Part shown: one piece after another, positions 1-60,787 of the stretch
Layout: each line of letters opens with the position of its first letter
Numbering within the stretch: position 1 is the stretch's first letter
Notes under the pieces: generated by a model
What the model was told of the DNA's origin: nothing
Databases searched by the model: none
Seen by the model: only the letters and a program-made list of their open reading frames with translations
Program-made: the position numbers and the translations under genes
Assembly (NCBI GenBank): GCA_044351795.1
Contig: JBILFA010000006.1
Span: 1-60,787 of the forward strand
Direction: 5' to 3'
Length of the DNA: 60,787 bases
Source of the DNA: Bdellovibrionota bacterium
GTDB lineage: Bacteria > Bdellovibrionota_C > UBA2361 > OMII01

Positions 1-3
1 GGC

Positions 4-1563
4 GTGAATATTCGGATAGCCAACAACTCCTGGGGAGGCTCAGGATACGCGGCCGCGCTTGGAGAGGTTCTTGAGCGAGCTGAGGACGCCGGGATACTTT
101 TCGTCGCCGCTGCAGGCAATGAAGGTGCCGACAACGATGTAGAGCCGTCTTATCCAGCAAACTTTGAGTTCGAGAACGTCGTGTCTGTCGCTGCTGTCGA
201 TGAAGCGGGAAACCTGGCGTCGTTTTCCAATTACGGATCCACCACGGTCGATATCGCCGCTCCAGGGGTGGGTATTTACAGCACGTATCCGGGTAATCGA
301 TACGCGCGATTGTCAGGTACCTCCATGGCAGCACCGCACGTCGTTGGAGCGCTTGCGCTGCTCTTTGCAGCCGAGCCGCAGTTGACCCCGGCAGAGGCCC
401 TGACACGTCTCTACGATAGCGGACGTGAACGGGGCTCTCTCTATGACGGTGGGCGTCGAGAAGCGCTGGTGCGCACTCAGCGTAGTGTGGATGTGGGACG
501 TATGCTGTTCAAAGAGATCAGTCCGCTGGCGGAAGAAGGCGTGACAGGGCCCGCATGTGTCTATGACCTTCATGCCTCTAACCTTGCGTTTGGGGGGAGG
601 GTCGATACCGCCGCAGATCGTGCCCCGATAGTGCAGCAGTCCGACGAGGGTGATTTCTATCGTTTGGACTTGCCCTTCGCTTTCCCATTCTATTCGACGA
701 CTGTATCGACCTTGTATGTATCACCGAATGGCGTAGTCTACCTGAATCCTCCTACCGAAATCGACTTTGAGGCAGGTCGTCAGGCCCCGATGCAGTCAAT
801 CGCCGCGTTGCATATTGACATGGTTCCGCTTTCCTCGAGACACGGAGTCCGAGTGTTCAAAGGTAGCGATAAGGTGACTATCTCATGGGAAGAAGGTTTG
901 TTCGCTACCCAAAAGATAGACGGTGTGGTGAAGGTGCGTTTGACCCTGCATGAGTCGGGCGAGGTGGAGAACTCAGTCTCCTTTGAGGGTGGAGAGGAGG
1001 CGGGGGTTTTGCGACGCCTCGCTTTGGGAGATCCGTTTCAGCTGCCAGCTTCCCGCGCAGCCGCACTGATCGGTATCTCGGGGGCCTCGACCATGTTCGC
1101 GAGCACTCTCGACATCTCCGAGTCGCTGCGCGGATTGGTCTCGTCGTTGGACCAAAGGCTCGTGCTCGGTGTTTCTATGAAACCGAGGTGTAAGGATGTT
1201 GGAGTGAGGACAAGAGTGACATCAGTGTCACTCAAGAAAATGCCGTCTAGACGATCTTCCAACGCTACCGAGGTTCGAGGTACGCTCGCCGGAGAAGGTA
1301 GCGGTAACGTGCCTGTTTCGATCGCGGTGGACTCCTTTCAATGCCTAGATACGAAACAGATACGACTAGAAGATGGGCAAGTGACGTTCCGTGCCAAGAT
1401 CCCGCGAGGTCCGGTGCGCCTCGAGGCCTCATCAGGATCAGCGCGAGGTAGGGTGAGACTTGCTTCCTATCAGAGCAGTCGCGGGTCCCCCAAGGATCGG
1501 CGAGTGAGAGCGAGGGTATGCAAAGCGATTGTGCGATCCATCCGGCCCGTGTCTCAAGGGTGA
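4..1563 (+). CDS. S8 subtilisin-family serine protease with C-terminal NIDO-like beta domain (5'-truncated by the window edge)
   Basis: NNSWGG, oxyanion AAGN, ASFSNYG, DIAAPG and catalytic GTSMAAPHV motifs. The 'LPFAFPFY...LYVSPNGVV' segment is NIDO-like. The catalytic Asp/His would lie upstream of the window. Confidence 0.9.
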   Translation: MNIRIANNSWGGSGYAAALGEVLERAEDAGILFVAAAGNEGADNDVEPSYPANFEFENVVSVAAVDEAGNLASFSNYGSTTVDIAAPGVGIYSTYPGNRYARLSGTSMAAPHVVGALALLFAAEPQLTPAEALTRLYDSGRERGSLYDGGRREALVRTQRSVDVGRMLFKEISPLAEEGVTGPACVYDLHASNLAFGGRVDTAADRAPIVQQSDEGDFYRLDLPFAFPFYSTTVSTLYVSPNGVVYLNPPTEIDFEAGRQAPMQSIAALHIDMVPLSSRHGVRVFKGSDKVTISWEEGLFATQKIDGVVKVRLTLHESGEVENSVSFEGGEEAGVLRRLALGDPFQLPASRAAALIGISGASTMFASTLDISESLRGLVSSLDQRLVLGVSMKPRCKDVGVRTRVTSVSLKKMPSRRSSNATEVRGTLAGEGSGNVPVSIAVDSFQCLDTKQIRLEDGQVTFRAKIPRGPVRLEASSGSARGRVRLASYQSSRGSPKDRRVRARVCKAIVRSIRPVSQG

Positions 1564-1687
1564 CGTGCCTTATGAAGTAATCGTACGGACCCTTATACCT
1601 GTTAGGAATACAAGAATACCCTAGCTTGGGAGGAAACTCTTGGAGCCTTTACTCTGAGCTGCCAGGGGTACTAATGCCGGAGCAGCG

Positions 1688-2671
1688 CTACATCGTCTCG
1701 AATTCGTCGGTCGTCTCTGACGAGCCCGCGAGCGGGTTGCCTTGCTCAAGTTGATATGGGGGTAGGTCCGCCCGCCCTTTTTGAATCCAAAGCGCCTGAG
1801 ACCGATCTCGTTGAAGTGTGGCGAGTGTGCTCAGCGCATTTTGTAGCGCCGCGTGGGTCGGATAATACTTCGCTGGCAGCGCCACTTCGGGTGCTTGTCC
1901 GGTAGTGCGAATAGATTCGCACCACCGAGCAGCCATCTGCACGTCCCGTGCGATCTCCATTTCCTCGCTCGAGCCTGTTTCCATCAGTCCGCTGAGAGCG
2001 CTCGCTATAGCGGTCGATCTCATGATTCCGAAGCCCAAGCTTTGTACAAGCACTGAGCCGATCTGGATGCGCGTGCACCCCCACTGCTGTATCTCCAGCT
2101 CACAGTTCCAGCTGAGCCGCTGTTTCTTGAGAAGTCTCCTATAATCCTGAAATCCTTTTGAATCGTGACGGAGAAAGGCTGTCACTCCAAGGATCGGAGT
2201 TACAGCTTGAAGAAGACTCAGCCCTCCACCGATGGCCGGAATCGCTCGCCCGAGCAGGAGGCCCATATTGATGCTCTCCGCCAAGGAGTCTTCTATGAAC
2301 TTGATCTCCTCTGCATCGCAGAACGATTGGGCTCGTCGCCACAGGTAAGTAACCGCCAAGATCGACGCTACCTCGTGAGGCGAGAATACTTTCAGGACAC
2401 TCAATTCGGGGGTTCGTGATGTGCTTGATATGACAGAAGGTTCGAACGCATAGGCAGCGAAGTAGAAGGGGGCGAAGAGCGAGGGGCTCCTCAAGAGACG
2501 CGCCATTTGGTGACGCGTCGAGCCTGATATCTGAGACTCTCCCTTTGCGTGCGCACTCAATAGAGCTCTAACGGCTGTTACGAAGGGTGCCGGGGGTTGG
2601 CCGAATACTCCCGCGTACTGCCGCGTGTATTCCCAACTTTGGGCGCTCATGCTCTCGTTTGTGTCCGACAT
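1688..2671 (-). CDS. Hypothetical protein, degenerate HDOD-like helical domain
   Basis: 327-aa ORF. 'ELEIQQWGCTRIQIGSVLVQSLGF' resembles the HDOD C-terminal E...G.H.EIG..L...W.F motif. Confidence 0.5.
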   Translation of the reverse strand: MSDTNESMSAQSWEYTRQYAGVFGQPPAPFVTAVRALLSAHAKGESQISGSTRHQMARLLRSPSLFAPFYFAAYAFEPSVISSTSRTPELSVLKVFSPHEVASILAVTYLWRRAQSFCDAEEIKFIEDSLAESINMGLLLGRAIPAIGGGLSLLQAVTPILGVTAFLRHDSKGFQDYRRLLKKQRLSWNCELEIQQWGCTRIQIGSVLVQSLGFGIMRSTAIASALSGLMETGSSEEMEIARDVQMAARWCESIRTTGQAPEVALPAKYYPTHAALQNALSTLATLQRDRSQALWIQKGRADLPPYQLEQGNPLAGSSETTDEFETM

Positions 2672-2682
2672 CTTGCTAGGAA

Positions 2683-2710
2683 CTATCGGCTAACCAATCG
2701 ACTAGGTTTA
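2683..2710 (-). promoter_or_regulatory. Sigma28 (FliA)-like promoter of the HDOD-like gene
   Basis: Minus strand reads TAAA-N16-GCCGATAG (consensus TAAA-N15-GCCGATAA), 11 nt upstream of the ATG at 2671. Confidence 0.55.
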
Positions 2711-2819
2711 CAGTGCGTTTGGTCGAAAAGAGGAATTTCTTGCAGGCTATACCGGTGAAGTCTTGTGGACGACGCCCTATGATACACACGATGGACATAT
2801 GTGCTCTTTGACGAAATGT

Positions 2820-3356
2820 CACTTTACTAGAGCTGTGCTAGAGAGGAGACAAGAACGGTTTCTGTAGTGTTTTCGCCGTCATAGCCCGCGAAATCGAACA
2901 GCACCTAGCGCAGAGCTTGCTATTTTTGAGTGAAACAAATCATCGATTTCGCGTTAAAGGGGCTTTCTTGATCAGAGCAGTGCGGAGATGGCCGAGGACG
3001 GTTAATCGGCGTGTGCTGATGATGTGTCACCCGCTCTGAGTGCCTTCCGGACCGAGAGGATCAAGATGACTCACCTTACAGTGAGTGATGATGCGGTCGG
3101 CTGATGCCGATCAGATTCGGCACGGATGCGCTCGTGTGTGGAAAAGGTGAAGGCGACCAAAGTGTTGCTTTTTTCGTGAATGCAGCATGTCACATCACCT
3201 ACAAAGTGTTTCTACCGGGTGAGCAAAGCTCCTTGAAGAAGAGCATTATGCACTCGGATGTAACAGTAGTTCGATTCAAGGTGACATAATGATCTTGTCG
3301 GTCGAGTCCAACGAGTGAACTCCATCGTTACGTAGAGCGGCGCTTCTTTTGATCAA
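2820..3356 (+). ncRNA. Candidate structured RNA, module A
   Basis: Pairings: CGCGAAATCGA 2887-2897/TCGATTTCGCG 2943-2953 (11 bp perfect); 2968-2977/3347-3356; CCGCTCT 3031-3037/AGAGCGG 3334-3340; 3050-3063/3290-3303 (13 of 14 bp); ACTCAC/GTGAGT; TGCCGA/TCGGCA; ATGTCAC 3187-3193/GTGACAT 3281-3287; CCGGGTG/CACTCGG. No credible CDS. Confidence 0.4.
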
Positions 3357-3514
3357 CCGAAAAAACCGGAACAGCGATTTTCACGCGCAAAAACTACGAT
3401 TTTCAATTTGAGTGCGCGATGTGAACAAAAATTTCGGCGAACGAAAAAACACATGTGGAAAAATAAGTGCGCCCCTTTCATTTGAATCGTCATCACACAA
3501 GTTGAAATAAGTAC

Positions 3515-3543
3515 TTGCCAATCTCAAAAAGCGGTGCCAACCT
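3515..3543 (+). promoter_or_regulatory. Possible sigma70 promoter for RNA module B
   Basis: TTGCCA-17 nt-CAACCT with TG at the extended -10 position, preceded by an A-tract-rich stretch (about 3357-3510). The -10 is a weak match. Confidence 0.3.
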
Positions 3544-3553
3544 GCACCAAGAG

Positions 3554-4060
3554 TTGCGCTGAGCACCGTCAAGTACTCGCAGAGTAGTTTGCGAGGAGGA
3601 GGTGCTCGACAGGAGGAGTCGTTACTGAATTCTTCTCGTCACGAGGCGTAACGACGTGACTCACGAGTAGTAGAAGAGTGAGAAGCGGAGTTCGATAAAG
3701 GTTTGTTGAGAGCGCCTGATTTCTATCGAGACGTCGTGTAAAGGTGTTCCTCAAAGCTGCAAGTAAAATTCTTTCTTGCGAAGTTTTCAAAACTGAGCGC
3801 AAGATAGAGGTAGGCAGCTAGTAAAGTGCAGTAAATGTTAAGCTCTGTTTCTTATCATCCGATAGGAAGGAGCAGACAGACTCACGAGTGATAATGCGAA
3901 GCATCGTTCACTACTGAAGAGCTTTAGCCGCACGTGAGAAAACAAGTTTCGGTCAAGCGATGCTTGCGGGTTTGGGGAGAACTTCTCGCTGAAATCCGAT
4001 TAGTAAAGTGAGATCGGTAAACAAAGGTAGATGAGAGACTGGGGACGCTCGGCCCTCATC
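3554..4060 (+). ncRNA. Candidate large structured RNA or very long 5' leader, module B
   Basis: TTGCGCT 3554-3560/AGCGCAA 3796-3802 closes a multiloop containing GAGCACC/GGTGCTC, CTCGCAGA/TTTGCGAG, GTCGTTAC/GTAACGAC, CTCAC/GTGAG, TCGATA/TATCGA and GCAAG/CTTGC. Downstream are TTCTTATC/GATAGGAA, AAGCATCGTT 3899-3908/AGCGATGCTT 3956-3965, CCGAT/ATCGG and GATGAG 4030-4035/CTCATC 4055-4060. Loops are purine-rich. Confidence 0.55.
3839..3865 (+). promoter_or_regulatory. Sigma28-like promoter inside module B, oriented toward the Lys-rich micro-ORF
   Basis: TAAG-N15-TCCGATAG. It overlaps a hairpin, so the match may be incidental. Confidence 0.3.
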
Positions 4061-4079
4061 AACATTGGAGAAAAAGAAA

Positions 4080-4166
4080 ATGGCAGCTAAGAAACCAGCA
4101 AAGAAAGCTACGAAGAAGACCGCTCCTAAGAAGAAGACCACTAAGAAGGCTTCTAAGAAGAAGTAG
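4080..4166 (+). CDS. 28-aa Lys-rich histone-H1-like micro-protein (MAAKKPAKKATKKTAPKKKTTKKASKKK)
   Basis: Translated by hand; it is below the ORF-track cutoff. GGAG SD followed by an A-rich spacer, 14 of 28 residues Lys, strongly biased AAG/GCT codons, and a terminator directly after. Confidence 0.8.
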   Translation: MAAKKPAKKATKKTAPKKKTTKKASKKK

Positions 4167-4187
4167 TCAGACGTTTGTAGCGTCTAC

Positions 4188-4228
4188 AAGGGCGTCTTCA
4201 GTCTTCGTAGGCTGGAGGCGCTTTTTTT
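4188..4228 (+). terminator. Intrinsic terminator after the micro-ORF
   Basis: AAGGGCGTCTTCAGTCT-loop-AGGCTGGAGGCGCTTTT stem (G-U pairs on the + strand) running into a T7 tract. Confidence 0.8.
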
Positions 4229-5414
4229 ATTTATATTTCAGGTAATTAAGGGTACTGCAGGCGGGCGAGGGCATCACTGGGGAAAGGCACAGCTCAGCGC
4301 GCATGTTCCGCTCAGGCTCTAAGCACCCTCCTGCAGTCTCAAGGTATGATTGAATGTCCTCGCGGGCTGCCTGAGTGAATGAGACGGTTACTCCCCGCGG
4401 TGCCGGATTCATCACAGAGCGCTTACCTGTGTCGTGAACGGCGCTTAGATTGTGGCCTATCTCGTGCGCTACCAGCACCGGTTGGAGAGCTCTGCTGACC
4501 GCTTGCGAGATCCCGACATTGAACCGACCCTGCTCCATACATGCTGTCCCGACATACGCGAGTCCGATCGTATTTCCATCCAAGTGTTTACCGGTGAAGA
4601 GGTGGTGTACGTCCGCAGCCAAACGTCCCCGTCGTGGTTGGCGACGGAAGCTCTCGAGGACGTTTTCTGCGGTTGCTATGGAAACTTGTGCGGAGCCTTG
4701 ATTGGTGACCCGCAAAGATATCGGCTTGATTCGGATACCGAGATCGGCTGTATACAAAGTGTCGGCAGCACGGAGAGCAGAGCGAATATAGTTGCGAGTC
4801 TGAGGGCCGAATCTTCGAAAAAATTCATAATCAGCTTCTACATCGACCTCGAGGACTCTTAATGGACGAACGGGCTGCATACGACCCCACTCCCTCGTCG
4901 AAGTGTGTGATACGTGCGGGGATGTGCTTACTGCGCTCTGTGCTCCTACTGCACAATTGATTGATACTAGGGGAGCCGAAGCCAGGATTGCAGGGCCAAG
5001 CTCGAGCCCTTCGGCGTTTTTGCTGAAAGAGAACTGCATCGAGTGGGGGCGACCCCGACGGCGGGAGGAAAAATAGAGGAACCCCATATCGCCGAAGATC
5101 GAGAGTGAAGCTTTTGCGCTCGTTGCGCCCAACGAGCGGCGCATTGATGCCCCGATGTAATGTCTCTCAGATTCGGTGTCGCTTTGGCTGGGGTCCGGTC
5201 TGAAGCTGAACGTGTGCACGCCTTCCTTCGTTTCAATGCTCAGGAAGAGTGACTGCTTGGAGTTGGTGTCGGCGAGTCTTTCCAGTGTACCCCGGAGAGG
5301 GGCGGCAGTGGCAGGGAGTGAGCTCGCGAGAGGCACAACACAGAACAGTGCCAGAAGCTTGGACAAGGAACGCAGCACCTGTGATTTCGATAGGTTGAAA
5401 CGGAATTTACGCAT
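4227..5414 (-). CDS. Secreted M12B/reprolysin-like zinc metalloprotease
   Basis: Signal-like N-terminus, 'LEVDVEADYEF', 'TIGLAYVGTAC', HEIGHNLSAVHD zinc motif, Met-turn 'SVM'. Confidence 0.85.
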   Translation of the reverse strand: MRKFRFNLSKSQVLRSLSKLLALFCVVPLASSLPATAAPLRGTLERLADTNSKQSLFLSIETKEGVHTFSFRPDPSQSDTESERHYIGASMRRSLGATSAKASLSIFGDMGFLYFSSRRRGRPHSMQFSFSKNAEGLELGPAILASAPLVSINCAVGAQSAVSTSPHVSHTSTREWGRMQPVRPLRVLEVDVEADYEFFRRFGPQTRNYIRSALRAADTLYTADLGIRIKPISLRVTNQGSAQVSIATAENVLESFRRQPRRGRLAADVHHLFTGKHLDGNTIGLAYVGTACMEQGRFNVGISQAVSRALQPVLVAHEIGHNLSAVHDTGKRSVMNPAPRGVTVSFTQAAREDIQSYLETAGGCLEPERNMRAELCLSPVMPSPACSTLNYLKYK

Positions 5415-5587
5415 ACGATTGCCAGCACTGCCAAAGGTAGTATCGCCTTCCTTCTAGCAAAGTCGGGGTTGCTAAGGTAGCTCGGAGCTCTGGAGCAGAC
5501 GTAAGTATTTCAGAGGGGGGAGCTGTGCTCTTTGTTCCGCTTGTTTTTTCAATAAGTTAACCTCTTAGATAAAGAGGACTCGGTTGC

Positions 5588-7375
5588 CTATCGGTCGAAT
5601 CCCACACCGACTGACGCTGCCTGTCCTCCCACTTGCTCGCTGCGTAGTCGAGCACCGAAGAGTTGACCGGCAGCGAGAACCACGCGGGGCTCGAAAGCTC
5701 CGCTACCATCGGGACCGTCGCGAAACGGAAACGCCACATCGATGCGTACGACACCGCCTCCGGAGGCTCGCGGAAAGCATAATCGAAGTCCGAAGCCGAA
5801 GTCGCCATAGAGTTCGTCAGTGACCATTGTTCCGAGAGCGTCACGTGAGGCAGCGCCGACATCCACGAACAGAGCTGTTCCCAGGCTCACGAGTTGAAAG
5901 GCGTCGTCGACTAAGTGCCCCCGTTCTTCAAAGTTGAGCACGACCCGTTTGTCTCCTTCGAAGGCGAACGCTTCGTATCCACGAAGCCCTGTGTCGGCAC
6001 CCAGTGGGAGCTGACGATCTCGGTCGAGATTTTCTCCAAAGTCGATGAAGAAATTGGTGGCCCAGGTGTGCTTGCCCATGTACTGCTCTCCCCAGAACCA
6101 ATCGCCCAGGATGGAGTAATACTTAGCTTCGGTACGGAGGAGGGTGTTGGCCAAGCGATCGTCTTCCCAGCGCCCCGACCCACCTATCTCGCCACGTAGC
6201 ATAGAGCTCTCCGAGAGCCGCCAGCCACGGCTGCGGTTGAAGGACGGTATCAGGGCGTTCTGTACAGAGCCGAGAGAGCGGGGAGCGATCTGCGCGTTGA
6301 ACAGCGACTCGTCTCCGAGGTTGTAATCCTCCGGACGATCGAACCGATCTATGTATGCCAGGGTCATGAAGTTGGGTTGAATGTTCTGATATTGGAATAC
6401 CGGGCCGCTAAAGCGCCTAAGGCTCGGTAGACGGGATGGATCGTTGCTTACCTCGGTTGGGTCGAGGTTGAGATCTTTGTAATCTTCGGCGTCTGCTTGA
6501 TAGAAGGAGGCTGCTTCGTAACGATAGCCGACTGAAAAACGTTGCGAGAGGATCTTTTGATCGCGGTATATCCCGGTGTAGCTCCGGCTCTCCCCGGCCA
6601 ATGCCTTGGTCGGGCCGGCAAAGGTGTAGAGAGCTGAGAAATCGTCAAGATGTTGCCGGAAGATGTAGTCCTCAGTGCCATCCTTGAACAGGCGCCCGAT
6701 CGTATTGGCTCCCGCGGTATCCATTCTCCAGGCATCTTGCTGCATCAAGCTTCGGAAAGGGAGCCCCCCACCGAGCAGGTAGGTTTTTCCATCTGAGCGA
6801 TCGGAGGCACCAACCAGAAAATTCTTGCGGGTGCCCAGGAACTGAGGATCCGTGTACACAACGCCATAGCTTTGTCGGGTGTACTCCTCCTCGTAACGGG
6901 TGTCGATGCGAGCCGCAGTTCCGGCGAGGTTAGAGTCGGTCAGTCCTATACCGCGGTTGCGTCCCCCGGTACCCGAGGAGTAGCTCAGGAAAGGAATGAG
7001 AGTCCAACTGTCTCGAACCTCAACCAGTACGTCAACCGCATCACCATAGAAGGCAGGGGTGACTTTTACCCCGCGCAGGTACCGCAGTAAGCGCAGATTA
7101 CGCGCCGTCTCTTGCAGCTTGAAAGGGATGTAAGGGTCCCCTTCCTTGAATAGTAGTTCGCGCCGAACGACCTCCTGACGGGTCTGAATCTTTATGTTGT
7201 TGGCAGTTCGATAAAGGATCGATGAATCGTCTTCGAAGACCTCTCCTACCTTAATCTTGATGGATCGAATGTACTGCCCCTTGCGTGCCGGGATGATCTG
7301 ATTCTGTTTTTCATCCGCGTGTCCCGCGCTGGACGCTATAAAAAGCGCTAAGCAGAGTAATAAGAAGCGAATCAT
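5588..7375 (-). CDS. Omp85/BamA-TamA-family outer membrane protein with a single POTRA-like domain
   Basis: Start moved to MIRFLLLCLAL (signal peptide). 'TRQEVVRRELLFKEGD' POTRA, 'GLRGY' lid motif, 'FGFGLR...VRIDVAFP' barrel end. Confidence 0.8.
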   Translation of the reverse strand: MIRFLLLCLALFIASSAGHADEKQNQIIPARKGQYIRSIKIKVGEVFEDDSSILYRTANNIKIQTRQEVVRRELLFKEGDPYIPFKLQETARNLRLLRYLRGVKVTPAFYGDAVDVLVEVRDSWTLIPFLSYSSGTGGRNRGIGLTDSNLAGTAARIDTRYEEEYTRQSYGVVYTDPQFLGTRKNFLVGASDRSDGKTYLLGGGLPFRSLMQQDAWRMDTAGANTIGRLFKDGTEDYIFRQHLDDFSALYTFAGPTKALAGESRSYTGIYRDQKILSQRFSVGYRYEAASFYQADAEDYKDLNLDPTEVSNDPSRLPSLRRFSGPVFQYQNIQPNFMTLAYIDRFDRPEDYNLGDESLFNAQIAPRSLGSVQNALIPSFNRSRGWRLSESSMLRGEIGGSGRWEDDRLANTLLRTEAKYYSILGDWFWGEQYMGKHTWATNFFIDFGENLDRDRQLPLGADTGLRGYEAFAFEGDKRVVLNFEERGHLVDDAFQLVSLGTALFVDVGAASRDALGTMVTDELYGDFGFGLRLCFPRASGGGVVRIDVAFPFRDGPDGSGAFEPRVVLAAGQLFGARLRSEQVGGQAASVGVGFDR

Positions 7376-7565
7376 AACCTTGAAACTGCTAATCAAAGCG
7401 GAACGTTTGTCTATAGGATGCGGGTCGGGGTCTGATTTGTTTGACAGTTTTGCCCCCACAATCATCCTCTGAGAGACCTTCGCAAGAAAACACAGCTTGA
7501 GCGTTCGTGCTAGCCCGCTTTTGTGTCCAAGGACACAGCAGAGCACCTCTATTCTGCTGAATTCA

Positions 7566-7594
7566 TTGACGGCCATCGCGCCGCTGGCTATGGT
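7566..7594 (+). promoter_or_regulatory. Sigma70 promoter of the lolE-lolD-bamA operon
   Basis: TTGACG-17 nt-TATGGT, 7 nt before the ATG at 7602. Confidence 0.6.
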
Positions 7595-7601
7595 TCCCAG
7601 G

Positions 7602-8882
7602 ATGACCCCCTCTGCCTTCTCGCGCAAAATTGCACTTCGCTATCTCTGGAGCAAACGCTCCGAAGCCTTCATATCGATCATCAGCGTGATCTCAGTCGTT
7701 GGGGTGGCGATAGGGGTAATGGTCTTGAACATCGTTATGGCAGTGATGACCGGGTTCGAACATGAACTTCGTGAGAAGATCGTCGGTACTGACTCGCATG
7801 TGGTTGTTCAAAAGGTGGGAGGACGCATCGACCGCTGGAAGGATGTGGCGTCGGAGGTGCAGAGGGTGAAAGATGTTATCTCTGTATCGCCGTTCACCTA
7901 CCATCAGGTACTCGTACGGACTGACGCCCGCTCCTCAGGGCTTCTTCTGCGGGGAGTCGAGAAGGATACTGCCAGTGCAGATCAAGTGAAGCGCTACCTG
8001 AGAAGTGATGAAGACCTTCCGCGCCTCTTCAACCCCCCACCGCTCCGTATTGAACTCTCGTCGGGAGAGGAGAGTGAGGCAAAGCTCCCGGGAATAGTTG
8101 TGGGGCATTCCTTGGCTCGCTCTCTGGGGTTGTATGAAGGGGTTCCCGTGTCCATCCTCTCCCCGCAGGTTACGTCGACCCCGTTCGGCTTGGTCCCCTC
8201 GTTTCGTCGTTTTTTGGTCGTCGGGATATACAGTTCAGGTCTAGTCGAATACGAAAGTGGGGTGGCGTATGTGAGCCTGGAGGAGGCCCAGAAGTTTTTT
8301 GGTATGAAGGACGCGGTATCCGGACTCGAGGTGCGGGTGAAGGATATCAACGCCGCGCCGATAATCGCACGACAGATCCTCGACCACCTCGGGGGTGCGG
8401 GCTCCGGGTTTACCGTGAGCGATTGGACGGCGACCAACAAACCGCTGTGGGACGCTTTGCAGCTCGAGAAGCGGGTCTATTTTATAGTGTTACTTCTCAT
8501 AATTGTAATGGCGAGCTTCTCAATTATCACCACCTTAATCATGATAGTGCTCGAGAAGCGTAAAGATATAGCGATCATGAAAACTCTGGGAGCCTCGACC
8601 AAGAGTGTCGGTCGTATCTTCCGCATCCAGGGTGCCGTGATTGGAGGACTCGGAACTGCTATTGGGCTTCTTTTGGGGTTTCTAGGGTGTGTAGTACTCA
8701 AGAGGTACGGGTTTCCACTCGATGAACGTATCTTTCAGATGTCGACGTTGCCGATTAAGATAGACTGGCAAAACTTTGCAGCTGTTGGAGTAGCGGCGTT
8801 CCTGATCTGTTTTTTTGCGACTATGTACCCGGCCAGACGAGCTGCCCGTCTCGAGCCGAGCGATGTGCTTCGTTATGATTAA
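7602..8882 (+). CDS. lolE: Lipoprotein-releasing ABC transporter permease LolC/E
   Basis: 'IALRYL...FISIISVISVVGVAIGVMVLNIVMAVMTGF', 'EKRKDIAIMKTLGA', 'YPARRAA..P..LRY'; adjacent to lolD. Confidence 0.93.
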   Translation: MTPSAFSRKIALRYLWSKRSEAFISIISVISVVGVAIGVMVLNIVMAVMTGFEHELREKIVGTDSHVVVQKVGGRIDRWKDVASEVQRVKDVISVSPFTYHQVLVRTDARSSGLLLRGVEKDTASADQVKRYLRSDEDLPRLFNPPPLRIELSSGEESEAKLPGIVVGHSLARSLGLYEGVPVSILSPQVTSTPFGLVPSFRRFLVVGIYSSGLVEYESGVAYVSLEEAQKFFGMKDAVSGLEVRVKDINAAPIIARQILDHLGGAGSGFTVSDWTATNKPLWDALQLEKRVYFIVLLLIIVMASFSIITTLIMIVLEKRKDIAIMKTLGASTKSVGRIFRIQGAVIGGLGTAIGLLLGFLGCVVLKRYGFPLDERIFQMSTLPIKIDWQNFAAVGVAAFLICFFATMYPARRAARLEPSDVLRYD

Positions 8883-8897
8883 TTCCAGAGTTTCCTG

Positions 8898-9611
8898 ATG
8901 CGTGTAGAGATTCAGCAGCTCACCAAACGGTACGACGATGCCGTTCGCATGTTGACCGTGATCAACGACCTGACATTCTCGTTCCCCGAGTCGGGGTCCG
9001 TAGCTATTATAGGTCGCTCAGGTATCGGAAAGTCCACGCTGATGCACTTGCTCGGCGGGCTTGATACACCAACGTCAGGCTCGGTTCGTTATGGGGAGCA
9101 CGTCGTCAGTGCAATGGATTCAGACCAACGCGCCGCTTTCCGCGGCAAGCATGTGGGATTCATCTTTCAATTTCACCATCTTTTGCCCGAGTTCTCAGCG
9201 ATAGAAAACGTATCGATGCCCCTGATTATCGCGGGTGTCGACGCGCGCTCTGCGCAGGCGCGTTCGGCCGTGCTGCTCGAGCGGATGGGACTCGCCCAAC
9301 GTATGGGGCATTTACCCTCGCAGCTCTCGGGTGGAGAACAACAGCGCGTCGCGATTGCCCGAGCCCTGGTTACTCAGCCTCAAGTTGTACTTGCAGACGA
9401 ACCAACCGGAAACCTCGATGTGAGTACGGCCGCAGAAGTACAAGAGCTGCTCCTCGAGATGAACAAGGAGCAGCGCAACACCCTTATCATCGTAACCCAC
9501 AGTCGGGAATTGGCCCGAAGCATGGACATGGTCGTAGAGATGCTACCTGGTGGGGGATTGATATCGCGAGAGTTGAGCGACGATGACGATCAGCCCGGAG
9601 ATATAGGATGA
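8898..9611 (+). CDS. lolD: Lipoprotein-releasing ABC ATPase LolD
   Basis: GRSGIGKST, GFIFQFHHLLPEFSA, LSGGEQQR, ADEPTGNLD. Confidence 0.93.
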   Translation: MRVEIQQLTKRYDDAVRMLTVINDLTFSFPESGSVAIIGRSGIGKSTLMHLLGGLDTPTSGSVRYGEHVVSAMDSDQRAAFRGKHVGFIFQFHHLLPEFSAIENVSMPLIIAGVDARSAQARSAVLLERMGLAQRMGHLPSQLSGGEQQRVAIARALVTQPQVVLADEPTGNLDVSTAAEVQELLLEMNKEQRNTLIIVTHSRELARSMDMVVEMLPGGGLISRELSDDDDQPGDIG

Positions 9612-11965
9612 ACATGGCTCAATCTTTTGACGTGGGGCTCGTAGCCTCCTTACGCATAGTCAGGTCCGGGGCTCGATGCCTCGCCCTGTTGTTTTTGCTG
9701 TCCAGCGGATTTGTGGGGCCTGGTATCGGTGCGGCAGAAGCGCAAACGGCTGGGGATACCTACGCCGTTTCGTCGATAGTCATCGAGGGCAACAGACGCA
9801 TCGATACAGACGCCATCCAATCTCTCGTCAAGGGGCGCTCCGGGCGGGTCACTTCCGAGCAGATATCTCAAGACATCAAAACACTCTACAACGCCGGATT
9901 TTTTGACCAGGTTAATGTGAGTTTCGGTGCAGGGCCGAGTGGGGGGCCGGTGCTCAAGTACACGGTCAAAGAGAAGCCGGTTGCTCGGAAGCTCTTCGTA
10001 AAGGGCAACAAAGAGGTGTCTGAGGGTGACCTCGTAGATGTGCTCAAACTAGAAGGGCGACGTTTCGTCGATAAGAACAAGGCGCAGGGACTGGTACGGA
10101 AGGGCGTTAGCTACTATCAGTCCCAGGGGTTCTATGATGCGGAGATCGACTACTCGCTCACTCCTGTCGGAGATAACGAGGTAGACGTCACGTTCAATGT
10201 CAAGGAGGGCGAGCGTTATCGAGTGCGCGACGTGGCATTACGAGGGGTACAGGAGCTGGATGAGGACGATATGCGTTCGAAGATACAGATCCAACGGTAC
10301 AAGTGGTGGAGTTCGTGGATCTTCGGTACCGGTCGAGTCAATCAAGAGATGATGGAGAGCGACAAGCAGATCCTCAGACAATATCTCGTAGATCACGGCT
10401 TTCTCGAAGGTACTGTAGGCGAAGCGTCGGTCGAGAAGCGCGAAGACGGTCTCTATGTTGTGTTCGATATAACCGAAGGCAATCAGTACAAAATAGGAAA
10501 GATAACAGCCGGGGGGGATTTGATTGACGGAAGTCAGGAAAAGACCCTTGATGAGATAGACTCTGAGGCAGGAGAGGTGTTCAGTGCCAGTAAGGTACGA
10601 AACGACATCTTTACTATAACGGATAAATTTGCCGATCAGGGCTATGCCTTTGCCAACGTGGTTCCAAACACAAACCTCAACAAAGCCGAAAAGACAGTGG
10701 ATGTCGAGTTTCAAACGGCAAAGGGTAACCTCGTCCGTGTCAACCGAATCAACATCACGGGTAACGAGAAGACCTATGACAACGTGATTCGTCGGGATCT
10801 CAAGGTACAGGAGCAACAGCTTTACTCGAGCTCGAAAATAAAGCGGAGCCAAACAGTTCTGCAGAGGCGGGGATACTTTGACGAAGTCAACATCTCTAAC
10901 GCACCGACGACCGACCCTTCCAAGGTAGATCTCGACGTGCATGTGAAGGAAGCGACTACGGGAAGCTTCAGTGCCGGGGCGGGGTTTTCGACTGCAAGCG
11001 GAGTTCTGTTCAACACGCGAGTTTCGGAGAACAACCTCTTTGGAACGGGCAGACGCGCGAACCTCAATATCGATGTCGGTAATCAAATCAACAATCAGAT
11101 CCTTTCTATCGACGATCCTCGAGTGAACGATTCGAATTTTTCATTGGGGGTCGACCTGATGAGAACGGAGCGATGGTTCGTGGATTTCGACCGTCAACTG
11201 ACCGGAGGATCTACCACCGTAGGCTATCCCGGGGAGGGGCTCGGCGAGTGGGCCGAAGATATATCCTTCAGCCTCAAGTACGAGCTTGTGGATGTTAACA
11301 TCAAGGACGTCGATGAAGATGCGGCGCAGTTGGTAAGGGACTCGGAGGGGCAAAGCACCTCATCGTCCGTTACTCCTAGTATCATCCGCAATACCATCAA
11401 CAACCCGCTCAATCCTACCAAGGGGTCCAAGCAGGTTCTGTCGTTCGAGTATGCCGGGCTTGGTGGCGATCAGCAGTTTCACCTCTTCGAGGCCCGAAAC
11501 TCGTGGTTTTATCCCCTCTTCGAGTCGGAGTGGGGCGATATTGTGATCTCCGATCGTACCTCGTTCGGGTACGGACAGAGTGACAATGAAGATCCCTTTC
11601 CCCTTTTCCGGAGGTATTTCCCCGGAGGCATCAATTCTGTGCGTGGGTATCGTTTCCGTCGTTTGGGTCCTAAGGATGAAAACGGTCATGAATACGGAGG
11701 TGCCAAGCAATTGGTCAACAATGCCGAAGTTATTTTTCCGCTGATTAATTCCGCCGGATTTAAAGGTGTGCTGTTCTACGATGCTGGACAGGCCTTTGAT
11801 GACGACGAACAGATTCAGCTCTCTGAACTCCGTTTGGGATGGGGATACGGGATTCGGTGGGCATCTCCACTGGGTCCGATTCGAGTTGAGATCGGCTATC
11901 CAGTTGATCCACGTGAGGGAGAGACGTCTCCGGTTACTATGTTCTCGTTCGGAGCGCCGTTCTAG
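9608..11965 (+). CDS. bamA: Outer membrane protein assembly factor BamA
   Basis: Five POTRA repeats, 'GNEKTYDNVIRR', VRGY motif, 'WASPLGPIR', terminal Phe. Confidence 0.95.
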   Translation: MNMAQSFDVGLVASLRIVRSGARCLALLFLLSSGFVGPGIGAAEAQTAGDTYAVSSIVIEGNRRIDTDAIQSLVKGRSGRVTSEQISQDIKTLYNAGFFDQVNVSFGAGPSGGPVLKYTVKEKPVARKLFVKGNKEVSEGDLVDVLKLEGRRFVDKNKAQGLVRKGVSYYQSQGFYDAEIDYSLTPVGDNEVDVTFNVKEGERYRVRDVALRGVQELDEDDMRSKIQIQRYKWWSSWIFGTGRVNQEMMESDKQILRQYLVDHGFLEGTVGEASVEKREDGLYVVFDITEGNQYKIGKITAGGDLIDGSQEKTLDEIDSEAGEVFSASKVRNDIFTITDKFADQGYAFANVVPNTNLNKAEKTVDVEFQTAKGNLVRVNRINITGNEKTYDNVIRRDLKVQEQQLYSSSKIKRSQTVLQRRGYFDEVNISNAPTTDPSKVDLDVHVKEATTGSFSAGAGFSTASGVLFNTRVSENNLFGTGRRANLNIDVGNQINNQILSIDDPRVNDSNFSLGVDLMRTERWFVDFDRQLTGGSTTVGYPGEGLGEWAEDISFSLKYELVDVNIKDVDEDAAQLVRDSEGQSTSSSVTPSIIRNTINNPLNPTKGSKQVLSFEYAGLGGDQQFHLFEARNSWFYPLFESEWGDIVISDRTSFGYGQSDNEDPFPLFRRYFPGGINSVRGYRFRRLGPKDENGHEYGGAKQLVNNAEVIFPLINSAGFKGVLFYDAGQAFDDDEQIQLSELRLGWGYGIRWASPLGPIRVEIGYPVDPREGETSPVTMFSFGAPF

Positions 11966-11968
11966 TTA

Positions 11969-13159
11969 TCAGGCCCGAATCGCCTCTACTCGTAGGAGCT
12001 CTTCGTTTTCGATAAACTGGTGTCGAGCGCGACGCTTCATCAACTCTACTGTGTCGTGATAACCAACTTCCATCAAGGCGTTGAGGTATTCAGGATCGAG
12101 AGCCACGTAAGACATCACCTCATAAGCGAGCTCCTCACCGAGCTTCGCCTTTACTAAGGTAAACAGAGGCCACAAAGCCCCACAGGCGTCTGTAAATCGT
12201 TTGCGAGAGCCGCCAATCGCCTGCTTCAGGAGAGGACCTAGGGCTTTCTGGTTCCGGATAGTCAAGGTTTGCGGGGGCCTGAGACAGAATGTGTCCTCGC
12301 CCGCGGGGACTTCCCAACTCGGTCGGGTATCGTGAGGTTCTCCATACCGATCAAACCACCATGAGCGACCTGAAATGTCGATAATTATAATGCGGTGCGC
12401 GCCTAGTCGTACTGCAGGATCGACGGGCACGTTTTGCGATATTCCGCCGTCCACAAGCCGAACCCTACCAGCGTCTGTATCGAGTTCGACCGGCGGGAGG
12501 ATTGATGGAAGTGCAGCCGATGCGAAGCCATGCTTCGCTGTTAGTTCGTTCACATAGCACATCTCGAAGCTTGCTCCTTGGAGCTCCTCGGGCGTCAACT
12601 GATGGTGCGAGCTGAGAAAGAGCAGTGGTTTGCGCTTCGCCCCCTCAATCGTCGTCATCACACCCACTGACTTCAGCGAGGGGCTGCGCCCCTCTGGGGT
12701 CAGACCGCCGTGCTCCCGAATGACAAAGTCCAGCTTTGTTCTAAGAGGCTCAGGATCGAGCACTGAACTTGATGAGCCGTGGGGGCCGGGCGCAAGATAT
12801 TGCTTGGCAGCGATCCGAATTGCTCGCAAAAAGGCCTTCGCACGAGACCCGGAGAAGGTGTTAGTAAAGGTTCGTTCGCGCCACAGCTCTTCGAGTACCG
12901 ACACAGCGTGCGGAACACCCTGTTTGAGGCATGATGCCAGGATCAGTCCATTGACCGCGCCGATGCTGCTTCCCAGGATGATTGATGTTCGTTCGAGATC
13001 CTTCCCCATCAACTGGGAAAGCGCTTTGAGGGCACCGGTTTGATAGGCTGCTCGGACTCCGCCTCCAGACAAAATGATTCCGATGTCACTCTCATTCGTT
13101 GCAAGCGACTGACGAAACTGAACCGATGGATGGTTTTCCGGCTGTGGCCGTCTCCTCAT
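11969..13159 (-). CDS. Patatin-like phospholipase
   Basis: LSGGGVRAAY, GSSIG nucleophile elbow, ASAALP, DGG. Confidence 0.9.
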   Translation of the reverse strand: MRRRPQPENHPSVQFRQSLATNESDIGIILSGGGVRAAYQTGALKALSQLMGKDLERTSIILGSSIGAVNGLILASCLKQGVPHAVSVLEELWRERTFTNTFSGSRAKAFLRAIRIAAKQYLAPGPHGSSSSVLDPEPLRTKLDFVIREHGGLTPEGRSPSLKSVGVMTTIEGAKRKPLLFLSSHHQLTPEELQGASFEMCYVNELTAKHGFASAALPSILPPVELDTDAGRVRLVDGGISQNVPVDPAVRLGAHRIIIIDISGRSWWFDRYGEPHDTRPSWEVPAGEDTFCLRPPQTLTIRNQKALGPLLKQAIGGSRKRFTDACGALWPLFTLVKAKLGEELAYEVMSYVALDPEYLNALMEVGYHDTVELMKRRARHQFIENEELLRVEAIRA

Positions 13160-13343
13160 ACAATCACGGGGTTGCGAACCCCTCCACTACCAAAGGTCGA
13201 CCAAAAATCAACTATCTTGAGGTTTTACATCGCAAGAATATCCGAAAGGCATATTCCGGCGTTGAACTCCTTCTATTTTTGATGCCTGAGGGGCTTGGAT
13301 CGATATAGAATTTCTTTTAAAACGAATAGGTTAATCGCGCCAC

Positions 13344-14027
13344 ATGCTGAATAATAGAATAGTCATAACAGTTGATGGACTCGCAGCTTCCGGGAAGACA
13401 GCCTTGGCCAAGGGGTTGGCAGAACGTCTTCATTTCGAGCACCTTAATTCAGGTTTGTTTTACCGTGCTACTGCCTTCGTGGCATACGAGCGTGGCGTGG
13501 ACCTCAACCAGGCAGACCCCGTGGCCGCCCTAGTGCGTTCCCACCGGTTTGACCTTGTTAAGAGCTCAGCAGACACAGTCGACTTTCTAATAGATGGAGT
13601 ATCTCGCATTAACGACCTCGTCGCGGAGCGGATCTCTGAAGGAGCATCTCTGGTGGCCCGACACCCCGAGGTTCGAGAGCTACTGTTGCACGCACAGAAG
13701 GATGCATTTCCGGGTACGGGATTGATAGCCGAAGGGCGCGATATGGGGACGATCGTGTTTCCGCTAGCGCCTGTTAAGTTCTTCGTAGAGGCAAGGCTTG
13801 ATGTTCGAGCAAAGCGACGAGCTGCACAGTTGATTCAGAAGGGGGAGGTAGTTGACCTGGAGGCGATTCAACGTGAATTGAAGGAGCGTGATGAGCGGGA
13901 CTCTCTCCGTGATGTAGCCCCGCTCAAAGTAGCCGAGGGGGCAGTCTTGATCGAGAATTCGTATGAGCCTCTCGAGACAATTATCGAGAGGATGTACAGA
14001 ACCGTACAGCCTTTTTTGCCGCGTTAG
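13344..14027 (+). CDS. cmk: Cytidylate kinase
   Basis: DGLAASGKT, SGLFYRA, AEGRDMGTIVFP, ERDERD..R.VAPL. Confidence 0.95.
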   Translation: MLNNRIVITVDGLAASGKTALAKGLAERLHFEHLNSGLFYRATAFVAYERGVDLNQADPVAALVRSHRFDLVKSSADTVDFLIDGVSRINDLVAERISEGASLVARHPEVRELLLHAQKDAFPGTGLIAEGRDMGTIVFPLAPVKFFVEARLDVRAKRRAAQLIQKGEVVDLEAIQRELKERDERDSLRDVAPLKVAEGAVLIENSYEPLETIIERMYRTVQPFLPR

Positions 14028-14072
14028 TTCGAAGACGTTTAGCATACGTAACACAGTAACGTGACGGAAGTG

Positions 14073-15161
14073 TTATTGTGGCGCCTCTACCCCGAGATTA
14101 AGCACGAAAGCAACGATACCCATCAAGATATTTGCCATCCATGCCGCAAGCGCCGGTGGCAAGAGCTCCGCTCTTCCCATCGAGATACTGAAGGAATCTA
14201 CCGCATAGTACATGAACGCAATGAAGATGGCCGAGAGTGAGCTGAATGCCATGCTTCCTGAGCGAGCCGGCCTCAGCGTAAACGGCAACACTACCAATCC
14301 AGTGATGAATATCACGAACGGAAACGCGAGCTTGCTGTGCATGTCAGGAAGATACTGCGTTGTCGATATTCCGTTTCGCTTTTGATCCTTTATAAAGCGA
14401 CGTAATTCACGATAGCTCATCGTCGTTGCATCACTTCGAAATTCGTAGAAATCAGAGGGCTTCTCTTTTACGGGGAGTGGAAGAGCTCTCAGCTTTTCTA
14501 CTGACATAGGGGTAGTTTCAAAGTGAGAGCGCGTGACGTCCCGCATACCCCATCCCACAACAGGGTCTATCCAGCGCACCTCCTTGGCATCAGTGCGCCT
14601 AATCACCTGCCAATTGGAATTAATCTCGAGATGAGAGAAGTCGTGAAGCGTATTAGTACGAGAATCGAATAGGTCTACGGTGTAAAAGTTCGGGCCTTCT
14701 CGCCACCAGAAGTCAGTTTGACTATAGCCTCCACGCTTGTCCTTCTGTCGAATATCGATATTGTAAAGCTCCTTCTGGCGACGTTCGGTCAAGGGAACCA
14801 CAACTTCGCCTAGGAGTAGCGATACGAGGGAGAGTAGCAGACCGAACGCCATGAGAGGCGTTGCGAGCCAGGTTATGGTTAGCCCGCTTGCTCGCATCGC
14901 GGTCATCTCAGAGCTTTTCGACAGAAGTCCAAAGGTGAATAGTGTGGAAAAGATGAGCGCTACCGGAAGCATCAAGTTCACCATCAGGGGAATCTTGTAC
15001 ATAAAGTAGCGCAGAGCAGTGAAAGCCGAGGCATTCTCTGCCAAGACATTGTCGAGGCGATCGAAGAAATCCACCATCAGAAATAGAAACACGAACATCG
15101 CCAGTCCGATCAGGAAGTTTTTTACCAGGAGGCCCAATATGTAGCGGTGCAAGATCTTCAT
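14073..15161 (-). CDS. lptG: LPS export ABC permease LptG
   Basis: YjgP/Q architecture, 'SEMTAMRASG', 'LPPALAAWMAN'; overlaps the lptF stop. Confidence 0.9.
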   Translation of the reverse strand: MKILHRYILGLLVKNFLIGLAMFVFLFLMVDFFDRLDNVLAENASAFTALRYFMYKIPLMVNLMLPVALIFSTLFTFGLLSKSSEMTAMRASGLTITWLATPLMAFGLLLSLVSLLLGEVVVPLTERRQKELYNIDIRQKDKRGGYSQTDFWWREGPNFYTVDLFDSRTNTLHDFSHLEINSNWQVIRRTDAKEVRWIDPVVGWGMRDVTRSHFETTPMSVEKLRALPLPVKEKPSDFYEFRSDATTMSYRELRRFIKDQKRNGISTTQYLPDMHSKLAFPFVIFITGLVVLPFTLRPARSGSMAFSSLSAIFIAFMYYAVDSFSISMGRAELLPPALAAWMANILMGIVAFVLNLGVEAPQ

Positions 15162-16402
15162 GTGCGCTTTAGGAATCTCCGCAGCGTTTCAAGTGTACGT
15201 CGACAATAATTTTGTGCTCCCTCCGAGACGGAGTGCCACTCTTCAGTGCCAAGCTTGTATAGGATCCAGGTCGCCAGAGAGGCGGTGATGACGTTGGGAG
15301 CCCACAGAGCAACTGCTATGGGTAGGCTTCCCTTATCGGCCAGCGCTACACCGACGGAGAATACCGAGTAGTAAATAATGAAGACTATCAAACCGAGCAG
15401 TCCGGCAAACCCCGCCCCCCAAGTGCGCTGAGTTCGAGGTGACATGATGCCGAGAGCTAGACCGACGAAAGCCATGATGAAGGCCGCAAACGGAAGGGAG
15501 AATCGCTGGCCGAGCTCGATTCGTGACCGACGGAACTTCTTGAGCAGCTCTTTTCGGGTAATCCTTTCACCAAACACCTCGAACGAGTCCTGCTGCTGTG
15601 GGGCGAGGAGCTCTCTGTAATATTCGATCTTTTCGTAAAGCTCAGGAACTTGAAGTTCTCGAGCGACGACACCCTTCTTGGTTTCGTCTCGAAGCTCGGA
15701 AGGATCCACGCTCAAGCTATTGGACGTAAATTCAGTGCGTGAATACCGACCGTCTGTCTGCTCGTGAGCCACGCCGTCTGCCAACAGCAGGGATATCGTG
15801 TGTGCTTTCTCGTCGGCTACTATACGACCCCGCTTTGATACCACTATCTTGCGTTGTGTGCCGTCACGCTTATCGTCGACGAGAACTCGAAAGAGATCCC
15901 CGGTCTGATAATCGATGCGTTCGGCATAGAGCGTTATATCTCCAAGCTTGTTGAAGACTCCCTGGGTGAGGCCGGAGATACTCTTTGATTTGGCGACGTC
16001 GAAGAGGGCAGTCGAGAGGGAGGCGAACCCCCATGGTCGTAGAGTGACTGACACCAGGAGACTCACAGCCCCTACCATCACCGCGAACAGTCCGATTGGT
16101 TTCAAAAAGTTGAGGATGCTGATCCCCGATGCTCGCATGACTACCACCTCCGAATCACCGCAGAGGCGCGAGAAGGCGAGCATTACACCGAGTAGAGTGC
16201 TCATTGGGAGCGCGATTTCGAGAAAGGTAGGGATGATCGCTATAAATACCCGAGCGATTTGGCTAATCTCCACTCCCCGGTTGATGATGAGGGATGTGAG
16301 GCGCAGCATCCGAAGAACGAGCAATAGCCCTGTAAAGGCCGAAAGGCTTATCAGGAAGAAGGTAGTGACCTCTTTGAGTATGTAACGAGAGAGGATCCTC
16401 AC
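15158..16402 (-). CDS. lptF: LPS export ABC permease LptF
   Basis: 'ILSRYILKE', 'RLCGDSEVVVMRASG', 'GVFN'. Confidence 0.9.
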   Translation of the reverse strand: MRILSRYILKEVTTFFLISLSAFTGLLLVLRMLRLTSLIINRGVEISQIARVFIAIIPTFLEIALPMSTLLGVMLAFSRLCGDSEVVVMRASGISILNFLKPIGLFAVMVGAVSLLVSVTLRPWGFASLSTALFDVAKSKSISGLTQGVFNKLGDITLYAERIDYQTGDLFRVLVDDKRDGTQRKIVVSKRGRIVADEKAHTISLLLADGVAHEQTDGRYSRTEFTSNSLSVDPSELRDETKKGVVARELQVPELYEKIEYYRELLAPQQQDSFEVFGERITRKELLKKFRRSRIELGQRFSLPFAAFIMAFVGLALGIMSPRTQRTWGAGFAGLLGLIVFIIYYSVFSVGVALADKGSLPIAVALWAPNVITASLATWILYKLGTEEWHSVSEGAQNYCRRTLETLRRFLKRT

Positions 16403-16602
16403 GCTGGCGCGCTTCCCACGATCAGTAAAAAACTCACTGAAAACGATACCCTCTTAAGTGGTTCGGCGCTAGCAGGGTGGTGAAAAAGTAGCTTCTAATC
16501 TGCGTGTCGATTCGCCGACAGTGGAGGTGCACGAAAGTTAAAATCGATAGCTACTGAGCACCAACGAAAGGGATCAAGGTGACTAGGAGCTTGGACCCAT
16601 GT

Positions 16603-16629
16603 AAAAAAGGGACCCTTTCAGGTCCCTTT
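16603..16629 (-). terminator. Intrinsic terminator of rpsU
   Basis: AAAGGGACC/GGTCCCTTT 9-bp stem with a U-tract on the minus strand. Confidence 0.8.
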
Positions 16630-16655
16630 GACGGATCGATAAACTTCCACCTCAG

Positions 16656-17006
16656 TTAGATGAGTCCTGGACCCTTCTTGAGACGAGCCTCGTCCTTACG
16701 CTGCTTCTTGCGCGCTTCCTTGATCTTGCGCTTACGCTTCTCCGAAGGCTTCTCGAAATATCGACGAGACTTGAGCTCTTTGAAGAGACCCTCTTTGATG
16801 AGCTTACGCTTGAGAATCTTCATCGCCTTCTCGATGTTGTGAGAAACCACAACCTCCATAGCTCCTGCACGGGCACGGTCATCAGCACCCTGTGAGCTGT
16901 ACCGAGAGTCACGACCGCGCGGAGAGTCCGATCCGCCCTCGGATGAGCCACCCTCGGAACGTCTTCCTTTGTTTTCCGCTTTTCCTGTCTCTACTTCGTC
17001 GTTCAT
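16656..17006 (-). CDS. rpsU: 30S ribosomal protein S21 with N-terminal disordered extension (core starts at 16859)
   Basis: 'VVVSHNIEKAMKILKRKLIKEGLFKELKSRRYFEKPSEKRKRK' S21 signature. Confidence 0.9.
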   Translation of the reverse strand: MNDEVETGKAENKGRRSEGGSSEGGSDSPRGRDSRYSSQGADDRARAGAMEVVVSHNIEKAMKILKRKLIKEGLFKELKSRRYFEKPSEKRKRKIKEARKKQRKDEARLKKGPGLI

Positions 17007-17053
17007 AGCTCCAACTACCATGCCTTGCGTAACTTTAATGATTCTTCCGATTT

Positions 17054-17181
17054 GGTCCTTGTTGTCTGAGGCGGAGACTATCCGCGCTGACTAAAGGACG
17101 TCCCAACCATTGACCCTATCTGGTTCGTCCGACTAGGGTTCACAGGTACTAATCCTCGCTGGTGCACCGAGGACCGGGGAG
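17054..17181 (-). promoter_or_regulatory. Structured 5' leader of rpsU
   Basis: Stems (+ strand coordinates): 17153-17158/17168-17173, 17112-17118/17134-17140, and 17055-17060/17094-17099 enclosing 17071-17075/17081-17085. An AT-rich promoter-like stretch lies at about 17182-17212. Confidence 0.4.
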
Positions 17182-17366
17182 TTTTAACAAAATAGTGGGT
17201 TATAAGTAAAGAGATAGACGGCTTACCTTAAAGAGGCGTGCATACGGGTAATCTGAGCGACACGTCCGTGGCGACGCTGCCGCTCGAGCTACTAGCCTCA
17301 AACGCTAGTAAATACAGTAAGTTAGCTGTTCCTGCGATATGCCAGCACATGAGCACAGGACTCGCA

Positions 17367-18293
17367 CTATGCACGGGCCAAGGTGAATACGGTAACCTCA
17401 GGGGGGCAATCGATTCGTATAGGAAGCCCCACGACCCCGAGACCACGAGAGGTGTACACGATCTTCTCGCCGAGGCGCACCATCCCGGCTATAAATCGAG
17501 GATCTCTAATCTGCCTCATGACGGCGCCCACATACGGTAGACAGATCTGCCCACCATGGGTGTGACCGCACAGGGCAAGGTCGAAGTGGTAATCGGGACG
17601 GAACGATAGGAGTGCTGAGATATAGTCAGGGTTGTGGCTGACGATGAGCCGGATATCCCGGCCTCGGCGGAGCTCGTCATGCGGGGGCCCCGTTGGAAGC
17701 CCGGTAAGAAAGTCGTCAACACCGAAGATTCGGAGAGTTTGATCCTTTCGTGAGATAATGCGCTCCTTGTTGATCAGGAGATCCACGCCTGGAAGAGAGC
17801 CGAAGATTGATACGAAGATCGACGTGGAGTTCCAATGATCGTGGTTCCCCGGCACGCCGATCGATCCGTCGGGGAACGAAAATCGGCTGAGCATGGAACC
17901 CAACTCGGTGTAGATTCGAGGGATGGCCTTTCGTGGGGCCTGTTCTGCCAATTCGTAGTTGCGAATGATCCCCGCTGTGCGCCACAGCGGATTGTCGTTG
18001 AGGAATATGTAGTCACCACCGAGCACGAGAAGATCAACCGATTCTTTTGCAAGGATCTCCAGGGATCGAATCACCCACTCGCTGGGTAGCCACATCCCAA
18101 GGTGTATGTCGGTGAGAAAGCCTATCTTGTATCCCTCGAAGGCTGACGGTAAATCGGTAATCGGCGCGCGCACGCGTTCCAGCGTGATTGCTCCCGTTTG
18201 ATCGTGGGCAAAGGTCGTGTATCCGGCCGTAGCGGCTACGAGACCGGTGCCGGTGCAGAGGCTTGAGCGAAGAAAGGCTCGACGAGATATCAT
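17367..18293 (-). CDS. Calcineurin-like metallophosphoesterase (YkuE/YaeI-like) with Tat signal
   Basis: SRRAFL twin-arginine motif; TDIH, GGDY, GNHD, SHNPD, GHTHGGQ. Confidence 0.9.
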   Translation of the reverse strand: MISRRAFLRSSLCTGTGLVAATAGYTTFAHDQTGAITLERVRAPITDLPSAFEGYKIGFLTDIHLGMWLPSEWVIRSLEILAKESVDLLVLGGDYIFLNDNPLWRTAGIIRNYELAEQAPRKAIPRIYTELGSMLSRFSFPDGSIGVPGNHDHWNSTSIFVSIFGSLPGVDLLINKERIISRKDQTLRIFGVDDFLTGLPTGPPHDELRRGRDIRLIVSHNPDYISALLSFRPDYHFDLALCGHTHGGQICLPYVGAVMRQIRDPRFIAGMVRLGEKIVYTSRGLGVVGLPIRIDCPPEVTVFTLARA

Positions 18294-18328
18294 AATTTCA
18301 TGTCACATCACATCGAGTGGCATACTGC

Positions 18329-18886
18329 TCAGCCTACAAGCGCTTGTTCTTTTCTAGCGCGCCATGCAGAGCGGGAACGATGACTTCGGACCGCCATCGC
18401 CCAACCTCCCGATCGGATCCAAATATTGAGGGTCGGAATGTCAGGATGACGTGCCTCTAGGGCGCGGAATTCAACGCCATGCCACAAACGTCTACCGCCA
18501 GCAGAGGTAACATCCTCGCCCAAGACGGCATGGCACAGCTCATGGTACAAAACAGGTGCTATCCAGCGCACTGCTGAGGGCTCGAAGAGCTCTTTTGCGA
18601 CCACAACCCGGTGTCGTCGCACGTTGCATGACGCCAGAACTCGTTTCTGCTGCCTCGCACTCCAAGCGACCGTGTAAGAGTCGAGGTCGGCTCTATCCGG
18701 ATAGTACTCCTTGCGGAGCTCTGTCCACACTTGATGGAGAAAAGGATCGCTGACCGAGGCACGGGGGTGTGTTTTTCGGCGTGTACGCGTTTTCCGTTTC
18801 GTTCCTAATATGAGCTCAATTCGACGTAAGATCCTCACTGTCAGCACATCCATCAAACACAGGGGGAACGCCCGGCTCCCCGACAA
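18329..18886 (-). CDS. SprT/M48-like zinc metallopeptidase domain protein
   Basis: VLYHELCH zinc motif followed by 'HGVEFRALE'. Start uncertain. Confidence 0.7.
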   Translation of the reverse strand: MSGSRAFPLCLMDVLTVRILRRIELILGTKRKTRTRRKTHPRASVSDPFLHQVWTELRKEYYPDRADLDSYTVAWSARQQKRVLASCNVRRHRVVVAKELFEPSAVRWIAPVLYHELCHAVLGEDVTSAGGRRLWHGVEFRALEARHPDIPTLNIWIRSGGWAMAVRSHRSRSAWRARKEQALVG

Positions 18887-18888
18887 GA

Positions 18889-19440
18889 CTACATATCATC
18901 ATCCTTCAGGTCGATGAAGAAGATCCCTGCCAGAAAGTCTACAGCCTCATCCACACATACTCCGCCGTATGCGCCGACCAGAAGGATGTCTGCACCGAAA
19001 CCGACCTCACCGGGACACGGATTGCGCTCTTTGGACTCGATAAAGAGTGGGCTGATTCCCATCTCATTGGTGGCTTCAACCACGATCGGCATCTGACGTC
19101 CGAAATCGCCGATACGTAGAGAAGCGGGAAGCATTTGACGGTAGCCAGCCTGAGCGTACTCGGTTACCCGCACCACTCCACCCACGGCGGGTCCGACGCC
19201 GACATCGACGCGAAACACGTCGATCAGATCGAGTACGCGGTTTGGAACCCACAGCAGAACGTGGCACCACCACGGAGTCCCGTCGTTCTCTTGCGTGGGT
19301 CTGAATTCGCCCCACGGCTCCTTTGGACTGGTTGGTACGGCCTCATAACCTTCTCCGAGCGGCGCTGTTTGAGCAGACGCAGTGGTTGTAATGAGGGCGA
19401 TACAGCAGGCCGTTGTGAAGGTAATAAGTAGTGCTCGCAT
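18889..19440 (-). CDS. Exported hypothetical protein
   Basis: Signal peptide ending ASA-Q; amphipathic beta-strand segments. Confidence 0.65.
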   Translation of the reverse strand: MRALLITFTTACCIALITTTASAQTAPLGEGYEAVPTSPKEPWGEFRPTQENDGTPWWCHVLLWVPNRVLDLIDVFRVDVGVGPAVGGVVRVTEYAQAGYRQMLPASLRIGDFGRQMPIVVEATNEMGISPLFIESKERNPCPGEVGFGADILLVGAYGGVCVDEAVDFLAGIFFIDLKDDDM

Positions 19441-19609
19441 ACATTGAGGCTATCATTACACAGAGTGGCGGGTATAGGGTCTTTTCGTCTTGTTGCCTTA
19501 ACTGCTCTGAGGGAACAAAGGCACCGCAGTAGAGATTTTGGGGAGCGCCGAGCCGATGCAAAAGTCGTTACGTCAAGTCGAGAATATGCACAATTAGCAG
19601 ACGGCTTGG

Positions 19610-20887
19610 TTAGTGACTTTTCTCGATGATCGCGATGAGCTCACTGTGGTACGTCTGGGGAAACATGTCGAGCACCTTTACGTCTACGAGCTCGTATCCG
19701 CGCTCGTGCAGTATCTGGGCATCACGAGCAAATGTGGGCGGATAGCAGCTTACATAAAGGAGCCGTGGTGAGATATCTACCGAGAGGTGTTGGCATACCT
19801 CGAGTGCGCCGCTGCGCGGCGGATCGAGAACGACAGTGGCGTCCGGCGTGTTCTTCTCTACCCACTTCTCGCAGCTCTTGGTGTGGAACGTGAGGCGATC
19901 CGCTACACCAGCCGCGACAGCCCGCGCCTGCCCGAAGGTAACGAGTTGTGGATCTAACTCAACCGCTGTGACTGTGTGGCCGGCTTTCGCTAGCGGAATC
20001 GAGATGTTGCCCGCTCCGGCATAGAGGTCTGTTACTCGATCGGTCGTTACAAGGGATGTAAGATATTCCAACATCAATTCGTTGGCGCGCTCGTTGTTTT
20101 GAGAGAAGTGGCCCACCGGCGGCGCATCGCTCGCGCGCGCCTCGGGCCGATATATCGTCTTGTGGCGATAGTTCACCTGAATGTTAGGAACCCGCCTTTC
20201 GAGCTCTTTGAATGCAGCCTTAGGAAGTAGCGTCGCCAAGGCCTCCGCATTTTTCGGATGGACTTCGAGAGCAACGAAGATCGTACCATCGTGATCCTCC
20301 ACCGTCACTGTTTCTATCTCGGGCGCGCATTCTTTGACGAGATCGAGATTTTCCCCGAGGAACGCATTGATAGGAGGGGTAGAGATCGGACAGTGATCGA
20401 TCTCGATAACCTGTCGACCGTTCTTGCGGTAAAGGCCGAACTCACGCTTCTTGTTGATATGAAAAGACATCCGGCGGCGATACTCGAATCCGGGAAGGTC
20501 GGGCCCAAGTACGGACACGCCATCACGAGCGACGATTCCTCCGTGTATCTTCAGAAGATCTTCGACCATCGACGCTTTGAATTGACGCTGAGCACTAAGC
20601 TCGATGTGCTGGAGGTCACAGCCTCCGCATTGTCCAAAGACAGGGCATGGGGGAGGGACTCGCGCCGGAGCCGTTCGTTGAATCGCGACCAGCTCAGCAT
20701 TCACAAAGCTCTTCTTGTTCTGCTGAACCGTGGCCGTGACACGTTCGCCCGGGATAGTGTAGGGAATGAAGGCCTTTTTGCCGGCGACGTCTTCGGGCGC
20801 TACGACCGTACCGACACAGCTTCCGCCGGAGGCAAGGGCTGTAATTTCCACTGTAAGTTCTCGAGCTGGGGAGGGAACGTGTGCCAT
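19610..20887 (-). CDS. 23S rRNA m5U methyltransferase, RlmD/TrmA family
   Basis: TRAM domain, CPVFGQCGGC Fe-S motif, FSQNN, DLYAGAG, LDPPRSG, YVSC, DMFPQTYHSE. Confidence 0.92.
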   Translation of the reverse strand: MAHVPSPARELTVEITALASGGSCVGTVVAPEDVAGKKAFIPYTIPGERVTATVQQNKKSFVNAELVAIQRTAPARVPPPCPVFGQCGGCDLQHIELSAQRQFKASMVEDLLKIHGGIVARDGVSVLGPDLPGFEYRRRMSFHINKKREFGLYRKNGRQVIEIDHCPISTPPINAFLGENLDLVKECAPEIETVTVEDHDGTIFVALEVHPKNAEALATLLPKAAFKELERRVPNIQVNYRHKTIYRPEARASDAPPVGHFSQNNERANELMLEYLTSLVTTDRVTDLYAGAGNISIPLAKAGHTVTAVELDPQLVTFGQARAVAAGVADRLTFHTKSCEKWVEKNTPDATVVLDPPRSGALEVCQHLSVDISPRLLYVSCYPPTFARDAQILHERGYELVDVKVLDMFPQTYHSELIAIIEKSH

Positions 20888-21033
20888 ACGACAGCGGATG
20901 GTATCACCGCTTGCTCGACAGATCAAAATGCAGACTGAAGAGCGAGGTGCCCATAACCCGCTAAACTCGGAAGCGCCGCTTTTTTGAACGCAGCACTGGT
21001 TTGCTGCCCTGTATCTTTGATACCCTCATAAAT

Positions 21034-21684
21034 ATGGCTCCCTCGACGCTTGCTCCCCATACGATCCTGGTGCACGGACTCGCGCGTTCCTGGTACGACA
21101 TGTACCTACTTTCGCGTCGCCTGAGGCGGCTCTTGCCCGGTACCGCTATTCACCTCTTTGATTATCGATCTCGCAAATACCCGCTATCCGAGCTGGCTCT
21201 TCATCTGAACGATTTTGTAGGGAAGGTCTCACAGGGAGATCCGGTTTCCTTCGTGGGGCATTCCCTGGGAGGAATACTGGTGCGAGCTCTCGATCAGCAA
21301 GGTTCCACCCGAGCGCCATTGCACCGATTGGTTACACTGGGGTCGCCGCACGGGGGCGCAACGATCGCGCGCATCCTGAAGCAATACTCAACCTGTCGAG
21401 CTATCTTTGGTCCGGCCTTGGGGGAGCTCGCGGCCCTTAAACTTGATGCGCACCCTCGACAGCTCGAGATAGGATGTGTGGTCGGTGGGACGGGGCATCG
21501 ATGGGGTTTCTTCCCGCTGTTCGGAGAGGACAATGACGGAGTCGTACTGGTGCGTGAGGCGAGGCAGATTAGTAGTAAAGAGATCCGTACCGAGCGAGTC
21601 CTCCACGCGTATATGCCGTTTAGTTCGCGTATCGCAGATCTTTCCGCTCGTTTTCTGGGTACAGGTTCGTTTGGAACTATCTGA
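21034..21684 (+). CDS. Alpha/beta hydrolase (lipase/esterase-like)
   Basis: LVHGL, GHSLG, TLGSPH, NDGVV and a C-terminal His. Confidence 0.88.
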   Translation: MAPSTLAPHTILVHGLARSWYDMYLLSRRLRRLLPGTAIHLFDYRSRKYPLSELALHLNDFVGKVSQGDPVSFVGHSLGGILVRALDQQGSTRAPLHRLVTLGSPHGGATIARILKQYSTCRAIFGPALGELAALKLDAHPRQLEIGCVVGGTGHRWGFFPLFGEDNDGVVLVREARQISSKEIRTERVLHAYMPFSSRIADLSARFLGTGSFGTI

Positions 21685-21813
21685 GCAGCTCTGCTCTGTT
21701 CTTACTGTGCAAATAACGGCTGCGCGGATATAAATTGTTGAGTGTACGTAGCTTGCGGGGCCACCGATTGGATCGTTAGTCGGTGTAGGGCTGTTTTTGT
21801 GTAGGAGGAGTTT

Positions 21814-22812
21814 ATGAAGCGTGTTGTTCTTGCTCTATTCGTGTTCGCGCTCACTCTGGTCTCTGTTGATTTAGCGACAGCTCAGACTACCGACCCGCTT
21901 CCATCATGGAACGATGGTAAGGCTAAACAGTCAATCATCGACTTCGTACGAAAGGTGACACAGGAGTCCTCCGCTGACTTCGTCCCACCCGCGGAGCGCA
22001 TAGCTACCTTCGATAACGACGGCTGTCTCTGGGCAGAGCAGCCGATGTATTTTCAACTTCTCTTCGCTCTCGACCGCGTTAAAGCCCTTGCACCTCAGCA
22101 TCCCGAATGGCGAGACAAGGAACCCTTTGCCTCACTACTCAAGGGTGATGTGAAAGGGGCGCTCGCAGGCGGAGAGCACGCGATGGTCCAAATCGTCATG
22201 GCGACGCACGCTGGGATGACCACTGCGGAGTTCGAAGCTATCGTAAAAGAGTGGATTGCAGAAGCAAAACACCCCACGACAAGGCGGCTTTACACGGAGA
22301 TGGTCTATCAACCGATGCTCGAAGTTATAGCCTACCTGCGCGCTAACGATTTTAAGACGTTCATCGTTTCCGGCGGCGGTGTCGAGTTCATGCGTCCGTG
22401 GGTAGAGAGGGTCTATGGTATTCCTCCCGAGCAGGTCGTAGGGAGTAGCATCAAGACCAGATTCGAAATGCGCGATGGTACGCCTGTTTTGGTGCGCCTC
22501 GCCGAGTTGAACTTCATCGACGACAAGGAAGGTAAGCCCATAGGCATACACTCGCACATCGGACGTCGTCCTATCGCCTCGTTTGGCAACTCAGATGGAG
22601 ATCTGCAGATGTTGCAGTGGACTACAGCGGGGGAGGGGACACGCTTTGCTCTCCTGCTCCGGCATACCGACGGAGAACGCGAATGGGCTTACGACCGCAA
22701 CTCCAGTATCGGTCGTTTGGACAAGGGCCTCGACCAGGCGCAAGCAAGAGGCTGGACGGTTGTTGATATGAAAAAGGACTGGAAGGTCATCTATTCCGAT
22801 GAGCAGAGGTAG
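21814..22812 (+). CDS. Exported HAD-family acid phosphatase-like hydrolase
   Basis: AGGAGGAG SD, signal peptide, DPLPSWNDG, FDNDG, IVSGGG, GNSDGD. Confidence 0.9.
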   Translation: MKRVVLALFVFALTLVSVDLATAQTTDPLPSWNDGKAKQSIIDFVRKVTQESSADFVPPAERIATFDNDGCLWAEQPMYFQLLFALDRVKALAPQHPEWRDKEPFASLLKGDVKGALAGGEHAMVQIVMATHAGMTTAEFEAIVKEWIAEAKHPTTRRLYTEMVYQPMLEVIAYLRANDFKTFIVSGGGVEFMRPWVERVYGIPPEQVVGSSIKTRFEMRDGTPVLVRLAELNFIDDKEGKPIGIHSHIGRRPIASFGNSDGDLQMLQWTTAGEGTRFALLLRHTDGEREWAYDRNSSIGRLDKGLDQAQARGWTVVDMKKDWKVIYSDEQR

Positions 22813-22825
22813 GCGCCTCGTATCC

Positions 22826-24541
22826 TCAGGTCTCTGTGTCGCCTTCCCATGCATCGAGCAGCTTCTTGAGGAGACGCTCGCCGGTGGCCTGGTAGAGGGG
22901 TACACGTTCGTCGTACGACGGAAGTAGCTCAACCAATTTTGACAGGACGAATCCATACAAGGTGGTCTGAGTGCGTCCGCGCTGCTCCAAGAGCTGCCGC
23001 GCTGATTCGAGTACTTCGCACGCGTCTGTGGTATCGCCTGCCTTTTGCATATAGCGGGCCTGCCGCAACATCAGCTGGGCTTTGACGAAGCCCCGACGTT
23101 CGCCGTTTGAACGTTCGAATTGGGCCAACAGTTTATTGTATAACACGACTCCCTTCTTCGGATCGGCATCTTCGCTGTCGATTTTGAGTGATGTCATCTG
23201 GACCTCCTCATTCGAGAACGGAGCATCCTCAGGACGGAAGTGATCAAGAAGCTCATATAGGTTACGAAGATGCTCCTGCGCGCGCGCCGGGTCTTGCGAC
23301 GCCAGAGTGGATGCCAGCATCTTGTGCAGCGATGCCTGTTGCCGTATGCCGCGTACCCCGTCGATCTTGCAGGCTTCCATGAGCGCTTTTTCAAGGAGAG
23401 AGACGGCTCGTTGTGTTGCACCGCGGCCCGCATAACCGAGGGCTAACGCCTCTGCGAGAGCGATCTTCAGTTCGGGAGCGAGTTCGTCGCCGAGTTCCTC
23501 ACGCACTCCATCGAGTAGCAGTGTTGCCTCTCTATAGAGTCCGAAGTCTTGATAGGCTTTCGCCAAGTCTATAGTTGCGGACACGAGGTGCTCAGGCACG
23601 GCGTTCTCGCGTGCGAATGCTATGTTGGTTTGCAGCAGCATTTCAGCCCGTTCGAACTTTCCGAAGCTTAGTAATGCTTCCGCCGCTTTTTGTCGTACGT
23701 TGATAGCGGCTGCGCTATTCTCACCGTGTTTCTTGATCGCTCGAGCCAGAGCATGCTCACGTTGACGGGTCGCTTTATCGAAATACCCAGCTGCCTCGTC
23801 GATCTCTACACTTATCAAAATAAAGTGTTCGACGTGCTTTTCATCGAGCTGACCAGTTGACTGAACGAGATCAAGCCCCACGGATACGAGTCCGGAAGCC
23901 GCTTTGAATCGTCCCGCGTGACCCTCTTTGCAGCCCCCATCGATCAGTGCCAAACCGAGCCTGAGTCTGGTAGAGTTATCAGTATCGACTTGTATCTCTC
24001 CCATCGCCTCTGCCATGAGGCGTGAGTAGTGCGGCTCTCCGCTCTCGAGAAGGGCGCTGCGAGCCATCCCCATCAGTATTGAAACCCGGCTAGGGAGATC
24101 GCTCTTCATAGCATCCATCAATTGAGACCAGAAGACCTGAGCATAATCGGGTTTGTTGATCTCGTTCAGAAGGTCGGCTTGTCGAACCCAGAGTAGATGT
24201 AGAAGTAGGTTGCCATCGACATATGCATGACTTGAACTTGCCAGAGAGATAGCCGAGCCCATCTCTTTCTCTGCTCTGGTATAGTCACCTAATTTTAAGG
24301 CGATCTCGGCCGAAAGAGCTCGTGCGAGTGGGAGCAGAGGATCTGCGCGAGGGCAGTCGCTGTCCGCTATCTCTACGGCTCGCTCTACGTGCTTCTCTGC
24401 TCTCACATAATCCATTCGCTCAAGGCACGCTTCAGCCTGAGTCAGGTATTTTTCGACCAGGTCACGGGGACTTGAGATATTCAACTGTCCGTCTGCATCG
24501 TTGGCCGATGATGGACGGAAGTGTCGTTCGGGTTGTCTCAT
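22826..24541 (-). CDS. TPR-like helical repeat protein
   Basis: Repeated 'A..L...G.Y..AE.....A' helical units across 571 aa. Confidence 0.7.
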   Translation of the reverse strand: MRQPERHFRPSSANDADGQLNISSPRDLVEKYLTQAEACLERMDYVRAEKHVERAVEIADSDCPRADPLLPLARALSAEIALKLGDYTRAEKEMGSAISLASSSHAYVDGNLLLHLLWVRQADLLNEINKPDYAQVFWSQLMDAMKSDLPSRVSILMGMARSALLESGEPHYSRLMAEAMGEIQVDTDNSTRLRLGLALIDGGCKEGHAGRFKAASGLVSVGLDLVQSTGQLDEKHVEHFILISVEIDEAAGYFDKATRQREHALARAIKKHGENSAAAINVRQKAAEALLSFGKFERAEMLLQTNIAFARENAVPEHLVSATIDLAKAYQDFGLYREATLLLDGVREELGDELAPELKIALAEALALGYAGRGATQRAVSLLEKALMEACKIDGVRGIRQQASLHKMLASTLASQDPARAQEHLRNLYELLDHFRPEDAPFSNEEVQMTSLKIDSEDADPKKGVVLYNKLLAQFERSNGERRGFVKAQLMLRQARYMQKAGDTTDACEVLESARQLLEQRGRTQTTLYGFVLSKLVELLPSYDERVPLYQATGERLLKKLLDAWEGDTET

Positions 24542-24778
24542 GCTAAATAGTGTACCTTAATTTCTAACCTTACCGAAGAGGTGCGCTCAGGGGTGAAATG
24601 TAGGGCACTTACATGAATAATCGCGGATCAAAGTAGCCTCCTGGACCGGAACACCAAAGAACAATTTGCCTGCGCTTATTTTCATTCCCTCGCCATTTAT
24701 CTCATCCCGTCGTGTCGCATTCTGTTGTACAATCATCGTGAAGTAATAACGTGATGCAACTGTATGCGAGGCAGTCAT

Positions 24779-25003
24779 ATGGCGAATGAAATAATTAAAA
24801 AACAGATCGAGGCGGCTTTGAGCCATTCGGAAGCGGAAGACGGATTGTATTTCAATAATCTTATTGTGGTGCACGAAGAGGAAGAGAGGCCGATTGTTGT
24901 GGGAGAAGAGTCCGAGATACTGGCGGCGCTCAACCAGATGATCGACCAGGGACGGGTTATAGTCACCCCATCTGCTAGTGAGAAGATTTATCGCTTGGCG
25001 TAG
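24779..25003 (+). CDS. Small hypothetical protein, possible winged-helix-like fold
   Basis: GAGG SD; 74 aa; 'ESEILAALNQMIDQGRVIV...KIYRL' ending. Confidence 0.55.
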   Translation: MANEIIKKQIEAALSHSEAEDGLYFNNLIVVHEEEERPIVVGEESEILAALNQMIDQGRVIVTPSASEKIYRLA

Positions 25004-25080
25004 TGATGCTCTCGTTATGTACTCGCGAATTGTCCAGCGCGTTTTTTACGTTGCTGCGATCGCAATCCCTCTATGAGCGC

Positions 25081-25497
25081 TTATGCGTCAGGGTACGCCA
25101 TCTTGAGGAGCTCACCGTAGTGTCTACACACATCAGTTGTAGTGAGAATACCGACCAGTTTTCCATTCCGGGTAACGAGCGTTGATCCGATTCGTCTTTC
25201 GGTCATGTGAAACATTACCTGGTCGAGAGGTGTGTCGTATTCAACGATATACGCTTCGAGGTTGCACACATCACCTACATGCAGAGGTTCCTCGCTCGCC
25301 GAGTTTCCGAGAACGGCGAATGCGAGTTTAAGGTCACGGTCTGAGAGAACACCAACCAGTCTACCTTCTGAAGTCACAGGAAGATGCCGCACTCCCTGAC
25401 TCTCCATGACTGCGCGTGCTTCCTGCACTGAACGAGACGCCTCGATAGTGTACGGGAACGGGGTCATTACGGAGTCAACATGGGGCATCGGTTTCAT
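25081..25497 (-). CDS. CBS domain pair protein
   Basis: 'VRHLPV..EGRLVGVLSDRDL' and 'IGSTLV..NGKLVGILTTTD'. Confidence 0.9.
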   Translation of the reverse strand: MKPMPHVDSVMTPFPYTIEASRSVQEARAVMESQGVRHLPVTSEGRLVGVLSDRDLKLAFAVLGNSASEEPLHVGDVCNLEAYIVEYDTPLDQVMFHMTERRIGSTLVTRNGKLVGILTTTDVCRHYGELLKMAYPDA

Positions 25498-25610
25498 AAT
25501 CACGATATCGGTTCCTTGAAATCCTCTTCTCTTGTAAACGTACTTCGGGCTTCCGTCCATGCGAAGGGCCATATCCGTGCCCGAGGTATCTGCCTGAAAA
25601 TACCCTTAAC

Positions 25611-25637
25611 TGATCGGTCTTGAAAGCGAAAACCTTA
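25611..25637 (-). promoter_or_regulatory. Sigma28-like promoter upstream of the CBS gene
   Basis: Minus strand reads TAAG-N15-ACCGATCA. Confidence 0.35.
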
Positions 25638-25643
25638 ATAGCT

Positions 25644-25668
25644 AATGCGCGTAGCCGCTTCGCGCATT
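25644..25668. terminator. Hairpin, possible terminator
   Basis: AATGCGCG/CGCGCATT 8-bp stem downstream of the 25712-26098 gene. Confidence 0.4.
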
Positions 25669-25711
25669 GAGCGACGTTATGAGGGGTAATAGGCCGAGTA
25701 CACGGAGCTTG

Positions 25712-26098
25712 TCACCTGGGACGAGTTTGTCCGAGAGTGGTAGGCGGAGCGCCTGCTGCGTTACGGGGAGACCGTCCGGCAGCGCCGATTGGAGAACCTC
25801 CAGCTGCCCCAACAGGGGGTTGTCCGGCTGCGGGGCCGGGTCGGCCTCCTCTATAGGGCATCGGAGGTCGGCCTGTACTTGGGCCCGGGTAAGGCATCTC
25901 ATTCCCTGTGCAGTCTCCCGCGATGCGCGGGTCACAGATCGGAACGGTGAGCCATTGATCCTCTTCACACACGAAGAGCGGCTCTCCCTCTGACGTCGCT
26001 CCGACAACGCGGCACGAGTCGGGTTGAGCTGCGACCATAGGTGGAAAGACCACGCTGAAAGCCACGATGATGATCCACAGTAGAGGTGTGTTGCGCAT
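25712..26098 (-). CDS. Small secreted protein with 4-Cys domain and Pro/Gly-rich tail
   Basis: Signal peptide (VAA-Q), four Cys, low-complexity C-terminal half. Confidence 0.55.
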   Translation of the reverse strand: MRNTPLLWIIIVAFSVVFPPMVAAQPDSCRVVGATSEGEPLFVCEEDQWLTVPICDPRIAGDCTGNEMPYPGPSTGRPPMPYRGGRPGPAAGQPPVGAAGGSPIGAAGRSPRNAAGAPPTTLGQTRPR

Positions 26099-26107
26099 AA
26101 ATCTCTC

Positions 26108-26767
26108 TTAGAGGGAGAAGATTATATCGTGAAGCTCTCGATACGAACGAACGATATGGCTCGGCTTGGCGGCTTCGAGCCGGGATAGGGGGCAGAATTG
26201 ATCGTTCTCTCCTGGACAGAAGGCCACCGTAGTAACGCCTGCGGCATGTCCTGCGTGTATATCCATCGGTGAATCTCCGAACATTATCGCCTCGGAGGGA
26301 TCTACCTCCATTAACTCGAGGGCCTTGTGCAGAGAGTCTGGATGAGGTTTGCCTTGAGGTACATGATCGATAGCCACGACCGCGTGGAAGGAATCCATCA
26401 CTCCCCAACGCTCAAGGGCAACGGAGATGTGACCCAGCCGAGAATTGGTGGCCACTCCGGCTTTGACTGAAGATGTTTTGAACGTTTTAAGCGTATCCAT
26501 AAATCCCGGGTATGGATCGACTAGACACATGCGCTCCTTGACTCCGCTCCATACAGATTCACGGAAAGCATGAGCATCGGAGATGGCGAGTTCGCGAAGC
26601 ACCTCAGCGGTGTCACGAGAGAAGCACATCTCAATTACTTCGGGTAGTTCTCTGTGCTGTCCGAACTCAGCCAGAGCGCTCTGATAGGCACAGGCCCAGT
26701 GAGGTAACGAGATACCCATCGTCCCGTCGAAGTCGAAGATTACACCCTTAGTGCGCGTGCTGTTCAT
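26108..26767 (-). CDS. HAD-IA phosphatase (PGP/PpaX-like)
   Basis: FDFDGT, ATN, KPHPD, GDS..DI.AG..AG. Confidence 0.9.
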   Translation of the reverse strand: MNSTRTKGVIFDFDGTMGISLPHWACAYQSALAEFGQHRELPEVIEMCFSRDTAEVLRELAISDAHAFRESVWSGVKERMCLVDPYPGFMDTLKTFKTSSVKAGVATNSRLGHISVALERWGVMDSFHAVVAIDHVPQGKPHPDSLHKALELMEVDPSEAIMFGDSPMDIHAGHAAGVTTVAFCPGENDQFCPLSRLEAAKPSHIVRSYRELHDIIFSL

Positions 26768-26838
26768 ATAGCCTTGAGTATGCCACTCGTTGCGTTGCCG
26801 TGCACACTATCTGTGTCATAGGCGCCGTTGTGCTCGTT

Positions 26839-27768
26839 TTATCCCTCATTTGTCTCGGGAAACATACTAGGAAGTGAGAGGTAGCGCTCGCCGGTGTCGT
26901 AGCAGAAGGTCAAAATCGTAGATTTCGGCTTGAGCTCCGGCAGTTTCTTGTTTACCGCTGCTAGCGATGCCCCGGATGATATACCGATAAACATCCCCTC
27001 TTCACGAGCCGCTCTTTTTGCAAACGAGATAGCCTCCTCCGCTTCTATCTGGATAACGCCGTCGAGAATTCCCGTGTCGAGGTTTTTAGGAATGAATCCT
27101 GCGCCGATACCCTGAATCGGGTGTGGTGACGGTTGCCCACCGCTAATAACGGGTGAGGCAGCAGGCTCTACTGCGAATACCCGGAGTTCGGGGAAGCGCT
27201 CTTTGAGCACCCGCGCACAGCCGGTGATGTGACCGCCGGTGCCGACACCGGTAATGAGATAGTCGATCCCTTCCGGAAACGCCTTCAGAATCTCCTCGGC
27301 CGTAGTACGTTCGTGAACCTCAATATTGGAGGGGTTATCAAATTGCTGGGGCATCCAGCTTCCTGGGGTATTGCCAGCAAGCTCTGTTGCTTTTTCTATA
27401 GCGCCTCGCATGCCCTTTTCGCGAGGAGTAAGGATGAATTCGGCTCCGTATGCCGCCATAATCTTACGACGCTCGACGGACATCGATTCCGGCATTACGA
27501 GGATGAGTCGATATCCTTTGACGGCCGCTACCATAGCGAGACCAATGCCGGTGTTTCCAGAAGTGGGCTCGATGATGATTCCTCCTTTCTGAAGTCTGCC
27601 GCTGGCCTCAGCGTCGGAGACCATAGCCAGGGCGATACGATCCTTGATACTGCCGCCGGGGTTGGAACGCTCCAGCTTAATCCATACAGCGCACGAGGTG
27701 TTGTAGAGCTTGTTGATTCGGACGTGAGGGGTGCTGCCTATCGTGTCGAGAATGGTGTGTGCCTTCAT
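26839..27768 (-). CDS. cysK: Cysteine synthase A
   Basis: [42 protein letters not shown]. Confidence 0.95.
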
Positions 27769-27791
27769 CTGTACTCCTGTCGGTTGAATAT

Positions 27792-29096
27792 CTATTTACA
27801 CGCATCCAGAGCTGACTCTAGGTCGCGTATAATATCGTCTGGGTGCTCGATTCCGACAGCGAGACGGATGCCGCCGGGATCAAAGCCGCGCGCGAGTTGC
27901 TCTTCCGCCGAGTAGGCGGCATGGGTCATAGACCCCGGATGTTCTATCAAGGTTCTAATCTGTCCCAGGCTCACCGCTAGCGTTACTGCGTAGGCGTTGT
28001 CGGCGATGAAATCCATCATGCGGTTCCCGCGTGAGCGCGACGCTTCGGGTGAATCTCCTTTGAGGACGAAGTACACCATGAATCCCGGCGCAAAATCGCC
28101 GTAGTAATCGATCATCTGCTTTCGAGCAAGGTTGTACTGCGGGAAGCTGGAGAGCCCCGGGTACTTTACCACCTCGACCATCGGGTGACTCTCGAGGAAC
28201 TTCGCCACTTGGTAGGCATTCTCCTGCTGGCGTGGGATTCTGATAGAGAGAGTCGGCAAGCCGTGAGCTAAGATACTCCAGGCGGTAGAGGGTGCGAGGC
28301 TTCCTCCGAAATCTTTCCGCAACATGACGAGCTTGTTGTAAAACTCCTGACGTGTGACGACTGCGCCGCCCATTTCGATGCCGAAGCCTGAGATGCCTTT
28401 GGTCAAACTATGAACGACCACATCTATGCCCATCGTGATCGGGCGCTGCGCCCATGGAGTACAAAAGGTGTTGTCGATTATCGAGATGATGCGTCGCTCG
28501 GGTGGTCTATCTCGGTTTAGACGCTCGATGGTTTCGGCCACCGCGCGAATGTCGACGAGCTCCAAGCTCGGGTTGACAGGGCTCTCGAGGTACACGATTC
28601 GGGTATTCTCGTTGACCAGGGATTCGAGCGCGCTGCCGTCTCGCAGATCGGCGAATTTAGTGGTGATGGAGAATTTCGGCATCCACTGCGTCAAGAGGCT
28701 ATAGGTGCAGCCGTAAAGGGTGCGGTGAGCGATGATCTCCGATCCCGGGTTGAGCGCGAAGGTAAGTGCGGCGTGAACGGCCGCCATACCCGTTGCGTAC
28801 GTTACCGCACATTCTCCCTGCTCTGCCAACGCCAAGCCTTGCTGTAACATGTCGTTGTTGGGGTCGCCGAGGCGGTCGTATACATAGATCGGATCGTGTC
28901 CGCCGGGAGCCCGAAAACGGCCGACATCCTCGAAGCCCTGAGCTCCACGTTGTGTTGATTCCAAGCGGAAGGTGCTGGAGGCCGTGATGGGAGGAACAAC
29001 GTGGAACTTGTAATCCCAGGTAGAGGTAAACGACTCTCCGTATATGAGCCTCGTAGGGACTGAATACTTTTTCTCTTCGAGTTTTTTGAGCGCCAT
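27792..29096 (-). CDS. PLP trans-sulfuration enzyme (methionine gamma-lyase/cystathionine gamma-lyase family)
   Basis: YDRLGDP, TGMAA, YGCT, ESPVNP, DNTF, HSLTK, AVSLG..TLIEHP.SMTH. Confidence 0.9.
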
Positions 29097-29161
29097 GGAA
29101 TCTCCTCACCATAAAACCATCGCACCTATGGGTGCGCTTAACAAGTTCAGATAGGCCAGCG

Positions 29162-30022
29162 TCAAAGTGCGCGCTGACGGGCAACTTCGTACAGTAGGAT
29201 AGAGGCCGCACAGCTTACGTTGATTGAGGACAGGGCGCCGCCGATGGGAATCTTGACCACCGAGGCGCAGATTTCCCAATACCCTTGTGACATGCCTACG
29301 GTCTCGTTTCCCAGGATAAGCACTGTCGGCTTGGTCATATCGACATCAAAGATTAGCTGCTCGGCCTTTCCGCTGCTTCCGACGATCTGATAGTCAAGAC
29401 CCAATGATCGTGCTTGTTCGGTCCACTCCAGAACCTCCTTGCAAGACGGTGCAGTGGTCACGGGGAGGGTGAACAGAGCCCCCATACTTCCGCGCACCAC
29501 ATGAGGATCGTAGATGTCGACGGCATGGCCGGTGACAATAATGCCGTCGGCGCCGAAAGCGTCGGCAGAGCGGATAGACGAGCCGAGGTTTCCGGGGCTG
29601 CTCGGGCGATCGAACACCACCACGAGTCCCCGGGGCTTTGCGGGTATCGCAGAGGGGGTCAGTACTCGGGCTTCGATGATCGCCATAATCTCCGAAGCTT
29701 CTTCTTTGTCGCTCAACTCCTCGAGCAATTGCGGAGCGAGTTCCCAATGTGCCTCGGCGATATTCTTAGCGAGAAGCTCTTCAGCCCATCGCGATAGTTT
29801 GCGACCCGCCGGGTATAGGAATGCAGCGATAGACCATCCGTAGGTTACCGCCAGATTGATCTGGGCAACACCTTCCACCAAAAGCTGACCGTAGCGAGTA
29901 CGCTTGGTTCGATTGCTCTTGAGGACCTCGGCTCTCTGAAAATTGTTGTCGCGTGTACGAACTCTCAGAATATGGGAGGCCTTGTGGTGTTTGTCTGTGC
30001 TGCTGTGTGCTGGACGAGTCAT
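29162..30022 (-). CDS. TrmH/SpoU-family RNA 2'-O-methyltransferase
   Basis: PGNLGSSIRSADAFG, VRGSMGA, LGNETVG, IPIGG..SSINVS. Confidence 0.92.
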   Translation of the reverse strand: MTRPAHSSTDKHHKASHILRVRTRDNNFQRAEVLKSNRTKRTRYGQLLVEGVAQINLAVTYGWSIAAFLYPAGRKLSRWAEELLAKNIAEAHWELAPQLLEELSDKEEASEIMAIIEARVLTPSAIPAKPRGLVVVFDRPSSPGNLGSSIRSADAFGADGIIVTGHAVDIYDPHVVRGSMGALFTLPVTTAPSCKEVLEWTEQARSLGLDYQIVGSSGKAEQLIFDVDMTKPTVLILGNETVGMSQGYWEICASVVKIPIGGALSSINVSCAASILLYEVARQRAL

Positions 30023-30235
30023 AACCTCTACGATTGTCGGCGTTAGTGAAAAAAAAGGCCCATAGTATCGAGCAAAAACGCTCGTGCAAGCTTCTTATTC
30101 TACCCTAAGTTCCAAAAAGCGTTAGAAAAAAACGCGTCAAACCGACCCCGAAAGCCGTTTTTATGTGTCTTTGTATCGCTAGGTAGAACAATCGGTACGC
30201 TAAAAAAAGTTTTTTTGTATTAGCTGCAATCGCTT

Positions 30236-30265
30236 TTGACAGACTTACATCATACTGATTATAAC
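30236..30265 (+). promoter_or_regulatory. Sigma70 promoter of ihfB
   Basis: TTGACA-18 nt-TATAAC with upstream A/T tracts. Confidence 0.65.
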
Positions 30266-30405
30266 ATTCATAATCCTTGTGTTGTTAGGTGGTTAGGACA
30301 GTAGGTGTGAAGGCGGCGCGAACGCCGGGCGCCTCACACCGATAAACCGAGCTAGCGGTGCCGAACGGTTGCTGCATTAGGCGTTAGTTGAACTTAGGGG
30401 TGCAC

Positions 30406-30732
30406 GTGAACAAGTCAGAATTGATAGAGAAACTCGCTCAACGGACACAAATCAACGTGATTCAATCCGAGGAGGTTGTAAATCTCATTTACCGCAAGAT
30501 GCGTGACACGCTCATAAGTGGCGGTCGGATTGAGATTCGTGGATTTGGAAGCTTCGTCGTCAAGGAATACGGAGCGTACGAGGGCAGGAATCCGAAGACC
30601 GGAGAAAAGATCCCGGTTCCTCCCAAGAAGCTGCCGTTCTTCAAGGTTGGTAAGGAACTCAAGGAGCGCATCGACAGCCTTGTCGATGCCGCAGCAGGCA
30701 CTGTGTCACAAGCGGGCAACGGGCAGAAATAA
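30406..30732 (+). CDS. ihfB: Integration host factor beta subunit (HU/IHF family)
   Basis: GTG start 'NKSELI', RIEIRGFGSF, GRNPKTG, PFFKVGKELKERI. Confidence 0.9.
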   Translation: MNKSELIEKLAQRTQINVIQSEEVVNLIYRKMRDTLISGGRIEIRGFGSFVVKEYGAYEGRNPKTGEKIPVPPKKLPFFKVGKELKERIDSLVDAAAGTVSQAGNGQK

Positions 30733-30828
30733 CTGTTCTAAGTCTCGCTTGACCAGTAAAGTTTTTGGTGGCTGTTGCCGTTGTAAAGGTATCACGGAGC
30801 TCATGTCGGGCCGGTTAGGAGAAAAGTT

Positions 30829-31212
30829 ATGTCAATAGATTGGTTACTTGAGATCGAGCGCGCCTTGGATAACGGCAAGGATGTGTTCGCGTGCCCGAGC
30901 ATGGGTCGCAGTAGCTGGCAGCTCTCTAAAACAGTAGACGAGTTGCGCAAGGTAGCTCAAAAGGCCGCCGACATGAGAAAAATGGCGGTCAATATTGTGC
31001 GCCTGGTGCCGAAACAGGATGCAACAGCGGGCGATCTTTTTCTTGTACCTACCGGTATCGATGAGACCGGCCCTCGCGGCGAGCCCAATATCCGATGGTC
31101 TACCGTTGACACCAAAGAGGCTGCTGAGATGATGCGGGACGTAAAACATGGACCGTGCCCCTTCTTCGCCATGCAGGTTGAGGAAACAGTCGAAACTAGC
31201 AAGACCGTCTAG
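30829..31212 (+). CDS. Hypothetical protein
   Basis: AGGAG SD; 127 aa; globular composition. Confidence 0.7.
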   Translation: MSIDWLLEIERALDNGKDVFACPSMGRSSWQLSKTVDELRKVAQKAADMRKMAVNIVRLVPKQDATAGDLFLVPTGIDETGPRGEPNIRWSTVDTKEAAEMMRDVKHGPCPFFAMQVEETVETSKTV

Positions 31213-31216
31213 GCGC

Positions 31217-31543
31217 ATGTTATCGCAGAATGCAAGTAGTACAAATGGTGGTGCGGGGTCGCTGAATCTGCACGCTAAGGCGCAGGTAGCTGAGGTGCTC
31301 TCGTCGCGATACGACTCGGCTCTTCAATCGCCTGAAGAGAAGCGAGTCGGTTATCGCCCGGCCGCCTGGGATGAACGCCGTGAGGGGCTAGACGTAGTTA
31401 GAACGACCAGCGGAGAGGCTCTACGCCTCTTCAGCAATGGAGCACAGTCGGTGCCCAAGCCGGGCTGGGTGATAGTCGTAACGGGTGGTTCATTCGAGAG
31501 CGGTTACACCTGGACGTTGTACGGTATCCCACCTGCGCACTAA
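31217..31543 (+). CDS. Hypothetical protein, possible OB-like beta fold
   Basis: Starts 4 nt after the previous stop; beta-rich C-terminus. Confidence 0.55.
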   Translation: MLSQNASSTNGGAGSLNLHAKAQVAEVLSSRYDSALQSPEEKRVGYRPAAWDERREGLDVVRTTSGEALRLFSNGAQSVPKPGWVIVVTGGSFESGYTWTLYGIPPAH

Positions 31544-31744
31544 ATCGCTTGGGCCCTTCTGACTTTCCCGGTAGCTTATCCACTCGAAACCGAGTAGTGC
31601 GCCAAAAAAGCTGCATATCTTAAGCCCTCGGCCTGCATCTCATAGAGAAGAGGTAGACGTCTGGAGCCTTTTTCGTTTCAGACCTGTACCTTATGTGATG
31701 TATACTCAAAGAAGGTTTTGAGGTTACGAGGAGCAAAGCAGGTT

Positions 31745-31936
31745 ATGGATCAGCGCCAAACAACCGGTCATAGTGATGAAAGCGTTACCGTTGAGACTAC
31801 TATTGGGGATCTGATAGAGGCGATAACCGATATCGCTCTGCAAGCTGGAAAGACGGAGCAAGAGGGGTATCGTTTAGCCTCATTTACGATCGAAAAGCTC
31901 CTTCGAGACAAGCGTCTTAAGGATATTCAGTCCTAG
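31745..31936 (+). CDS. Small helical hypothetical protein
   Basis: GAGGAG SD, TATACT upstream; 63 aa. Confidence 0.6.
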   Translation: MDQRQTTGHSDESVTVETTIGDLIEAITDIALQAGKTEQEGYRLASFTIEKLLRDKRLKDIQS

Positions 31937-32760
31937 TGGTCTAGCGTTACAAGTTTGACCACCGGCTGCTCAGCGAAAAGCGGTTCGCCCTTAAAGCCTA
32001 GCTCTGCGTACTGTTGCAAGCCCCACGACATATCGCTTAGGTAGTGACGTCCGAGTAGATCCGGGTCGTGGTGCAGTACATTCAAAGGCAGACCGAGCGA
32101 TAGTGTCGATGATGCGTACAGAGGCTCTTGTCCGTTCGGCCCGCGGCGAGGGGTGAGACCCAACGGTGTCCCAACGACATGAACTGGCACGGCAGACTCG
32201 TTCATGAAGTCACTTATGTGCGTTGACCAGGGAAGAATCGAATCTCCTCCGTCGCTCACTCCGCACAAAACATTGTGAGAACGCTCCACTATCTCGACGA
32301 TCTCGAGATAGTTGTGCGGTTCGCTCCACTCATGCACGCATCCTCCGAGCCTCTCCGCGGCAGGAAGTAGACATTGCAGGGGGACACTCGCCGCTGCTTG
32401 ATTCGGAATGATGATGATGTGAACGGATGCGCCTCCATTGAGGAGGTGTCGCGCACACGCCAACGTCACCCAGCCGAAGAACGAATCGCTCGCAAATACC
32501 GTCACGGCGCCCCCGACCGAAGAAAGGCCGAGCGCGAAGCGAACGACCATGGCGGAGGAAAATCCACAGGCTTCCACCATTTGAATGGGGGTGAGACCAC
32601 ACCGCTGGAGGTTGCTTCCGGCACGTGTCCAGGACTCCCACGAACAAGAGGGAACGACGTGCCCGCTTTGGGTAAGAAATGTGGTGTTCCCAGGTTGCGC
32701 TGCGGCGCCAATCATAGTGACCTTCCGTGGTTGGGTGAGTGAAGAGCGTCTATTCTCCAC
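31933..32760 (-). CDS. Degenerate YjeF_N / NAD(P)HX epimerase-like protein
   Basis: 'QMVEACG', 'ACARHLLNGG', 'VPVHVVGTPLG' and 'TLSLGLP...GRHYLSD' follow YjeF_N order, but GNNGGDG is absent. Confidence 0.65.
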   Translation of the reverse strand: MENRRSSLTQPRKVTMIGAAAQPGNTTFLTQSGHVVPSCSWESWTRAGSNLQRCGLTPIQMVEACGFSSAMVVRFALGLSSVGGAVTVFASDSFFGWVTLACARHLLNGGASVHIIIIPNQAAASVPLQCLLPAAERLGGCVHEWSEPHNYLEIVEIVERSHNVLCGVSDGGDSILPWSTHISDFMNESAVPVHVVGTPLGLTPRRGPNGQEPLYASSTLSLGLPLNVLHHDPDLLGRHYLSDMSWGLQQYAELGFKGEPLFAEQPVVKLVTLDH

Positions 32761-32913
32761 TCCATCTCTTGGACAATCGACTCGTTAGAGCACCTGCTTG
32801 TCATTTCACCGCTAAAAAACGTGCAGTTTGCTTGCTTCGGAACGGGGCGTCTGGCAGCTTACGAAGTCCGTAGAGGGGCCTGAGCAGAAGAGGGTAGAGG
32901 GATCGTTTAACAG

Positions 32914-33927
32914 ATGAATACTATGAAGCAAGAGCCGGTAATCGCAATCGCCGGAGCTACCGGTCTGGTGGGCAACGAGATGTTGGTAGTGCTCGAGGAG
33001 CGCGGAATAAAGTGTTCCGAATTACGCTTGTTTGCGTCGAAGGAGTCAGCCGGTGAGCTTTACAAGTTTCATAACGAAGAGGTCGAGGTTCAGGAGCTCA
33101 CAGAGGAGGGCTTCGACGGAGTCGATATAGCCCTGTTCGCTACGTCGAGCGAACTTTCGGCTACATTCGTTCCAGCGGCCGTGGAGGCCGGAGCTATCGC
33201 CATCGATAATTCGTCACACTTTCGCATGGACCCTGCGGTTCCGCTCGTCGTGCCCGAGGTGAATTTCGGCGCAATAAACCGAGATGTCGACCGTATAATA
33301 GCAAACCCTAACTGCTCTACCATACAGTTGGTTCCGGTTCTCAAGGTAGTAGAGGAGCTGGCCGGATTGAAGCACGTGGTTGTGTCCACCTATCAGTCGG
33401 TATCCGGTGCCGGTAAAAATGCGCTCGATGAGTTGTGGGGGCAGACGCTTGCTATTTTTAATCAGCAGGAGATTCCCCAAGAAGCGTTTCAGCACCAGAT
33501 AGCGTTCAACTGCATCCCGCAGATCGACATCTTTCTCGAGAACGGCTTTACCAAGGAGGAATTCAAGATCATAAACGAGAGTCGTAAGATTCTTGGTATT
33601 CCTGATCTGCGAATTACAGCCACTGCCGTGCGAGTGCCGGTGTTTTATTCGCATGCCGAAAGTGTTTTCATCGAAACAGATCGTGAGATCTCGATAGAGC
33701 AGCTTGTGCAGAGCCTCGGCGTAGCCGAGGGGATCGAGGTTTATCCATCCAACGAGGAGTATCCGATGCAGCTTGCGGTCGCGGGTTCCGATGCAATTCA
33801 CGTGGGTCGTATCCGCAAGGATGAGTCGGTGCCGCACGGTGTTTCTCTGTGGATCGTAGCGGACAATGTTCGTAAAGGGGCAGCGGTCAATGCCGTGCAG
33901 ATCGTCGAGCGGTTGCTTACCCGATAA
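32914..33927 (+). CDS. asd: Aspartate-semialdehyde dehydrogenase
   Basis: GATGLVG, DNSSHFRM, ANPNCSTIQ, TYQSVSGAG, DNVRKGAA.NAVQ. Confidence 0.96.
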   Translation: MNTMKQEPVIAIAGATGLVGNEMLVVLEERGIKCSELRLFASKESAGELYKFHNEEVEVQELTEEGFDGVDIALFATSSELSATFVPAAVEAGAIAIDNSSHFRMDPAVPLVVPEVNFGAINRDVDRIIANPNCSTIQLVPVLKVVEELAGLKHVVVSTYQSVSGAGKNALDELWGQTLAIFNQQEIPQEAFQHQIAFNCIPQIDIFLENGFTKEEFKIINESRKILGIPDLRITATAVRVPVFYSHAESVFIETDREISIEQLVQSLGVAEGIEVYPSNEEYPMQLAVAGSDAIHVGRIRKDESVPHGVSLWIVADNVRKGAAVNAVQIVERLLTR

Positions 33928-33945
33928 TCATTTTAGAGAGGCAGC

Positions 33946-34728
33946 GTGCCCAAGATAAAGCTTATCGTCGAGTACGATGGGAGCGGATTTCATGGGTGGC
34001 AGAAGCAGCCGGGGTTGCGCACCGTACAGAGTGAGCTGGAACAGATTCTGTCGGTCGTGTGTCGACAGCCGGTAAGTCCCTTGCATGCGGCAGGTCGTAC
34101 CGATTCCGGCGTTCACGCCCGCGGACAAGTGGTAACCTTCAAGCTTTCTAACGTCCCGGATCTCCGGCGCTTGGCTCAAGGAGTTAGTCACCTGATGAAG
34201 GGAGAGCTGGCGGTGCTCTCCGCTGAGGTAGTCGATGATTCATTTCACCCCGGCATTGACTCCACGCACAAGCAGTACTCCTACCGTGTCTTGAATCGTC
34301 CGACGCCAGCCGTATTAGACGCCCGGCGGGTGTGGCATATCTCTCGTCCCTTAGATTTGGAATTGATGAGGGCGTGCGCCTCTTCCCTCATCGGCGAGCA
34401 TGATTTTTCGAGCTTTCAGGATTCAGAGTGTTGCGCGAAATCGCCGATAAAGACGATCTACGTGAGCGAACTCGAGCTTGCTCCAGGCGATCTTCTCGTT
34501 TATCGGGTGATCGGCTCAGGCTTCCTCAAGCAGATGGTGCGTAACATCGTCGGCTCGCTCGTCGATGTCGGTCGTGGCCGCCTCAAGGTGACAACCTTCA
34601 CCGATATTTTAGCCAACAAAGATCGGAGAACCGCAGGCGTAACCGCTCCTCCTTACGGACTTTCGATGGATTGGGTATCGTACGATCCTCTTCCCGACAT
34701 TTTCGAAACACGGATCTCTAAGCCCTGA
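33946..34728 (+). CDS. truA: tRNA pseudouridine(38-40) synthase
   Basis: EYDGSGFHGWQ, AGRTDSGVHARGQ, GFLKQMVRNIVG, TAPPYGL. Confidence 0.96.
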   Translation: MPKIKLIVEYDGSGFHGWQKQPGLRTVQSELEQILSVVCRQPVSPLHAAGRTDSGVHARGQVVTFKLSNVPDLRRLAQGVSHLMKGELAVLSAEVVDDSFHPGIDSTHKQYSYRVLNRPTPAVLDARRVWHISRPLDLELMRACASSLIGEHDFSSFQDSECCAKSPIKTIYVSELELAPGDLLVYRVIGSGFLKQMVRNIVGSLVDVGRGRLKVTTFTDILANKDRRTAGVTAPPYGLSMDWVSYDPLPDIFETRISKP

Positions 34729-34802
34729 CGACCCGCATGGGGAGTCTGCGAATTGTCGGGATACCGTCTTTCTCCCGCAACCTAGGTTCATAGGAGGAAA
34801 AA

Positions 34803-35039
34803 ATGGGGCGATGCGATGTGTGTCACAACGACTATGACAGATCTTTTACCGTGATTCATCAGGATCGTTCCTACACCTTCGACAGCTTCGAGTGTGCGAT
34901 TCATGCACTCGCGCCCCGTTGCGAACACTGTCAGTGTCGTATCATCGGCCACGGAATGGAGAGTGGAGGAGCGTTCTTCTGTTGCGCGCACTGTGCGCGA
35001 AGTGAGGGAAAGACTGAACTAAGAGACCACGCGCATTGA
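34803..35039 (+). CDS. Cys/His-rich prokaryotic metallothionein-like protein
   Basis: AGGAGG SD; CxxC...FDSFECAI..LAP.CEHCQCRIIGHG...CCAHCA. Confidence 0.75.
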   Translation: MGRCDVCHNDYDRSFTVIHQDRSYTFDSFECAIHALAPRCEHCQCRIIGHGMESGGAFFCCAHCARSEGKTELRDHAH

Positions 35040-35108
35040 GTACCTTCTTGGTCACAGTGCGTGTTCCTTCGCGTGACTGCGGAGAGTCCCCCGCCTTACA
35101 ATGATGCG

Positions 35109-35945
35109 CTACTCCTCTGATGCACCCAGCTGCGCAATCCACTGGTGCGTCTGTACGAAGAAGATCGACAGAGATTCGAGTATGTGGGCTAGGCCCGCAA
35201 GACCTTGCAGTATCCACGCCAAGAGGAGAGCGAAGATGAGTAGGTTCCAGGCAGTGACGTACAACACTCCGACCCGGTATCCTCCCCGTATCAAGGTCAG
35301 ATCCGTTTGAATCGGGGAGATGTCTCTAGTATTGAGAAGGAGATCGATTCCATAGCCGATACCCACTATCAGCACAGCGACGACGTGTTCGTGTCGAAAC
35401 AGCGCAAACGCTATCAGCCCGGAAGTGAAGGTGAATACAGGCAAGAAGTATGGTGCAAGAGATATTAAGGCGTTGAAGTGCTTCGTCTGTTTCGAGTAGG
35501 CGTACTCGAAGTAGCCCGAGTCTCTGTCTATCTTCATGCCTTTGCGCTTGTTTCCCACCAGATTGGAGACCACAGAGTGTTTGAATTCGTGAAGTAAAAC
35601 CGAGATGTGGCCCTTGATGAGGGAATGAGCACACAGGGCTCCGACGAGGGCGGCGCAAAAAAAGGTGCCAGCATATCCGCTGGATTCCAAAGAGAGCAGA
35701 CGAACACTCAGAAAAAGGATGACCAAGCCGGTCGGAAGGATAGCCGCCAGCGAGAGGAAAAACGCGAATCCCCCGACTACTTCCCGTTTTGGAGCCTCTT
35801 TGTCTCCCTTCTGGAACTTCGACGCCGACTTTGGCTCTTCGTCGATCGACTCGGCCTTCACGATAGTTGCTTCGATCTCTCGTAGTAGAGCAGCGATCTC
35901 CGGATCAGCGCTCTTTGGGTCGGTATCGTCGAAGTCGTCGGTCAT
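35109..35945 (-). CDS. M50-like intramembrane metallopeptidase
   Basis: Multiple TM segments, HEFKH, 'ISLAPYF', distal 'TDL' Asp. Confidence 0.65.
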   Translation of the reverse strand: MTDDFDDTDPKSADPEIAALLREIEATIVKAESIDEEPKSASKFQKGDKEAPKREVVGGFAFFLSLAAILPTGLVILFLSVRLLSLESSGYAGTFFCAALVGALCAHSLIKGHISVLLHEFKHSVVSNLVGNKRKGMKIDRDSGYFEYAYSKQTKHFNALISLAPYFLPVFTFTSGLIAFALFRHEHVVAVLIVGIGYGIDLLLNTRDISPIQTDLTLIRGGYRVGVLYVTAWNLLIFALLLAWILQGLAGLAHILESLSIFFVQTHQWIAQLGASEE

Positions 35946-36044
35946 CGCACAGTCAAGCCTTCTTCGGAAAGAGTATAGGATTCCGGGTGGTCGCTCCAGC
36001 GCAAAAGAAGACTACAGCAGGCACAGCGTGCGCGAAGGAAAAGA

Positions 36045-37985
36045 CTAGCGTCCGAGAATCCCCCCAAGAAGATCCTTCACTTGCTTTGCTGTCTCTGAGT
36101 CGTTCTTAAGGGCTCTATCGACCGCTCGACCGGCTTCCCGCTCAATAATGCGACCGGCTCCGGTTTGCATAAGCTTCGATAGATCCGGAAGAACGAGCAG
36201 TTTCGGTGAGCGACCCTGAAGGGTAAGAGGGATGACGAGGCGTCCCTTGGAATCGTACACCTTCCCGATATCTTTCACCTGTCGGGCCAAGGCTCGCGAG
36301 AATTCCTCGGTGAATGTGAGGGTAGTGTTGAGGTTGAGGGTGCCGTCCCGAGCAATAGAGCCGCTACTTTCGAGGGCGAAGATATCACCGACTACTTTGA
36401 GCGAGCGCAGCATCGTGATGTCCCCTTGAAGCTCGAAGCTTGAATCAAGCGATTCTATGCGTGTATCAGGGTCGAGCATGATCCCTCGAAATTCCGGAGG
36501 AACCTTGTCGACCAGGGCTTCTTCCAGGAAAGGTAGTCCCTTCCCAACTGAGTTCAGCACGGCGCGTGGCAGGTTAAATTCCTTCAGGCTCGCTTTTACG
36601 ATCGAGAGGGATCCGGGCCCGTGCAGCTTGGGTGCGCCGGGCGAGAGTGCTCCGTTCACGTCGGCGTTCAGTGATGCAATCGTACCGCTAAAGTTTCCGG
36701 CTCGCTCAGGGTTGAACGTAGATAAAATCTTCTGAATCGACATTCCTTTGAGAGCGATGTTCGTTCGGATCTGTTGAGATGTGCCGAGCTCGAGCGTCAG
36801 CGGCATGCGTGCGCTTCCCTCGAATCCTTGCAGGTCCAAACGACTGAGAGAGAGAGTGCTCAGAGAGCCGAAGCGGAGCTGTCCATCAAGTGCCAAGGTA
36901 AGGGGAGCCTGGTTAAGCTGTAACGAGAGCTTTTGAGAGCCGAATCGAAGATCCGTGGTAGAGCCTTCTAGAGCGAGATCTCCGCTCAGTCCACGTACAG
37001 AGATCCCCTGAGATAGATTGATAGAAGCATCGCGCAGTTGCAGGGGAGCTTTGAAGCTTATCGCCCCCGGCCCGGCGAGCTTTATTTCTGCACCGGAGGT
37101 AGCAACAGTACCATCGAGGGCAATGCGTATAAGTGAAGGAGCTAACGCGGCGGCGTGTCGCATGACGCCCCCGATGTTGACTGAGTTCGACGAAATCTTG
37201 ATCGCTCCATGCTGAGTGTCGAGCTTGAGAGTCGCATCTGCTCTTATCTTTCCGGCGTCAGTTGTTACGACGGCATCGGGAACATTGAGCTCATTCGTAT
37301 CTGGGGTGAAGGTGGTAGAGCGAGTTGAAAGCGAAAGGTGTGTCTGCTCTGGTAACACCGCTCGCAGCTCCGCTTGCGGGATAGTTACTATCCCGTGCTG
37401 TAGCTGGACCCCGGCATCGAGATCGATGGCGGAAAGGTGAGTGTTGGTACCGGCTTCGACGTCGTTTATCATCACCGAGCCGTCGCTCACGACGATTCGT
37501 TCGAGGTGGAGCTGAAGATCTCCGCTCTCCTGAGGAGCAGGGCCCTCTCGCTCAGCGGTTCCTTTGGGAGGTGACGCTGTATCCGCAGGCGGTGAAGCTG
37601 TGGATGGTTTACGAGGTAGTCCGCGTATCGAGAAACCGTCCTTGCCTTTTATCAGGGTAATGCTTGGTCGTTCGAATCGGATCTCTGATGCGTCGAGCTT
37701 TTTACTCAAGAGAGGGCGGAGCGAGAGTTTGGCTTTAATAGCGGCGATCGATGGAGCTTGTCGGTCCCCAAGGGATACATCCTTGACGAGCAGCTCGGCG
37801 CTCGGAAAGAGAGATATATCGATCTGTCCGATTTTGACCGGTGCTCCGACGGCCTTGGCGATCTGCGCCTCGATCTGAGGTTGTAAGAGCTTTACCACGT
37901 CGTTGACGCGCACAATCGCCAGCGCTCCGAGTCCGACAATGAGGAGTACAGCGAGGCCGAGTATAATTACAATCCGTTTCTTCAT
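36045..37985 (-). CDS. AsmA-family protein
   Basis: N-terminal TM (MKKRIVIILG), 'LRPLLSKKL....I.FERPSITL', repeating beta-taco segments, 'IPLTLQG...P' end. Confidence 0.8.
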   Translation of the reverse strand: MKKRIVIILGLAVLLIVGLGALAIVRVNDVVKLLQPQIEAQIAKAVGAPVKIGQIDISLFPSAELLVKDVSLGDRQAPSIAAIKAKLSLRPLLSKKLDASEIRFERPSITLIKGKDGFSIRGLPRKPSTASPPADTASPPKGTAEREGPAPQESGDLQLHLERIVVSDGSVMINDVEAGTNTHLSAIDLDAGVQLQHGIVTIPQAELRAVLPEQTHLSLSTRSTTFTPDTNELNVPDAVVTTDAGKIRADATLKLDTQHGAIKISSNSVNIGGVMRHAAALAPSLIRIALDGTVATSGAEIKLAGPGAISFKAPLQLRDASINLSQGISVRGLSGDLALEGSTTDLRFGSQKLSLQLNQAPLTLALDGQLRFGSLSTLSLSRLDLQGFEGSARMPLTLELGTSQQIRTNIALKGMSIQKILSTFNPERAGNFSGTIASLNADVNGALSPGAPKLHGPGSLSIVKASLKEFNLPRAVLNSVGKGLPFLEEALVDKVPPEFRGIMLDPDTRIESLDSSFELQGDITMLRSLKVVGDIFALESSGSIARDGTLNLNTTLTFTEEFSRALARQVKDIGKVYDSKGRLVIPLTLQGRSPKLLVLPDLSKLMQTGAGRIIEREAGRAVDRALKNDSETAKQVKDLLGGILGR

Positions 37986-38149
37986 AATTGCTATCAAAGA
38001 TACGAGGATCCGGTACGGGTCACAAGATGAGGAGCTTTCGGGGGGTGACCCGGCTCCGTGGTACCCATTACGCTGCGGTGGCTCGACAGCCGTTGCAGTG
38101 TAGTAGTATGACTCATGCCTAGGCCACATCCATATGCATTGGGGGGAAG

Positions 38150-39349
38150 ATGCGCATAGCCGTAAGCGCAGGAGAGGTATCGGGTGAACAGCACCTCGCA
38201 CGGGTCGTGAGAGCGCTTCGTGAACTGCAACCCAGTGTCGAGGTCAAAGGCATGGCGGGCGCGGCCGCACGAGAGGCCGGTGCCGAGATAATCGTCGATT
38301 GCTATCGGAGGGGGGCACTGATGGGGTTCTCGGAGCTTGTGCGCTCTGCTGGCTCTATCTTCACATCGTTCTCGACCATGAAGAAGCTCATCACGGAGTG
38401 GCGACCTGACGCTCTGATCCTCGTAGACTACCCGGATTTCAATCTGCGGTTAGCTCAGGTCGCCCATAAACACCGAGTTCCGGTCTTGTATTACATACCC
38501 CCTAAGGTGTGGGCGTGGAGAGCGAGCCGAGTCAAAAAGATAGCGGAATATGTCGATCGGGTAGCTGCTATTTTCCCGTTCGAGAAGGAGTTCTACAAAA
38601 CACGCGGTTACTCGGCCGTATCGTATGTGGGACATCCGCTCACGGATCGACTTGCAGACGTACGACTCGATCTGCCGCGTACCGATACGGTGCTGCTGTT
38701 GCCCGGGAGTCGCAAGTCCGAAGTAGAGCACATCTTGCCACCGGCTCTGCGAGCTTTGAAGCTGCTGCGACGAGATTATCCTACTCTCAGTACAAAGGTT
38801 GTATTAGCGCCGAATATGTCGCTTGAGTGGGTCAAAGAGGTGGCAGCTACAGCGATTCAGGGTGCTGCTCTCGAAGAGATTGAGTGGAGCAAAGAAGATG
38901 CGCTGACAGCGATGACCCAGGCAAGAGCGGGTATCCTCAAGTCAGGTACCTGCAATTTAGAGGGAGCTATCGCAGGGTTACCCTTTGTCTCGGTGTACAG
39001 TGGTACACGGTTCTCTAATTTGCTAGTTTCTCTCTTTGTCTCTCTCAAAGAGTATTCGCCGGTCAATATAATGCGGCCCGGTACCGTTCGAGAATTGATG
39101 CAGGTGAGGCTTGATGAACGAGCGCTCGAAGCGGAGCTTCGGAAGCTTCTCGAGGTTGGGGAAGAGCGTACAAGGATAGAGCTCGGTCTCGCCGAGGTCC
39201 GGAAAAACCTGGCTGACTTCGATGTTTTTGACTCCGAATTTGGCCGCGAAGATAGTGTCGCTGGCCGGGTGGCGGCTCTGGTGCTCGAGTTAGGTGAAAA
39301 GGGCGGGCGGAAGAGTCTACATCTCAGCGCCGAGCCGGGAGTACCGTAG
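38150..39349 (+). CDS. lpxB: Lipid-A-disaccharide synthase
   Basis: AGEVSGE, VDYPDFNL, YIPPKVWAWR, VGHPL, LPGSR, KSGT. Confidence 0.95.
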   Translation: MRIAVSAGEVSGEQHLARVVRALRELQPSVEVKGMAGAAAREAGAEIIVDCYRRGALMGFSELVRSAGSIFTSFSTMKKLITEWRPDALILVDYPDFNLRLAQVAHKHRVPVLYYIPPKVWAWRASRVKKIAEYVDRVAAIFPFEKEFYKTRGYSAVSYVGHPLTDRLADVRLDLPRTDTVLLLPGSRKSEVEHILPPALRALKLLRRDYPTLSTKVVLAPNMSLEWVKEVAATAIQGAALEEIEWSKEDALTAMTQARAGILKSGTCNLEGAIAGLPFVSVYSGTRFSNLLVSLFVSLKEYSPVNIMRPGTVRELMQVRLDERALEAELRKLLEVGEERTRIELGLAEVRKNLADFDVFDSEFGREDSVAGRVAALVLELGEKGGRKSLHLSAEPGVP

Positions 39350-39372
39350 GAGTCTCGAAAGGAATTTAGTTC

Positions 39373-41118
39373 ATGTACACGAGGCTCCTCTATTACCTAA
39401 AGCCCCACCGTCGATACTTTACCGGCGCACTTCTCTGCATGGTTGTGTTCGGTGCCACAGATGGAGTCGTTCCTTTTCTCGTAAAGTACATCCTCGACGG
39501 GGTCTTCACGAAACGGGACGAACAGCTTCTGTGGGTCCTTCCTGGGCTTTTAATGGGTTTTGCGTTGGTGCGAGCCGTCTGCGACTTCGGGCAGCAGTTT
39601 CTGATGGCTGCAGTCGGTCATCGAGTAACTCAAGATCTACGAAATCACGTCAATCGTCACATCCTCTCGCTCTCGCCGGACTTCTTCGTGAGACACTCAT
39701 CGGGTGAGCTTCTTTCCAGGGTCACGTCCGATGTGCTCCTCATACGTACGCTCTTGACGGACTCCTCAGCGTCTATCATTCGTGACACCTTGCGGTTGCT
39801 CGCGCTGATAGTGTCGTGTGTTTATCTGGATCCGACTCTGTCGCTTTTGGCAGTGGTGTTTTTTCCGATTGCCGGTCTTCCGATCGCTCGCATAGGCAAG
39901 CGTATGCGTAAGCTGAGCCGGCGCGGTCAGGAGGCGATAGGTTCCTTGTCGGCGCTTTTTCAAGAGAGTATTCAGGGGCATCGTGTCGTGAAGATATTTT
40001 GTCGTGAGGAGTTCGAACAGGATCGGTTCGAACGCGGCAATAATGATCTCACGCGCACCTTCGTAAAATCCGAACGAGTAAGAGCCGCTGCGGGCCCTAT
40101 CAACGAGGTGCTAGCGAGCTTGGTGATCTCCGGCGTTTTGCTGTACGGCGGGCACACAGTGATCGCAGGAACGCGGACATCGGGAGACTTTATGGCATTT
40201 TTAGTCTCAGTATTCCTGATGTACGAGCCCTTCAAAAAGCTGACCCGCGTCAATGCGACGGTGCAACAGGGGCTGGCGGGAGCTCAGCGTATATTTGAGA
40301 TCATCGACACCGTACCGACAATTCAGGATCCGAGTGAACCGCAGAAACCTCCAGCGCGTTACGATCTCGAGCTCGTCGATGTTACCTACGAGTACCCGAA
40401 GCGAGCTGATGATGACACCGTGACAGGAGCGATACAGCGTGTGTCGCTTTCGATACCTCAGGGTCGAAAAGTGGCCCTCGTGGGCTTCTCAGGTGCCGGC
40501 AAAACGACCTTGGTCGACCTCATTCCGCGCTTTATTGATCCCTCTCGAGGGGTCGTGAAGCTTGGAGGGATCGATATTCGAACGTTGCGGTTGGTAGACG
40601 TGCGCTCTAAGATCGCGATGGTCGGCCAGCACACCTTTCTTTTCAATGACACGGTGTATAACAACATAGCCTACGGAAATCCTGACACGAATGAGGAGCA
40701 GGTTGTTGCTGCAGCCCGCGCCGCCTTTGCATACGATTTCGTCATGAAGCTTCCTCAGGGTTTCCAGACGCAGCTCGGTGAAGGTGGCATGACGTTGTCG
40801 GGAGGCGAGCGCCAACGCTTGGCGATCGCCCGAGCAATTCTCAAGGATGCGCCGATCTTGATCTTGGATGAGGCAACTGCATCTCTCGACAACCGCGCCG
40901 AGCGCGAGGTGCAGATGGCGATTCAGGCGCTCGAGAAGGGCCGCACGACGGTCGTGATTGCACACCGCCTCTCGACAATCAGAGACGCCGATACAATCGT
41001 TGTGATGAGTTCAGGACGGTTGGTGGAGCAGGGGACTCATGAAGAGTTGCTCGCTAAGGGCGAAGAGTATTCACGTCTGCATGCGCTGCAGTTTCGTGAG
41101 TCCGAGGTTACGGCTTAG
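39373..41118 (+). CDS. msbA: Lipid A flippase ABC transporter
   Basis: TMD fused to NBD (GFSGAGKT, LSGGERQR, LDEATASLD); follows lpxB. Confidence 0.88.
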   Translation: MYTRLLYYLKPHRRYFTGALLCMVVFGATDGVVPFLVKYILDGVFTKRDEQLLWVLPGLLMGFALVRAVCDFGQQFLMAAVGHRVTQDLRNHVNRHILSLSPDFFVRHSSGELLSRVTSDVLLIRTLLTDSSASIIRDTLRLLALIVSCVYLDPTLSLLAVVFFPIAGLPIARIGKRMRKLSRRGQEAIGSLSALFQESIQGHRVVKIFCREEFEQDRFERGNNDLTRTFVKSERVRAAAGPINEVLASLVISGVLLYGGHTVIAGTRTSGDFMAFLVSVFLMYEPFKKLTRVNATVQQGLAGAQRIFEIIDTVPTIQDPSEPQKPPARYDLELVDVTYEYPKRADDDTVTGAIQRVSLSIPQGRKVALVGFSGAGKTTLVDLIPRFIDPSRGVVKLGGIDIRTLRLVDVRSKIAMVGQHTFLFNDTVYNNIAYGNPDTNEEQVVAAARAAFAYDFVMKLPQGFQTQLGEGGMTLSGGERQRLAIARAILKDAPILILDEATASLDNRAEREVQMAIQALEKGRTTVVIAHRLSTIRDADTIVVMSSGRLVEQGTHEELLAKGEEYSRLHALQFRESEVTA

Positions 41119-41169
41119 GGTAGTGTCTCTATGCGACTCGCCGCTAGGAACTCTCCTGAACAATTTCTA

Positions 41170-43164
41170 CTAAGAAGCTAGGCGAAACTCCTTCTCTGAG
41201 CTGCGTTTGGTCGAGATCTCTCCCTTAAATCCCTCTTCAGGCACGATCGTTATAACATCCTTTCCGTCAGGGCCGCTCTTTCGCGATACGCGCCCGACGT
41301 TTGGAATTTTGACACTTACGATATCGCCCTGTATCTCAGTTTTCCCCCGAGATTGGGTTGTTTCATCACCATATTTATAATTCACAAGTAGACCTTCGCC
41401 CTGCGCTACCGTTATGCTGATCGGCTCCACTCCGTCGTCGGCGGCGGCGAGACGAGTTCTCGTACGTACCGCAGGTTCCTGTTTCTTTTTCGGCTCTGCT
41501 ACGTCCGGTCCTGCTGTTATGGTAGACCGTACTACGGAGCTGGGTGCTGCAGGTGAGGTAACCGACAGTGTGAAGGTTCGAGGTTCCTTCAAAGAGTCGT
41601 CTGCATAGAGGTGAAAGCGATTGTCCGGTGCGCCTGTCGAGGTATCTCGCTCCATCCGGATATCACTGCGGCTGAATTCCCACGAATTGTCTTGGCTCGT
41701 TGAGAGCACCGTACCGATAGTGCTCTCACCTTGCGGATAGATGTTGAGAACCTGCAGAGGCCCGGTTCCCAGTTGGATAGTAAGGGGCTTAGAGACGGAT
41801 GCGTAGCTACCGTTCTGCGGAAGTACCGCATCGAGCTCCGTGATCGGTGTAGGATCGCTTTCGATCTTGGCTGGGGTCGACGTCGGGGGGAGCGATGAAA
41901 TATTCGGCGATGAAGAGACCGGGCCATTGTCGGTTCCAAGATAGACTCGACTTTCTGCGACAACTTCAAAGCCTAGACCATCCGGTCCCCCTCCGGGACG
42001 AATTATCTTGAAGTGGTAGGGTTGTGATGACGGACGGGAACCTGGGCGGATCTCGTACTCTTTACCTCCTCCCGGAAGGGTCTGAGATAAGCGAGCTTCG
42101 GCAGCTCCGACTCCTATCTTGATCGACTCCTCAGGTGAATGCGCGCTGGGATCCATAGAGCCCTGGAGGCTCGAATCCTGATAGACATGCAGAGACTCTC
42201 CCGGTTTTAGAACGACCTTGAGGGGATTCTCGGAGCGCGCAACGGAAAACTCGGAGGGGAGGGAATCCCGCTTATCAAAGCTCGCGAGGTAGGCTTCGAA
42301 GCTCTCGAACCCTTTAGCCTGCCAGTCATCGCCCGGGGAGGGCGAAAGGGCGTCAATTTCGGGAGCACTCGAGACCGAGTCACTGTCGTAGCGAGCTTCG
42401 GGACTCAAAAGTGAATCTGCAGATATGTTCAAATCCGGAACTCCGGACTCGGAGGTCAGATGCTCGTTTTTTGCACCGTTATTGATATTGACGTGAAATC
42501 CCGTGCTTGCACAGGGGTCCTTAACCGTGATGAATCCTCTAAAAGCCTCACGTTGGATCCCGCCGCAACGAGTTCTTTCGCAGTGTCGCTCGTGCGTTGC
42601 TATCGTGATGGTATCGTAGTCGGGTTTGTTTGGATCCGGCTGCCTCCAAAGCTCCCCTGCAGCACTCTTGATTGGGCCATGGTCTCCCGGGCATAGACGC
42701 ATGTGCCCCTTTTCGATGCCTCGATTGGTTGTGGCTCGATTGTAGTGCACATCGATCGCCTGATTTCTGGGTACGCTCAAGGTTACCACCTGATTGAAAC
42801 GTGATGAATCCTGGGCGGCCGCTGTCTTTATCGACCAGGGGTTACGCTGCGCTGCAAGAGCGGCTTGCGTATCATGCTGGAGCTGCTTGGCACGTGAGAG
42901 GAAGTTTTGTGCCCCTTCCAGAGAGGTTGCACCCGTAGATGCCAACCCGGTGGCTTCGGCCACAAGTTCATTTGCACGTTTCTCGAGTATGTCACCGTTT
43001 CCCGGAAGAGCATTCCGAGCGGTTGTTGCGAGTTTTCCGATTTTACTAAGGACGTCCTGACGAGAATCCGGAATTGATATCGACCCGTCGGCCAGCTCTA
43101 CTCCTGCCCTCTTGACGCCGGTATCGGTATCACTGGTCTTGTGCTCCTGCAGCTGAGTAGCCAT
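41170..43164 (-). CDS. Large orphan protein with about 4 diverged beta-rich repeats
   Basis: GGAGG SD before MATQLQ; no signal peptide; repeated 'I.I.L..GE.L.VY' starts. Confidence 0.7.
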   Translation of the reverse strand: MATQLQEHKTSDTDTGVKRAGVELADGSISIPDSRQDVLSKIGKLATTARNALPGNGDILEKRANELVAEATGLASTGATSLEGAQNFLSRAKQLQHDTQAALAAQRNPWSIKTAAAQDSSRFNQVVTLSVPRNQAIDVHYNRATTNRGIEKGHMRLCPGDHGPIKSAAGELWRQPDPNKPDYDTITIATHERHCERTRCGGIQREAFRGFITVKDPCASTGFHVNINNGAKNEHLTSESGVPDLNISADSLLSPEARYDSDSVSSAPEIDALSPSPGDDWQAKGFESFEAYLASFDKRDSLPSEFSVARSENPLKVVLKPGESLHVYQDSSLQGSMDPSAHSPEESIKIGVGAAEARLSQTLPGGGKEYEIRPGSRPSSQPYHFKIIRPGGGPDGLGFEVVAESRVYLGTDNGPVSSSPNISSLPPTSTPAKIESDPTPITELDAVLPQNGSYASVSKPLTIQLGTGPLQVLNIYPQGESTIGTVLSTSQDNSWEFSRSDIRMERDTSTGAPDNRFHLYADDSLKEPRTFTLSVTSPAAPSSVVRSTITAGPDVAEPKKKQEPAVRTRTRLAAADDGVEPISITVAQGEGLLVNYKYGDETTQSRGKTEIQGDIVSVKIPNVGRVSRKSGPDGKDVITIVPEEGFKGEISTKRSSEKEFRLAS

Positions 43165-43241
43165 ACGAACCTCCAAATCAAAAACCGCACTCCTATCGGT
43201 TATGCGGTAATCCGGCGGCGATGACGCAAAAGATTCACGCC

Positions 43242-45455
43242 TTAGAGCGTGCGAACACGTGATTCGAGGTCGATCCTATCCAGGAACTTACGAATATCCT
43301 TATACTTCTTGTTTCGTTCTTGGAGGTCCAGTCCGCGCTCCAGATAGTGAGTGAATCCCTTCACGAGGAGCGCGGCCTCGTGCTCTGTCTGCTCATAGGC
43401 GTTGCGATACGACTCCACCACTCGAGTTGGAAGAACTGTACGCTCGACCAAAACCCCCCGGAGGTCATTCGCTGATTCGACTAGTTGCGCGAAGGTAACG
43501 TCCTTGTCAAAAGATACTGCAAATTTGAGCCTTTCGAATATGGCGTTGGCGTGGGCTATCTTGGTGATGACCAGGAGTTTGACAAGGCTATCTTTCGCCG
43601 ACTCCCTGTTGCACTTCTCGAGTGCACCGTTGAAATCCTCGAAGGCTTCGCGGAGTTTGTCGGCGAACACTGTAAACGGTCGACAGCGGAGAGAGTTGAG
43701 GATTTCAAGATTGAGGCGCGCTTCGGTTAGGAATGTGCGAACTGCACTCTGTCGCTCGGTAGCGGAGCGGTCTGTGCCGAAGATCTGATCCTCGAACTTC
43801 TCGAAGAGAGGAGTCGCGTTCACTACTTGGTTGCGCACTCGATCGATCTTCTTCTCGCCCTCCTGGATTATGCTCTCGAGGATCTTGTCGTCGGTAGCCA
43901 TCGTTCCCTGAATATCGGGCAGTTCCCCGCTACGACCTTCGGCGCGCTTGATCGCAGCTACGAGCTTGGTTTGGATAGGCCCGATTCTTTGTTTGATGTT
44001 TGGTATGCGCTCGATAATTCCCTTGAGATGCTCGTAAAGCTCGCTCTTCAAGCGATGCTCTGCGTGCTCGAAGGTCTTTGACCAGCGCGCAGCGAAACTG
44101 CTGAGCTCTTCCGTCAGATTGTCCTTCGTCGCCTGATCACCGCTCCAGTCCCGAGTGATGCGCTGATTGATATCCTCCGCCTCCGCACGAAACTCAGTCT
44201 GGAGCGGCAGCTCGTCATCGTAACTGTCGGTAGCGTGTGGATTTCGTCGGTGAGCATCGTAGACGGTGGCATAGAACTGAACCGTGATCGGTTCCGGATT
44301 GAATTCGGACCTCTTGTCCTTCGGATAGCCCCCCGAAATCTTTCCTCGTAGGTACATGATTGAGCCGAGGATTGAGGGATCAATATCCTTGGCCTCGGGA
44401 TACGTGATTCGCCTTCCCTCAACGGGGCGTTCGATGACGAGCATGCGCCGGTTTCCAGCACGAAGCCACTGCGCGGCTTCGAATATCATTTTCACACCTT
44501 GTATGATCTCCGGTTCGGCTTTCATCTCGAGGACACGCGATGCCCTGAGGGACCCTTCAGGCCAAACAAGCAACCTAAGGTCGCTTAAGAGCTTACTCGG
44601 GAGAAGATCCGGGCTGACGAGATAGGGAAGGAGAGAGCAGCGGTCAAAGAATTCTCGCGTGAAAAACGTAGGAAGCTTTCCATCGAGATTGAGGTGCGGG
44701 AAGGCATAATCCATCGGCCGACTGAAGGCACGCATGAACTTCGACGCCTTCGAATCCGGAAACTCTCGCCACAGGTCAGCGATAGTGGTGGTCGAGAACT
44801 TGCGGCCGAAAGTGGTGTGGCGGAGTTCGCGTATCCGGACATAGTAGTCCTCCCAGTATCGGATCTCCCGCAGTGTTCCGGCGTGAATATCGGACGGTAT
44901 TTCGGTCGCGGTCTGCACGGCAACAGATCCCGGCCTAGAGGTAACTATGGTTCCGCGGTAACGCACATCGTCGTTTCCGAATTCGACAATTGATCCTGGT
45001 GTCAGAGCGATGGATCCTGATGTTTCGAACTCATACAGTCCTGTGTGTTTCGTCTTTGAGACCGGAAAGGAGCTTGGTAGCGCTCGAGGATCATCTCGCC
45101 GCCCCGAGATGGTCTGATGCGGACGTCGTTCAGACTCCGCGCTGATCCACTCCGAATATGAAGTGCGCTGAGCTTGAGTCGTGGCGAGCTCCTCGATATG
45201 GGCACGCCTGTCGAGCAGAGTGATGATTCGAGTCCTTTTGCGCGTCGAAAGTTCAGAGAGAGGTACCGAAACTTTCCCTAGAGCGTCGGCGGGGTCAGAG
45301 GTGCTTCCTCGCGGAGTCGCTGGAAGGTTGGCCTTGGCGAGGTCTATCTCCCAGGAGCTTCTTACTTGCTCGAACCGGTGGTTTCGGGGCGGGATGCGCC
45401 TCATTCCGTCTTTATGCGCCGGATTGCTATCTTGACTGTCAGGCTTGGGTGGCAT
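43242..45455 (-). CDS. Large orphan protein with helical C-terminal half
   Basis: AGGAG SD before MPPKPDS; 737 aa open frame; no catalytic motif recognised. Confidence 0.7.
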   Translation of the reverse strand: MPPKPDSQDSNPAHKDGMRRIPPRNHRFEQVRSSWEIDLAKANLPATPRGSTSDPADALGKVSVPLSELSTRKRTRIITLLDRRAHIEELATTQAQRTSYSEWISAESERRPHQTISGRRDDPRALPSSFPVSKTKHTGLYEFETSGSIALTPGSIVEFGNDDVRYRGTIVTSRPGSVAVQTATEIPSDIHAGTLREIRYWEDYYVRIRELRHTTFGRKFSTTTIADLWREFPDSKASKFMRAFSRPMDYAFPHLNLDGKLPTFFTREFFDRCSLLPYLVSPDLLPSKLLSDLRLLVWPEGSLRASRVLEMKAEPEIIQGVKMIFEAAQWLRAGNRRMLVIERPVEGRRITYPEAKDIDPSILGSIMYLRGKISGGYPKDKRSEFNPEPITVQFYATVYDAHRRNPHATDSYDDELPLQTEFRAEAEDINQRITRDWSGDQATKDNLTEELSSFAARWSKTFEHAEHRLKSELYEHLKGIIERIPNIKQRIGPIQTKLVAAIKRAEGRSGELPDIQGTMATDDKILESIIQEGEKKIDRVRNQVVNATPLFEKFEDQIFGTDRSATERQSAVRTFLTEARLNLEILNSLRCRPFTVFADKLREAFEDFNGALEKCNRESAKDSLVKLLVITKIAHANAIFERLKFAVSFDKDVTFAQLVESANDLRGVLVERTVLPTRVVESYRNAYEQTEHEAALLVKGFTHYLERGLDLQERNKKYKDIRKFLDRIDLESRVRTL

Positions 45456-45791
45456 GCCTTTGGTGCTCCTTTTGGCCCACAAAGAGGTCTCGGGGCGTGC
45501 GGCAGTATACCGTTTGCCAGCCGGTTATAGAAGCGTTGCCCTCTGAGATGGCGGTGCGAACCCCGGAAAGTTTTTGACGGAATATGGGTCTCGAGCCACG
45601 CCAAATCTGCTCGTTTTTGCAGCATACTATGGCGGAAAGACTAAGGATTCGACAGCGTCTTGGAAGATTGGGTCGGCGCATGGATCGATTGCCTCGGAAG
45701 CAAAAACACATGCTTCATTGTCGGGAAGTTCGGTCATAACACTACCGTGAGAGTGTTGATGTACGGTTGTTATCGGTAGTTTGAGGTTAGT

Positions 45792-46139
45792 ATGGCGTTT
45801 CCGCACACCCTAGTTGTTTCCAATGAGATCCCCTCAGCCTTGGCCGCCCTCCAGGAGCGAGTTATTCGAGGTGAACAGCTCTCTGAGCATGATATTACTC
45901 GATCTGTCCGAGTAGATATCGAGAGTGGTATCGCTGTCAGCGAGGTCTTTCTCTCGAAGTTCATTGGTGGAAACCGAGCGATATCTCCTGATGCGATCGA
46001 ATCGATTGTCGCTCAGCTCCAGGCTAAGATGAAAGAAGTGCTTTTCAGCAATCCCGATCTCTTCCTCGCGTACGGTAAGGCTGCGGCTTTCTTGGCTCGC
46101 GAGCTTCGTCGGCGAGCGGCCGTCTTACACCTCGTTTGA
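45792..46139 (+). CDS. Hypothetical helical protein
   Basis: GAGG SD; 115 aa. Confidence 0.5.
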   Translation: MAFPHTLVVSNEIPSALAALQERVIRGEQLSEHDITRSVRVDIESGIAVSEVFLSKFIGGNRAISPDAIESIVAQLQAKMKEVLFSNPDLFLAYGKAAAFLARELRRRAAVLHLV

Positions 46140-46212
46140 GAAGGTCAAGCGGCGATTAAGCGGAGTTCAAGTCTGCAACGGCTCGAGCCGTCGACCTATG
46201 TGTCCGGCAACT

Positions 46213-46599
46213 TCAGTCTGTCACGCGCGCAGCTCGCTGATTCAAGAGGTACTCGGAGAGTGAGATCGCTCCGCGATCAATGATTCCCGGAGTTGCGGAG
46301 CAGGTCGTGAAGGCCTCTGAGAGTTTTACCTTGTTGTCCCGTTCTGTGCGTATGAGGCGACCTTCGCGAAACCGGAAGAAGTCGCCCTGAAGCGCCTCGT
46401 TTTGGGAGAGTTCCGCTAGGATCAATCCGTCGGGGTGAAGCACGCTCTCGAGCAAGCCGCTGTCAGAGCAATAGCTGTCCTCGGCGTGGAGAAGGGTGAG
46501 ATCGCGGCCCTTTAGATCGACGGTGTAGGAGAATACAATCTGGCCGGAGCGGTAACGACGGTCTAAATAGAAGCGCGCTTCGACCGGAATACCCTGTTG
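46213..46599 (-). pseudogene. Open frame lacking a standard start (fragment, or ATT-initiated gene)
   Basis: The frame stays open 48 codons upstream of the TTG at 46455 (QQGIPVEARFYLDRRYRSGQIVFSYTVDL...) up to a TAA at 46600-46602. Confidence 0.35.
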
Positions 46600-46667
46600 T
46601 TATGAGCAGCATCGGCGCTGATGTGTGATAAAGTTCTCTCATCAGAAGCTATGAGGATCGATCGAGC

Positions 46668-47720
46668 ATGCCGAAGTTATGTGCCCCACATTCATTAGCG
46701 TTCTCCTGTGCCACGGTTTCGGGCGTGGCCGAACAGATGGTGTCCTTGATTTCGTCGATCGCTGCGGCTCAAGAGAGACGGGTGCAGGAGCGCTTCCATG
46801 CCACCCTCTCCGCTCTCGACCGTGCAGTGCTTGATCGGCAGCAATCTATTCCCTACGACGGGAAGGATTGGTGGAGAGGGGCACATGACATCTTTGTAAC
46901 GCGGGCTATGGCAGTCATTGTTGATCGAGAGAATGCAGCTCGCAGGGCAGCCGGACACGCAGACCTGCTACCTCAGTGGCTTGTCACGGCAGCCGTGTTG
47001 CATGATCGAGGATATGCAATCTTGGGAAAATGTAGAGAGATCTCTGGAGCGGAGTACCTTTCTCGAAGCGGGGCACATTGGGAGGGCGCGGATACCCGTA
47101 TTCTGCATGCCCAATTATCGCGACGATATGCGGCTAGGTTACTGTTCGGGGTCAAAGATACCGAGCTCGATATGATTCGCGTCGGCTCTCCACTTGAGTG
47201 TGATGTGTCGATCGAGGTCCGAGAACTCTTGTTAGAGGTGATCGAGACCCACGACTACCCCTATGTCGGTCGCTACGACGAGATGTCGCGTGAAGCTCGC
47301 CATCACTTCGATGCCGACAGCCTATTCTCGATCAGTTTGCTCAGTTTCGTGAAGGACTACCTGGCCTATCTCGATGATTCGCTCAAGGTTCGCGCCGCGC
47401 TTGATATCGGTTTGGGAGATGAGGGGGTATTTACACCGCACGGTTTGGTAGTCGCTCGGATGTCTCGCTACTTCGAACGCACCGATCAGCTTCCTCAGGG
47501 CTGGAATCAGGTGATTTTTCCCTTTCGGACGGAAGCGGTTTCGTTTGTAGGGGGGAGGTGTATCCGCCCACATTCTGCAACTGCTCAGACATTGACCGAT
47601 CGGGCCTTTGAGGATTTGGCTGACTGCTGCGTCGTTTTGGGGCAGATGTCGTCAGTGGAGGAATTCGGTGGGTGGTTTAGCGAACGGGTAAAACGCCAAT
47701 TCAACGAGCTGCTCAATTGA
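46668..47720 (+). CDS. HD-superfamily metal-dependent phosphohydrolase-like protein
   Basis: 'GAHDIFV...AAVLHDRGY...LHAQLS...IETHD...FDADSL' gives the H-HD-H-H-D pattern. Confidence 0.7.
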   Translation: MPKLCAPHSLAFSCATVSGVAEQMVSLISSIAAAQERRVQERFHATLSALDRAVLDRQQSIPYDGKDWWRGAHDIFVTRAMAVIVDRENAARRAAGHADLLPQWLVTAAVLHDRGYAILGKCREISGAEYLSRSGAHWEGADTRILHAQLSRRYAARLLFGVKDTELDMIRVGSPLECDVSIEVRELLLEVIETHDYPYVGRYDEMSREARHHFDADSLFSISLLSFVKDYLAYLDDSLKVRAALDIGLGDEGVFTPHGLVVARMSRYFERTDQLPQGWNQVIFPFRTEAVSFVGGRCIRPHSATAQTLTDRAFEDLADCCVVLGQMSSVEEFGGWFSERVKRQFNELLN

Positions 47721-47758
47721 GCAAGAGCGCCTCATGAGAGCAAGTAGTGAGAGGTCCC

Positions 47759-47795
47759 TGAACCGCAGTGAGTTATCCTTGCTCACTGCGGTTCA
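47759..47795. terminator. Strong hairpin between convergent genes
   Basis: TGAACCGCAGTGAG/CTCACTGCGGTTCA perfect 14-bp stem, 9-nt loop. Confidence 0.75.
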
Positions 47796-47815
47796 AGTTA
47801 GCGATACGCGAAGCG

Positions 47816-48121
47816 TTACTCGCTGATCTCGGCGCTCTCGGAAGAACTTCCCTCAGAAAGACTCTCTGACGCCTCGGCGTCTGAGCTCTCCTCGTCCTTC
47901 TTGGTGCGAGTTACCTTCGCAGCCTGAAGGCCTTTAGGTCCTTCCTTGAGCTCGTACTCCACAGCCTCACCATCCTTGAGGGTCTTAAACCCATCGGCGG
48001 TGATGACCGAATAATGAACAAACACATCTCGTCCACTGGAGTGTTCGATGAAACCAAATCCCTTGGCATCATTGAACCACTTGACGACTCCTTTCAGCGT
48101 ACTGGAATCAGAATCTGACAT
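47816..48121 (-). CDS. Cold-shock domain protein with acidic Ser/Glu tail
   Basis: [39 protein letters not shown]; GGGGAG SD. Confidence 0.95.
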
Positions 48122-48492
48122 AACAACGGACTCCCCGTTAAAAAAACTCACGGTCATTAAAACCTACCACATCTACTTTACGTTACAATACTGGATACGA
48201 GGTCACATCACTCTCGTTCCTAGTTGTTGAGATTCACACAACGAGAGAAGGGATCCATATTTCTGGGCTGGATTCCGTGTGGTGTCGTGCAGGCAGGAAA
48301 TGCCCCGTGGCTCCAGAATCCGACCGGATTGCTCGGATAAAGACAGTACATTGATAAGTCGCTGATCTAGCAGGTATAGTTCCTCAATCAGGGCCTTAGT
48401 AGGCTCCAGGAGGCGTTGCAATTGCCCAGGCTTGGGTATCAAGATTTGGAAACGGACGCCTCTAAAGATGTAGTTCTTCTCGATAGGTACTC

Positions 48493-49956
48493 ATGAATCC
48501 AGCCCATCTCGCGACCACAATCCTGGAAAGCTTACCTGAACCCCACTGTGTTTTGTCTCGGGATTATACCTGTGTGGCGCTCAATTCGGCTTTTGCGCGG
48601 CTGATAGGATTTCAACAGGAGAATCTTGTCGGCCGCAGCGCAGTGCGCTTTTGGCCGGATATCGAGAGGCAGCGATGGGAGACCCGTGAATGTCCTGCAG
48701 AGCTGCGTAGCGCGCATGGCGATCCGCTCGTGGTGAAGGTGGCTACGTTTGCCGGGGATGCCCTCCTGGTTCGCGTGCTGGCGAGCTTTTCCCAGGATCA
48801 GACAACGAAGGTTTTCCATGCTCAGCGAATGGAGACGCTTGGATTATTAGCAGGTGGTGTTGCACATGACTTCAACAACATTCTCACAGGAATCTTGGGG
48901 CACCTGGCGTATCTCCAAAATGTGCTTCCTACGGAAGGGAAACACGTTGAGTCTCTTTCGGCGATTGAAGAGGGGGCGATGCGCGGGTCGAGTATTACAC
49001 AGCAGATACTGCAGTTTTCTCGGCTCGAACAGACCGAGCCGTCTACGCGGGTGGATCTCGGTGAGATGGTATCGAGGGTGTGCCTGCTCGTGAAGGGAAC
49101 GATTCCCTCGGATATTCGCTTGGATTTCGCTCCGCCAGCGCGCTCAGTTTCAGTGTTAGCGTCGGAAGCGTACGTCTCTCAGGTGATCATCAATCTAATC
49201 GTCAATGCGCGTGATGCTATCAAGCATGGTGGATCGATCGAGGTCGCTCTAGAGCGTGCGTGTTCTTCAGAGGAGGTATCACGGCTGTTCGGCACTGAGC
49301 CAGCGGCACCCGCATATGGGGCGCTCGTTGTGCGTGATTCCGGAGAAGGAATGGATGAGGAGGTCAAGGCTCGATTGTTCGAGCCTTACTTCACCACGAA
49401 GAAACAGGGCGGGACGGGGCTTGGACTCACGACGGTGTTTTCGATTGTAAAGAGTCTGGGTGGGGCCATCGAGGTTGTCTCAGAGAAAGGAGTGGGAACC
49501 GAGTTTCGCGTCGTGCTGCCGGTGGTAGACGATAGCGTAGCCAAGGAGGAGCTGGAGCTTGAGTCCGACGAAGGGCCGGTGTCGGGCCGGGGCGAGCGCA
49601 TCTTAGTGGTCGACGACGAGTATGCAGTGCGAAACGTCTTGGGATTGAGCCTAACGCATCTAGGATATGCAGTTGAGACCGCGGCCTCCGGCCTTGATGC
49701 CCTCGATAGATTCGGGGAAGCGGAGGGACGTTACGATCTTGTGATTTTGGACCTTTTGATGCCTGGATTATCGGGGGAAGAGGTCTTTAACCGACTCAGA
49801 CGGCTACGTCCGGACCAGCGTGTGCTCATCGTGAGTGGATTTAGTTCTGAGCAGGTGGTAACTCGAATACTAGCAAACGGAGGGCGGGACTTCATTCAGA
49901 AGCCCTTCTCGATAGAGGTCCTCTCCAGAAAAGTACGAGGGTGTTTTCGTGATTAA
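48493..49956 (+). CDS. Hybrid sensor kinase PAS-HisKA-HATPase-REC (CckA-like architecture)
   Basis: AGGVAHDFNNIL, NLIVNARDA, DSGEGM, FEPYFTTK..GTGLGL; REC with VVDDE/LD/KP. Confidence 0.92.
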   Translation: MNPAHLATTILESLPEPHCVLSRDYTCVALNSAFARLIGFQQENLVGRSAVRFWPDIERQRWETRECPAELRSAHGDPLVVKVATFAGDALLVRVLASFSQDQTTKVFHAQRMETLGLLAGGVAHDFNNILTGILGHLAYLQNVLPTEGKHVESLSAIEEGAMRGSSITQQILQFSRLEQTEPSTRVDLGEMVSRVCLLVKGTIPSDIRLDFAPPARSVSVLASEAYVSQVIINLIVNARDAIKHGGSIEVALERACSSEEVSRLFGTEPAAPAYGALVVRDSGEGMDEEVKARLFEPYFTTKKQGGTGLGLTTVFSIVKSLGGAIEVVSEKGVGTEFRVVLPVVDDSVAKEELELESDEGPVSGRGERILVVDDEYAVRNVLGLSLTHLGYAVETAASGLDALDRFGEAEGRYDLVILDLLMPGLSGEEVFNRLRRLRPDQRVLIVSGFSSEQVVTRILANGGRDFIQKPFSIEVLSRKVRGCFRD

Positions 49957-50989
49957 GCAGTACAAGGTCCGCGACATAGCCATAAATCCCGGCTTGGTGC
50001 TTTCTCCTATGAGCGGCGTTACAACTCGCGCGTTCCGCAGGTTGATTAAGCAATCTAATCCGGGTGGCGTCGGTTTAGTCGTAAGTGAATTCGTTTCTGT
50101 CGAGGGAATGACCCGCGGATCGCGCCGCACGATGGAGATGATGCGCTATTCAGCCGATGAGCGTCCGTACTGTGTACAAATTTTCGGCTATGATATCGAT
50201 CGTATGCGCGACGCAGCTCTCATGGTGCAGGATATCGGGGCGGATATGGTTGATATCAACTGTGGCTGTCCAGCCCCGAAAGTGGTCAAGCGCGGGGGCG
50301 GGTGCGAGCTCATGCGTCAACCGGAACACCTTCAGAAGATAATCCGTGAGGTTCGCCGGGCGGTCAGCATTCCGTTGACGCTCAAGGTTCGTAGCGGCTG
50401 GGACGAGGGATCACGGAACGCGCTGGAGATCGCGCTCATGGCCGAGGGTGAGGGGATCGAAGCGTTGGCCATCCACGGTCGTACTAGGGCGCAGCTTTAC
50501 CGAGGTGAGGCGGATTGGGATGTGGTCGAGAGTGTAGCGGACAGACTCTCCATTCCGGTACTTGGGAGCGGCGACGTCGTCGATCGGCGCTCAGCGGAGC
50601 AAAGACTGCGGGGCAAAGTTGCCGGGCTCTTCATAGGGCGCGCGAGCATGTGGAACCCGTATATATTTTCAGAGATCATGACTGGAGAGCCTTCGAAGCT
50701 ACGGGACAACCCGGCGTTGATGTTGGATCTCCTGTTTCGGTACATAGAGCTGCTCAAGGAAGACTTTTCGGATTCCAGCAGCGCTGGTAAGGTCAAGCAG
50801 CTCGCCTCGCAGATGTGCCGTGGAGCATTGTGGCGCAAGAGGCTGTTGACCATAAACACCTTACAGGAGCAGGAGCAGTTTCTCGAGGGTGTGAAGGCCG
50901 GGGAGTGGAGTCCGCCTGTAGTCACGCGTCAGGAACTCGACGAGGGCGATATTTCGCCCGGCGATCTGTCGTGCAGTTCGTTCTCGTAG
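49949..50989 (+). CDS. tRNA-dihydrouridine synthase (DusB-like)
   Basis: LSPMSGVT, DINCGCPAPKV, KVRSGWD, IHGRTRAQLY.G.ADW, SGDV, IGR. Confidence 0.92.
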   Translation: MIKQYKVRDIAINPGLVLSPMSGVTTRAFRRLIKQSNPGGVGLVVSEFVSVEGMTRGSRRTMEMMRYSADERPYCVQIFGYDIDRMRDAALMVQDIGADMVDINCGCPAPKVVKRGGGCELMRQPEHLQKIIREVRRAVSIPLTLKVRSGWDEGSRNALEIALMAEGEGIEALAIHGRTRAQLYRGEADWDVVESVADRLSIPVLGSGDVVDRRSAEQRLRGKVAGLFIGRASMWNPYIFSEIMTGEPSKLRDNPALMLDLLFRYIELLKEDFSDSSSAGKVKQLASQMCRGALWRKRLLTINTLQEQEQFLEGVKAGEWSPPVVTRQELDEGDISPGDLSCSSFS

Positions 50990-51088
50990 GTATAATGGGC
51001 GTGGATGGGCTCGGCGAGTCCGGCAATAGTGGCTAAACTCGGACGGGTATCTTCGAGGCCTAGCGGGTTACTAGCAACAGAGGAACGA

Positions 51089-51841
51089 GTGTTAACGGTC
51101 AAAGATCTTCACAAACACTTCGGTGAGAAGCACGTTCTTCGGGGCGTGAGCTTTGCCCTAGCTCCGGCTTCGATCAATGGGCTGATCGGTCCAAGTGGGG
51201 GAGGTAAAAGTGTCCTGCTCAAGCTGATAGCGCACACATGCAAACAGGAGTCGGGCGAGATTCGATTCGACGTTGGGTGCTCTCACTTCGATGTTGGATT
51301 GATGTTTCAAGAGGGGGCGCTGTTCGATTCGATGTCGGTGTACGAGAATGTGGCATTCCCCCTTGTTAAAGGAAAGGTGCCGACCACATCGCTTTCTCAG
51401 GCGCAACGACGCGAGGTGCGGGATAAAGTCAGCGATATCCTCGCTCGGGTAGGGCTCACAAAAGCAGCTTTTAAGATGCCTGGGCAACTGAGCGGCGGTA
51501 TGCGTCGACGCGTATCTTTGGCGCGAGCGCTGGTTGGGCGACCGCGCATCCTGCTTTTGGACGATCCGACCAGTGGCCTTGATCCGGTGGCGAGTAGCGT
51601 CATCATGGAGCTGATAGTCGAGTTACACAACGAATACAAGCCTACCACGGTCATGGTGAGTCACGACCTGAGGCGGCTTATCCCTGCGGTAACGCGAGTG
51701 CTGGCCCTTTTTGAGGGAGCAATCGCGTTCGATGGAACGGTAGATCAGTTGCTGCACGGCTCGCCAGCGTTTGTGCGTAGTTTCCTGGCGTGCCGGTACG
51801 AAATGAATCAGGATGTACCGGTTTCAAAAGATCCCCTATGA
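51089..51841 (+). CDS. ABC ATPase, MlaF/Mkl-like
   Basis: GPSGGGKS, FQEGALFDSMSVYENVAFPL, LSGGMRRRVSLARA, DDPTSGLDP. Start set at GTG after an AGAGGA SD; the ATG at 51005 is the alternative. Confidence 0.85.
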   Translation: MLTVKDLHKHFGEKHVLRGVSFALAPASINGLIGPSGGGKSVLLKLIAHTCKQESGEIRFDVGCSHFDVGLMFQEGALFDSMSVYENVAFPLVKGKVPTTSLSQAQRREVRDKVSDILARVGLTKAAFKMPGQLSGGMRRRVSLARALVGRPRILLLDDPTSGLDPVASSVIMELIVELHNEYKPTTVMVSHDLRRLIPAVTRVLALFEGAIAFDGTVDQLLHGSPAFVRSFLACRYEMNQDVPVSKDPL

Positions 51842-51854
51842 AGGTAAGACAGAG

Positions 51855-52697
51855 ATGAAGAAATTCAACGCGATACACGAGTCGCGAGAGCGGTTCCTTT
51901 CGGGGCTCGGAGTACCGGAGAAGGGCGAGTTCGTTGCTGATGACTTCCAGCAAGAGGCGATCGCCAATCTCAAGGCGGGTATCGACACCTTGGTGGTTGC
52001 ACCAACGGGGTCTGGTAAGACCTACATCGCGACACAAGCGATTAGAAACCTGCTCGAAACGGGACACCACTCTGTCTATACCACGCCGCTCAAGGCGCTT
52101 TCCAACACGAAGTATACTGAGTTTCAGCACACATTCGGACCGAAGCACTCAGTAGGGTTGCTTACCGGTGACCGAAAGATTGAGGGTGACTCCGATGTGG
52201 TTATTGCGACGACGGAGATATATCGCAACGAGCTCTATCGCGGCTCTGGGCGCTATTCGCTCGTGATCCTTGATGAGGTGCACTACATCGCCGACCCACA
52301 ACGAGGAGCAGTGTGGGAGGAAAGCATCATCCTCACCCCGAGCTCTGCTACCTTGTTGATGCTGTCGGCTTCGATATCGAACGCAGAGGAGATAGCCGCG
52401 TGGATCGAGGAGGTTCGTAACAAGGAGTGCCGGGTGGTAATGAAGACTGAACGTCCAGTCGAGCTCAGGTTGGGCTTTATGCATCCACAGTACGGCGTCA
52501 TCCCGCTGAGTGACAAAAAGGGGCATCTCTCCCCGGAGGTTGCTCACTATTACGGTAGTATGCCGCTCGACGATTCGAGTACGAGGGTCAAGCACTATCG
52601 CGCCGGCGGTGGCGAGAGGGGCGAGCGTCGAGGGCGCGGCGTGAGGTCCGGCAGTGGCCGCACATCGCGGCCTGGCGCAGGCCGGAGGAGGCGATAA
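51855..52697 (+). CDS. Ski2/HelY-like DExH helicase, N-terminal (RecA1) part
   Basis: FQQEAI, APTGSGKT, YTTPLKALSN, GLLTGD, TTEI.RN, DEVH, LSA, ERPVEL. Confidence 0.88.
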   Translation: MKKFNAIHESRERFLSGLGVPEKGEFVADDFQQEAIANLKAGIDTLVVAPTGSGKTYIATQAIRNLLETGHHSVYTTPLKALSNTKYTEFQHTFGPKHSVGLLTGDRKIEGDSDVVIATTEIYRNELYRGSGRYSLVILDEVHYIADPQRGAVWEESIILTPSSATLLMLSASISNAEEIAAWIEEVRNKECRVVMKTERPVELRLGFMHPQYGVIPLSDKKGHLSPEVAHYYGSMPLDDSSTRVKHYRAGGGERGERRGRGVRSGSGRTSRPGAGRRRR

Positions 52698-52698
52698 C

Positions 52699-54114
52699 AT
52701 GCAGGTGGATTTTCCAGTTTCCGTGATTCTTCGAGAGCTCGAGCGAGATGCGCTTCTGCCGGCGATCCTGTTTCGAACTGCGCGCAAGCAGTGCGATGTC
52801 GATGTCGAGAGCGTAGCACGCAACAGAAATGCCGTGCTGCCTGCGGGGCAGCAGCGGCGTCTGGAGAGCGAGATTCAATCCATCATAGACAAGTACAAGT
52901 TCGATCCCGATTTCATCACCAGTTACCCCCAGTATCAGGCCCTGATAACTACCGGAGTCGGAGCGCACCACGCCGGACAGCTTCTGATCTGGAGGTTGTT
53001 GCTCGAAGAGCTGATGTCGCGCGGCATGCTACGCATGATGGTTGCGACAGGTACGGTCGCTGCAGGAGTCGATTTCCCCGCTCGTACGGTGGTCATTACT
53101 GCTCACAGTAAACGAGGGTCAGAGGGCTTTAGTGTTCTCTCTCCGGCAGAGTTTCAACAGATGGCAGGTCGAGCCGGACGACGCGGAAAAGACGCGGTTG
53201 GGGTGTGTGTAATCACACCGAGCAAGTTCTCGGATGCTCGTGTCCTGCTGGAGGTGTCGAAGCGACCACCGGATCCGCTTCGTTCGTCTTACTTTGCAGC
53301 GCCATCGACCGTGTTGAACCTGCTCAAGTATAGGAACGTCGACGATCTCGAATATACCGTGCAGCGCAGCTTGGCAGCTTTTCTCGATCGCAAGAATGCA
53401 AGTCTCATGCGTGAACAGGCGATCGATGAGCAGCAGCGCCTCGAGTCCGACAGATCTCTCAAAGGTGAGAAGCTAAAGAAGGCCGAAAAGAGGGTCAGGC
53501 GCACGCTCAAGGAAGCTGACGAACTCGATAAGAAGCAGGAAACCTCTTTGCACCTCTCGCTGGCCGGATTGAGAACGCTTGGCTACGTGGAAGGAGGTGG
53601 GCTGACGGAGAAGGGTAATTGGGCTGCCGAGTTGTGCACGAGTTTGGTGCTCGAACTTGGCGAGTGTATCGACGGAAAGCTCTTCGATGATTGTGCCTTG
53701 TTCGAGTTGGTTGGCCTGATTGCAAGTATCGCCGGCGATCCGCACCGACCCTACTTCAAGCTCAAGCAAAATCCGATTAAGCCGGCACTCTTCGATACCA
53801 TGCGAGGAGTCGTGCAGCGTATCAAGGACTCCTACAACGGGCCGGGAAAGGCCGAGGTTGAGGTTCTTCCGGATGCGGCCCTTACCGTGATTACATGGAT
53901 GGATTCTGAGACGTGGGCGGAGTTCTCAGGTCTGTTGAGGTTGTCGGGCGTTGCAGATGGGGACGTTGCACGACTGGTGAGCCAGACGGCAGACCATCTG
54001 AACCAACTGACCCGTTTGGAGAAGACTCATCCGCTCTTGGCTCAATCGGCAAAGGTAGGCAGGAGTCGGTTGCTTAGGCCGCCGTTCTCAGAGGCGTTGA
54101 TTCCGATCGACTAA
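52699..54114 (+). CDS. Ski2/HelY-like DExH helicase, C-terminal (RecA2 plus helical) part
   Basis: GGAGGAGG SD; LLPAILF, GVGAHHAG, ATGTVAAGVDFPARTVV, QMAGRAGRRGKD. Confidence 0.88.
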   Translation: MQVDFPVSVILRELERDALLPAILFRTARKQCDVDVESVARNRNAVLPAGQQRRLESEIQSIIDKYKFDPDFITSYPQYQALITTGVGAHHAGQLLIWRLLLEELMSRGMLRMMVATGTVAAGVDFPARTVVITAHSKRGSEGFSVLSPAEFQQMAGRAGRRGKDAVGVCVITPSKFSDARVLLEVSKRPPDPLRSSYFAAPSTVLNLLKYRNVDDLEYTVQRSLAAFLDRKNASLMREQAIDEQQRLESDRSLKGEKLKKAEKRVRRTLKEADELDKKQETSLHLSLAGLRTLGYVEGGGLTEKGNWAAELCTSLVLELGECIDGKLFDDCALFELVGLIASIAGDPHRPYFKLKQNPIKPALFDTMRGVVQRIKDSYNGPGKAEVEVLPDAALTVITWMDSETWAEFSGLLRLSGVADGDVARLVSQTADHLNQLTRLEKTHPLLAQSAKVGRSRLLRPPFSEALIPID

Positions 54115-54157
54115 ATTGCCCTGGCAGAGTCTCCATTCCTTGAGGTAAGATTTAGGG

Positions 54158-54907
54158 ATGAAGATACTCGTACCAGTGAAGAAAGTTCCCGATTGGCAAA
54201 TCAAACTAAAGCTACAACCTGACGGCGCAGGAATTCAAACCGAGGGTATAAAATGGATCCTCAACACCTTTGATGAAATCGCTGTTGAGGAAGCGATTCG
54301 CTTGAAGGAGAAAGGAGTCGCTTCAGAGGTCGTGTTACTCAGCATCGGTCCGGCAGATGTACGAGCCAGGCTGGAGTACGCTTTGGCGATGGGGGCTGAT
54401 TCTGCAATTCTGGTCAAATACGACGGCCCCGTGGATTCCGACCTTGCATCACGCGTTATAGCAGAGGTGTTCAAGCGCGGTGAATATTCGATGGTTCTCA
54501 TGGGCAAGCAGGCCATCGACTCGGATTCTAACCAGACTGCGCAGCTTTTAGCCGGGCGTCTCAACCTTCCGCAAGCATGCTTCGCCTCCAAGGTTGTTGT
54601 TGAGGGGGGAAGCGCCGTAGTCACGCGAGAGATAGATGGGGGGCTAGAGACACTCAAAGTGCCGATTCCGTGTGTTGTCTCAACCGATCTTCGCCTCAAT
54701 GAACCGCGCTATGCCGCGTTACCGAACTTGATGAAGGCCAAGAAAAAGCCGTTTGAAGAGCTTGCGCTCGACTCGCTGGGAGTTGGGACAGAGGTAAAAG
54801 TTCGCGTTCGGGGGATGTCGCTACCTCTTGGTCGAAAAGCAGGTAAGAAAGTAGCAAATGTCTCTGAGCTAGTCGCGGCGTTGCAACAAGAAGCGAAGGT
54901 TCTGTAG
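54158..54907 (+). CDS. etfB: Electron transfer flavoprotein beta subunit
   Basis: KILVPVKKVPD, FDEIAVEEA, GKQAIDSD, REIDGG, LNEPRY. Confidence 0.95.
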   Translation: MKILVPVKKVPDWQIKLKLQPDGAGIQTEGIKWILNTFDEIAVEEAIRLKEKGVASEVVLLSIGPADVRARLEYALAMGADSAILVKYDGPVDSDLASRVIAEVFKRGEYSMVLMGKQAIDSDSNQTAQLLAGRLNLPQACFASKVVVEGGSAVVTREIDGGLETLKVPIPCVVSTDLRLNEPRYAALPNLMKAKKKPFEELALDSLGVGTEVKVRVRGMSLPLGRKAGKKVANVSELVAALQQEAKVL

Positions 54908-54919
54908 GAGTTTCATCAG

Positions 54920-55912
54920 ATGAGCAAGGTTCTCGTATTCGTTCAACATGAAGGCGGCAGAGTGTTAAAGGGCTCCCTGTGCGCATTGAGTGCCGCTAAG
55001 GAGCTTCGGCAGTCTTGGGGTAAAGGCGCAGTGTGTGCCGTCGTCTTGGGGCAGGGAGCTGCTGCGGCTGCTCAGGAAGTGTCTCAATACGGTGTGGAGA
55101 GTGTTCGCTACTCTGAATCGCCGCTCTTGGAGAGATTCCGCGCAGAGCCGTATGCCCGAGCAGTAGCCCTGGCAGCCAGGGAGCTTGCTTGTGACGTTGT
55201 GGTAGGTTTAGCCAGTAGCTCTGGTAAGGATATGTTGCCCCGCGTGGCGGTCCTACTCGATGCGGGTCAGGCATCCGACGTTATCGCCGTCAACGGGGAC
55301 GGCTCTCTCAAGCGACCGATGTACGCGGGTAACATCATCGCCGATGTTGAAATCTTATCAACAGCTCGAGTTGTTTCTGTGCGGGGAACGGGGTTCTCGC
55401 CAGCTACCAAAGAGGGCTCTCCAGGGCAGGTATCCGAACAGGATCTCTCAGGAGATCCAGAGCTCAAAGAACAGTCCCGCTTCGGTGAAGTGCTTGGATA
55501 CGAACAATCAAAAGCTGATCGACCTGAGCTTTCTGATGCTGAGATCGTAGTGAGCGGCGGTCGAGCGCTCGGCTCAGCGGAGAATTTCGAGAAGGTCGTT
55601 TTCCCGTTGGCGGATGCGCTCGGAGCAGCGGTCGGCGCTTCTCGAGCCGCTGTGGACTCAGGCTATGCACCAAATGACTGGCAGGTCGGTCAGACTGGAA
55701 AAGTTGTGGCTCCCAAGCTCTACATCGCCGTAGGTATCTCTGGAGCTATCCAGCACCTTGCTGGCATGAAGGATTCCAAAGTGATAGTCGCCATCAATAA
55801 GGATCCTGATGCTCCTATTTTCGAGGTTGCCGATTACGGACTGGTGGCAGATCTCTTTCAGGTCGTTCCTGAGCTGATCGATGCTTGCAAGAGTGCCAAG
55901 GCCGCCTCGTGA
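54920..55912 (+). CDS. etfA: Electron transfer flavoprotein alpha subunit
   Basis: [40 protein letters not shown]. Confidence 0.95.
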
Positions 55913-56421
55913 TGACCGTATCCGTTGCGGTGCACATAACGCGGGGCGCACGGACTCTTCTAAGTCTCATACTGTTTCTTGTGTGCGTCCTCGGGGGGCT
56001 TTGTGGTTGTAAGGCTCCCCCACAAAATCCCACGGTGGAAATCGGGTTCTTCCCTCCTGCCGAGGCGAAGGGACCCTCGTTTCAGGTAGAAGTGGTTGCC
56101 TCGCCCTCCACTCGGGCGCACGGATTGATGTTTCGCCGTGAGCTAGCGGAACGCGAGGGGATGCTATTTGTCTTTCCTGACGAGAAAATACAGTCGTTTT
56201 GGATGAAGAACACCTTGATACCGCTCGACATGGTGTTCGTATCGAAAGAGATGAAGGTGGTAGGGATTCTGGAGAACGTCCCGCCGCTCACCGAAGACTC
56301 ACGCTTTGTAGAGTCTCCAAGTATCTATGTACTCGAATTTGCGGGCGGGGCCATGAAAAAGTTCGGCGTGAAACCTGGTTTCAGCCTTGAGATTCGAGGA
56401 CAGCTTCCCAAGGCTTTCTAG
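55912..56421 (+). CDS. DUF192 family protein, possibly a lipoprotein
   Basis: GLMFR, GMLFVF, FWMKNTLIPLDMVF, YVLE; lipobox-like LCGC; TGATG coupling to etfA. Confidence 0.88.
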   Translation: MTVSVAVHITRGARTLLSLILFLVCVLGGLCGCKAPPQNPTVEIGFFPPAEAKGPSFQVEVVASPSTRAHGLMFRRELAEREGMLFVFPDEKIQSFWMKNTLIPLDMVFVSKEMKVVGILENVPPLTEDSRFVESPSIYVLEFAGGAMKKFGVKPGFSLEIRGQLPKAF

Positions 56422-56618
56422 CATAAAGCCACGTGAAATCGCGCCCAATCCTTTAGATCTTAGGTGTGTGTAACTACCGCCTTTTAGCTCCCTATGATCC
56501 CGATCACCCGCCAAGATAAGGGGAGTGGCGATTTCACCTTTTCGACTGTCTTTGGGGTATATGCTGTCGTTCCGCTTAGCTATACTTTGCAAGTGAAGAC
56601 TCTTGCTCTCCTCAAGCG

Positions 56619-58199
56619 GTGGAAGGAGAGATATCGTATCAGCCGATCCTCCTGATAGTTCAACCTATGATAGTACACGACCTCATCCCTGTATTCGATG
56701 CCGCAGTTCCAGTAGGCACATGCACTCTAGCTCATCCGACGCTCATGTGGGTATCGATAGTGGGAGATATTGTCACAACGGTTGGTTTTTATGCGATAGC
56801 GGCGGCTTTGGTCATCTTGGCGCGGCGACGAGCTGATCTTAGGAGCGATTGGCGTATTCCGATTGCAGGGCTCGTTCTTGCAGTTAGTGGTAGTACGCAC
56901 CTGGTCGAGGTGTGGTCGATGTGGAACGACGCCTATTCTGAAGGCGGATTGTTGACCTTAATCACAGCTATAGCTTCGATCGCTACGGTTTATGTAGCGT
57001 GGCAACTCGTCGCCAAACTTGTCGAGTTGCCGTCAAAGCGTTCCCTCGATGAGGAGATAGAAAAGCGCAAGATCTCGGACGAAGCGATGAAAGTAACTCG
57101 AGTAATTTTCGAGGAGACGGTGACGCGGCATGCATCGGAGATCTCGGCGGCTATGCGCAAGCTGTCCCGTTTGGCGTCTATCGTGGACAACTCCCAGGAC
57201 GCCATCATTGGAATCGAGTCGAATGGCGAGGTGTGGGAGTGGAACCCGTCCGCCGAGCGACTTTTCGGATTTAGAGAGGATGAGGTGCTCGGATGCTCTG
57301 TGTCCTCTTTGCTGAGCTCAAATGGCTGGGATATGTTGGGTTGGGCATCTCAAGCTCTTACCCTGCCGAGCGCCGCTACTCAAGTTGAGGTGCAGTGTCG
57401 CCGGAAGGACGGGAGCGAGCTGCCGGTATGGCTGTGCATTTCGCCAGTGCTCGATAGCGCAAACGGGGAGCCGGGCGTGTCGATCATTGCCCGTGACATG
57501 AGCGAAAAGAAGCTCGCTCAAGAGCGGCTCAGCCAGTCTCTGACTGACAAGGAGTTGTTGCTCAAAGAGGTTCACCATCGAGTGAAGAACAATCTGCAAA
57601 TTATCTGTAGTCTACTGCGGCTTCAGTCGGGATACGTGCCCGAAGGTGCAGCGCGTGAGATGTTCAGAAATAGTGAAGAGCGCGTGAAATGCATGGCGCT
57701 GGTTCACGAAAAATTGTACCGCTCGGAGAGCCTCTCACGCGTCAGCTTCAACGCCTATATATCAGAGCTGACGAAGCAACTGGTCCGCTCCCATATCCCG
57801 GATCCCAACAAAGTCCATCTCGAATTGGATCTGGACTCAGTCGATCTCTCGATTGACAAGGCTGTTCCCAGCGGACTGATACTCAATGAATTGATAGGCA
57901 ATGCCATCGAATATGGATGTGGTGGAGATGGTGTGCTGTCGCTTTCGGTGGTGTTGCGCAAGAAGGCACATATGGTTGAGTTGGTCGTTTCCGATCACGG
58001 AGTCGGCATGCCTAGTGAGGTCGATCTCGTCAACCCTACGAGCCTAGGACTACGGGTGGTGAACACGCTGTGCAAGCAGCTTAACGGCAAGCTGGCAGTA
58101 GGAAACGACGGGGGAGCTGTGGTCAGATTAGAATTCCCACTCGAGAAGCCGGAGGCAGCGCGAGAACATACTGTGGATTCCGCTGAAGCGATAGCATAA
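56619..58199 (+). CDS. Sensor kinase: ethylene-receptor-like 3-TM domain, PAS, HisKA_2, HATPase
   Basis: TM region aligns by eye to ETR1-type input domains; PAS 'WNPSAERLFG'; EVHHRVKNNLQ; NELIGNA; DHGVG; SLGL. Confidence 0.85.
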   Translation: MEGEISYQPILLIVQPMIVHDLIPVFDAAVPVGTCTLAHPTLMWVSIVGDIVTTVGFYAIAAALVILARRRADLRSDWRIPIAGLVLAVSGSTHLVEVWSMWNDAYSEGGLLTLITAIASIATVYVAWQLVAKLVELPSKRSLDEEIEKRKISDEAMKVTRVIFEETVTRHASEISAAMRKLSRLASIVDNSQDAIIGIESNGEVWEWNPSAERLFGFREDEVLGCSVSSLLSSNGWDMLGWASQALTLPSAATQVEVQCRRKDGSELPVWLCISPVLDSANGEPGVSIIARDMSEKKLAQERLSQSLTDKELLLKEVHHRVKNNLQIICSLLRLQSGYVPEGAAREMFRNSEERVKCMALVHEKLYRSESLSRVSFNAYISELTKQLVRSHIPDPNKVHLELDLDSVDLSIDKAVPSGLILNELIGNAIEYGCGGDGVLSLSVVLRKKAHMVELVVSDHGVGMPSEVDLVNPTSLGLRVVNTLCKQLNGKLAVGNDGGAVVRLEFPLEKPEAAREHTVDSAEAIA

Positions 58200-58207
58200 C
58201 AAATGTT

Positions 58208-59407
58208 ATGGAACCGTTGAAGATATTGGTGTGTGAGGACGAGAGACTCTTCGCTCTCGAACTCAAAGAGCGCTTGGAGCGCATGGGGCATTACGTTGTC
58301 GGAACTGCCGGCTCAAGTGGGGAAGCTGTTGCTATGGCGAAAAACCTTGAGCCCGATCTTGTGCTCATGGACGTACAGCTCTCTGGGGGAGTGCCGGGTA
58401 CCCGCGTGGCCGATGTGTTACAGAAAAATTTTCACATACCGGCGATTTTTCTCACCGCTTTTTCCGATGCGGAGACAATAAGCCAGGCCCGCCGCTCTCA
58501 TCCGCTCGCGTACTTGGTCAAACCGATCGATGATCAGGAGCTGGAGTTGGCTATTGAGTTCGGTATGGCACAGCATCAAGTCGAAGAAGACCTCCGCGAG
58601 GAGCTGGATGCATACTCTTCAATGCTGACTCGATTGGGCGTAGGAGGTGAGACTGAGCAACACCCCGCCGGAGGTGAGGAGATGCAAGTTGCTCGAGCCG
58701 GGATGGAAGAACTCAGCGGCGTAATTGGTAATATAGCGCACCACATCAATAACTCGCTCGCTGGAGTTATGGGGTATCTCGATTGGTTAGTAAATTGCGG
58801 AACCCTTCAGGCTCATGAATATCGCTACGCCAAACTCGCGCTGGAAGGATGTTATGACCAGAGGCTTTTTGTACAAAAGCTCCTGTGGGCGTCACAGCAG
58901 GGCCCTCGTGAATTAGTTGTAGAGCGTATCTCCGATGTAGTTGCTCGTGTAATGGATGCACTCTCTAAGCTCAAGAAGCCTGGGGTTTCTTATGACGTCC
59001 ACTCGATACGGCAGGATATGGCCGTATTTGTAGATGAGGAGGCTCTACGTAATGCTCTGGTGGGGGTCCTCCTCTATGCGCAGCGGCTCATTGATGGCCA
59101 AGGAACGATTACAGTTGATGGAGAGAGTGAATATATCAATGCATCTAACCTCTGTAATCCTCGAGCTGTGCCCGATTCGTTCGTAGTGATTGATATTCAC
59201 AGTAGTGGCCGTGAGATGACCGCAGAGGAGATTCGTCATGCGCATCGACCGGCGGATTTAACCGATGGAGATACGCATGCCCTGAGTCTAGCGCTCGCTG
59301 TAGCTCACGGCGTCACCCAAGCCCACGGTGGTTGGCTGGACATTGAATCCAAAGCGGGGGCGGGGACCTCGTTCAAGTTATTCTTGCCCAAGGTTCATAC
59401 GCAGTAG
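58208..59407 (+). CDS. Response regulator fused to a degenerate histidine kinase core
   Basis: Intact REC (CEDE, LMD, LTA, KP); H-box IAHHINNSL; N, G1, F and G2 boxes eroded. Confidence 0.8.
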   Translation: MEPLKILVCEDERLFALELKERLERMGHYVVGTAGSSGEAVAMAKNLEPDLVLMDVQLSGGVPGTRVADVLQKNFHIPAIFLTAFSDAETISQARRSHPLAYLVKPIDDQELELAIEFGMAQHQVEEDLREELDAYSSMLTRLGVGGETEQHPAGGEEMQVARAGMEELSGVIGNIAHHINNSLAGVMGYLDWLVNCGTLQAHEYRYAKLALEGCYDQRLFVQKLLWASQQGPRELVVERISDVVARVMDALSKLKKPGVSYDVHSIRQDMAVFVDEEALRNALVGVLLYAQRLIDGQGTITVDGESEYINASNLCNPRAVPDSFVVIDIHSSGREMTAEEIRHAHRPADLTDGDTHALSLALAVAHGVTQAHGGWLDIESKAGAGTSFKLFLPKVHTQ

Positions 59408-59457
59408 TGTGGCCGACGGTGTGTGGTGTCAGGATGTTTTGTAGGCAAGAGGAACAG

Positions 59458-59613
59458 CTATAAGATCGAAGCAATAAACGCGAAGACTGAACCCACAGAA
59501 AAAAGGGCGACAGAGACGGTGAAAAGGGCGCCGGAGGTTCGTCGAGCCCTGGTACACTGAGCGGCTAAGCGTGGATCTGTCGGGCACTCACGTGGTACCG
59601 AGCGTCGAAGCAC
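59458..59613 (-). CDS. Possible 51-aa small membrane protein
   Basis: GTG-started frame ending in a hydrophobic helix (GALFTVSVALFSVGSVFAFIASIL); no clear SD. Confidence 0.3.
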   Translation of the reverse strand: MLRRSVPRECPTDPRLAAQCTRARRTSGALFTVSVALFSVGSVFAFIASIL

Positions 59614-59701
59614 AAAATTAGTGGCGGACTTTTCAGCTCTAATCGTGGAGCGATTCGAGCAGGGGTTGATAAAATTGCCGAAAGGGCACTAAATACCATC
59701 C

Positions 59702-60325
59702 ATGAATTCGGCGCACAGAGGATGGAAAAAGGGAGAGCTGGGGGTTTTGGCTAAGCTACGAAGCCCGGCCGCTGTTCAGGATTATCTGGACAGGCTTCCG
59801 TATCGTTGTGAAGACGGACATCTCTCTGCACGAGCGGCCCTCAGGGATGGGAGAGCGCACTGTTTTGATGGTTCCTTGCTCGCGGCCGCGGCCCTCCGGC
59901 GTATCGGATTTACGCCGTTTCTGGTGGACCTCTGTGCGGTTCGAGACGATGACCACATGATCTGCGCTTACCAACACCGGGGACGCTGGGGTTCTGTTGC
60001 AAAGTCCAACTTTCCGGGTTTGAGGCTCCGTGAGCCGATATTTCGGAATGTGAGGGAGCTCGTGCTGTCCTACTTCGAGTTCTATTTCAATATGGAGGGT
60101 GAGAAGTCTTTGCGCAGCTTTTCACGCCCCCTCCGTTTGCCCGATCCGCAGAGGTTGGATTGGGAGTGCGACGATTCGGTCGGTGATATCTTAGTCGACC
60201 GTTTGAGCGCGATTCAACACCACGAGATAGTCGAGCAGGGTCGGGAGCGTATGCTGCGAAGGGTAGATCGCCGTTTGTTCGAGTCGCAGATGGTTGGCGT
60301 AAACCTCAAAGGGGTGCGTCGGTAG
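59702..60325 (+). CDS. Transglutaminase-like/papain-fold hypothetical protein
   Basis: 'AHCFDGSLLAAAAL', 'DDDHM', 'WGSVAKSN'. Confidence 0.55.
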   Translation: MNSAHRGWKKGELGVLAKLRSPAAVQDYLDRLPYRCEDGHLSARAALRDGRAHCFDGSLLAAAALRRIGFTPFLVDLCAVRDDDHMICAYQHRGRWGSVAKSNFPGLRLREPIFRNVRELVLSYFEFYFNMEGEKSLRSFSRPLRLPDPQRLDWECDDSVGDILVDRLSAIQHHEIVEQGRERMLRRVDRRLFESQMVGVNLKGVRR

Positions 60326-60347
60326 CGCTACGGCAGGATGAGGTGAT

Positions 60348-60716
60348 ATGCCGCGAGACAAGGATTCGGAATTTCGATTGGTGTACTCGACCGAGCAGGG
60401 CGAGATCTGTCCCGAGTGTAAGAAGCCGCGTAGTCGTTGTTCGTGCGCTGAAGACCAGCTGCGCGTGGTCAAGGGTGACGGTAACGTCAAGGTACGTCGT
60501 GAGACTAAGGGTCGTGGTGGTAAGACCGTAACGAGCGTTTCAGGATTGGCTTTGGCGAGAACTGATCTCGCGGCGTTGTTGAAGGATTTAAAGCGCATCT
60601 GTGGTACCGGCGGGACGGAGAAGGATGGCTTGCTGGAGATCCAGGGTGACCACTGTGACACGGTCATACAGGAGCTCTCAAAGCGCGGTATTCGTAGCAA
60701 GCGGGCTGGCGGATAA
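60348..60716 (+). CDS. yciH: Translation initiation factor SUI1/YciH
   Basis: LVYST, RETKGRGGKTVT, LKRICGTGGT.KDG..EIQGDH. Confidence 0.92.
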   Translation: MPRDKDSEFRLVYSTEQGEICPECKKPRSRCSCAEDQLRVVKGDGNVKVRRETKGRGGKTVTSVSGLALARTDLAALLKDLKRICGTGGTEKDGLLEIQGDHCDTVIQELSKRGIRSKRAGG

Positions 60717-60787
60717 TAATCGCAATCACCGCATTCGTTTAGGAGGTGTCCACGGGTACCTTCTGTCGCTCTCCGCTCTCTTGGAGG

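Follow-up and report, generated by a model that had tools for sequence, protein, structure and literature searches.

A structured leader RNA upstream of a lysine-rich micro-ORF in a family of uncultured Bdellovibrionota

The genome of an uncultured Bdellovibrionota bacterium carries, directly 5′ of an ORF for a 28-amino-acid lysine-rich peptide, a leader RNA that is real, structured and conserved, is joined to that ORF, and is present in RNA libraries. As an RNA family it is new, of a general kind already known, and, being well supported, it joins the short list of bacterial structured RNAs longer than 300 nt, here from an uncultured freshwater lineage. We assign a probability of roughly 0.5 to the reading that it is a cis-acting 5′ leader, serving as a protein-binding and stability platform on a monocistronic mRNA of about 680 nt and setting the amount of the peptide, possibly with feedback from the peptide itself. 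Leader and micro-ORF together would form a compact system bearing on the control or exploitation of a polycationic micro-protein resembling a histone H1 tail. Coordinates refer to the window, the whole 60,787-nucleotide stretch of DNA that was analysed.

Layout and distribution of the locus

The elements of the locus follow one another on the + strand in the order promoter block, leader, Shine-Dalgarno sequence (SD) and ATG, and they are collinear in 33/33 family sequences. The leader is about six times as long as the ORF. The features are as follows.

3500..3520, + strand: upstream block and −35 hexamer TTGCCA (3515-3520), kept in 33/33 family sequences
3535..3543, + strand: extended −10, with TG (3535-3536), one base and CAACCT (3538-3543), 17 bp after the −35
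3551-4079, + strand: structured non-coding leader RNA, 529 nt (~530), between promoter and SD/ATG
3551..3824, + strand: variable 5′ domain with hairpins P1-P5 (domain fold)
3561-3567/3601-3607, + strand: P1, tip 3576-3583/3588-3595 (domain fold)
3612-3619/3629-3636, + strand: P2 (domain fold)
3660-3664/3678-3682, + strand: P3 (domain fold)
3706-3717/3742-3754, + strand: P4 (domain fold)
3755-3760/3814-3819, + strand: P5, with 3774-3780/3798-3804 (domain fold)
3825..3873, + strand: conserved single-stranded block GCAGUAAAUGUUAAG (3828-3842) and hairpin H1 (model R2)
3842-3846/3869-3873, + strand: H1 outer stem; inner stem 3849-3856/3861-3868, loop AUCC 3857-3860
3881..3938, + strand: H2, a long three-tier hairpin, basal CUCACG/CGUGAG 3881-3886/3933-3938 (folds)
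3939..4017, + strand: linker AAAACAAGUUU and hairpin H3 (folds)
3949-3954/4012-4017, + strand: H3 closing stem UCGGUC/GAUCGG; inner stem 3967-3973/3992-3998
4018..4066, + strand: conserved linker UAAACAAAGGUA (4018-4029) and SD-proximal hairpin H4 (folds)
4030-4035/4055-4060, + strand: H4, tip 4039-4043/4048-4052, then AACAUU
4067-4070, + strand: SD GGAG, 9 nt before the ATG, invariant in 33/33 sequences
4080..4166, + strand: ORF for the 28-aa peptide MAAKKPAKKATKKTAPKKKTTKKASKKK, ATG at 4080, TAG stop included
4169-4173/4181-4185, + strand: small hairpin preceding the terminator
4188..4228, + strand: intrinsic terminator, 17-bp stem (4188-4225) and T run (terminator scan)

The initial annotation had placed an SD, the MAAKKPAKKATKKTAPKKKTTKKASKKK ORF and a terminator downstream of the RNA, and all three were found (SD 4067-4070, ATG 4080, terminator 4188-4225). 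It had also seen no credible ORF in 3554-4060, in agreement with our comparison with relatives, where no ORF of this region is conserved. A decayed aminopeptidase gene lies just 5′ of the promoter.

Leader homologues are single-copy per genome in 34 of the 36 genomes of the window's family; no copy was detected in the family genomes G045 (83% complete) and G007 (90% complete). Two covariance models, R1 and R2, each match once per genome in 33 of the 35 other family genomes, always just 5′ of a K-rich ORF. Outside the family, the 88 other genomes of the phylum sample yielded only one marginal match to the leader (E 0.039), and R2 matched 0/55 genomes from other families of the order. A loose pattern scan of contigs gave one locus confirmed by R1 among the 80 matches listed. 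The peptide-profile search of the order recovered 23/91 genomes; 14 genomes of the family escaped it, the majority of which are known carriers. The search is insensitive, and therefore says nothing on other families.

Leader length varies from about 300 to 580 nt across homologues, and judging from species whose leaders measure 297-398 nt, the 5′ half is dispensable in some of them. Downstream of the same promoter in other families of the order (read in f12, f17, f21 and f10), leaders are shorter still, with lengths near 170-230 nt and, in L220, near 420 nt, and R1 and R2 match them barely or miss. Behind each come a hairpin, an SD and a K/R-rich ORF (26 to about 165 aa), so that a hairpin directly 5′ of the SD is found in other families also.

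The ORF was detected in 27/28 loci, with family lengths of 72, 75, 78 or 84 nt (24-28 aa). Comparison of the homologous sequences shows it to be under purifying selection as coding sequence (pooled pN/pS 0.22, every length change a multiple of three); its lysine codons are AAG (285) far more often than AAA (25). The peptide is about 50% lysine, carries a charge of about +14, and resembles a histone H1 tail in composition. A profile search matched no family in Pfam (E up to 1) or in NCBIfam (E up to 10), a weak null because the sequences are very short and of low complexity; the ORF is thus without a match, yet conserved and under selection. Expanded products occur behind the same promoter, of more than 100 aa in G043 and about 165 aa in family f10. 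By sequence the product is an H1-like basic protein, since relatives of the same order have K/R-rich ORFs, 26 to about 165 aa long, behind the same promoter; it is K/A/P/T-rich, of low complexity and variable in repeat number. Its composition (about 50% lysine) suggests that it could bind nucleic acids.

Promoter and transcript

The promoter-like TTGCCA element of the initial annotation proved to be the −35 hexamer of a promoter block that 33/33 family sequences retain. The upstream part of the block has the family consensus CATCAAATAAGTACTTGCCAA (window version GTTGAAATAAGTACTTGCCAA), and the −10 region is conserved in the family as GGTG[TC]CA[AC]C[CA]T, with the versions TGGCAATGT, TGGCAGGAT and TGACACTGT in other families. 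All 33 family sequences conserve the pattern TTGCCA-N17-(TG)n-CAnnnT, as do nine sequences from six other families; among these nine, L031 (f9) has a divergent −35. The same promoter was found in five families of the order. Within the window's genome the block has one exact match, and seven two-mismatch matches versus 10 for a reversed control. The exact pattern CATCAAAN{5,6}ACTTGCCAA occurs a single time each in 23/124 genomes of the phylum sample, with one match for the control. A sigma-70 consensus scan of the window did not report the promoter at 3515-3543, because CAACCT fits only two of six −10 positions. The start of transcription, probably near 3550, is therefore placed by conservation only; an RNA-library contig of a relative begins about 14 nt 3′ of that position.

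No + strand terminator was found between 3550 and 4188, and the terminator at 4188 is accompanied in the relatives' alignment by compensatory changes in its hairpin and by a T run. Together with an RNA-library contig that bridges leader and ORF start (3895-4098), this supports the proposal of a single unit, about 680 nt long from promoter to terminator. In metatranscriptomes, which the initial annotation had suggested checking, contigs of four runs map to the leader. Two are 100% identical to the window (3826-4068 and 3866-4033), and a relative's contig of 627 nt corresponds to 3750-4192 plus 186 nt upstream (from about the 3564-equivalent). Two of the contigs are leader-only; contigs of this kind show neither transcript ends nor levels, and DNA is possibly present in the libraries. 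The uncovered stretches, 3200-3749 and 4212-4500, carry no evidential weight.

Fold and covariation of the leader

The + strand of the leader has a minimum free energy (MFE) of −175.5 kcal/mol (z −3.75; 0/100 dinucleotide-preserving shuffles as low), versus z −1.69 for the − strand (7/100 shuffles as low), which favours a folded + strand RNA as first proposed. Sense-strand z-scores run from −3.1 to −8.9 in 10/10 representative homologues, each stronger than the antisense value.

The predicted architecture differs from that of the initial annotation. Where a single multiloop of about 250 nt had been drawn, comparison supports a chain of local hairpins instead, about nine in number (P1-P5, H1-H4), with conserved A-rich single-stranded linkers between them. 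The 7-bp stem that was to close the multiloop (3554-3560/3796-3802) is present in the window's MFE structure, but its 5′ strand carries uncompensated differences in L006, L007 and L033, the closest relatives, and it competes with 3554-3560/3825-3831 in another fold. A 10-bp pairing, 3899-3908/3956-3965, exists in the sequence; it is absent from the MFE structure, clashes with the comparison-supported H2 and H3 and, in our reading of the alignments, is disrupted at two positions in L007. No compact multi-way junction is kept, and long-range closing stems are not conserved.

Global RNAalifold on a MAFFT E-INS-i alignment of 33 sequences returned almost nothing (−2.9 kcal/mol), and on alignment A1 only seven pairs, because sequence alignment misplaces the variable hairpins; per-domain folds, the two covariance models and subgroup alignments were therefore used. 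RNAalifold on ten relatives then recovered 116 pairs, of which 26 are changed on both sides. In the 3′ domain (R1 alignment), pairing is 89.8% versus 80.3% after shuffling, and the covariation score is 0.314 versus 0.158; 0/500 shuffles reach either value, slid controls stay at or below 0.059, and 9/17 pairs vary on both sides. For H1 (13 pairs), pairing is 76.5% versus 69.0% shuffled (0/500) and covariation 0.345 versus 0.228 (0/500), with slid controls at 0.098-0.178 and 8/13 pairs varying on both sides. The collection of homologues upstream of K-rich micro-ORFs, called for at the outset, thus yields compensatory changes in excess of both shuffled and slid controls.

Individual hairpins illustrate the pattern. 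The 5′ domain, 72-325 nt long in the 23/33 sequences folded, retains the order P1-P5 in per-sequence folds of relatives, and the P1 stem is GAGCACC/GGUGCUC in the window and GCUCACU/AGUGAGC in most relatives. H1 has a conserved loop nnCC closed by UAUC/GAUA. The basal stem of H2 keeps its position and shape with unrelated sequence in relatives (CCCCGGU/GCCGGGG, CCCUCAA/UUGAGGG, GGCCC/GGGCU, CUCGCAC/GUGCGAG, CCCU/AGGG, GCCC/GGGC). The closing pairs of H3 covary (R1 column 11-72: UA 18, UG 10, GC 4, CG 1), and in H4, helix 2 of the R1 alignment, 7/10 pairs vary on both sides (for example CG 12, UA 8, UG 7, GC 6). H4 ends 6 nt upstream of GGAG. What is conserved in the leader is its loops and linkers rather than its stems: the H1 loop, GCAGUAAAnGUUAAG and CGGUAAACAAACGUAGA.

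Pairing between leader and ORF was examined because CUU-rich stems might anneal to the ORF, which is rich in AAG; the predicted pairing is low (0.00-0.26) and falls at non-homologous sites across relatives, and long-range pairing of this kind was rejected. The leader is thus predicted to fold autonomously, separate from the ORF. A GUAAA repeat considered as a multi-site platform (29 observed versus 12.5 expected over 13 leaders) was set aside; the excess is weak, because the counts reflect conserved blocks shared by homology and one of the leaders lacks the motif.

Neither the whole window nor any of 20 homologous loci matched an Rfam 15 covariance model at gathering score, and E-value mode gave only scattered weak matches, none recurring in the leader, in keeping with the initial failure to assign a known RNA family. 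We take Rfam 15 to include OLE, GOLLD, ROOL, HEARO, raiA, 6S, RNase P, tmRNA, SRP and riboswitches. Two short resemblances of the leader to 23S rRNA are probably within chance expectation, and mimicry of rRNA was dropped. Literature searches (including PMC5737381, PMC11109978 and PMC8632094, as far as their accessible text goes) turned up no account of the RNA or the peptide, and supplements could hold such a motif.

Possible roles of the leader

In the reading that we prefer, a cis-acting leader, transcription would start at the conserved extended −10 promoter, and the leader would fold alone into its chain of about nine hairpins, the last of them 6 nt before an exposed SD, with the terminator after the stop codon. 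The leader would then bind a protein and stabilise the mRNA in cis, setting the output of polycationic peptide. The operator would most likely be H4 and its conserved flanks beside the SD, and the ligand most economically the peptide, by autogenous feedback, or a different RNA-binding protein. The cis-regulatory role and the feedback loop are our inference. The RNA lies between a promoter and a start codon on the same strand, its structure is conserved, and one conserved structured element (H4) adjoins the ribosome-binding site (RBS). Of the functions initially offered, an elaborate regulatory leader fits better than a peptide-RNA complex or nucleoid module. The RNA is always directly 5′ of the ORF and single-copy per genome, and elsewhere in the order shorter leaders, driven by the same promoter, precede homologous K/R-rich ORFs. 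For binding or condensation of this RNA by the peptide, the peptide's charge is the one argument.

A leader of this kind has precedents. The mRNAs of basic RNA-binding proteins carry autoregulatory operators of the L1, S15, L20 and thrS type, 50-200 nt long. The present leader resembles them in placing a structured element directly 5′ of the SD of a very basic, putatively nucleic-acid-binding product, and in having a conserved and covarying RBS-adjacent hairpin (H4). It differs in its length (300-580 nt), in encoding an unstructured peptide of 24-28 aa, and in that no mimicry of a primary target is known here. The 5′ UTRs of Escherichia coli rpoS (about 570 nt) and cspA are long translational-control leaders, that of rpoS having an occluded RBS that is opened by sRNAs. 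They share with the present RNA a very long structured 5′ UTR on a single gene; unlike in rpoS, the SD is here predicted to be open in most homologues, and there is no sequence or Rfam relation. The predicted unpaired probability of the SD is 0.85 in the window and averages 0.61 over 33 sequences, compared with 0.36 for the leader, and it exceeds 0.8 in three subgroups. Only some sequences (most of subgroup D, L025 and L026) occlude the SD, and they do so at non-homologous sites; SD occlusion as a switch was discarded as inconsistent across homologues. With no internal terminator (3550-4188) and no consistent SD-sequestering helix in the 33 sequences, no expression platform was found; the SD being mostly open, a classical switch is therefore not visible.

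Against the leader reading, a length six times that of the ORF and conserved loops and linkers would be equally expected of an RNA that functions in its own right. It is possible, though unlikely, that the domain of about 530 nt acts as a dual-function or trans-acting RNA or as part of a self-encoded ribonucleoprotein (RNP), a scaffold or condensate partner of the peptide, or a regulator working through its conserved loops and linkers as Staphylococcus RNAIII does, on whose transcript the micro-ORF rides along. Its size and nine or so hairpins, conservation in loops and linkers rather than stems, a fold autonomous from the ORF, the lack of an SD-occluding platform, the peptide's charge of about +14 and, weakly, the leader-only contigs in two RNA libraries all speak for this. 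Yet the element never occurs apart from the ORF, being adjacent to it in its one copy per genome, and binding by the peptide would, by composition, be largely non-specific. Moreover, the homologous ORF in other families is preceded by much shorter leaders that R1 and R2 match barely or not at all, which points to the ORF rather than the RNA as the constant part.

The narrower version, a self-contained RNP or condensate module in which the RNA, elaborated within one bacterial family, would be the specific partner, chaperone or sink of its own 24-28-aa polylysine-like peptide, we consider unlikely. If it were true, RNA and peptide would act jointly, for example in nucleoid or polyphosphate compaction or in trans regulation, beyond tuning translation. 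Staphylococcus aureus RNAIII encodes the 26-aa delta-haemolysin (hld) near its 5′ end, and its 3′ hairpins engage targets through C-rich loops; it is presumably an Rfam family and so covered by our null search. RNAIII and other dual-function RNAs are similar in length (about 500-700 nt), in their many hairpins and in encoding a peptide of 26-28 aa. In contrast to RNAIII, the ORF here lies 3′ of the hairpins, at the end of the RNA; there are no known targets and no homology at Rfam gathering score. The large bacterial ncRNAs without a known function (OLE, GOLLD, ROOL, HEARO and raiA) are comparable in size class, in their many covarying helices and in their environmental or uncultured hosts, and differ in that the present RNA is fixed 5′ of one ORF and confined to one family.

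A sensor leader, riboswitch-like or a thermometer, through which a small molecule, ion, polycation or temperature would alter translation or decay of the peptide mRNA, seems quite unlikely. The 5′ UTR position and conserved unpaired nucleotides at junctions would suit it, and temperature shifts are plausible for lake-water hosts; against this, the homologues share neither a compact multi-way junction nor long-range closing stems, an alternative terminator and an SD-sequestering helix are both absent, no Rfam riboswitch or thermometer matches, and the 5′ half appears dispensable in species with leaders of 297-398 nt. That there is no RNA element at all is very improbable. The region would then be a missed protein gene, either a uORF on the sense strand or an ORF on the antisense strand, or else an artefact of composition in a purine-rich spacer or a pseudogene. 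Antisense stop-free frames of 39-131 aa do overlap the leader in 33/33 sequences, the + strand is purine-rich and a decayed aminopeptidase gene lies just upstream. Between subgroups, however, these frames show no similarity as proteins apart from 10 matches, all within the close pair F-G, and antisense or upstream ORFs in the leader were rejected. Single-base indels are scattered across the alignment, composition is controlled for by the dinucleotide-preserving shuffles, pairs change in a compensatory way, and the pseudogene remnant ends near 3300, 5′ of the promoter.

If the leader does control an H1-like peptide tightly, the peptide would be a speculative candidate for a role of the nucleoid-compaction type in these relatives of Bdellovibrio. 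Non-growing cells of Bdellovibrio bacteriovorus compact their nucleoid to an extreme degree by a factor still unknown, and published nucleoid-protein lists contain no such peptide, according to the accessible text of a recent preprint (bioRxiv 10.1101/2025.09.24.678257). In histone-H1-like lysine-rich proteins of bacteria (the KPAA repeats of AlgP and PhaF, chlamydial Hc1 and Hc2), as here, K/A/T/P-rich low complexity goes with a repeat number that varies between relatives; the present peptide is far shorter, without a folded domain and without a Pfam or NCBIfam match. Chlamydial Hc1 is also under post-transcriptional control, by an sRNA. KPAA peptides of AlgP bind DNA (PMC9239181, accessible text). 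As to the habitat of the organism, 6/6 DNA runs in which half or more of the sampled words occur carry the label lake water metagenome.

Layout and putative promoter of the unit

No long ORF lies between position 2671, where a minus-strand ORF ends, and the ATG at 4080, in keeping with the initial annotation, which had seen no credible ORF in 3554-4060 and had placed an SD, a lysine-rich ORF, and a terminator 3' of a structured RNA. These three elements were recovered downstream of 3554-4060:

Features of the unit and its flanks (window positions, strand)
1-1563, +: S8 subtilase fragment
3515-3520, +: putative -35 element TTGCCA, followed by a 17-bp spacer
3535-3543, +: putative extended -10 element TG-n-CAACCT
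3551-4079, +: leader of approximately 530 nt
4067-4070, +: SD GGAG
4080, +: start codon ATG of the 28-aa micro-ORF MAAKKPAKKATKKTAPKKKTTKKASKKK (stop codon 4164-4166)
4188-4225, +: terminator from the terminator scan, a 17-bp stem and then a T run
4227-5414, -: M12B reprolysin-like metalloprotease gene, convergent, downstream of the unit

The scan found no terminator-like site on the plus strand from 3550 to 4188, and by DNA search the unit is present once in the window's own genome. The distance from the end of the upstream gene to the ATG is 590-750 nt in most members of the genus. The genes flanking the unit (4227-5414 and 1-1563) are both of secreted-protease type; the M12B gene is also downstream in L009, the sole relative whose ORFs were read.

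The ORF-free stretch 2672-3500 is not part of the RNA. It is largely explained by a decayed aminopeptidase gene at 3119-3300 (plus strand), which from its sequence motifs we take to be M29-type. Most relatives have an intact gene ahead of the leader, and two collinear tblastn pieces of the remnant, with 46% and 50% identity (both E 0.002), align to the C-terminal region of that gene. A palindromic repeat of approximately 45 nt (2857-2911, plus strand; core GTTTTCGCCGC...GCGGCGAAAAC) occurs at five places in the genome with approximately 80% identity, including contigs C151, C119, C129, and C91 of the window's genome (L002-L005), and also in two relatives; it could be REP-like or a mobile-element fragment.

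The TTGCCA noted earlier as promoter-like belongs to a block, ...CATCAAATAAGTACTTGCCAA-N11-GGTGTCAMCCTG, that is kept in all 33 family sequences, at 333-618 nt from TTGCCA to ATG. Transcription would start near 3550. A consensus promoter scan does not list the TTGCCA/CAACCT block. The block occurs once in the window's genome. Single copies of the exact pattern CATCAAAN{5,6}ACTTGCCAA were found in 23 of the 124 phylum-sample genomes (1 match for the control), all of them in five families of the order; 0 of 33 genomes of other orders have it. An inverted repeat over the -10 region (GGTGC-CAACCT-GCACC, 3532-3549), which the scan reported as a minus-strand terminator-like site, was found only in the window's closest relatives and could reflect a regulator site or coincidence.

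Folding and covariation of the leader

The dense plus-strand structure claimed in the initial annotation was confirmed against dinucleotide shuffles: 3554-4060 folds at -175.5 kcal/mol, compared with a mean of -150.4 +/- 6.7 for 100 shuffles, none of which folds as well (z -3.75), whereas 7 of 100 are at least as good for the reverse complement (z -1.69). For ten representative full leaders the sense-strand z scores were -3.1 to -8.9; in no case did any of 30 shuffles reach so low an energy, and the antisense strand was weaker in all ten. Alignment of relatives revealed conserved blocks separated by variable segments. When homologues were folded individually, domain by domain, the order of hairpins was identical in all eight sequence subgroups; a 5' domain of variable length (72-325 nt in 23 sequences folded; 3551-3824 in the window) precedes a core of approximately 260 nt that is present in 33 of 33 sequences:

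Hairpins and linkers of the leader, 5' to 3'
5' domain: P1, a long hairpin, GCUCACU/AGUGAGC in most sequences and GAGCACC/GGUGCUC in the window's subgroup
5' domain: P2, P3, linker GAAGUUAAAGAAAGGUU, P4, P5
Core: single-stranded block GCAGUAAAnGUUAAG
Core: H1, loop nnCC, closing UAUC/GAUA
Core: H2, a long hairpin with basal stem sequences unrelated between subgroups (CUCACG/CGUGAG, CCCCGGU/GCCGGGG, CCCUCAA/UUGAGGG, GGCCC/GGGCU, CUCGCAC/GUGCGAG, CCCU/AGGG)
Core: linker AAAAGUUU
Core: H3, closing CGGUC/GAUCG
Core: linker GUAAACAAACGUAGA
Core, 3' end: H4, then AUCAACAYUGGAGAAAA-AUG

The particular helices first drawn fared less well. The MFE structure of the window includes the 7-bp stem 3554-3560/3796-3802, but the 5' strand of this stem differs without compensation in three relatives (L006, L007, L033); in a domain fold 3554-3560 pairs with 3825-3831 instead. 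The 10-bp pairing 3899-3908/3956-3965 could be drawn from the sequence but is absent from the MFE structure and incompatible with H2 and H3. The multiloop of approximately 250 nt that the 7-bp stem was to close is not upheld.

Compensatory changes among homologues, another check proposed at the outset, exceed both shuffled and slid controls. In a covariance-model alignment of the 3' domain (34 sequences, 17 pairs), the share of paired cells is 89.8% versus 80.3% in shuffles, and the covariation score is 0.314 versus 0.158 (slid controls 0.025-0.059); 0 of 500 shuffles reach either value, and 9 of the 17 pairs have changed on both sides. For H1, counted on a plain MAFFT alignment (13 pairs), the values are 76.5% versus 69.0% paired and 0.345 versus 0.228 for covariation, again reached by 0 of 500 shuffles (slid controls 0.098-0.178). 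RNAalifold on ten full-length leaders from two subgroups gave 116 pairs, 26 of them changed on both sides. Because the 3'-domain alignment was itself produced by the model and the homologues share ancestry, these counts overstate independence; a stronger argument comes from the slid controls and from the stems of unrelated sequence.

Distribution, novelty, and the basic protein series

DNA searches matched the ORF region in 23 of 24 genomes of the same genus and 4 of 16 from other families of the order, and the whole of 3458-4230 at 80-83% in two genomes; family-wide, 33 of 36 genomes match, the window's included. Covariance models of the leader's 3' domain (R1) and of the H1 core (R2) each match once per genome in 33 of the 35 other family genomes (for R1, G043 only marginally); the two genomes without a model match are 83% and 90% complete. 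Across the other 20 families of the order (55 genomes) R1 has one marginal match and R2 none, and over all 124 phylum-sample genomes R2 has one marginal match outside the family (E 0.039). A public record, L123 ("MAG: Bdellovibrionota bacterium ..."), is a true R1 match (67.4 bits); the other 79 loci among the matches listed from an over-loose pattern scan have none.

As the initial annotation supposed, no known RNA family is matched: Rfam 15 gave no match at gathering score over the whole window, and only scattered, implausible matches in 2500-4400 at E up to 10. No description of this RNA was found by full-text literature searches or by term look-ups in the main text of discovery papers. Long structured leaders or dual-function RNAs before small basic protein genes are already known; what is new is the RNA family, its size compared with the ORF, and the link to a polylysine-like micro-protein.

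The peptide was recovered from 27 of the initial 28 loci and from each of nine later additions. Its ORF, of 72, 75, 78, or 84 nt, has a pooled pN/pS of 0.22 and varies at the third base of Thr, Ala, and Ser codons, and lysine is encoded by 285 AAG and 25 AAA codons; no Pfam or NCBIfam family matches it. G043, of the same genus, keeps the promoter and H1 with a diverged 3' domain; in place of the micro-ORF it has an AKK/TAKKS-repeat ORF of >100 aa that contains a run of N (L072, G043:C3, 1116-1607).

In families f12, f17, and f21 (five genomes, where read) the promoter is followed by leaders of approximately 170-230 nt, counted from the inferred start site, after each of which come a hairpin, UUGGAGA, and a K/R-rich ORF of 26-30 aa. 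In family f10 the same promoter precedes the gene of an arginine/lysine-rich protein of approximately 165 aa (L221, G084:C10; L220, G082:C220), with leaders of approximately 190-420 nt, one of them approximately 420 nt. Seen next to the f10 protein, the window's peptide is the short extreme of an H1-like protein series. What is kept throughout the order is therefore a gene for a histone-H1-tail-like basic protein, preceded by a long leader; the window's family combines the smallest protein with the most elaborate leader. The peptide's composition parallels that of the KPAA repeats of AlgP and PhaF, which, according to a passage in PMC9239181, bind DNA and also vary in repeat number.

Predicted mode of action and expression

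We propose, with a probability of about one half, that the leader acts in cis to set both the yield and the stability of the peptide mRNA; the likely input would be feedback by the peptide itself or the binding of another RNA-binding protein to the leader. The conserved parts, which are H4 and its flanks beside the SD, the loops, and the A-rich linkers, fit a protein-binding platform. Predicted pairing between leader and ORF is low (0.00-0.26) and at non-homologous sites, so the leader's fold does not depend on the ORF. A rather unlikely alternative to such cis action is that the RNA itself serves a function, or forms a ribonucleoprotein with its peptide. A ligand or temperature sensor is less probable still: the SD has a predicted mean unpaired probability of 0.61 in 33 sequences, compared with 0.36 for the leader, exceeds 0.8 in three subgroups, and is occluded only in some sequences and at non-conserved sites; with the SD mostly open and no internal terminator, a classical riboswitch or attenuator platform is not visible. 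A missed ORF or artefact is very improbable and is rejected on the sense-strand z scores (-3.1 to -8.9 in ten leaders), the 26 of 116 pairs changed on both sides, and the lack of protein similarity among antisense frames of different subgroups, apart from the closely related F and G.

Metatranscriptome coverage, also among the checks first proposed, was found as contigs on the unit from four runs of four different studies. Two are 100% identical to the leader (243 nt at 3826-4068; 170 nt at 3866-4033), and one of 205 nt (3895-4098) bridges the leader and the ORF start. The fourth, 627 nt from a relative (34 differences), covers 3750-4192 and 186 nt further upstream; with its start near the equivalent of 3564 and its end in the terminator, its extent matches the predicted unit. 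Transcript ends, strand, and abundance cannot be read from contigs, and DNA may be present in RNA libraries; we regard the contigs as supportive of the unit's expression, not as proof. All six DNA runs with at least half of the sampled words were labelled lake water metagenome.

Follow-up and report, generated by a model that had tools for sequence, protein, structure and literature searches.

The window analysed here, a stretch of 60,787 nucleotides from a Bdellovibrionota bacterium, carries on its plus strand a micro-ORF (4080..4166) of 28 codons followed by TAG (4164-4166), which encodes the peptide MAAKKPAKKATKKTAPKKKTTKKASKKK and is identified from its conservation, its coding signature, its genome-wide rank and the RNA contigs that lie over it. 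Lysine accounts for 14 of the 28 residues, the KK and KKK groups being separated by A, T, P or S, and D, E, F, W, Y and R are all absent. The product is expected to be a 28-residue, acid-free polycation (+14) that is intrinsically disordered. A Shine-Dalgarno (SD) sequence, GGAG (4067..4070, plus strand), is located 9 nt 5' of the ATG within an A-rich unpaired stretch, and GGAG is kept 5' of the ATG in every listed ortholog. The lysine codons are AAG in 12 of 14 cases, the corresponding fractions being 0.66 in the long ORFs of the genome and 0.80 in the contig of fusA, tuf and the ribosomal-protein genes, and all six alanine codons are GCT or GCA. The unit closes with an intrinsic terminator (4188..4235, plus strand), in which a 17-bp G+C-rich hairpin (4188-4225, seven G-C pairs) is followed by the T-run TTTATTTATA. 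A preliminary description of this DNA had listed the 28 residues with 14 lysines, the SD sequence, the codon bias and the terminator, and each of these elements was present on re-inspection. An alternative TTG start at 4065 would give a protein of 33 aa; this TTG is absent from the relatives, and the start is therefore placed at the ATG at 4080. The +2 frame from 4081 is open for 74 codons, is rich in Arg and Leu and has no conserved start; it is a by-product of the AAG repeats.

The lysine density of the micro-ORF was ranked against the whole assembly (3.77 Mb, 226 contigs), for which 110,763 stop-to-stop frames of at least 20 aa were collected in six frames. The densest 24-residue window, with 13 lysines, is that of the micro-ORF, and even 9 of 24 is reached by only 13 of the 110,763 frames. 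This top rank excludes a chance origin of the micro-ORF.

On the upstream side, a divergent gene (1688-2671, minus strand) encodes a 327-aa protein without a Pfam match at E 0.1. The 1.4 kb between this gene and the micro-ORF (2672-4079) contain no ORF longer than 77 aa, and only the part from about 3458 to 4079 can be aligned with the three closest genomes (77-83% identity); a distance of about 600 nt between the upstream gene and the micro-ORF is also found in most relatives. On the downstream side, the terminator faces the 3' end of a convergent metalloprotease gene (4227-5414, minus strand). The genes nearby encode a subtilase, the 327-aa protein (minus strand), a reprolysin-like M12B peptidase, Omp85/BamA-type proteins and a MacB/FtsX ABC system. 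Across the window and the ortholog loci, ribosomal genes were not found adjoining the micro-ORF, and no ppk or other polyphosphate gene was seen in its neighbourhood. A homologue of the 327-aa neighbour adjoins versions of the micro-ORF of 26, 27 and 34 aa in three genomes from other families of the order, one of which also has the peptidase downstream.

The arrangement at the 3' end is conserved among the orthologous loci. A hairpin of -22 to -34 kcal/mol stands before a T-run in 32 of 33 loci, the stem sequences being different, and a convergent gene for a reprolysin-like M12B peptidase lies downstream in 27 of 33. This arrangement bears on a regulatory reading of the locus, by which the Lys-codon mini-ORF would report on lysyl-tRNA, EF-P or the state of the ribosome and the peptide itself would be irrelevant. 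The length of the leader would suit such a sensor, and ribosomes are known to stall at consecutive Lys codons; yet the terminator follows the ORF at once and the next gene is convergent, so that there is nothing to regulate in cis, AAG is favoured over the slippery AAA, and the Ala and Thr spacing residues are conserved as well. We regard a sensor as very improbable. The class of leader peptides and attenuators was rejected, as no regulated gene was found downstream on the same strand.

Within the genus, a degenerate pattern of free length (ATG-GC..AAR AAR ... AAR AAR AAR TAR) found one copy each in 32 of 35 genomes; it was not found in the remaining three, the completeness of which is 83-94%. 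The reversed pattern, used as a control, matched once in the 124 genomes of the phylum sample. Across this sample the strict pattern is met mainly in one family (f1, 32/35), with scattered true matches elsewhere (for example G035, G040, G069 and G120). A profile search of the 124 phylum genomes found 26 genomes and missed carriers (for example G022, G014, G017, G023 and G013), hence it provides no basis for absence. At the level of DNA, 3900-4260 matched 23 of 24 genomes of the same genus, and the core common to them is exactly the SD sequence plus the ORF.

The loci change in the manner of a coding sequence. The 33 distinct loci comprise 15 peptide variants of 24, 25, 26 or 28 aa, and all 73 pattern matches among the fetched loci are divisible by three in length. 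Frame-breaking indels or a loss of the ATG or SD in close relatives had been named in the preliminary description as grounds for abandoning the gene; neither occurs in the 33 distinct loci, all of which also keep the stop, and in all listed orthologs the stop directly follows KKK. The same description had looked to synonymous changes in relatives as a check. Over 25 well-filled codon columns, the variable columns number 8, 3 and 15 at codon positions 1, 2 and 3, respectively, so the third position is the most variable, and the wobble changes in the micro-ORF are GCA/GCT, ACC/ACA/ACT and AAG/AAA. The Lys columns always stay Lys, and the other substitutions are swaps among Ala, Thr, Ser, Pro and Val. 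A conserved start, SD and stop, indels of whole codons and an excess of third-position change are the general marks of a real gene. To judge from them, the micro-ORF is a protein-coding gene under purifying selection for composition, rather than a product of chance or a plain RNA element.

The region 5' of the ORF is occupied by a long leader with three conserved hairpins, an addition to the first reading of the locus. The first hairpin, D0 (3838..3878, plus strand), is of two tiers, with a dG of -10 to -18, and is found with many compensatory stem changes in all 32 loci (of the 33) in which its anchor was located. In D1 (3949..4017, plus strand), a long stem-loop, the closing helix is the invariant CGGUC/GAUCG; this helix appears in 27 of 33 single-sequence folds, and RNAalifold, which recovered it as well, gave seven pairs, one of which occurs as UA in 18 loci, UG in 10, GC in 4 and CG in 1. 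D2 (4022..4067, plus strand) ends at the SD sequence, has its base formed from the conserved GUAGA and AUCAAC blocks and is present in 32 of 33 single-sequence folds, the inner stems being different. The segment 3941-4082 has a minimum free energy of -43.3 kcal/mol (z -3.18), and none of 200 shuffles was as stable. The leader blocks TTTCGGTCAAGC, GATCGGTAAAC and ATCAACATTGGAG have exact copies in the whole genome only at the micro-ORF locus, therefore they do not belong to a repeated element. In Rfam, no credible family was found for 2600-4400 at E<=1, the sole match being mir-1251 (22.8 of 81 bits), and the three matches in 3450-4240 at E<=10 are all far below gathering.

Further upstream, an element at 3484..3545 (plus strand) consists of the core AAATAAGTACTTGCCAA (3505-3521) and a small hairpin, GGTGC-CAACCT-GCACC. 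It is nearly invariant in the four closest genomes. The core is kept in 23 of the 33 family loci, mostly 550-610 nt 5' of the ATG, and is unique in the genome except for one match with two mismatches. The RNA contigs of two relatives extend to about this element, which may be a promoter or the 5' end of a long leader. In this strain the leader has a length of 254 nt or more, which may reach about 570 nt. Read on the minus strand, the portion 3505-3545 has the score of a terminator-like site. No plus-strand promoter emerged from a sigma-70 scan of 2600-4400. In most relatives, and not in the window's own clade, the pair AACCTT-N16/17-TCAAAT lies 5' of the upstream element; we take it to resemble the promoter consensus of ECF sigma factors. 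This pair was rejected as a promoter candidate, for it is not enriched in this genome (3-5 matches, vs 1-6 for other spacers).

A second promoter candidate is situated inside D0, where 3838-3864 reads TTAAG-N16-CCGATA, letter for letter the FliA attack-phase consensus of B. bacteriovorus. In that organism the motif is reported for 92 of 140 attack-phase promoters, and it was assigned to FliA by Karunker et al. (PMC3627812). Of the 33 loci, 32 have a relaxed form at -228 to -285, in which the spacer is always 16 nt and takes 29 different sequences; seven have the motif in its exact form. A spacer so fixed in length and so varied in sequence looks like that of a promoter. Four observations argue against it: the bases of the motif covary as an RNA hairpin; an identical RNA contig (run X18) begins upstream of it, at 3826; the genome has four exact matches to the motif vs 0-3 for spacers of 13-15 and 17-19 nt; and none of 10 flagellin upstream regions contains it. 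The segment 3838-3864 may be a promoter, an RNA structure or both. The genome has at least eight full flagellin genes and 12 Sigma70_r2 matches above the family cut-off, and no common sigma-28 motif is obvious in its own flagellin upstream regions.

Transcription of the locus was assessed in metatranscriptomes. Six runs matched a small share of 3400-4400, and four of them were examined as assembled contigs; all four contain contigs on the leader or the ORF. A 243-nt contig of run X18 is identical to 3826-4068 and a contig of run X21 is identical over 3866-4033, while a contig of run X22 lies on 3895-4098 with two differences. Run X20 holds the 627-nt contig of a relative, which lies on 3750-4192 with 34 differences, extends another 186 bases in the upstream direction and stops at the foot of the terminator. 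In a second X18 contig (615 nt), positions 525-565 match the start of the ORF and the letters upstream resemble the leader of a sister genus (locus L061). In these four runs, which had been chosen with 3400-4400, no contig was found on 3400-3750 or 4216-4400; the same holds for 2600-3750 and 4216-5600, the comparison being fair only within 3400-4400. The contigs give neither the strand nor the ends nor the level of the RNA, and they have no same-sample DNA control. The unit of leader and ORF is present in RNA libraries from which its flanks are absent, and is transcribed; we infer from its coding signature that the ORF is translated. The stand-alone gene proposed in the preliminary description is supported by its presence in 32 of 35 genomes of the genus, by a terminator of its own in 32 of 33 loci and by the RNA contigs over its locus.

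The contigs cover the leader more than the ORF, and this distribution, together with the high degree of structure of the leader and its three hairpins 5' of the ORF, could be read as the mark of a non-coding RNA, the ORF being untranslated and its purine-rich AAG tract serving as an element of the RNA, for example as a protein-binding A-R-N repeat. Such an RNA would hardly keep ATG, SD and stop in all listed orthologs and admit indels of whole codons only. Moreover, the GCN and ACN codons vary only at the third base although they are not A-R-N words, and the design of the ORF recurs in unrelated lineages with unrelated flanks. We consider the non-coding alternative highly improbable and treat the locus as a gene for a peptide.

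That recurrence was seen in a pattern scan over one genome per species, which gave at least 120 matching stretches and at least 80 loci. Among the matches listed, 38 of 80 loci have an in-frame ORF of 21-32 aa with a K+R fraction of at least 0.4, and most of these 38 ORFs have a GGAG-type SD sequence and a downstream hairpin. A further 36 of the 80 listed loci are without an in-frame ORF, and six have a lower K+R fraction (0.19-0.37). The positives among the matches listed come from the Acidobacteriaceae, from Bradyrhizobium and other Alphaproteobacteria, from the Chitinophagaceae and other Bacteroidota, from the Dormiibacterota, the Verrucomicrobiota and the Planctomycetota, and from a Heliomicrobium, a CPR bacterium and a Methanosarcinales archaeon. 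In a few of these positives, such as L109 and L125, a long open frame lies upstream, and the ORF may be the C-terminus of a larger protein. One locus of the Dormiibacterota (L134) has two tandem poly-Lys micro-ORFs of 22 and 24 aa on one strand, about 400 nt apart, each with its own GGAGG and hairpin. The DNA of a locus centred on Bradyrhizobium erythrophlei matched 50 of 81 genomes of its family, and all 20 loci fetched from the Bradyrhizobium family (L215-L234) contain MAKKAKKAKK...KKK ORFs of 27-55 aa behind the invariant GGAGGGCAAC. This gene, of the form MAKKAKKAKK...SAVKKTAKKT(R/K)KVAKKKK, has a GCCGGC-type hairpin 3' of it and changes in length by whole codons. The poly-Lys micro-ORFs of the other phyla share with the one described here a common design, M-A-(A/T/K)-KK...KKK-stop, with 21-55 aa, a strong SD sequence, their own terminator and often a folded leader. 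On the evidence of these sequences, the micro-ORF appears as one case of a widespread class and not as a single oddity. The low complexity of the peptides means that homology and convergence among the lineages cannot be told apart.

The preliminary description had predicted that standard gene callers would miss the peptide. In keeping with this, a collection of 15 billion proteins contained not one of 30 peptide sequences (24-112 aa) sought as exact matches. The 55-aa peptide of the Bradyrhizobium family is present in the ESM Atlas, where its neighbours are clusters of 45-49-aa "hypothetical proteins", followed by clusters with 10-21% HC2 members. None of the 2,234 word-sharing candidates for this 55-aa relative reached E<=0.01, a result that is uninformative for a sequence of low complexity.

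Searched at E<=10, neither the 28-aa peptide nor three of its orthologs (25, 27 and 34 aa) matched a Pfam family or an NCBIfam model. The four micro-proteins thus have no match to HC2 (PF07382, gathering 40 bits) or to the Burkholderia H1-like model (NF038053, cut-off 80 bits). A likeness to H1 models appears in a longer, 112-aa Lys/Arg-rich protein (L029, 854-1192, minus strand) of a genome from another family of the order (G028), for which no synteny with the micro-ORF was found. It matches hist_H1_lk_Burk (NF038053) at E 6.5e-5 with 23.3 bits, below the cut-off of 80 (the reference being shifted by four codons in frame), and HC2 (PF07382) at E 0.038 with 14.5 bits, below the gathering threshold of 40 bits. 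Given the lack of a model match and the low complexity of the micro-proteins, kinship with the H1-like families cannot be established.

The composition of the peptide has close counterparts in its own genome. Second in Lys density to the micro-ORF comes a frame that corresponds to the N-terminal extension, 60 residues long, of an HU protein (Bac_DNA_binding, E 1.1e-23; contig C24, 5723-6184, minus strand, locus L235). The extension opens with MAKKPTKSKKPVKK... and in this resembles the micro-peptide closely. Topoisomerase I of the same genome has a similar Lys-rich tail at its C-terminus. A 109-aa protein (contig C217, 6396-6785, minus strand, locus L236) is rich in Lys in its N-terminal half, MATKKKAVQKKTVKK..., and has no Pfam family in its C-terminal part. 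Contig C217 also carries a flagellin gene.

Among proteins described elsewhere, the chlamydial Hc2 (HctB, PF07382) and Hc1 (HctA) resemble the micro-peptide in combining Lys with Ala, Thr, Pro and Ser and in lacking acidic residues. Hc1 has a folded or N-terminal domain, whereas the micro-peptide has none. Hc2 is similar also in its change of length by whole units, varying from 165 to 237 aa by Lys-rich pentamers according to PMC2848022, and in its presumed compaction of DNA by charge. The micro-peptide differs from it in being 6-8 times shorter and in belonging to a different phylum. The residue alphabet and the KK/KKK spacing are shared with the C-terminal domain of H1, the tail of mycobacterial HupB, AlgP, the Burkholderia H1-like protein (NF038053) and the HU and TopA proteins of the same genome; unlike these Lys-rich tails, the micro-peptide has no DNA-binding fold to anchor it, the tail being a complete protein whose gene has a promoter region, a leader and a terminator to itself. 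By analogy, it most likely works like proteins of the Hc2/AlgP type, but it is not a demonstrable member of those families. To our knowledge, bacterial Lys-rich H1-like proteins occur in few bacteria and are always of at least 100 aa or present as tails on folded domains. The H1-like proteins met in the full-text literature searched (Hc2, AlgP, DdbA and HbhA) are likewise all longer. In this openly accessible literature, PMC10919886, PMC10117765 and PMC11456600 included, no description of a stand-alone poly-Lys micro-protein was found. What is new here is a gene for the tail by itself, 24-28 codons long, which is conserved and transcribed and yet passed over by annotation pipelines.

The micro-ORF is a genuine single-copy gene of an uncultured, predatory-type genus of lake water, and we think it reasonably probable that its peptide is a disordered polycation acting on nucleic acid in the manner of a free histone-H1-type tail. 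The gene forms its own transcription unit, with a long structured 5' leader, a strong and unpaired SD-AUG region, the 28-codon ORF and the intrinsic terminator, and the conserved hairpins of the leader probably set the stability or the translation of the mRNA. Through its charge alone, the peptide would attach to the phosphate backbone of nucleic acids and, as a free-standing equivalent of the Lys/Ala/Thr/Pro tails of histone H1, chlamydial Hc2, AlgP and tailed HU proteins, would neutralise and compact DNA. The assignment to nucleic-acid binding derives from the K/A/T/P composition, the freely varying length and the weak likeness of longer relatives to H1 models; the residue set (K, A, T, P, S and V) and the KK/KKK spacing are those of H1-type tails. 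It is by analogy with these tails that we infer DNA, in the nucleoid, to be the main target. Against a preference of this kind stands the chemistry of a polycation, for which rRNA, mRNA, polyphosphate or anionic lipids would be no worse ligands than DNA, and no observation reported here sets DNA apart.

The affinity for RNA raises the alternative of an RNA- or ribosome-associated micro-protein, either seated in a pocket of the rRNA, as are bS22, bL37, Thx and eL41, or acting as a general RNA coat. These four proteins have much the same range of size and charge as the micro-peptide, and they too often escape the notice of gene callers. The strong SD sequence, a preference for AAG and GCT like that of the ribosomal-protein contig and a structured leader are, likewise, features that recall autoregulated ribosomal-protein mRNAs. 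The four proteins are rich in Arg and fixed in length and sequence, whereas the micro-peptide has Lys as its only basic residue type and is variable in length, with 24-28 aa in one genus and 21-55 aa in other lineages, unlike what a fixed rRNA site would be expected to hold. It has no Arg, no aromatic or hydrophobic anchor residue and no match at E 10 to an NCBIfam model, those of bS22, bL37 and Thx included, and no ribosomal gene adjoins it. The length and the residue order drift while the charge and the acid-free state are fixed, a pattern more in accord with electrostatic binding of a non-specific kind than with a tailored ribosomal site. A role of the peptide on RNA or the ribosome is, in our estimate, unlikely.

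Other polyanions would offer the same chemistry as DNA. The peptide could be directed to polyphosphate granules, to coacervates of RNA and polyphosphate, or act as a general counter-ion in the way of a polyamine. The H1-like AlgP is reported to space polyphosphate granules (PMC9239181), and the broad phyletic spread of the poly-Lys micro-ORFs would fit a generic physico-chemical role. Such a role cannot be told from DNA binding by sequence; the neighbourhood of the micro-ORF shows no ppk or polyphosphate gene. We hold this alternative to be decidedly improbable, and retain the H1-type tail acting on nucleic acid as our preferred reading.

A broader proposal, which we put forward as speculative and rather unlikely as a whole, is that the encoded oligolysine peptides (21-55 aa, with their own structured leader and terminator) constitute a widespread and almost entirely unannotated class of counter-ions, a protein-coded analogue of polyamines and protamines that would serve the nucleoid or RNA in bacteria and some archaea. 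In the organism described here, the gene may be switched on in a non-replicative, swimming stage of the attack type, by way of the FliA consensus in its leader; the peptide may help to form the dense nucleoid of attack-phase cells, and the hairpins of the leader may allow it to repress its own mRNA. An attack-stage gene of this kind would parallel chlamydial Hc2, the gene of which (hctB) appears in work on sigma-28-dependent late genes, as far as the accessible text of that work goes. The nucleoid of attack-phase B. bacteriovorus is reported to be unusually compact, for a cause not yet explained (PMC8445325), and a condensing peptide of this phylum would on that account merit a test. Should the cell indeed produce the peptide, it would be an abundant polycation invisible both to proteomes, in which trypsin destroys it, and to gene catalogues, and it would bear on the compaction of the nucleoid, on the biology of RNA and polyphosphate and on the number of real genes below the 30-codon limit. 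The design is present in cultured relatives of Bradyrhizobium, and the question is thereby directly testable. The DNA of the window itself occurs in lake-water metagenomes.
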